A program made the position numbers and the translations under genes. A stretch of 35,143 bases of DNA from Pelomyxa schiedti (taxonomy: Eukaryota > Protista > Evosea). Position 1 is the stretch's first letter. Each line of letters starts with the position of its first letter. The notes beneath the pieces are model-generated. The model worked only from the letters and a program-made list of their open reading frames with translations. It was not told the origin of the DNA and made no database searches. Positions 1 through 35,143 of this stretch are shown here, in pieces. The stretch is taken from NCBI GenBank assembly GCA_020536535.1, contig JAHLWZ010000973.1, positions 1 to 35,143 on the forward strand. Direction: 5' to 3'.

Positions 1-336
1 AAACAGAGAAGATAAATGGAAACCTACCAGAGCACCAGCGCCCCTGCATCATTATCTTCAAGGACCTGTGTTGATGTGGGAACAAGAATAAAAAACAAAA
101 CCAAACTAAACAAAAACGAAATAAAACAAACTTAAATAGCAGGAGACAAAGTGAGAAATAAAAAAAATACTGACTGAGGTGTTTAAATTAAAGTAAATTA
201 CATTAATAAATAAATAAGCATACCAATGGCGGAGCCCTTTCAGGAGGGGAAACTTGAAAACGGTGGTACGCTGCTGGGATTGAGAGGCCGAAACTGTGAA
301 GTTGCATGCATCCTCAAGCACTTGAAACACCGGCAT
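1..336 (-). CDS. 5' part of an intron-containing gene of unknown function, running off the left edge
   Basis: ATG at 336 (MPVFQVLEDACNFTV...KGLRH), GTATGC donor at about 223, pyrimidine-rich intron ending CAG at about 66, short next exon, then another GT. Reading frame is ambiguous and no family was recognised. Confidence 0.4.
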
Positions 337-540
337 AGTGGACCCAAACCTTAGATTTTTTGTTTTGTTTCCTTTTCCTCCCAACGCCAACCGCAAACAA
401 ACGACCCCTCCCAAGTGTAAAAACTCCTGCCCGCTCCAGTCTTTTGTACGGTTATTCAAAATTTGGGGCTTCATGCCTGACGAAATGAAGGCCTCACTCT
501 CATCACATTTGCACACCGGTGTAAACTCAAAATCGCCCTC

Positions 541-1775
541 ATGTCATCAACTCTATTGGGGCACACCCTTTACTTGTCGGACGGCCGCCGTGTCGATTAT
601 GCCACAGGGGGTGACCCAAGCAGCACCCGCGTAGTTTTCAGCATCCACGGGGTGTTTGGCGTGGGCCGCGTGGCCCCTCACGTCTCCTCGTTCTTCTCGT
701 CGCTGGGGTGGCGCGTGGTGGCGCCCACGCTGCCCGGCTGGGGCGCGTCCTCGCCGTGGCCCCGCGGGCTGGCTCTCGCCCACTACGCCCTGGACATGCA
801 GCAGATACTCAGCGACGCCCTCGGGGGGGGCCGCGACCCCGCCCGCGTCGTGGTGTTCGGGGGCAGCTGGGGGAGCGTGTGGGCCCTCGCCTGCGCCGCG
901 TGCGCCCCGCCTGGGTACGTCTCGGGCCTGTATGTGCTTGGGGGGTTCAGCCCGTTTAGGGAGCACTACGACTACACCGAGGGGATGACGTGGCTCAACT
1001 GGCTGTCGGTGGGGCGCCCGTCTAGGTGGTGGCCTCTATCTTGGCTTCAGCCGGCTGTTGGGTGGCTCCTTCAGAAAAAGGTATGGGGGCAAAAACAACC
1101 TATCTGGGTTCATTGGGCAGTAGTTAGTTGTTTTCATATCTCCTTTATCTTTCTCTCTGTATCTATCACACAACTCCTTTCTGGTGGTGGGGAGAGAATT
1201 CAATTCCAGTTTTTGCTACCAATCAACTCGAACCTCAATGAACCTTGAAGATAGCCGGAAATGTACCAGGGAGCCTAGAGCTGCTCCGCAGCATACTCAC
1301 CGGGCCATCCGCAATGACCACTGAAGAGCGGACTATACTCTCAGACTGGGCACTCAGCAAAGGCACCACTTTTGATGACTGGGAGCTAGGCATGGCGCGT
1401 GACATGGCACATAGCGTGGAGCACACCCTCGATGGATACCTTGATGTCCCGGACCTGCTCAACGGTGACTGGGGATTCTCTCTGAGCCAAATCCAGATTG
1501 CCGCGGATTCTGGGGATGGAACGGGAGCTGAAACGTCGACGACGGCACACCCCACAGTGCTGAGGATCGCAGGACCTGGGGAAATCCCGCCTAAGCTCCC
1601 TCGTGTTGTAATTGCTGGGGCAGTTAGGGACCACTTGGCACCAATTGCAATGCAGAGGTACCTGGCTGAGAACATACCTGGGGCACAATTCATTGAGCTA
1701 CAAGGAAACCACATCAGTGGCATCACAACCATGGACAGAATCTTCATGGCCATAATTAATTCTCTCGAACCCTGA
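541..1775 (+). CDS. Alpha/beta-fold hydrolase (Abhydrolase_1/6-like), 2 exons (541-1080, 1251-1775)
   Basis: LSDGRRVDYATGGDP..VFSIHG N-terminal motif, PGWGAS, nucleophile elbow GGSWG, candidate acid RDHLAP and His GNHISG. A phase-0 GT..AG intron at 1081-1250 joins the two ORFs in frame. Confidence 0.88.
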
Positions 1776-1881
1776 TTTACTTACAAGTCCATCACAAACG
1801 CAAAACCCACCCTGAGCCTCGTAAATACAAGATTTCTAAACCTCCACTGTGATCACGTCGAACCAAATTCATTTTCTTTTG

Positions 1882-4800
1882 ATGGTTGGTAGCCGAAGAG
1901 TCATAGCCCTTGTTCTTGTGGTTGCTTCGGCAAGTTGGTGTTTGGCGTTGGACACTCTGTCCTACGTCGACCCGCTGATTGGCACTTATGGGTTCATTGA
2001 GGGGTACGTTCAGAACCTCTGTTCCTTCTATTTCAAACATGAACTCTATTTGTAGGCTCATAGAGCTTCCTCCAGGACCACAGACACCATTTGGGTTAGT
2101 CAGGGTTGGTCCTGATACTTGTGAAACCCAGGACTGTGTTAATGTGGCCTCCAGGCATAATGGTCCTGATTTTCACTTTTTTTTTTGGTATGTGCCTTCT
2201 TAAAAAGAAAAACAGGAGGTTATTGGTGGGGAGATAGCAATATTAGAACAATTTCCCATTTACACACAGTTGGTGCTGGCATTATTGACTATGGTTCAAA
2301 GACTTTCTTTTGTTGTACCAAAACTTAGGTTTTCCAAAGGTACCATTGGAGTAATGCCCATGAATCATATTCCAACCTCTGATGTTTGCTGGCCAATGTT
2401 TTGTTTACTACTCAACTACTTTAGGACCTCCTTGCTTTTGGTTTCCATTCCAACTTTTCACATGCTACAGAAACAGTCGAAGCAGGTTACTATGCTGTCA
2501 CTCTTGAAACCCCCAATGTAAGGTGTGGTGATCTTTTTCCATGGAGTTTGTAACCTTAATTTTCATAGGGCTGAGTTAACTGCCTCTGATTATGTTGGTG
2601 TCCACAGGTTTTTATGTTTATCCATCAACTCCTTTAATTGGTTCAGGTACACCTTTCTATCTGATGCATCCACAGAGAAAGTTATACTGTTTGATACCGC
2701 GTGTGTTCCCCAACCAATTATTATTGATAAATTAAACTGAAGGAAAGGTACACTCTACGCACCCTAAGTGGTTGTGCAGACGCTAGTACCACAATTGACG
2801 TAAAAAATAATGAGGTAAAACTGCACAATTCAGTAATTAGGTTAATGCAATTATTAGATCTCTGGATGGGTTCTTGAGATGGGTGAACTATCTGAAAGAT
2901 TTGGTGGCTTCACTACTTATTTTGTTGCAACTTTCAGCAGTAAATTCACGAGCCATGGCGTCTGGGATGGATTCATGGTAAAGAATTGCGATTCTTCTTT
3001 CTCTTTAATGAAGCTAGATTAGGCCATTTGAAACTACATCTTCCGGCTGTGGACGGGAACAATTCAATAGCACGTAAGACTTGTCCAAATATTGAACAAA
3101 ACCTCACCTTCTGTAGGGGTGCATATGTAGCATTCTCGAGTTCCATTGTAGAGGTATATATTTCGGTGTTATTTTTGCTCCATTACACTTTTCTCCATTA
3201 GGTATATGTTGGCATTTCTTCCATTAGTGTAGAGCAAGCCCGTACAAACTTACAGCAAGTACAAAACATGAATTTCGACCAAGTTCGCTCTCAAACACAG
3301 GTATCCACCAAGGGTTTTCCCTTCTCCCATGATTCTTCTAGGAATTATGGCAAGATAAATTGAATGAGATTGAAATTGAAGGAAATGAAACCAACAAGGT
3401 CAAGGTTAGTAGTGCATCTTCTCCTTTTTTTGAATTTCTCACCGTAGTAGTTTTATACTGCTTTGTATCACACGCTTTTGGCTCCAACAACTTTCTCTGA
3501 GCTTGGTATACTTTCTTTGCAGTCCGAGATTCTTGCATTGACTTTGTAAGGTGGTTATTATATGGGATTTGACATGCAAGTTCACAGTCTACCATCCAGT
3601 CAAGATAGATATCTAAGCGATCTCTCAATATGGGATACATTCCGCACGTACTGTCTTTCCAAGAAAGCTTATTCACTAATCAACGAAGTCAGGGACCATG
3701 GCTCGCTATATTAGAGCCCGAAATTGCCAGGGATACAGTTCGATCCATAATATTGCAGTTTCAGCAAGGTACCCCGACTAAAATAAGGAAATATTTACAA
3801 TATTACAGGAGGAAGCCTTCCCAAGTGGCCATTAGCTTATGGATATACTGGATGCAGTATGTTTACTTTTAGGTTTCTATTTGTACTAACGACTATGTAG
3901 TGGTTGGCAATCATGCCATTATTCTAATTGTAGATGCCTGGAAAAAAGGTTTTTCAGATTTACCCAGTGAAATCAAGTGATAAAGGCCAGGAATTACCGA
4001 CTTTGATACCAATGCTGCTTATACGGGCATGAAATATGCTGCAACGGAGACAATGGAATATGACACACGAATAGGTTTGATTGTACTTACTATTTTCTAC
4101 GGCTCACTTCCAGTAGATGTGGAAGACTGGATATCTCTTGGATATATCCCATATGACGTTGCCACTAAAGGTGCTTCACTCACACTAGATTACTCGTATG
4201 TGTGATACCTGTGACTTTCCTAAACTTCATTTTAGTTATGATGACTGGGCTCTCTCCACTTTTGCACAGGACATAGGCATATCAATTATGTTGTGGTAAC
4301 TTCTGATTTCCACAGGGAAATATGAAGATGCAACGATGTTCAGTCTTCGTGGCAAAAACTACAAAAACGTATGGAATTCAGAGTTCCAGTAAGCAAAAAA
4401 AGGTATCAATGGTACTTAACCAGTTTCCAGATTCTTCTGCCCCAAAACAAAGGACGGTGTGTGGGAGTGCCCAAAAACGGAAGCTGGTTGGCTGGACCCA
4501 TTCGATTGGAGATACACAGAGGGTGACGCCTGGCACTACAGGTTACGAGAGGAGTAATAGCGGACTTATTACTTAACTCTATTCAGGTTTTTCGTGCCAT
4601 ATGACGTTGAAGGTTTGATAGAATTATTTGGATCGAATGATACATATGTTCAACAGCTTGAGATCTTCATGGAGAAGTCACAAAGAGACCCCCTCACGGC
4701 AATGCCAAATTCTTACTTCTGGGCTGGTAGGAAGTGTATCATTGATCTATTTTTGACAACAAGCTGTACAGGAAATGAGCATAACATGGCGAGTCCGTTC

Positions 4801-5341
4801 CTTTTCAACAACGCCGGGCGCCCTGATTTGACACAAAAGTGAGTTCTATGTCTCTATTCCAAACATTCTAATCATTCCACTTGCAAGGCACGTTCGCTGG
4901 GTACTAGATAATAGATTTGACACCTCCCCTGGCGGATTACCTGGGAATGAGGACTATGGTGAACTTCCCATTTCCGGCCTTCACCGTTTCAGCACATTAA
5001 CTCCCGATTTTCACAGGAACTGTTTCAGCGTGGTTTACATTTGCAGCCCTGGGATTCTTCCCCATGGCAGGAAGTTCCACTTATTTCCTTTCATCACCAC
5101 TTTTTGACAAGGCCACGATACACGCCCCGTCTGGAGATATCACGATACTAGCATACAACAACTCTGCTACTAATGTACAATACAGCCCATATCCCCGCAA
5201 TTCCTTGACCTTCGCCAGATATATGTTGAGGCCTTTTACATCAATGGTGTGAAGTGGGCCAGCCCATTCTTTGACCACTCTGACATCACTGGCACAACAA
5301 CCCTTGAGTTTTACATGTCCCCAACGCCACAATCCCTATGA
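1882..5341 (+). CDS. Glycoside hydrolase family 92 (alpha-1,2-mannosidase-like), secreted/lysosomal, about 27 introns
   Basis: Signal peptide, then YVDPLIGT, PGPQTPFGLVRVGPDT, FYTALYHTLLAP, SIWDTFRT, TEGDAWHY, YFWAGNEH, GLPGNEDYGTVSAW, LGFFP and SPLFDKATI. These GH92 motifs appear in order after manual splicing. TGA at 5339-5341. Confidence 0.93.
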
Positions 5342-5439
5342 GACAGTAATTTCTCTTCCTCAGAGATAAACAACAAAAACTTTCCAGCACATCAAATTGG
5401 GTAGGCTTAGAAGAAAAGCGAAAAACATAAAAGAAAAAA

Positions 5440-7628
5440 ATGGCGGCGGTTACACCAACAGCACCAAGGCCACAGTGGAAATGTAGCGCAGGGCATTTGT
5501 TGCAATCAAGACAGCTGGCACAACTAGCACGTGAGGAAATTGCTTACAGAACGGGGTGAGTGTGTCAACTTGTTGTTGTAATTGAGCAGAATGGGAAAAA
5601 AAACGGAGGGTCAGTGTGCGTGTGGGGGTATCGGGTTGAGATCAGCCATTTGTGTGGTGCTGGGTGGTGTGGAAGATCTGGGTTGGTCTGACTCGAGCAA
5701 AATAGGTACCGGTGCGATGGCTGCGGTACACCCTCGACGGTTGACCCCATCTTGCATTGTTCTTTGTGCAACTACGACATGTGCCCTACTTGTGTCACCG
5801 CCAACGTATTTTTCTTCTTTTCAATTATGGATTTGTGGCCAATTTACATAGATGATGTGTGACAATGGTCATGGGCTAAAGGAAACAACTTTAGAAAAAA
5901 TGGCAAAGGTAACAGTGGGCTATAAACGTGGGTTCATATGCAATCACTGCAGGTAGTGTAATGCAAGCCTATAAGGGGTGTTTATGATTTTTCTCCCAGG
6001 AGTTCTTTTGTTGACAGTTCACTACCATGGGGTGTTAAGCACAAAGTATGGCACTGCGACGTTTGTCAGTATGACTTGGTTTAGTACCCCAAATTTGTTT
6101 TCTTCCTCTTAAAAATAACCTTAAAGGATGAAGGTTGCGCGGGGGGCCTGGTATTCACCCCAAAAAAATATTTAATAACTCAACTGAATCACAGAAAAAA
6201 TGGAAGACCTTTCCCACCCTGCAGTGTGACAATGGACATATACTCTTTTCTCGTACTCATGCACAACTAAAAGCAGAAACTTCTGATTACACCCGAGGTA
6301 CTATTGCATGGAGAAAAGCAGAAACTTCATATGGGAATAGGCGCAATCTGTAATCGTTGCAGAAATGATGCTGTTTACCCTGTCTTGCATTGCGCTACAT
6401 GCTCTTATGACTTATGCAGTCTGTGTACTTCCGAGACCCTGGAGCAGAGGTAGGCTTCTCCCACGAGTGCAACATAACTTGGTTCAAACTCTACTTAGTC
6501 AAGTTCCGGCAAAAGAAGTTTCACCGGTTATAACTCCAGAAGCCGCACTACTTGCTATCAAGGAAACTCCTTGCCCAGTGCGACTTCCTTTGTCGAATAA
6601 ATTGGGTGGCAATTAGTCTTACTTCTTTTACCTAAGATTTGCGAAGAGCCAGCACGGATAAAAATCGCCAACTGCAGTCATCAATTTTGTTTGGAATGTT
6701 CTATCCAGACACTGCAGGTTGATTTTTGAAGATTCTTAACTTAACTGAAATCAGATGGTAATGGGTAATGGACAATTTCCTGGCAGATGTCCCACCTGCA
6801 AAGTTCAAGCCGCAACAGCGACTGGTGCAGAGCTCCTGCAACAGTACATTGAACCGACTCTACTATTATCTCTCTTGAATGTTTCTTTCTTTAGGGGTTA
6901 CATATTTTTCCCCTGTAATTATCTTCTGACTGTGGTTAGATTCTACTCTTTGGAAAGGAACTACAGCTGCAGAGTATATTCGCCGGTTCAATGCCCAACA
7001 ACTGCAGTATATCATAACTACATCAGAAACTAACAAGTATTTAATTCCTGAGAAATACTGGCACAAATAACGAAAACAAAAGTCATCTGCGTGCGGCTTG
7101 TCCACAGTGCTCCACCATCGTAGTGGGCGGAAATAGTTTGACCGAGCCTTGTGTTAGGTGCTTCAATCCAGCATGTGCCATACTTTTCTGTAGAAATTGT
7201 AAGATCCCGTGGCACAGAGACCTTAGTTGTGAACAACATACAGCCCAAGCAGCACGTTAGTTAGAAATATACTCTTTTATGTGTAACCTTGAGAATCTAG
7301 GTGTAGAGGAAACAGAAAAGCTTCTTAAAGCCACATCGAAGCCATGCCCCAAATGTGGTTCACTCATCTCACATTACAAAAGTCATGGGTGTCACCATAT
7401 ACGACCCGGAACCGGCTGCCCCAGCTGTCACACGCACTTTTGTTACCTGTATTTATCCCCCCAGTTGTATCCTTCACTCACTTCTTACAAAGGTGCCTTG
7501 GGCCTTATCCCTGCCGGTCCGGGTGTTCTCTATTTTGCACAGCAACCTGTGGTTGTCCTCCATGCCCCGATTGCACCAAGGGACACCCTTGCAGTAACTG
7601 CACCGGGTGTGATGTATGCCGTGTATAA
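5440..7628 (+). CDS. RBR (RING1-IBR-RING2) E3 ubiquitin ligase with three N-terminal ZZ/C1-like zinc-finger repeats
   Basis: Three repeats of C-x2-GH...Y-x2-G-x2-C-x2-C...HC-x2-C-x-YD. RING1 CPICEEP..CSHQFCLEC..RCPTC; IBR CPQC..CFNPACAILFCRNCKIPWH..C; RING2 KPCPKC..GCHH..CPSCHTHFCYLCL; Cys-rich tail. Confidence 0.85.
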
Positions 7629-7791
7629 CCAACACATTCCTCCCTGCCTGGTTCTTTGCAAAAACCAAGTCAGTAAAAACAAGGCATAGCCGCGGAAGTT
7701 GTCTTTGCTTCTTTTTTTTATTTTACGAAAGGGAAAGAGTGTAGGGAAGAACACTCCGCCCGAAACACACAAAATGAAACACAAGTATCTC

Positions 7792-8629
7792 TTACTCGCT
7801 CCACTCCCTGGAGATCCTGAGAATGTAGGCGAACTTCAAGTGGGTCTTGTTGTCGTCGTCCACGAACTTCATCTTGGACTTGTAATCTCCCCTGAGGAGC
7901 ATGCCCGAGGGAGCTTCGTTCCAGTCGAGGCGGGGGAGCTCGAGTGTCTGGTACTCGTTCTTTGGCGGGTACGTGCCCAGCATCTCCTCGTCAGACGCGA
8001 CGGTCTTGCCGAGTTTGCTTACGTTGTTGAGAATCTTGAGTCCCAGTACGACGTTGTGCTGTACGCGGAATGTAACTGTGAAGGGAAAGAACCGCCCGCC
8101 GTAAGTACAAGTACGTTTGGGTTGGGGTGGGGAGATGGTGAGGTGGAAGTGTGGTTGTTAATATAATACTCATCACTACAGAGGGTAAGGGTGCTGGAGA
8201 GAAGAAAAATTACCGCGGATCTTGAATTCGGAGCCTTCCTTGACAACCATTGGTGTGGAGGCGGCACGTCGGACGTCATCTTCGTTGTTAAATCTAAGCA
8301 CCACTGGGGGGTGATCCTATTTGTTTTCGTTAAACGTGAACATTCCCCAGTAAGGTACGGGTGTGGTACATGGTAGTGCGAAATAAAAATAAAAAAACCA
8401 CTGAACAAACGACACAAGAGCGATGTGGGGGACAAAACAAACGAGAGAACGCAATTACCCTGAAGATGATGGCAAACTCGCTGATGACGACGCGTCGAGG
8501 GTCGTCAGCAGGGCCGACGTAATTGGGGTCAATACCGAGGGACTCTAGGTATTTCTTCATAGCGGGGTCGGCTTTTTCCTTCTCATAGTGCGCAGCTAAA
8601 TCGACTTCAGCCGGTGGTACTGCTGCCAT
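7792..8629 (-). CDS. RhoGDI: Rho GDP-dissociation inhibitor
   Basis: KADPAMKKYLESLG, DPRRVVI, MLGTYPP, EAPSGMLLRGDYKSKMKFVDDD..HL...LRISREW match the RhoGDI family. Two introns. Confidence 0.93.
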
Positions 8630-9551
8630 TGGTGTTGGTTTTGTTGGTTTGTTTTTTTTATTTTAAAGTTGACTTTTAGGTTTTTTTTTCGTTGCTTCCC
8701 GATTTTTTTCGCAAGAAACTGCCTTCAAAAAAACGGTAAATTGGGAGGAGACACACAGCACAGTTGCCCCTCTCGATGGTTTTTGAGATTACATCTCTAA
8801 ACACACCACCCGGATTGGAGAGGCTGTTGTTCAGAAGGAGTGAGGTGTCTTTTAACAGGCGAGCCGGGGTTTGATGTAGATTGATCTGGCAGCTGGGAAC
8901 TGAATCAGAAAAAACAACAAAAGAAAGTCCAGCCAGATGATGCACGTACCTCTGGGTGCTGGACAGTCTATGGCGATAGATCCGGCAGTATGGACGTAGG
9001 TAGCACAGCGGTTTCTTGTGTGGAGGCTATAGCGGGAGATCTAACGATGAATGCGTGACAGGGCTATTGGCAAGAAGTACGACGGGTACTTGATCCAGTA
9101 CAAGCGATGCCTGTTGAACAAGTACTGTTCTCCCTTTGACGTGCCCCCTTGTGGTAGCCCTTCATTTTTATTGAGCTTCAACAGCCTCGTGCCTTTCGTT
9201 TACTTTAACAACACAGAACCTCCCGCACCACAAGTACTCGAAAAGAGAGAAATTGGTGGCGTGACCTGGACCGCAAGCACTGTCCCCATGCAACAACTCT
9301 ACATGCCCATCAAAGGATGCACGTCCCCAAACAGCACTGCGCCTCAGCGCTCACATTCATCATCCTAAAGCCCAATCTTCTGCCTGTGCTCCATGCCCAG
9401 GCCTTTGTAACTGAACCAATTCGCTGTCCCTTGTATAAGTAATTCTTATCCATAGGACCCGTTTTTGTCTGGTCGTTGTGCATTTTTGATTACGATCCTT
9501 TTGATTTCGCGACAGCGAAACAGTCGTGGTAGCTGTCGAGTATCTCGTAAA

Positions 9552-11274
9552 ATGTTTATGCGAGTGCAACATGACTGGGAACTGTCGACAGACATTGGCG
9601 ATTCCATCTGGGTGTCGTTCTACGACCATCACGTCGGCAGTGGCCCAACATCGAGCGTCACGCCGCCAGTAACGACTACAACAACAACATCAACAGCAAG
9701 GACCGCCAGTTCAGAGTGCAACATCAGCGATGGTGCCAGCACGACTACCACGGGTCACGGCGGCACCACAAACGTCGAGGAAGAGGACCGCGACCTGACG
9801 CCACTTGTGCAGAGGCACGGGCACGTGGCGTGGGCTGAGGCCGAGGAGGGCACGGGCACGGGCACGGGCACGGGCACGGGCACGGGCACGAGGAGGAGGC
9901 TTGTGGGTGACGGAGTGGTTGTCGATGTGGTGTCCCATAATCCGGCAAAGTGCTGCATGGCTCTGAGGCCTCACCGGGAGCCCGGCCACGATTCCACGGA
10001 TCCTGTACAGAAGTTTGTTCATGCAAGGAGGAACACACAGATACCGTTCCGTCCATTGTGTTGTGCGGTGAGAGTTATATCCTTCTCTACTCTTATACTA
10101 GATACATTCTCTTCTCCACCTTTTTTTTTTTTTTTTTTTTTTTGGGAGAAAGTCATCTAAACAACACCAAAGGTATCTTGTACTGGAGAGCTGGTTGTTG
10201 TGGCTGGAGAGGATGGGAACGCTATCGTGCTGGATGCTTCACCTTCTTCTTTGGGTTCTGCCAGTGCAAGTGCTAGCTCGGGCGACACTACTGGCGTCAA
10301 GGCTACTCTAACGGGCCATTTCGCTGATATCAATTCAGTGAAATTCTTTCCCTCTGGCAAGGTAATCCTTACTGGGTCCAGTGATTTTCAAATGAAGGTT
10401 TGGCTTCTCATTTGCCGGCACTTTTCCCAACATACCCCAGATATGGGATGCCTTCGCTGGTCGATGCGCAACCACACTAAAAGGACACACCAGTGGAGTG
10501 CTGGGAACTGGAATAGTTGACCGCGGTCGTAACATTACTTCATGCTCTCGAGACGGGACAGTACGCCTATGGTACAACCATCAACTACTGTACACACACA
10601 ATCTAATACAACCCAACAGGGAAGTGCCAAGCCAAACAGTGATTTCGGTGCTTTACAAAGGAACTCACCCAGTGTGGGCAATAGATATGGGGACAACCTC
10701 AGCCGCCGCACCTCCCTACTGGAGGACACCCGATTTTGAAGTACCAGAGCCGGACCCCCGTGAGGTCAGCACTGACACATGCCTTGTGCTGGCAGCCTGT
10801 GGGGACGGTTCCATCCGGCTGCTAGACACGCGGTGCCGGAGGGTGGCAACATCCTGGGACAGAGCAAGTGCCGGAGTGGGAGATGGAGTGTACCCAACAG
10901 GTTGCTGCTTCCGCTCCATTGGCTCGCAACAACACGTATTTGGTGGATACAGCTGTGGTGGTGTAGTTATGTGGGACTTGAGGCAGGGAACCCCGACACC
11001 AAACCCAACACAAACAGGCATGAAGCGAGCACTGGTGTCAGACGGGGCAGCAGTCACCGAAGCTTACAGTGATCCCACACATGAAAACTTAGTGTGGGTA
11101 AGCTCAAGTGATGGACTGCTGTGTGCTTGGGATGTGGCCTCAATGTCTCCAGCGATGTGGCTAACTGGCCCTAATTGTGACTCTGTTGGGGGTTTTGCCA
11201 TTGGCCCTGATGAGGCAGTATTTTCTGTGTGTAGGGATAAGTCACTGAGATATTATAAATGCACCCTTTGTTGA
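9552..11274 (+). CDS. PAAF1: Proteasomal ATPase-associated factor 1 (Rpn14), WD40 protein
   Basis: N-terminal RVQHDW..IWVSFY. The segment GHFADINSVKFFPSGKVILTGSSDFQMKIWD..TLKGH..GVLGTGIVDRGRNITSCSRDGTVRLW closely follows the PAAF1 WD repeats. Confidence 0.88.
9848..9890 (+). repeat. (GGGCAC)n hexamer repeat encoding (GT)n inside PAAF1 exon 1
   Basis: About seven tandem GGGCAC units are visible. Confidence 0.9.
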
Positions 11275-11330
11275 TCTTGTTTTCTCTTTATTTTTTGTAC
11301 AATAAATTCACAATTCAGAAACAAATTGCC

Positions 11331-12074
11331 TCAATTCAGGACCCGGCCTCCTGCAGCTTGAATTCTTATAGAGTAAATGGCACAGAAGTGGTCATGTCCA
11401 GATAAAATAGTGAACTTGAAAAACTTTGCAGCCATGCTTAACTTGAATTAAAGTCAGTAGAGGTGGTGGTACGAAAAAAAAAACCTGGTGTGCTTCATTC
11501 TGCACTTTGCCTTTGGTGTCTGGTAATTCTTGGATGGAGGTCAATACAATATTCATATAAACAGTTCATGAAACCTTTATTTATAACTTCTTGCCATGTT
11601 GCGTTTGCAGTAGAAAGTATGGAAATGGAAAATCGTTTTACTATATTTAGATATTAAAAAGAGTTTGGAAACACGATGGCACACTGTTTCGAGAAGTTAT
11701 CCTAATTTCAGCAATCTTAGTATCCTCTCTAATACCAAGTACAATTTCTTGGGGGTACATCCCAGTGGTAGTATAAAAAGTATCTGAAGAACTTTTTCTA
11801 TGAAGTTAAAAAAATATACAAACACCCATACACGGAATAACGAATATTACAATATACAACGCAATTTACAACCCAAAACTATGTAACCATCCCCTAAGTT
11901 TGAACTCGAAGGAGCACACAAGCACACTTACTTTGTGAGCGCATGAGCAGGAGGGTGCTTCAGGTCATGCGAAGTTGCAACCACGTCCATCACCGAGGGC
12001 GATGATGCCACCCACTTATCCAGAGTCACAGCAGGGGACCCACCACCAGTGTTGGTGCCTCCTCCTGATGGCAT
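11331..12074 (-). CDS. IFT25: Intraflagellar transport protein 25 (HSPB11), 5 exons, missing from the ORF track
   Basis: Spliced translation ...VVATSHDLKHPPAHALTKKSSSDTFYTTTGMYPQEIVL..KELPDTKGKVQNE..FKFTILSGHDHFCAIYSI. This aligns by eye with human HSPB11 (ATSSDEKHPP..TFWTTTGMFPQEF..LQNE..RFIIVSAFDHFASVHSV). Four GT-AG introns. Confidence 0.9.
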
Positions 12075-12271
12075 TGATGCATTATTGGGCTGCCTACCGC
12101 TCCTGTTCGTTTTGTTCCATGTTACATCACCAATACATATGGGCAGTCTTTAAATCAAGAATGGTGAGGCACCGTACCTCATTTCTATGTGGTGGTGTTG
12201 TTTAGCTTGGGCAAGAGAACCGGGAATTCGGATTTCGTGGAAACTATCAGACTGGTGGTGACCATTGCGAA

Positions 12272-15200
12272 ATGACCGAGTGGGAAGAGATGATGACGGC
12301 GGTACTGGGCGGTGGCGAAACCGAGGCCACGACCGGCCCATTGCCCCCCGTGTGCAACAGGTGCGAGCACGACGCAGACCCGACGTGGTGCCACATCTGG
12401 CGCCAGGCGAGCCAGGTAGCACCCACGGCCGTTGTCGCCGACCCGCAAGGGGGGCGAAGGCTCGGCGCGCAGGGGGAGGGGAAGGAGGCGGCCTCCGGGC
12501 CGTGCGGCGGCGGCGACCCAGCGAGGCCGGGCGGGGCAGGCGCGGCGGGGAGCGGGAGGCAGGGAGGGGGGTGGCCCGCGATGGCGTGGTGGGAGGACGC
12601 GTGTGCGGTGGCGTCGAGTACCGGGATGTGGAGGGTGAGGCAGCGCGCTGTGGTCTTGTGCCACGTCACTTTGTGCCACGTCACTTTGTGCCTTTGTATT
12701 TTAACCCTCTCTCTCTCTCTCTCACACCTACCACCCCCTTTTGGTGTTGGGGTTTTTTTTTTTCTTCTTCTTCTTGAGACCGTCCCTTCTATGCTGTAGT
12801 TGTTGGTGTTCTATCTTTGGAAAGTAAATTGGGTTTCCTAGGGGAATCTGCTGCAGTCGAGATTGACATTGCAGCCCATGCAGCCGTTATTAGAACTGGG
12901 TGCTTTTGTGTACTTGATCTCCACTCACAGGTCAGGTTGGCTGCATATCGTTTGCTGTTGGATCATGGATTGGCCACATGTTCATCTGCCACAAAGGGCG
13001 TCCATGCTCCACAATTACAAGAAGCGGCCACTAAAGAAACTGCATACCTGGAACAACACAGTGCGAAACTCTCCCTTGAAGTGGAAGCAAGCTTGCTACT
13101 TGGTCTAGTGGATGAGGATGAAGATGTTAGAAGGATATGTAAGAAGAGCGAAGACAGCCTTACTGCTATGATAGGACAGCACACATTTACAGTGTGTCTA
13201 TAGGTGTATTTCTTTTACTTACTGTTGGCAGCTACTGGATTACTTACTTACCGAGTTGGCTTCACCGCCAAGTTGCGTGTGGTCCCACACTTATTCCCCA
13301 CTTAGAAAGTATGTGAGAGCACTTTACATGGCTCTCTCACTTTCAGGCCTCGAAAAAACGTGGGGATCTATGGCAACAAACAAACTCCAAGCGATTTTCA
13401 CCACCCTCAGGAGTGTCAGCACCCAAAGTAAAGAAAAAAAAAAACCAGAAGAAAATACTGATGATACATAAAAAAAAAAAGAGGGAATCACCGCTGAGGA
13501 CCTCAAGCTTTCTCTAAAGTATATCTCAAAAGTAGCAGCTGCCCCGTTGCTGCAGAGTCTTACAATAATGTTGGTTGGATCATTATGATATTACATCAGA
13601 AAACAAAAATAGTCAATTACATACTAATCCCATCTGCAGCAGGATCAAGCAACTGATGGTTTGGATGTAGAGCTCCTGGATTTTTACATACAAGCAGTGC
13701 CCTTGGTTACACCCATCTCTACCCTGCTGCTTGATATCATCCACCTTTGCTGCAAACACGTATCTGTCAAGGAAGAGTTCAAAAATATCGAGGACAGGAA
13801 AATCTATGACCCTGAACGATACAACAAAGAACTTCCAGTATTACAAAAAATTGTATCCAACACAGAGCACATCCTGAGTTTGATGAAATCCCTTCTTTTA
13901 GTCATACAGCCTTCTGCAAATGTCTTTTCCTTACCAAAGTAATACGCAGTAACTTGCAACAGGAATCTACTTCAGTACTTTTGGATTGCGTGGTTGTCTG
14001 TGCACCCTATGCATACTCGTCCACTTTTTTCTGGAGTGGGGTACAGATGCAACAATCTGCTACAGGTTGGGTCATTTCCTTCCTCCTCTTGGGATTAAGT
14101 GCACCAGAGGTGTCCAAATTGGCTGCAGCAGCTACAGGGTGCACTCTTGGAGCCTTTGTCAGTACGCATTTCAATATCATCCACGGCAAGCTTGGACCTT
14201 ACATTCAAGATTATGCATGCAATATTTCTGTTATTGGGTTCACTTGGCTTGTGACTCAAGTCCAGGTTACCCACTTCTCTCCAACTCCTCCAAACTCTAA
14301 CGGGCAGAAGCACCCTCTTTTCTCTTCTTTAGCCGATAATTGTGTGAATCATGCCAAAGCATTATTGATGGATCACCGTCCACTCTATAATATTCTTGGA
14401 TCTCAGTTGGCTGTTCACTTGTGTTACAATGTATCTGCTGTTGAACTGCGATTTTTCTCAAAATCCATGGCTGAGGTCTGCCAACTATTTAAACCTGAAA
14501 ATGGTTAACGATTTAAGGCAGTGGAGAGCTCTATGTGTGTAGCCAGAGAGGAAGTTTGTGCCCTAGTGCTCCCCATGGCACTTCAAGTTTTCCACATTTT
14601 AGAGCCAACGCCCACAGCCACCATTTGGGAAATAACCTTAGAAAAATGGACAGAAACAATCAGACTTACAGTTGATGCCTCATGCCGCCGGGTAAAGCGC
14701 TTATTGTTGACCGACTCGCCATTAATATTCATATACAGCTTTACATGAAGTACTATGTTATCTTATTGAAATACATGGGAATCTGCTCAGTTTCCCACCT
14801 GAAGGTTCACTTCACTTCAAAGCTATGGATCCCTTAAACATTTTTAGGCCATTTTTGATGTTTTAGATGGTGCGGCTCTGAATGTTGACAGTGAATTGAC
14901 TACCAGTATACTACTCTGCCTCAAAGTTCTTGTTTCCACATGTTATATGAGGTTCGATTGTGAAACATTCACCAAGTCACACTAACTGTAAACAGAGTTT
15001 CCTGTCATGCACCAGTTATTTTTAGAATTCTCTCCCGTCTTTGGTATAACGAGTACCCACACACTACCGCGATTGAACCTGAGATAAGGCTGGTTTGTAT
15101 GGCTCTACAATCGTGTTGCTCTGGAGTGGCAGTTCAAGTACGACTATTTGAACCTCTCAAACCAACTCATGTACCCCCTAGGAGTTAATTGATAAAGCAG

Positions 15201-15352
15201 TTCCCTATAAAGACCTTGCCGGTTTAAGTACTATTCTATCCACACCACAACACACAACTGCAACCTCTGATAATTCCTTGTACTGCTGCACAGTACACAC
15301 ACTATCCAAAACGGCATGGTGCTCTGTTTGTGGTGTGCGCAAAGGAAACTAG
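12272..15352 (+). CDS. TTI2: TELO2-interacting protein 2 (TTT complex, HEAT repeats) with N-terminal HEAT-like extension
   Basis: The C-terminal half matches TTI2 motifs: FTWLVTQV, LLMDHRPLYNILG..HLCYNV.AVEL, RRLYMKYYVILLKYMGICSVSHLK and LCLKVLVSTCYMRVSCH..IFRILSRL (human WPRVSCRLVVLLKALLKL). The last exons and the stop position are uncertain. Confidence 0.72.
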
Positions 15353-15479
15353 AAGCTAATAAAAAAGAGGGATCATTCCCAAAACTCACAAATATTGTTT
15401 TTGTGTACCACTATTAATACAATCATATTAATTAATTAGCTGTCAAACTAGAGATGATATCAGGCTTGAGCCGAGTCGC

Positions 15480-18095
15480 CTAGCTGCTCACTTCTGTGTC
15501 ACAGGGTAACAACTCATGGAGGTTCTGAGCTAAAGGAACCAGGTTGGAATGCTTCTCCAGTGATTCAATGAGTTTCGTTGGGTGTGACAGCTGGGTACCA
15601 GAGACTACGGCATTGATGAGAGTCAGAGCGCAAAGGCGGAGCGTTTGAGTAGAGGTTGTGGAAAAGTGGGTGGCTGTGGATGTGGAGGTGGACGTGGACG
15701 CGGATGTGGATGTGGATGTGGATGTGGAAGTGGATATTGTTGAGGTAGACTCTTCGGTGGTATTAGGGGCAGAAAATGAGGCTATTGCCTCAGTCTGGGC
15801 GTTGGAGCTTTCTTCTTCAGTAACCCCTGGGGATGGGGTACAGGCCCGTACAATGAAGGAATTGCCAGGACGGGGTGTGGAGGGTGGGGAGGGTGATGAG
15901 GAAGGTGAGGGTGGTGATGGTGATGGTTGGTCATCGACACTGATGGCAATTGTGGTCATGTTGGACAGCAGTGCCGGAATGGCCGACTCCGATTTTAATC
16001 GTGCTGCGGGCGTGTGTTGGACAATAGTATGGACCAGTTTCACAAGTGCAAAGCGGTGGAGGAACGGAGTAGAATTCGGCTCTTCTGCAGCTGTCTTAAT
16101 AAACTGCGTGAGACAGGGTAAATTTGCTAGGAGTACAGGGGCAACTTCGTCAGTTCGTATTGCAGTAAAAAGGGATAACGAATGGATATATCTGCTGAGT
16201 CAGAGTGAGATTGCGGGTCCTAGTGAGTTTGAAATGATACCAGATATTGAAGGAGGAAAGGCGACTGCATAGCAAAGAGGCTATCTCAGCAGCTTCAGGT
16301 ACGTCAACAGAGCTACAAGATGAAGTAGCTTGTGATGACATGCACAAAATATTGAATTCTCCCCACAGAGCGACCTGTGCTTGCTGAGTTGGCGTCGGTG
16401 TGGTACGGAAGCCAGGTTCGACGCGTTGTGATACAGGAGGCTGTGGTGGCACATGGGTAGTACATTGCTTTCTGACATGAATAGAAATAGTAGAATGAAG
16501 TAATGTCTCTAACGCAGTAACGGCTAACATAGCGCATGGAGCATTTGTTTCTAGTGCTGTTTTTACCACACCACTGCAGGATCTACATAGGAGCCCAGAA
16601 AATGCCGGTTGCGAGTTCAATATAGCTAGATGAGAGAATAGGGTTGTAGGATCCCAATTTGGTGACACAGAGGAATTTTTTGATTCTGTTTCATCCTTTA
16701 ATCGGGCACATAGACACCCAAGGGACTCAGAAATCCGATTTACGACTGGTTTTGTTTCTGCTGGGAAATCACGGGTAATATTACAGATCAAATTCATTAC
16801 AGTAAACACAAGCTGAGATTCCCAGGGGTACAGTAGTATAGCATGCCACATTTCGTTTAGAATAGGGAGGCAAAGAGATATGGTTCCCGTAATTCCGTTC
16901 GAGGAACAAACTCGCACAAACTCGGCAGCTAGTTGGAGAACCCGATCTCTGTCAGAGTGTTTGCAGCGGCTCTTGGGTGTAAAAGGAGTATTAATACTGC
17001 TAGGAAAATATGCCCCTCTTCCACAAACTCGTGCCAAGACAGCGGATATTTGCTCAACTTTTTGTGTAAACTCAGCATTGTTGTTAACCATGTATCCACA
17101 AACATCGGGTGCAATCTTTAAGAAAAGGAAGCACAGGTCTTGAGCGCTGTGTGAGCGTAAGATTGTTGCCCTTGTCCAAATTTCTGGCAGAACTTCGTCG
17201 AGACCAAGAAGTATGGAAAGCTTTGGTTGGCGACCAGCATTACACATGTTTTGTACTGCACGTACTAGAGCCATTATGGCAATCGTAACGGATGAATGAG
17301 CTGGTGGGCCGTAATTGGGGATACCACTATCACATTTCAGGTCCAAAGAACTACGCAAGGAAAGCCAGCAGGACTGTAGTACATATTGATCAGTTGTGCC
17401 AAGCATGTCACACATGGTCCAAATATCAACCAGACCTGGAAGATGCTGCGAGTGGCCACGCAATGCATAGCTGCACAAAGTAGGCCTTTTTGCAATAAAA
17501 GCCAGTGCTTTGAAACAGTGGTGAAGAAAGAGGCTTTCCAAACAAAGTCCACAAATCCTATGAGGAAAAACAACAATAAAGAAATTAGTTTTAGTTGCCA
17601 TAAAAAGGTGAATAAATACATTGCACGTGTATCTGGAGACATAGCTCTTTTATTCCTGAAAATTTGCATTATAATAGAGTGTGACTCCACTCCCAGACTG
17701 GGTATTGCTAATGACACAAGCTCAAACATATGCCAGTCCAGTAATTGCTCATCCAAAACAGCAACACCAATGCAATCGACTTTGGGTTGCTGCGGTGGTC
17801 TACATATTATTTTACTATTTGACTTTCGATTAAAACGATTTTCTGGGGCAAAACAAAACCCAAAAAAAAAACCCAAAAAACGAAACACAAAACAAGCGTA
17901 CAGCTCATAGAATAATGAAAACATAATATACTTGGGGGCTTTGGGATTAAGAGGCCGGACGACCGGCAGTCCCACGACTTGGTCCAGCATCCTGCGCATA
18001 ACAGACCTCCTAACCTCGTCCTCAGGAGATGCCAACGCATTAACCACCGAGGCACTCCCCTGCATACTTCTTTGCATAAAGCACACTTCACTCAT
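15480..18095 (-). CDS. Large uncharacterised helical (ARM/HEAT-like) protein with a Ser/Thr/Pro low-complexity C-terminal insert
   Basis: Three long minus-strand ORFs (17337-18095, 16150-17601, 15480-16043) can be joined by GT-AG introns. Leu-rich amphipathic helices; no family recognised. Confidence 0.6.
15670..15740 (-). repeat. Degenerate (GATGTG)n hexamer repeat (plus-strand unit) encoding (ST)n on the minus strand
   Basis: Tandem GTGGAT/GTGGAC units are visible. Confidence 0.8.
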
Positions 18096-18379
18096 TTCGG
18101 CTTACTATTAGCACATACACCACACCGGGCGTTGGTTTCGTTGTTGCGCGTTTGGTTATTGGGGTTATGTTCTTCGGATATCAAACGCAAATTAAAGTTT
18201 GCGGAACAGATCTCGGAGCCAATTTGCTTGGGATGTCCAGTGGTGAGAATCAAATCTTTCACGCCATATGAAGGGTGAGATTACTCGATATGTGAACGTG
18301 GACGTTTCTGATTGCCATTTCGAGCTCAAGGGACAGAACGGGAGTGGACTTGAAGCACGCGAAAGGGAATTGTTCATAT

Positions 18380-19993
18380 TTACAGGCCCGCTCCATGTTG
18401 TTCAACAACAGGATGGGTGTCCTCGTCCGGTTCTGCTTCCATATCATGCTCATCATCCTCATCTATGGGAGGAGGTTCTTCATCTTCATCCTCATCCTCA
18501 TCCTCATCTTCTTCGTCTTCGTCATCAACATCCTCATCACTGGTTGCATCAACACAGTATCCATCTGGATTGGTTCCGCACCACTTGTGCAGAATTTCGC
18601 GTGCGCCATTGGCTTTTTCGGCATAGGCCATCCGCATTTGACGAACAGCTTCCCGGTAGTCCCAGGTTACACCTTGCGCAAAGCGGTAACACAAAGCAAA
18701 GTTCAGGGCACCAATTCCATTTCGCTGTGCTGAAGAGTGCCCATATAGCTCAGCAGCTTTTTTGGTATCCTAACGGTAAGTTAGTGCTGTTTGACCCTTG
18801 CATTTTAGCCGACTTTAGTCACACCAGAACCAGTTTGATAGCACCAACCAAGGTTTGATTGGGCAACTGAACTTCCTTGATAAGCAGCAATAGAATACAA
18901 TCTGGCAGCTTCTGTTTGATCCTTTTCAACTCCTTTTCCATTGGCGTAGCACCAACCTTGAGAGAGATCAGCACTTACACATGTACGGTTATTACCTAGG
19001 TTGCATGCGCTTTCAGCAATTCCGAGCTCATATGCCTTCCTAAGAAGATATTAAATGAAATGCTCCAACTAAAAATGACAAACTTAAATAATGCAACCGC
19101 TCTCGCTGGATCGGCAGCAACTCCTGTGCCGTTTTTATAACAGAGTCCTTTGTGGAATGGCCATGAAAAAAAGATTTAACGGGAGCAGCACAAATTACCA
19201 AGGTTACTGAGGGAACTAGAATCGCCATTGGCAACAGCTGCGGTATAGAGCTCAACTGCCTTAGTAGGGTCTAAAGGAACTCCTGCTGCATGCTCATAGC
19301 ACCACCCTGTTTCATTAAATATAAGTTGGGACTTTTTCTTCTGTTATGGGAGGAAACCCAAGTTAAATTGAGCATCAGCTAAATTTTTATCAGCACCGTA
19401 TTGAAACAATTCACTGGCCTTCTTCATGTCTTGAACACCTTGGGTACCTATTCCATGCTATTGGATATAAATGCCTATGAATCATTTTGAGAGGACATGC
19501 CTTCATGCATAACGCCAGGAAATAAGCATGGTATGGAGAAACAGTGCAACCTGCAGTGAGTACTGCACAAGCCTCTAGCTGTCTGGAAAGAGGGGCACTC
19601 ATGGCCAGCCCCAAAAGGGCCCCACGGGGATTCACAGTTGTAGGCATGAGGTCCATCATTGTACCACGGTGATGACTACACCACAAGGGCTCCGTCAGCA
19701 TGAATCAAGGAACAAAAAAGCCAGAACCTGTACAAGTTACGCAAGACCAATGTAGCCAGAACATTGTTCTTGTCACAGGCCAGTCTCATTCTCAATGTTG
19801 CACGTGCTGCAAACGGGTCCTTATCAATCATTTTTATCCAAGCGCTTACGTCTGCCAAAGGGCAAAAAAAAAAAAAAAACCAGTCAGTTTGGCCGCGCAA
19901 TCGTCGGCTTTGCAAAGCCGACAAACTACTACCGTCGTTAGGCCACCTATCTACAACAACGGCACCACGTTGACCAATAACAACAGCATCCAT
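18380..19993 (-). CDS. Sel1-like repeat protein with acidic C-terminal tail
   Basis: Repeats AQFNLGWCYEHAAGVPLDPTKAVELY, SACNLGWCYANGKGVEKDQTEAARLY, AQSNLGWCYQTGSGVTKDTKKAAELY and ALCYRFAQGVTWDYREA, followed by a D/E tract. Confidence 0.88.
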
Positions 19994-20115
19994 TGGAACC
20001 GCAGCCAGCCCCACACAACGGCTTTTTTTTTATTTTTATTTAACAGATCGTGTGGCCAGGTGTGATGAAGTCGACCCTGCGCCACACGCGCCGTTTGGAA
20101 TATGAATTATGGTGT

Positions 20116-21240
20116 CTAGAAGAGAGACCGGCGTTGGTTGATGCAGAATTCAGACGAGAGTGACACAGAGAGAACCACGAAACCAGAGAACGCCTCTGTG
20201 ACACTCAAAGTATCGCCTCTTCTTGTGAGTAGGAAGCCCGACCCCGCATAGATAATGCAATCTCCAGGGGTCTCACTAACCTTCAGTGGGGTGGTGAGGT
20301 TGTTGCAATTCCATAATTCAAGGGTCCCACGTGGATAGGCAGTGTTTGAGGGTTCCTGGACGTGAGTGCAGAAGACACAACTGTTCAGTTGAGAGAGTGC
20401 GCAGATTCCCCTGCGAAGCAGCGTCACTTTGCCACTGGAAAGTTCAACGTGGAACACTCTGGCCCTATAACCAGCCATGAGGGTAATTGTACCATCGCAT
20501 CGCCTGAAGGGCAGTAATACAGGCGGCATCAAAAGATAGTCGGCCAAGAAACCGGCCTCCTGGTCGCTGTGAACCTCTGTCACACTCACAAGGCGAAGGC
20601 GTTTCTCAGAGAATGTCCTCTGAATGTCAATTACAGCGACAATCACCGGCTCTGACCCTCTACGAGAGCAGAGAACTACGTGATCAGGGAGGTACTTGGA
20701 CCAAGCGAGCACTTTGAGCTGCACATCGAGGTCCGTTATTGCGACCTCGACCATGGAGGAAGGGGGGTCGCTACAAGTCAAGTCCCACACTTCCAACTTG
20801 CTGGCGCTGATCCGAACCTTCCACTTCTCGTTGTTGGTCGACAGACGCTCGCACCAAAGAGCCGGCCCAGTCCACCGGTGCACATTCCCAAGAGCCAAGA
20901 CGCCGGCCCCGTACCCGGGAACAGGAATCTCGTCTCTCTGGTCCAAGGAGCACCACGCCTCGAGGGACGGTGCGTGGGTGACGCCCAGCAGCGCGGGAGA
21001 CACGCCAAACGCCAGGAACCCGTGGTGGTCGTCGTCCCCCTTCCCGGCGATGCGCACCAGGAGCCTGGCCGCCCCGCACGCGTCTCGTATCAGCCGCACG
21101 AGCCCGGGGTCGCCCGCCCACAGGCGCCGGGCCGGGCTCGAGGCACCACACCGCCCGTGGCTCGCGGACGCGAACGCCGTCAGCTGTTGCTGTGCGTCCA
21201 AGGTCGCGGTGGTTCGTGTCAGGTGGGGTCGATTGCTCAT
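20116..21240 (-). CDS. Intronless lineage-expanded family protein (N-terminal AFASASHGRCGASSPA motif plus beta-rich body)
   Basis: Long uninterrupted ORF with ATG at 21240. The N-terminal motif is recalled as typical of expanded Pelomyxa hypothetical proteins. The C-terminal part has short beta-strand periodicity (propeller-like, inferred). Confidence 0.7.
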   Translation of the reverse strand: MSNRPHLTRTTATLDAQQQLTAFASASHGRCGASSPARRLWAGDPGLVRLIRDACGAARLLVRIAGKGDDDHHGFLAFGVSPALLGVTHAPSLEAWCSLDQRDEIPVPGYGAGVLALGNVHRWTGPALWCERLSTNNEKWKVRISASKLEVWDLTCSDPPSSMVEVAITDLDVQLKVLAWSKYLPDHVVLCSRRGSEPVIVAVIDIQRTFSEKRLRLVSVTEVHSDQEAGFLADYLLMPPVLLPFRRCDGTITLMAGYRARVFHVELSSGKVTLLRRGICALSQLNSCVFCTHVQEPSNTAYPRGTLELWNCNNLTTPLKVSETPGDCIIYAGSGFLLTRRGDTLSVTEAFSGFVVLSVSLSSEFCINQRRSLF

Positions 21241-21310
21241 TCCGATTTGAACGGTTGATGAAAGTTGGTAAGTTTGTACTTCCGTGAAGGAGACAAGCAA
21301 TAAACCGTGA

Positions 21311-22860
21311 ATGAGCCGTAAGTACACGATTGGGGAGGGCGGCGGGGCAATATGGCAGGACAGAGAGATCAGATTTGACATCCCATTACAGTTACCTTTT
21401 GAGTTTTCTGTCCGCTACTTTTTGACTCCTCTCTCCCCAAAAGGGCCACACAATTGAGGAGGGGAGAAACTTTGGTGGAGTGCATTGACGCAGTTGAGGA
21501 CACAAAGGGAAATAATGGTGAACATGGATGCCTCACTATTTCTAATTTGAGGCTGATATGGTATTGCACCAAGTACCCAAAGACAAACTTGAGTATGCCC
21601 TGTCTAGTTGTGAATGCTAAATTATAGTGACATGGATTATCGTTTATTAATGGGAGGGTGATTTACCAAGAGAAAAGGTATTGGTTTCAATTGCATGATT
21701 AACATCACTGTTCGTGTTGCAAATAGCAAACTTCGAGGAACAACTCAGGTTCCTTATTTTCATTCAAAAACCTGGTCTTTTTCCTTTTTGAACCAACCCT
21801 CTCCTTAACGAAGGCCCTTTATGTTCTTACGAAGTTCGCTAATACTCGCTTTGAGTTTGTATTTACAACGCTACTGCCAACTAGTCCAAAATTATTCACT
21901 GCAGTACAAGCTGTTTACCAGTTTGTTTGAGGGGAGGAACCTAAACAAAGCTAACTTTTCCAACCAAAAGTGCCTATGAAACCAGCCGGTTGTATAGGGA
22001 TCTAAAATTAAGAGGGTCAGTTGTGCATGAGAAGTCCCTATTGCTTTTATTAAATGAGGAAGTTTACAGTAAAGTACCCTTTTCTTCACAATAGGAAAGA
22101 CTTGGCTAATGGAACTTCAGGTTGACAATGTCTGGAACCTCTCATCTGACCAAGGAAACCTTGGCACCTTCTTCGTCACAAATGTGAGGCTTGTTTGGTT
22201 TGCTAATTTAGCAGAGAATTTCAATGTTTCAATTCCGTACCTGCAAATGGTTTGATCCACGTCCTCTCAGTTGTCACTCATCTCAGTTGAGAAATCCATC
22301 AAAGTTCGCGAGTCAAAGTTTGGTCCTGCCTTAGTAATTGAAACACTACCCCAAAGTGGTGGTTATGTCTTGGGCTTCCGAATTGATCCACCAGAAAAAC
22401 TAAAAGGTTTGTTCACCTTTTTCCGTTTTCTCATCAACTATAGCTGTTACCCTTGAGATACAACGTGTCCACCAAATATTCTCACAAGAACCAATGTTCG
22501 GAGTTGTTATTCCCTCCAAGGTTGCACTCAACTGACCATATTTTTATGGCTTACAACTTATAGACAACGCCCACACCATTCTCTTTTACTAGACAGCTTG
22601 AGGACAGTGAGCTACACACCAACAACCGCTCAAACTTCTTCTCACCCACCTTAAGGTGAACTCATAATGAGCGACCCACAACCGGATCCAATGGCATTGT
22701 ATTTTGCGGAAGCCAACAAAATGGAAGACAGACCTCCCGTCTACAATCCTGAAATAGGTTGGTGAGGGAAAAATCCATTGCACCTAATAGCAGCTTAGGA
22801 CTTGCAGTGGAATCCCTTCCTACGGGTGTTACAATGCAATCACTATGGTCCGTTTTGTAA
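21311..22860 (+). CDS. BBS5: Bardet-Biedl syndrome 5 protein (BBSome subunit), about 10 introns
   Basis: [97 protein letters not shown]. Confidence 0.97.
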
Positions 22861-22901
22861 AAAAAATTTTATGTGGAACGGTTCTTTTCGTATCAAAAAG
22901 C

Positions 22902-23986
22902 TCAAGGTTTGTGGGCAAAGGAATCAAAGAAATCCATCATGGATTCAAACTTTATGGTGGAACCCCACAGATGAACGAAACCGCATTGATCAAAAAGGGA
23001 AACCCACTCTTGTCGTGTATGATAAAACGCACGTAAAGTGAATGGTGTCTCTGGTGTAAAAATCTGTTTAGTTTCAGTTATTTTTCGTTAAAAAAAACCT
23101 CGGGAATCATACATCACTAAAAATACAGTGGTACATATCGAGATAGACTCCAAAGGTGGGGTCTTGAACGTTGTGCTCTTTCAAAATAACCCTGCCATTT
23201 GGTGCAAGTACTCTCTTAACTTCCTGTAAAATGTTAATAGAAGAAAGGAGTGGCAAATATTTTCCTGAAGAACGGCGTTTTGGTTCACTGAGTGATGCAG
23301 TGTCATCAGAATTGTGACAAGATCTATTGATGCGTCCTCAATTCCGGGTAATCTGGCACCATCAGCACAAGTTTTGAATGTAAATGTAGTTCTCTCAGTT
23401 TCATTGTAGTGGCTGCAGGCCACCTCAAATAGGAATTAAATCAGAGTGCAAGGATGCAACTATATTGTGTAATTCGGGTCACAGTCACCTCAAATCCCAC
23501 AACATTCTGGGATTCTATGTTGAATTTCTTTGCTATTGAGGCAGTCTTATCGCCCTTTCCACATCCCAAATCAACATACTTCCTTGGTACATACGTCGCA
23601 CCAGAGCCCTGTTTCCTAACTTAGGAACACTAAGAAAAAAAAAAAAAAGAGAAATATAAGTTATATCTTGTCCCATATCCCAACTTTCAAAGATAAAAAA
23701 AAAAGGTTTCTACCTTCCAGGCCTCATTTACGCAGTCCGCGGCCCAAGTTGAGAAAGCCGGGCCACACGCACCCATAATTTGTGACATGTGGGATTTGAT
23801 TACTTGGACCAACCTGCGGACTCTATCGGGGCCGTCGGGCATTTGTGCCAGCTCCTCGAGGACTCTGGGATCAACAAGGACATCAACAGGCTCAAGAACC
23901 TCCTCTCTAAACACTTTGTACAACAGATGCCACACTCTGTCATCCAGTCCTTCCGCAGACACACCAGCCGGTACGTACTCGGTCAT
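22902..23986 (-). CDS. Class I SAM-dependent methyltransferase (Methyltransf_11-like)
   Basis: Motif I YVDLGCGKG, acidic residue in VVGFE, LPGIEDASIDLVTILMTLHH, LQEVKRVLAPNGRVILKEHN, and C-terminal YHTRQEWVSLFDQCGF after splicing. Confidence 0.88.
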
Positions 23987-24077
23987 CGGATTGTTTGTTT
24001 TCCCGGAACATTCTTGGAAAGCAAAAGTTGAGTGCTGTTGAGGCCAGGGGGAGGGGAACGCGTGTGACAATTAGAAA

Positions 24078-25729
24078 ATGTACCCAGCTGCATTCAGCGG
24101 TGACATCGAGGAAGTAAGGCGCCTGATGTCGCAGATGCCGCCGCACATGTACGACACGCCGCTCGAGGAGACCAACACGACGCCGCTGTTCATAGCCTCG
24201 CAGGAGGGCCACGTCGGGGTGGTGTCCCTGCTCCTGTCGGCCAGAGGCCACGTGGACCCCAACCGCGCCACGTCGGACGGCGTGACGCCGCTCTACGTCG
24301 CCAGCCAGAACGGGTACCACGAGGTCGTGCGCTCGCTGCTGGTGGACGGCGGCGCGGACGCGGACAGCGGGCTGCCGTCGGACGGGATCACGCCGCTGTG
24401 GATCGCCAGCCAGAACGGCCACGAGCGCGTCGTGCAGGCGCTGCTGCGCCACGGCCGCGCGGACGTCGACAAGGCGCGGGCCGTCGGCGGCGACACGCCG
24501 CTGTACATCGCGAGCTGCAACGGCCACGAGCCGGTCGTGCGCACGCTGCTCGAGGTCGGCGGCGACGACGCGGACAAGGTGACGTCGGACATCAGCGCGA
24601 CGCCGCTGTTCATCGCCAGCCAGAACGGCCACGAGGACGTCGTGCGCACGCTGCTGACGGTGGGCCGCGCCGACCCCAACAAGGCGCGCGACAACGGCGC
24701 GACGCCGCTCTACATCGCCAGCGAGATGGGCAACGAGGCCGTGGTCGACGTCCTGCTCGGCGTCGGCGGCGCCGACCCGCGCAAGGCCCTCACCGCCGGC
24801 GACGTCACGCCGCTGTTCGTCGCGTGCCAGGAGGGCCACGAGGGCGTCGTCAAGGCGCTGCTGCAGGCCGGCCGCGCCAACCCCAACAAGGCGTGCACCG
24901 ACGACGGCACGACGCCCATCTTCGCCGCGAGCAGGCGGGGCCACAGCTCCATTGTGGAAATGCTGCTGACTCTAGGCCGCGTGGACCCGAACAAGCCGTG
25001 CACCAACGACGGCGCGACGCCGCTGTACGTCGCCAGCCTCGCGGGGCACAAGCGGGTGGTCAAGACCCTGCTCAGGGTCGGGAGGGTCAACCCGGACAAC
25101 CCGCACCCGATCGACGGGACCCCGCTGTTCATTGCTAGCACGAGGGGGCACAGGGACATTGTGAAGACCCTGCTGACTGTCGGGCGCGCGAACCCGAACA
25201 AGGCGCGGACGGACGACGGGGCGACGCCATTGTTCATTGCGAGCCAGAACGGCCATGAGAGCGTTGTTCGCACGCTGCTGATGAAAGGACATGCGAATCC
25301 CAACCAAGCGAGAACAGACAACTCGGCGACTCCAATTGTCATTGCTGTTGAGAAATCCCATTTTTCTATTGCTCGACTTTTACTTGCTGGTGGGGCAAAC
25401 GTTCCTCCAGAATGGAAGGAGTTTATGGAAAACAAGATTGGGGGTGCACAAAATCTGAAGAGACTCTGTAGAGTAGGTGTGTTTGACTTTTTTTTTTTTT
25501 AATCCTCTTTATCCCTTCTGAACTATTTCAGCCCACTATCAGAGAGCGAAAGCGATTATATCTTTGGTATGAATCTTTCCTTTGTAACAAAACCATTTTG
25601 ATGAACATGTAGGTTGTTGAGTGCAAGAGGCCGACTGCAGTGGCGGTTTTCCATCAAATCCCTCTTCAACTTCTACAGTACATTATTGAATTGGCATGGA
25701 ATTTCCTTCTTCCTGCAACATTGATGTAA
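24078..25729 (+). CDS. Ankyrin-repeat protein (about 12 repeats, about 35-aa period) with SOCS/F-box-like C-terminal tail
   Basis: Repeated TPL(F/Y)IASQNGH..VV..LL..G.A.PN. Introns at 25477-25531 and 25567-25612 give the tail NLKRLCRVAHYQRAKAIISLVVECKRPTAVAVFHQIPLQLLQYIIELAW. Confidence 0.9.
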
Positions 25730-25832
25730 AATAGTCTAACAATGTACATACTATTTTCCTCCTCCTTTCACTTTTGGCAACAGGCAAAAAAACCCGCTAG
25801 TTCGCGGATTCCCATCATTCCTCGATTGCCTG

Positions 25833-27949
25833 ATGAGTGATACAGACCAGGAACGAGCGGCTTCACTGTCGCACCTGATGAGGGTGTCTCGTGTTGCGTG
25901 GGACTACATTGTGGTACCCGCCATCGTCGAGCCCCGGAGGCTCCGCGGCCGGCGCCCCAGCGTCGACGAGTGCGCGTGGGCGATGGGGCTCGCGGAGGCG
26001 CTGTTCCCGCTGGTGCCCAGGGCCTGCCGCCTGGTCATGGCCGCGACCGTGAGCCTCGACGGCGGGCTGAAGGCCCTGCAGTCCTCGCGCTACTTTGCGC
26101 TGATGTGCAGCGGGGTGGCTGGGAGCCCCAGGTGCATGGAGTGGATCGTGAGGGGGAAGCCCACGAGGAACAACGCTAGGGAATGCGTCACTTTGCTCAA
26201 GGGACTGTGTGCCGGTTGACTTCTATATACATATGTATATATATGTGAAGATCTAAATGTACATCTGATGTTGTACTTATAGTAAATGACAGGGGGGCAC
26301 GTTGGGATGGCACAAGAGCTTGTTGACAACAGCTCTTCTGAGTGGAAGAGAGGTTCCTTCCAGTGGCCTGCAAATGACCCAGATGTTCTGGACTCCTTGA
26401 ATGACCAAAAAGGAAAGATGCCCAGCTTATTGCATGGGACGTGCAACAGAGGAAACCTTGATGCAGTCAAGTGGGTGATATCCACGTTTGGTGCTGCTTT
26501 GAGCAAATCGGGATGGGACCTGGTCCAGCCATTCCAAATTGCTGTACAACAGGGGCATGTTGATGTGGTGAAGTGGCTGGGATCCTCCACTGGGGCTGTG
26601 GCTGCTTGCCTGGCAGAGTTTAAAAATTCCGAGCTAGGTTTTGGAGTTAATTACTTCAGTGCCAGTCCCAGCCTGGAAGTAATGAAGTGTTGCACTGAGT
26701 GGTTTAGAGTCTCACAAGATAGTGCCTCCATATTCCTTGACTTGTTTTTTGTGTTTCGTTCAACAACAGGCAAGAATACTGATGACTTCGAAGCAAGTTG
26801 CCAGTGGATCAAGGATACGTTATCTATTGAAATGGCACCAAGCTTGTATAATATCACAAGCACTGAGGCTCTGAGATGGGTCATCTCCAACTTTCCAAGT
26901 GAACCACCAACATCTAATACACTGACACGCGCATGCTGCACAATTGCAGATGTGGAACTTGTTGAGTGGTTGCTCGCAAATTACCCCAGCGTTGGTCCCA
27001 TCACACCTGAGACTTTCGTTAAGACTTGTGAAAACAGGAAGGACAGTGTGTTGGTGCTGAAGTTCCTGTTGCAAACAACACCCCCAGGCTTTCTTACTCC
27101 TGAAAATCACAAGCAGTGTCTTGAGCACGCACTTTCTTTCAACAATGTAACCATTGCGGAGTGGCTGGAACGCACATTCCACGTGATGGATTATGTGAAT
27201 TCAATACCCAGTCTGGTTGACTCCTGTTTTCGTTTCATTTGTGCAGAAAACAATTCTGGTGTTGGAGGAATTGAATGGTTCCTTTCCCACCTCACTATTC
27301 ACAGCATCAATGAAAAATCAGTTCACAAAGCTGTTGGCAATTGCTTTACTCAATTCAAAGCACAAAAGGCATTGTTCCTGTTGAAGGCATTTAATATTCC
27401 AATTTGCCCTAAGAACAAAGGGGCTGCTCTTAACTGGATTGTATCACATGCCACACTCTCAGAAGCCAAGCATCTTGTTTCACTTGGAGAATTCTCCTCC
27501 CAAGATATTATGGAAGGTCTGCGACTCTTCCGGTTTTGCCATTCTGGAAAAGTTGTCAAGTGGCTCATTCAGCAGTTTAACCTAGACAGGCAAGCTAGGG
27601 CATTGTTGCTCTGCTTGGTCAGGAGCAACAAACGGAACTCTGCCAAGTGGCTTATCAGCAAGTTCCATGTAACTTTGGAAGAGGTTTTCTTCTCTGGGTT
27701 GGGATACAATCTAACGTGTGTTCCTCCTAATCACAGTGTGTTGCCATGACTTCTACAGCCTGTGCAAGTGAAGTCGCTACCTGGAAGATGCTCCTCGATG
27801 TGTATCCAGAAATCACAGATTCATTTGCAAAGGACCACTTAAGAGAGTGGGTGGTGGCCTCTCCACATCACTTAAAAGTGACAATGAAGAAACTGGGACT
27901 CAAGAGAGATGACATTCTTGTTACCAAGTGGTGGGGAAGCTATGAATGA
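25833..27949 (+). CDS. Lineage-expanded family protein with degenerate ankyrin-like helical repeats
   Basis: SHLMRVSRVAWDYIV N-terminus, followed by repeated GLCAGGHVGMAQ, TCNRGNLDAVKW, AVQQGHVDVVKWL and (V/A)EWL motifs. Two introns join ORFs 25833, 26286 and 27746. Confidence 0.75.
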
Positions 27950-28046
27950 GCGTGTACTTTCGTAAATTTAATTTAATTCGTGGATCTGCCTGCTGCGAAA
28001 AAATCGATTTTCGTTCCGCTTTTACAAGTCGCCGTTCTTTCCTTTG

Positions 28047-30333
28047 ATGCAGCAGGCTTTGGACAGTGCCGGCGATGGCGCTGTAAACGACCAAATCATG
28101 CACGATAGGTTGGTTGCAGTTATGGGACCGGCGGACCAGGTTGGGAGCCTAACTCTACGTCGGGATTCGCCCGTCGCTCGTTCCCCGTCGTCGTTCAGGG
28201 CTACTCTTTCCCTTTTGGTCCAAAACGGTGTGCCTCCGTGGTCTTTTGTTCCTTGCATGATTTTTTTTTTTTTTCTCAATTAAACAAAAAAGGGCTGCTG
28301 GAAAAACAGTTTGTGGAGAGTGTTTTACACACACTGTGTCGTTTTGGAGATGTTGAAGGAGTATCTTCACTTCTGGAGGCACATCCAAAGCCTGCAACTG
28401 TGATAGATTGCGTGGATTCTGGTGTTGCAGGAAATACTCCACTGATGGCTGCAGCACTCCGTTCTCACTTTCCTTTGATCGAACTGTTGATACAAAGAGG
28501 AGCAAATGTGAACGCTACTAATTCGCAATTGAGCACAGCCCTTCACAAGGTTGTTTCTCGCCCTGGCCCAGGCGATGCAACACAGTGTGTGAAGTTCCTT
28601 TTGGGCCATGGTGCTCTGGTTCACGTGCAAGATAAATTTGGTGACACCATTTTACACAAGGTTTCCTTTCAAGAGTATAAAGTAATCACTCACTTCAGCT
28701 CCAGGCAATTCGCCAACGCAACCATGAGTGCATTTCTGTTTTGCTTTCCCATCTTCAAAGCAACACCACTCTCTTAGAATCCATCCTTAACACAAAAAAT
28801 AAGCAAGGGAACTCACCCATTCATGAGGCAGCCATGATTGCTCTGTGTAGGAATGCACCAAATCCCAGTACGGAACTGGGCCTGTTACTGAGTCATATCA
28901 GCGATCCCACACCACTTCATCTACCTGATAGTAATGGAAATACTGCTCTTCACCTTGCTTGCATGGCACAGTCTTCTTTTGCTACGCCTTCACCAAGTTC
29001 TACTACAACTGAAGATAGTTGTGCATCCTTGTTACTGAAATGTGGGTCAAATCCAAATGTTGTGAACAACAACGGTGATTGCCCAATACATGCCCCTACG
29101 TGCACACCAAGTGATGCGGCTCTGCTTTTGAAGTACGGTGCTGCAATCGATGCACGAAACAAAAACGGGAAAACTGCATTGCACATTTCAATTGAATCGG
29201 GCTTCACAGCAAAGTCAGTCTTCCTTGTTGAGTGAGTTCTTTGGCTATTGTTTGTTGGTTTCATTTCGAATAGAAATAACGCTTCCCTGGATGGAGTTAT
29301 GACCTATCGTGACAAATCTGGAAATACCCTGTTGCATCAACTTGCTACAAATAGTGAATATTCTCCGGCACTCGGGAAAGTTGTTAGCCAGTTACTAAAA
29401 GGTGGGGAAGTGTGGTATCTTCCCATTACAATTGCTTATTTGAGCTCACCCTTTTGTTTAAAGTGCATATCCCATGGGATCAGGAAGTTAACAATGCTGG
29501 ATGTTCTCCCCTCCACTTGGCGTGTGAGTCCAATTCTCTTGCGTCCATTGATATTCTCCTTGGGGATCCATCGAATATGTACTACCAAAGTTATCAAGAT
29601 TGCAGAGTTTGACACTTTTTTTCAGTATTGCGATGACGTCTGTATGCAATTCCATGGGCCTTACCCCGCTTGACCAGGCTATATACTCTGGTTCAGTTAA
29701 TGCAGTTGTCTCTCTTCTGCAAAAGGTATGAAGGAGAGGAAAAGTGATCCCAAATACCCTTGATACCACAAAAAGAACGCCACGTTCAACAAGGAACTGT
29801 TGCTTTCCTTTAAAGACTCTAGTGGGCGCACTATGTTACACAAGTAAATATTTCAACTTTGGATTTCCTAACAATGTCATACAGAGCAGTGGAGCTAGCT
29901 GCCCCTCAATGCATAAGAATGCTCGTTGAATGTGGATGCGACGTCAATGGCCCGAGTGACAACCAGGGCCCATTTTCCGACTGGGGCACACCTCTACATT
30001 TTGGTACTCAACCATGCCCTCTCCTCTCGATTAATCGCTCCATCAATCAATCACTTGGACCAACCAAAACTGTATTTTACAGCGGCACGGCTTGATAGCC
30101 CCCAATGTGCCACAGAGCTGCTTCGCTGTGGTGCCAATGCGAACAGCACAGCCAGCCTCGGTGGCAACACCCCCGTGCACCTTGCTTGTTACTGTGGTGC
30201 GGCTTCATGCCTCTCTGTGCTGCTGTTGCCGGAGCACCATGCTGACATTAACCTTACGAATTCCGATGGAGAAACACCCATGGATTGTGCCGCCAAGCAC
30301 CAAGACTGCATTGACTTGCTTCAGAATCACTAA
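28047..30333 (+). CDS. Multi-exon ankyrin-repeat protein
   Basis: GNTPLMAAA, STALHK, GDTILHK, GNSPIHEAA, GNTALHLAC, GKTALH, GCSPLHLAC, GTPLHF, GNTPVHLAC and GETPMD across successive exons. Confidence 0.88.
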
Positions 30334-30391
30334 TTAATTCACGATCCGCGAACACAAGGGGAAAAAACCAACTAAAAAAAACCCAAGGGCC

Positions 30392-30685
30392 ATGTCGTCA
30401 CATGTTTTTGCACGTTTTGTGAGCGACAAGGAGTTGAAGTCCGTGCCGATTGATTTCGGGACAGACACCTACGCCACATTCGCAGCGCGAATACGCGAGG
30501 TGCTCGGAATCGGGGCCGACGTGGAGCCGAGTCGCGTGGTGATGGTGTGGGCGGGAAGCAGGCTTGGCGAAGGAAGCGAGAGACTGGGCGTGATGGTGCG
30601 ACCAGACACGAGATTGGTTGACATCTCCCCTGGAGTGAGGGATGGCTACCCTCCCGTCATGGTGTTCATAAAGCCCAAACCATAG
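30392..30685 (+). CDS. Small ubiquitin-like (beta-grasp) domain protein
   Basis: 97-aa single-exon ORF with the pattern beta-beta, T(Y)ATFAARIREVLG helix, RVVMVWAGSRL (cf. RLIFAGKQL) and DTRLVD. No C-terminal GG. Confidence 0.55.
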   Translation: MSSHVFARFVSDKELKSVPIDFGTDTYATFAARIREVLGIGADVEPSRVVMVWAGSRLGEGSERLGVMVRPDTRLVDISPGVRDGYPPVMVFIKPKP

Positions 30686-30798
30686 AGACGAGCAGAAAAC
30701 TTCAAACGTTGGTTGTTGGTTCCAACGTGTTTCATAGGATTTTTGATGTACCAACTTATTTTTCAACAAAGGGAAGGATTTTGATTAGTTTTTTGAAT

Positions 30799-31013
30799 GT
30801 GGGGCTGACCACACGAGGCGGCAGTGCAGTGCCTGGGCAATCAGGAGGGTCCCAACCATAGCGACAGAGCAAGCCCCACCACCAGGCCGACACCCCCAGC
30901 GACCCCACGAAAAATAAGTTTAATATCGATGCTACCCAATGGGCAGCTTTCAGATATTAAGCTGAAAAGAACAGATACTACACTTGATCTTAGCCAAAAG
31001 GCCGAGAAGGTAT
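30799..31013 (-). ncRNA. U2: U2 spliceosomal snRNA
   Basis: Minus strand reads ATACCTTCTCGGCCTTTTGGCTAAGATCAAGTGTAGTATCTGTTCTTTTCAGCTTAATATCTGAAAG, the conserved U2 5' region with branch-recognition GUAGUA. It is followed by an Sm-like AUUUUUC, stem III capped by GGGCUUGCUC, and stem IV loop ACUGCAC. The 3' end is approximate. Confidence 0.97.
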
Positions 31014-31067
31014 GAATTTGGACAACTACCTGCCCTCGGAAATACACTGGCAGTCCTTCCAGGGCAA

Positions 31068-31075
31068 TTATGGGC
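31068..31075 (-). promoter_or_regulatory. DUSE-like snRNA upstream sequence element (GCCCATAA)
   Basis: GCCCATAA lies at -62..-55 from the U2 5' end. The Dictyostelium DUSE is WCCCAYAA at about -60. Confidence 0.65.
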
Positions 31076-31153
31076 TGAATCCTTGCTGTTGGTGATCAAA
31101 GGCTGGTTAGCGGAACAGGCCAGTGATCTTTCGAAACCTAATTAACTGTTGGG

Positions 31154-33301
31154 ATGGCACAGACCACGCTACCGCGACGTGAGCTTCCACTGTATTATCC
31201 GCCGTGCGCATTTACTGCGCATTGGAACAACTTCAAGACCGCTTTGGAGAGTTCTCCCCTGTCAAACTTCGGACAGTACGGAGTGTTTTTCCTTCAGTAC
31301 ATTTTTTAAAACATGTGAACAGCCTTCGTTCCATTATCAACCAAATGCATGAGTGGACGAATGCCAATGCGCCGCCAATGACAGCCGCGCAGTTTCAGAG
31401 GCTCTCTGGACTCGAGGGTCTCAGAAGCGCAATTGACTGGATGGACTCGCACCAGGGGTCGTGGTGGGACCCCAATTTCATTCCCGCCACCACCACCCCT
31501 GACACCCCCCCTTCCACACCAACCGGCGAAAATTCCACGCCCACTCCACCTCCGCCGCCACCGCCTCCACCACAACCAGGAGAAAAAAAGGCCTCGGCCG
31601 GTAGAAAAAGGCACCCTGTGACGCACGAGTGCCCAGACTGGTGGACCCAAGTTTTGCCACGAATTCGCAGTTTGGCGTTGCGTTTGCCTGAGGTGTGGCC
31701 TCATTCATGCTCCTCTGCAACAGCTTCCAGTAATTCGGCCACTGCGAATACTACTACTCCTACTTCTGCTGTTGCTAGCACATCCGAGACTCCCGCAATG
31801 GCTTCGGTCGAATCAACGGGCTCGGCAAATACGAAGATTCATGTTGCAACTGAGTATGGAGTGCGTGTACTCCAGGCCGGCTCCAACTGCAACATTGTAT
31901 TGTCCTCTGCTGCTTGTTTATCTCTTCTGGCGACTTCATTTTTCTGTAATATCATTGACTACACAAATCAAGTCTGCCAAGCTAATTCAATAACTACTTC
32001 TCTAATCAAATATTCAGCAAGCCTTTATCTCAAACTGGACTTGTCGGTCAGAACTTCAGGTTTCAGAATGGGGTAACCTTGATTGGTTTGCTCTCTTTGG
32101 TTCAAGAGTAGATACTGGGATCGAGCGAATTAAATGTTTTCTCGCACTTTTTTACCTGGCCACAGCTTTCCCTGACGAATTTGATGCAGGTTCTTTTCTT
32201 TTTTGAATTGAGCCATTTACCAAATCCCTGCCCAGGCGATGTCACTTTTTACCGTAGCTGTGTAGCGCAGGATCACCTCCCATCCTGGAGTACATCCACC
32301 ACTCCACTGAGTTTTGACATTCAGCTACACACCAATCGCATGGAGATCGCCGGTGCCGGAATGTTTGTTGACTTTGCAAACAAAGATTTGCATATTGGGT
32401 GTATAATACCTTCTGCAACACAAGTTTGTTTCCTCTTATCATTTGGAGCTGAAGGAAATTACCTCATTGCACCCTACCTTTTTAGGAAGAAGTACTATTT
32501 TCTGTTAGGCCTTATCTTTTTGTTGGCCTTCTATTTTCTCAAACAATGGAAGATAATGAAGCAATAATAATCACTGGATGCAAACAAGTTATCAAATACA
32601 CTGGATACTTATACAGTTTTCAAATGGCAGGTACACACTGCACTATCATATTTACTTGTAATAATTTTGTACAAACAAGGTGTATTTTCTCCCACCTCAA
32701 GAAAGTTCAAAGCAGAGCCACCTCATATTATCGCTATTGATGCCGTTACATCGGGGCAATTTGACGATGATCTCCTTATTCGGGATCTCAATAAGGCCTA
32801 CATTGGTTTCTCAGGTATACCTGGATCTACTCCTCCGGCCCAAACTATAACTACTGGAGGCTGGGGCTGTGGTGCTTTTGTATGTTTTCCTCTTTTGTAC
32901 CAAACTATCCTTAACACACACCAGGGAGGCAACGTATTCCTTAAATTCCTGCAGCAGGTTGCTTTCTTTCCTTCCCTTTCAGCCTGGCTCTAACCCATTG
33001 TCAGTGGATGGCAATATCAGAAGCACACAAAGTAATGCTGTTCTCCACTTTTGGAAAAACACTGGAACACAGAGAGCTCAGTGAAATCGTGAAGCTTGCC
33101 AAAGAGGCTGGTTACCGAGTATGTGACATCCACAGAATTATCAGCGAGTTCGGTTCCTCCAAGAGAGCAGATAAATTCCAAAAGTTCTTGCTCAGCAGAA
33201 TGACACCTCTCCCTCCACCGCCAACACAACCAAATGCAATTGCAACAACAGACACTACCAGCCCCGACACAACAAAACCTCCCACAAATAGTTCAGAGTG
33301 A
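31154..33301 (+). CDS. PARG: Poly(ADP-ribose) glycohydrolase, variant catalytic loop
   Basis: CLSLLATSFFC, FVDFANK..TQ|EEVLF..P, MEDNEAIIITG, YTGY (Tyr clasp), IIAIDA, RDLNKAYIGF, TGGWGCGAF|GG, KFLQQ|WMA. Confidence 0.9.
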
Positions 33302-33390
33302 AGTGTCCAGCACTTTTTCTGGCCTCTTGATTTTTTTCAAAAAAAAAATTCGACGCTCACTTTTGCCGAAACGCCAACGGTCGAATTGCG

Positions 33391-35143
33391 ATGCAGGGTA
33401 GCCAGGCTGGTGCGTGGTTCAAGTACGCAGCCGGGACATTGGCTCAGTGGGACACGAGGTGGACGTGCCCTGTTTGCGGAGGGCCGGCGTTTCGCCCTGC
33501 GGTTCACGAGTGCGGTTCCTGGCTGTGCGACGCTTGCTCCCAAGACGTATGTGTCTACCTTACCCCGCCACGGAACCTAATTTTTTGTTTTCGGGGTGGG
33601 GTGGAGGAGTCGATTTGTTTGACTGACATTGGCTTGTGACCAGAGGAAGAACTGCCCGACGTGTGGGGCGCGAATTAGGGGAAGATTGAACCCTGTGACG
33701 GACAAGCCGATTCTGGATAAGCTCGCGGCGATTGAAGTTCACTGCCCCGCGTGCCACGAGAAATTTCTGAGGGACTTGATTCTCTCCCACATAGTTGATT
33801 GCCCAATTGGTTGGTTTCAACTCCCCCCTCACTCTATTTATGAAACACTCTTTACTCTCCTCTCACTGAACGTTTCAGAATGTCCCAACAAATGCGGAGT
33901 GAAAGTATCACCGAACCATCAGGCGGAACATGAACGAAGTTGCGTTAATGTTCTGGATGTTTGCGCCGATTGCAAACAATCTATTCCAAGACGACTATTT
34001 GATGACGGGTCCCACCAGAAGTTGGATTGCCCAATTTGTATAGCCTCCTTCATTTCCTTGTTTCCTTACTTGTTACAATGGAACAGATTGCGCGAATGGA
34101 TGTGAGAAAAGGGTGAAACCAAGAGATATGGCTGAACACCAGGCCACAACATGCACAATGGCATTGGTGAAGTGCCCCGCAGAACGGATTTGCACATGGA
34201 CGGGACCAAGGCAACAACTCTCGATCCACGTACAATCCTGTGTTATGGTCAAAATGGCTCCTGCTTTCGAATCTCTAGTTGCCGAAAACAAACGAATGCA
34301 AGCTGCGCTAAACGCACTGGAGGAAAAGAATGCCGAATTGGAGCATAAGAACACTGTACAAACTGCTTTGTTACAAGAAATGCAAGGAAGCAACAACAAA
34401 GTTATAGAGTTATGCAGACTGTATAAGGAGTTAGAAGCCAACCACGTTAAAGACGTGGACTACTTGACAAGTGAATTGGAGAGAATGAAGACTGAATTGC
34501 CCCTCAAGCGGATCAAGTTCACAACACTCAACGGGGCACTCAATACCGGGCCAACAATTGTTGATTACACATCACCTCTCCAGCGGGGAGTCACACTTTC
34601 CAGGGGGATACAGCGTTGGGTTGTACCATTATCCGGAACCTTCAAAATCACCGCTGTTGGTGCAAGCGGTGGCAGCGGTGGCAGCGGCGGCAGCGATGCT
34701 GGACTTGGTGCAGTTGTAACATCAGTTGTGGAGTTGACAAGAGGCCAAGTTCTCAACATTCTAGTTGGCCAGCCTGGCGTATCTGCTGAACCCGGTTGCG
34801 GTGGAGGTGGTGGAGGGACTTTTGTATGGGAAGATGAGGTGGTGGTGAAGTTCGCCCCGCTGGCGACCAACGGGAAGATTCTGATATGTGCCGGCGGGGG
34901 CGGCGGCTCCGGCACCAGCGGCTGGTTCCAGTATTACGGGGACTGTGCCTCCCTCAGCCCCCACGTGAAGACCGGCCGTGGCGGGGCAAACGGCGAGGGA
35001 GGCATCGGGGCCGGGGGCGGCGGTGGGTCAGGGTGGCTGAGCGATGGCGCGCCGGGCAGGGGAGGAGCGGGGGCCCGCCCGCTGAGCGGGGGTGTGGGGG
35101 GATGCATGACGGCGGCGCGCGGGGGGTATGGAGGCGGGGGCGG
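33391..35143 (+). CDS. TRAF-like RING / TRAF-zinc-finger / coiled-coil protein with C-terminal ALK/LTK-type glycine-rich domain (3' partial)
   Basis: RING CPVC..HECGSWLCDAC..CPTC; several TRAF-type fingers (ECPNKCG..HERSC, DCANGC..HQATTC, KCP..CTWTG..HVQSC); coiled coil; then FTT..GPT..GIQRWVVP.SGTFKITAVGASGG..ILVGQPG..GGGGGGTFV..ICAGGGGG. The frame is open to the window end. Confidence 0.85.

What the first reader, a model, noticed from the sequence alone, without database searches (positions are those of the whole stretch)
33391..35143. TRAF-architecture E3 ligase whose MATH domain is replaced by an ALK/LTK-type glycine-rich domain
Seen in the sequence: the spliced frame gives RING, TRAF-type zinc fingers and a coiled coil, the N-terminal layout of TRAF adaptors. 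From about 34518 it reads FTTLNGALNTGPT..GIQRWVVPLSGTFKITAVGASGG..GAVVTSVVELTRGQVLNILVGQPG..GGGGGGTFVW..ILICAGGGGG. Known: the ALK/LTK extracellular TNF-like/glycine-rich domain has the same motif order (FTTCGASGPHGPT..GIQIWKVP..YSISGYGAAGG..LYILVGQQG..GGGGGGATYVF..LIIAAGGGG). There is no signal peptide or TM segment in the visible part. Inference: a cytosolic, oligomerising ubiquitin ligase uses a polyglycine-II ligand-binding module as sensor or substrate receptor, possibly for intracellular microbes. The ORF track misses this exon.
Basis: partly seen in the sequence, partly recalled or inferred. Interest (0 to 1): 0.8.

Follow-up and report, generated by a model that had tools for sequence, protein, structure and literature searches.

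The report
TRAF-like ligase with ALK-type glycine domain
An anaerobic amoeba (Pelomyxa schiedti) has a real gene that joins a TRAF6-like RING, zinc-finger and coiled-coil scaffold to the glycine-rich ligand-binding domain otherwise known from the outside of ALK/LTK receptors and bacterial surface proteins. This is an apparently undescribed, probably cytosolic use of that domain, and its function is untested.

Summary
The window is a whole contig of Pelomyxa schiedti. A four-exon gene starts at 33391 and is cut by the contig end at 35143.

- **One open frame.** Exon 4 alone holds the last TRAF-type zinc finger, an ~85-residue coiled coil and 211 residues of glycine-rich domain.
- **ALK-type domain.** That domain matches human ALK ectodomain chains directly (phmmer E 5.6e-7). 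Its model is confident (pLDDT 89). Foldseek returns only ALK/LTK/SCD-2 TG/GRD structures as significant hits (21 hits; next E 0.18).
- **TRAF6-like N-terminus.** Its model matches TRAF6 RING-zinc-finger structures best (E 3e-9). The RING is a variant and no Pfam RING model hits it.
- **Family.** At least seven loci share the layout. The same domain clade also follows B-box/coiled-coil scaffolds, and the same TRAF-like scaffold also carries SPRY.
- **Context elsewhere.** Sampled relatives outside Pelomyxa all have extracellular partner domains.

Not shown: RNA support for one transcript, the last ~80 codons, ligase activity, the ligand, or absence of the architecture in other eukaryotes. The scan's first readers noted paralogues on other contigs of this genome. 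I rate it a new variant of a known kind, interest about 0.6.

The parts
33391..33546 (+). Exon 1: start codon and first part of the variant RING (C-x2-C ... H-x-C-x4-C-x2-C)
   Evidence: Translation. It equals residues 1-52 of GenBank protein P0001. At least 29 paralogous copies of this exon occur in the genome. It is weakly similar to the TRIM21 RING, E 0.003.
33547..33643 (+). Intron 1, 97 nt, GT..AG, phase 0
   Evidence: The same junction is used in GenBank model P0001.
33644..33809 (+). Exon 2: last RING Cys pair (CPTC), a linker, and the first half-unit of TRAF-type zinc finger, ending at DCPI
   Evidence: Aligned with paralogues in A3 and A4.
33810..33878 (+). Intron 2, 69 nt, GT..AG, phase 1, placed right after DCPI
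   Evidence: Paralogue C850 has an intron at the same position and phase.
33879..34037 (+). Exon 3: one complete TRAF-type zinc-finger unit (CPxxCG ... H ... C ... CxxC ... SH ... DCPI)
   Evidence: zf-TRAF is sub-threshold here but over the cut-off in paralogues P0118 (34 bits) and P0190 (28.3 bits). The model has pLDDT above 90 over this part.
34038..34086 (+). Intron 3, 49 nt, GT..AG, phase 1, again right after DCPI
34087..34253 (+). Exon 4, first part: last TRAF/Sina-type zinc finger
   Evidence: Sina_ZnF 25.8 bits and zf-TRAF 16.7 bits, both below their cut-offs. Foldseek of the N-terminal model gives TRAF6 RING-ZnF as the top hits, E 2.6e-9 and 3.0e-9.
34254..34502 (+). Exon 4, middle: coiled coil (P0001 residues 217-299)
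   Evidence: The model shows a helix from residue 202 to the model's end. Three copies are predicted as a parallel, in-register bundle with heptad-spaced contacts; score 0.70, best control 0.01.
34509..35143 (+). Exon 4, last part: ALK/LTK-type TNF-like/glycine-rich (TG/GRD) domain. About 211 of about 285 residues are present; the open frame runs off the contig end.
   Evidence: The domain stops at the GG[FY]GGGG motif, about 75-85 residues before the C-terminus seen in complete paralogues.

Best explanation
The locus is an intact nuclear gene of Pelomyxa schiedti, truncated only by the assembly. It encodes a soluble, most likely cytosolic, multidomain protein. The N-terminal variant RING and about two and a half TRAF-type zinc-finger units are laid out as in TRAF6. 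A parallel coiled coil follows, which probably makes the protein a homo-oligomer, a trimer by analogy with TRAFs. A C-terminal ALK/LTK-type TNF-like/glycine-rich domain sits where TRAFs carry MATH and TRIMs carry SPRY. Shown: the domain identities, their order, their continuity in one frame, and the recurrence of the layout. Inferred: the RING and zinc-finger part recruits an E2 and ubiquitinates, and the multimerised glycine-rich domain is the target-recognition module. The domain's swapping with SPRY and between TRAF-like and B-box scaffolds fits a lineage-specific family of recognition ligases. That family may act in cell-autonomous handling of prey or of the amoeba's cytosolic prokaryotic symbionts.
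For: - **Continuity.** The zinc finger, coiled coil and GRD lie in one uninterrupted 351-codon frame. The upstream exons are joined by three GT..AG introns and match GenBank model P0001.
- **GRD identity.** phmmer hits ALK/LTK/SCD-2 chains at E 5.6e-7 and an Exaiptasia LTK-like protein at E 3.3e-6. Paralogues pass Pfam PF12810 (40.2 and 30.2 bits). The model has pLDDT 89.1. All 21 significant Foldseek hits are ALK/LTK/SCD-2. ESM Atlas neighbours have TM 0.74-0.87, and seven of the ten clusters listed are annotated with PF12810.
- **TRAF6-like N-terminus.** Foldseek's top hits are 5vo0_D and 3hcs_A at about E 3e-9, followed by TRAF5/6, LNX, RNF125 and TRAF2.
- **Coiled coil.** Three copies score 0.70 against a best control of 0.01, with at least 97% contact agreement between runs and pLDDT at least 85. 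The mark was reached by 21 of 30 solved homomers and 0 of 23 solved monomers among microbes, and by 17 of 29 and 0 of 30 among eukaryotes. The calibration used two copies, not three.
- **Recurrence.** The RING exon lies 0.8-1.3 kb upstream of a GRD on the same strand at C670, C807, C850, C636, C792 and C1325. The complete paralogue P0106 has 641 aa.
- **Modularity.** The same scaffold carries SPRY in P0191 (34.4 bits). B-box/coiled-coil scaffolds carry GRDs of the same clade. That clade has SH-aLRT 100 on a quick tree.
- **Location.** No hydrophobic N-terminus or transmembrane stretch is present; the maximum 19-residue Kyte-Doolittle mean is 1.34.
Against: - There is no RNA evidence. The only RNA run has contigs on the neighbouring gene but none on this one.
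- The RING lacks the canonical His after the third Cys (CGS instead of CGH), and no Pfam RING model hits at E<=1, so ligase activity is uncertain.
- zf-TRAF and PF12810 stay below their Pfam cut-offs on this copy itself.
- The last ~80 codons are missing, so a C-terminal extension cannot be excluded for this copy. Complete paralogues end right after the domain.
- The oligomer number is not resolved, because only three copies were tried.
- Nothing here addresses what the domain binds.
Confidence: 0.6

Rival explanations
1. The protein has the same architecture but acts as a non-catalytic adaptor. The variant RING no longer supports ubiquitin transfer, and the protein only bridges GRD-bound partners to other factors through its zinc fingers and coiled coil.
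For: The canonical His ligand is replaced (CGSWLC) in the window and in paralogues. No Pfam RING hit appears at E<=1. The RING part of the model has lower confidence, pLDDT 73-84.
Against: Eight potential zinc ligands are kept in the order C-C-H-C-C-C-C-C and are conserved across paralogues. The His two residues before the third Cys is conserved. The model still superposes on TRAF6, TRIM21 and other RING structures. At least 29 copies of this exon are maintained in the genome.
Confidence: 0.2
2. The glycine-rich domain is not a target receptor. It is a self-assembly or structural module, for example one that builds higher-order lattices, and recognition is done by other parts or partners.
For: No ligand is known for any non-metazoan member of the family. 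Many relatives are giant proteins with up to 8 or more tandem copies, which could fit a structural role.
Against: In the only characterised members, ALK and LTK, the domain is the ligand-binding region (PDB titles of 7nx0, 7nwz, 7n00 and 7ls0). In Pelomyxa it occupies the position that SPRY occupies in sister proteins. Paralogues differ most in the length of loops between the glycine runs.
Confidence: 0.1
3. The fusion is a gene-model artefact. The RING and zinc-finger exons and the glycine-rich exon belong to separate transcripts, or this copy is a pseudogene.
For: There are no RNA contigs over the gene. GenBank models of this family are often faulty. P0001 has a wrong 3' end. P0118 is fused to a PI3-kinase fragment. 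P0189 ends aberrantly after a frameshift.
Against: The last zinc finger, coiled coil and GRD share one uninterrupted frame. Exon order, intron positions and phases are repeated in paralogues. There is no stop or frameshift in 1,753 nt. An independent complete model, P0106, has the full architecture.
Confidence: 0.05
4. The protein is secreted or surface-exposed like other GRD proteins, and the zinc-finger part is an extracellular cysteine-rich region.
For: Every sampled GRD protein outside Pelomyxa has extracellular or secretion-type partner domains.
Against: P0001 and the complete paralogue P0106 have no signal-peptide-like or transmembrane segment. The N-terminus models as a TRAF6-type RING and zinc fingers, which are zinc-dependent cytosolic or nuclear modules by established knowledge.
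Confidence: 0.03

Closest known systems
TG (TNF-like + glycine-rich) supradomain of ALK, LTK and nematode SCD-2 (Pfam PF12810; PDB 7nx1, 7lrz, 7n00, 7lir)
   Same: Same motif order and same fold. phmmer gives E 5.6e-7. Foldseek gives E 4.9e-7 and TM by query up to 0.72. Paralogues pass the Pfam cut-off.
   Different: In ALK and LTK the domain is extracellular, sits before a transmembrane helix and a tyrosine kinase, and binds ALKAL cytokines. Here there is no signal peptide, transmembrane helix or kinase, and the domain is C-terminal to a RING, zinc fingers and a coiled coil. Identity to the ALK/LTK chains is only about 24-30% in the Foldseek alignments. The ligand is unknown.
TRAF6 and other animal TRAFs (RING, TRAF zinc fingers, coiled coil, MATH)
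   Same: Same N-terminal order. The best structural matches are TRAF6 RING-ZnF structures 5vo0 and 3hcs at about E 3e-9, and TRAF2 3knv also appears. The zinc-finger pattern is TRAF-type, and a parallel coiled coil is predicted.
   Different: There is no MATH/TRAF-C domain, which is the family-defining domain. The RING has a permuted ligand order. The sequence is too distant for any non-Pelomyxa protein to be found with the N-terminal profile.
Dictyostelium TRAF-like E3 ligases such as TrafE (PMC10181826)
   Same: Both are amoebozoan TRAF-like RING ligases. TrafE acts in endolysosomal damage response and cell-autonomous immunity, which is the kind of role proposed here (title and abstract of PMC10181826).
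   Different: By my own knowledge of the family, not tested here, the Dictyostelium proteins keep the MATH domain. No sequence link to them was recovered in these searches.
TRIM ligases (RING, B-box, coiled coil, PRY-SPRY)
   Same: Both follow the logic of a multimerising ligase scaffold with an exchangeable C-terminal recognition domain. Pelomyxa has B-box/coiled-coil + GRD proteins (P0110, P0084) and TRAF-like + SPRY proteins (P0191).
   Different: The window's gene has TRAF-type fingers, not B-boxes, and a GRD instead of SPRY.
Bacterial and cnidarian PF12810 proteins (partners include Ig_7, Por_Secre_tail, EGF, PAN, fn3 and cadherin)
   Same: Same domain. ESM Atlas neighbours have TM 0.74-0.87. 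The profile finds 11,861 cluster representatives.
   Different: All sampled ones have extracellular or secretion-type contexts, often with several tandem copies. The Pelomyxa TRAF- and B-box-linked domains form their own clade on a long branch.

Membership tests
ALK/LTK glycine-rich domain (Pfam PF12810, TG supradomain) | Score over the Pfam gathering cut-off (24.5 bits) | tested here: not met
   The truncated window piece gives no PF12810 hit at E<=10. GenBank model P0001 scores 21.0 bits. Close paralogues pass: L013 40.2 bits and L016 30.2 bits. The shortfall fits truncation plus divergence.
ALK/LTK glycine-rich domain (Pfam PF12810, TG supradomain) | Direct sequence similarity to solved ALK/LTK ectodomains over non-glycine motifs | tested here: met
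   The nine best PDB hits are ALK, LTK and SCD-2, E 5.6e-7 to 1.4e-4. An Exaiptasia LTK-like protein hits at E 3.3e-6.
ALK/LTK glycine-rich domain (Pfam PF12810, TG supradomain) | TNF-like beta sandwich interwoven with glycine-run segments (fold) | tested here: met
   The AF2 model has pLDDT 89.1. All 21 Foldseek hits at E<=3.6e-4 are TG/GRD structures.
ALK/LTK glycine-rich domain (Pfam PF12810, TG supradomain) | Complete domain through the C-terminal GGGGGSF ... G-x-G-x-V-x-I strands | not testable with these tools
   The contig ends at the GG[FY]GGGG motif. The DNA run contig also stops at 35035. Complete paralogues have this part.
ALK/LTK receptor tyrosine kinases | Signal peptide, transmembrane helix and intracellular tyrosine kinase | tested here: not met
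   P0001 and the complete paralogue P0106 have none of these.
TRAF family | C-terminal MATH/TRAF-C domain | tested here: not met
   The position after the coiled coil is taken by the GRD. There is no MATH hit in Pfam scans of P0001 or P0106.
TRAF family | TRAF-type zinc fingers (PF02176, cut-off 27 bits) | tested here: inconclusive
   The window copy scores 16.7-17.1 bits, and Sina_ZnF scores 25 bits; both are below their cut-offs. Paralogues with the same repeat unit pass: P0118 34 bits and P0190 28.3 bits. The model matches TRAF6 ZnF structures.
TRAF family | N-terminal RING of C3HC4 type | tested here: inconclusive
   No Pfam RING hit at E<=1. phmmer to the TRIM21 RING gives E 0.003. Foldseek matches TRAF6 RING-ZnF at E 3e-9. 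The ligand order is C-C-H-C-C-C-C-C instead of C-C-C-H-C-C-C-C.
TRAF family | Parallel trimeric coiled coil before the C-terminal domain | tested here: inconclusive
   Three copies are predicted as a parallel in-register bundle, score 0.70 against a best control of 0.01. Two and four copies were not tried, so the copy number is not established.

The most novel reading that the evidence does not exclude
Pelomyxa recruited the normally extracellular ALK-type glycine-rich domain once into the cytosol. It then shuffled the domain between TRAF-like and TRIM-like ligase scaffolds, building a lineage-specific family of multimeric pattern-recognition ubiquitin ligases. These would sense and tag prokaryotes in the cytoplasm, whether escaped prey or the amoeba's own obligate endosymbionts. 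This would also suggest that the ancestral job of the ALK ligand-binding domain was recognition of microbial or foreign surfaces.
Probability: 0.2. Interest if true: 0.8.

Novelty: new variant of a known kind. Interest (0 to 1): 0.6.

Why it matters
The ALK/LTK glycine-rich domain is known functionally only as the cytokine-binding part of two animal receptor kinases. Its thousands of relatives in bacteria and invertebrates are uncharacterised and appear extracellular.

A family in which this domain sits at the recognition end of cytosolic RING ligase scaffolds gives two things. It is the first intracellular context for the fold. It is also a tractable handle on what the domain recognises outside animals, because the domain is interchangeable with SPRY and shared between TRAF-like and B-box scaffolds.

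The family also adds a lineage-specific, immune-receptor-like ligase expansion in an amoeba that keeps prokaryotes in its cytoplasm. That is relevant to how hosts police endosymbionts. If the family proves restricted to Pelomyxa and has no ligase activity, it remains a curiosity of domain shuffling.

Tried and rejected
- **Pfam on the truncated domain.** PF12810 did not hit at E<=10. I did not take this as evidence against homology, because paralogues and direct PDB matches are positive.
- **RNA support.** The RNA run has a spliced contig on the upstream gene only. This says nothing about expression of this gene.
- **Recovering the missing 3' end.** No other contig overlaps the window's end. 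The DNA run's contig stops at 35035. A C-terminal half-GRD on C1091 lies inside a 20-kb contig and is not the missing piece.
- **MATH in the genome.** PF00917 gave no candidate, but the control genomes were silent too, so this is uninformative.
- **ESM Atlas feature search with P0106.** No usable hit.
- **N-terminal scaffold outside Pelomyxa.** Both a single-sequence search and a profile search found only Pelomyxa proteins. These searches are word-seeded and length-limited, so absence elsewhere is not shown.
- **Literature.** Searches for PF12810, for glycine-rich domain with TRAF, and for polyglycine II with ALK found no paper describing this architecture. The genome paper mentions neither TRAF nor glycine-rich proteins.
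- **Tree.** The careful tree search did not finish, so only the quick tree is reported.
- **Exon joining.** The spliced product was examined only through GenBank protein P0001, which a search returned, and exon by exon by reference.
Full report
**Source and gene model**

The window is the whole of contig C973 of a 52.4-Mb, 5,337-contig assembly. The organism is Pelomyxa schiedti. The gene's own GenBank product came back as P0001, 'TNF receptor-associated factor 5 [Pelomyxa schiedti]', 464 aa, on a 35,143-base contig.

Reading the DNA and translating exon by exon gives four exons: 33391-33546, 33644-33809, 33879-34037, and 34087 to beyond 35143. The three introns are GT..AG and 97, 69 and 49 nt long. 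A neighbouring gene has a 47-nt GT..AG intron confirmed by an RNA contig, so these sizes are normal here.

Each exon translation occurs unchanged in P0001. P0001 leaves the open frame after nt 34931 and ends with about 22 residues unrelated to the paralogues. The uninterrupted frame keeps the family motifs to the contig end, so I take that frame as correct.

The spliced product was handled only as P0001 or exon by exon.

**The key junction needs no splicing**

Exon 4 is a single 351-codon open frame. It holds the last zinc finger, the coiled coil and the glycine-rich region.

**The glycine-rich region is an ALK/LTK-type TG/GRD domain**

- phmmer of the 211 residues from 34509 against all PDB chain sequences returns ALK, LTK and nematode SCD-2 ectodomains as the nine best hits (E 5.6e-7 to 1.4e-4). 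The alignment runs through the non-glycine motifs.
- In the large protein collection the exon hits PF12810-annotated proteins and an Exaiptasia 'leukocyte tyrosine kinase receptor' (E 3.3e-6).
- Pfam PF12810 itself does not reach its cut-off on this copy. The truncated piece gives no hit, and P0001 scores 21.0 against a cut-off of 24.5 bits. Paralogues that are 49-60% identical do reach it: 40.2 and 30.2 bits.
- A profile of the Pelomyxa domains finds 11,861 cluster representatives at E<=1e-3 among 1.84 billion proteins.
- With a 73-sequence alignment (A2), AlphaFold2 gives pLDDT 89.1 and pTM 0.89.
- The 21 Foldseek PDB hits at E<=3.6e-4 are all TG/GRD structures of LTK, ALK or SCD-2. TM by query is 0.61-0.72 for ALK/LTK. 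The next hit has E 0.18.
- ESM Atlas neighbours have TM 0.74-0.87 over 173-201 residues. They are clusters from Bacteria, Cnidaria and Chordata, and seven of the ten listed carry PF12810.

The alignment with complete paralogues shows that the window stops at the GG[FY]GGGG motif, about 75-85 residues short of the C-terminus. The missing end could not be found.

**The N-terminus is TRAF6-like, with caveats**

Pfam gives only sub-threshold hits on this copy: Sina_ZnF 25 bits, zf-TRAF 17 bits, and no RING model at E<=1. Paralogues with the same repeat unit pass zf-TRAF: P0118 34 bits and P0190 28.3 bits.

phmmer finds TRIM21, BIRC7 and TRIM69 RINGs and a TRAF4 finger weakly, at E 0.003-0.04. An AlphaFold2 model of residues 1-225 was built from an 8-sequence alignment. 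It has pLDDT 81.8, above 90 over the fingers and 73-84 over the RING. Its best Foldseek matches are TRAF6 RING-ZnF structures (5vo0_D at E 2.6e-9, 3hcs_A at 3.0e-9). TRAF5/6, LNX1/2, RNF125 and TRAF2 follow.

The RING is a variant. The His that normally follows the third Cys is Ser or Ala, and a His two residues before that Cys is conserved. Eight potential ligands therefore remain, in the order C-C-H-C-C-C-C-C. Whether it is catalytically competent is unknown.

The zinc-finger units are one per exon. Phase-1 introns lie right after each DCPI, and the same is seen in paralogue C850. This explains the differing repeat numbers among paralogues.

**Coiled coil**

Residues 217-299 of P0001 are helical. 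Three copies of residues 212-302 were predicted as a parallel, in-register bundle with heptad-spaced contacts.

- The score was 0.70 and the best of three controls was 0.01.
- The runs agree in at least 97% of their contacts, and the partner pLDDT is at least 85.
- The mark was reached by 21 of 30 proteins solved as pairs of one chain and 0 of 23 solved as single chains among microbes.
- On eukaryotes it was reached by 17 of 29 and 0 of 30.
- The calibration used two copies, not three.

This supports self-association. It does not fix the copy number.

**Location**

Neither P0001 nor the complete paralogue P0106 has a hydrophobic N-terminus or a transmembrane-like stretch. The maximum 19-residue Kyte-Doolittle means are 1.34 and 1.27, both inside beta strands. 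Together with the RING and zinc fingers this points to a cytosolic protein. That is an inference.

**A family, not a one-off**

- The genome has at least 13 close GRD paralogues and at least 17 further PF12810 places.
- The RING exon has at least 29 copies.
- At six other loci (C670, C807, C850, C636 which equals C836, C792, C1325) a RING exon lies 0.8-1.3 kb upstream of a GRD on the same strand.
- P0106 (Pelo_11004, 641 aa) is a complete RING, zinc-finger, coiled-coil and GRD protein. It is 38% identical to the window's N-terminal 300 residues.
- The same N-terminal scaffold carries SPRY in P0191 (34.4 bits) and unrecognised C-termini in P0190 and P0193.
- B-box/coiled-coil proteins carry a GRD: P0110 and P0084.
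- On a quick maximum-likelihood tree of 73 GRDs, the TRAF-linked and B-box-linked Pelomyxa domains form one clade. It has SH-aLRT 100 and a stem of 0.74, and the two scaffold types are interleaved within it. The careful search did not finish. All rows of A2 were used.
- Other Pelomyxa GRDs, such as a weakly fn3-like (sub-threshold) + GRD group, fall elsewhere.

This pattern fits a single recruitment of the domain to these scaffolds followed by shuffling.

**Context outside Pelomyxa**

Every sampled relative has extracellular or secretion-type partners: fn3, He_PIG, cadherin, PAN, EGF_CA, EB, Ig_7, Por_Secre_tail, MAM and kinase. Many are giant multi-copy proteins.

Searches with the N-terminal scaffold found only Pelomyxa proteins. 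These searches cannot prove absence elsewhere. No eukaryote-wide genome collection was available.

**What is not shown**

- There is no RNA evidence for this gene. Runs X1 and X2 are DNA. The single RNA run has a spliced contig on the upstream gene only.
- There is no evidence on ligase activity, on the ligand, or on any connection to microbes.
- The idea that the family handles cytosolic prokaryotes rests on three things. P. schiedti is known to harbour numerous cytosolic endosymbionts (PMC8887013; PMC10579272). Dictyostelium TrafE is a precedent (PMC10181826). Multimeric ligases generally carry exchangeable recognition domains.

**Comparison and novelty**

The protein works like a TRAF or TRIM-type multimeric RING ligase. 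It is not a TRAF family member in the strict sense, because it has no MATH domain. Its C-terminal domain is a member of the ALK/LTK GRD family by sequence and fold, but the protein is not an ALK/LTK receptor.

GenBank labels the gene only as 'TNF receptor-associated factor 5', and the precomputed Pfam annotation lists only the Sina finger. I found no paper describing this architecture.

First readers of this scan noted paralogues on other contigs of the same genome (s1-611548, s1-400253, s1-386935). My checks of paralogous loci agree with them.

**Verdict**

- It is a new variant of a known kind.
- Interest is 0.6.

Noticed in passing
A single-cell RNA-seq contig confirms the splice. The last exon of that gene ends at the TGA at 33299-33301, only 89 nt before this gene's ATG.
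   Followed up: partly
L011/L012 and L014/L015 (G000:C636 and G000:C836): Contigs C636 and C836 carry identical copies of two GRD genes, with the same scores and the same relative positions. They are probably duplicate or haplotype contigs of the single-cell assembly, so paralogue counts are slightly inflated.
   Followed up: no
L014:1156-2064:- (G000:C636:137135-137692): This TRAF-like GRD paralogue changes frame near the 3' end of the domain; the family's C-terminal motifs continue in another frame. GenBank model P0189 therefore ends aberrantly. The cause could be a sequencing error, a tiny intron or a pseudogene.
   Followed up: partly
P0118 (GenBank KAH3758034.1, on G000:C792; L013): The GenBank model named 'Phosphatidylinositol 3-kinase VPS34' joins a PI3/PI4-kinase fragment to a TRAF-zinc-finger, coiled-coil and GRD gene. 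A separate RING exon lies at C792:111886-112020. The model is probably a merge of two neighbouring genes.
   Followed up: no
L020, L021, L022, L024, L028 (G000:C800, C908, C444, C997, C258): A second, separate Pelomyxa GRD family has a conserved N-terminal region (with only a weak, sub-threshold fn3 match in L020) followed by a PF12810 domain (50 bits in L020) and a C-terminal extension. Tandem copies lie on C444 and C997. Whether these proteins are secreted was not examined.
   Followed up: partly
P0191, P0192, P0190, P0193 (other contigs of G000): The same RING, TRAF zinc-finger and coiled-coil scaffold occurs with SPRY in P0191. P0192 shares SPRY-like C-terminal sequence with P0191 but gave no Pfam SPRY hit. 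It also occurs with C-terminal regions that match no Pfam family in P0190 (residues 290-449) and P0193. This suggests a larger family of ligases with exchangeable C-terminal domains.
   Followed up: partly
L010 (G000:C483), B-box + GRD gene: A run of N interrupts the B-box region of this gene in the assembly. A near-duplicate of the flanking sequence lies beside the gap, which suggests a local assembly problem.
   Followed up: no
window 33810-33878, 34038-34086; L008 about 900-1110: Each TRAF-type zinc-finger unit is one exon, bounded by phase-1 introns immediately after the DCPI motif. This holds in the window and in paralogue C850. It is an arrangement that allows finger number to change by exon duplication; paralogues have from about 2.5 to more than 5 units.
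   Followed up: partly
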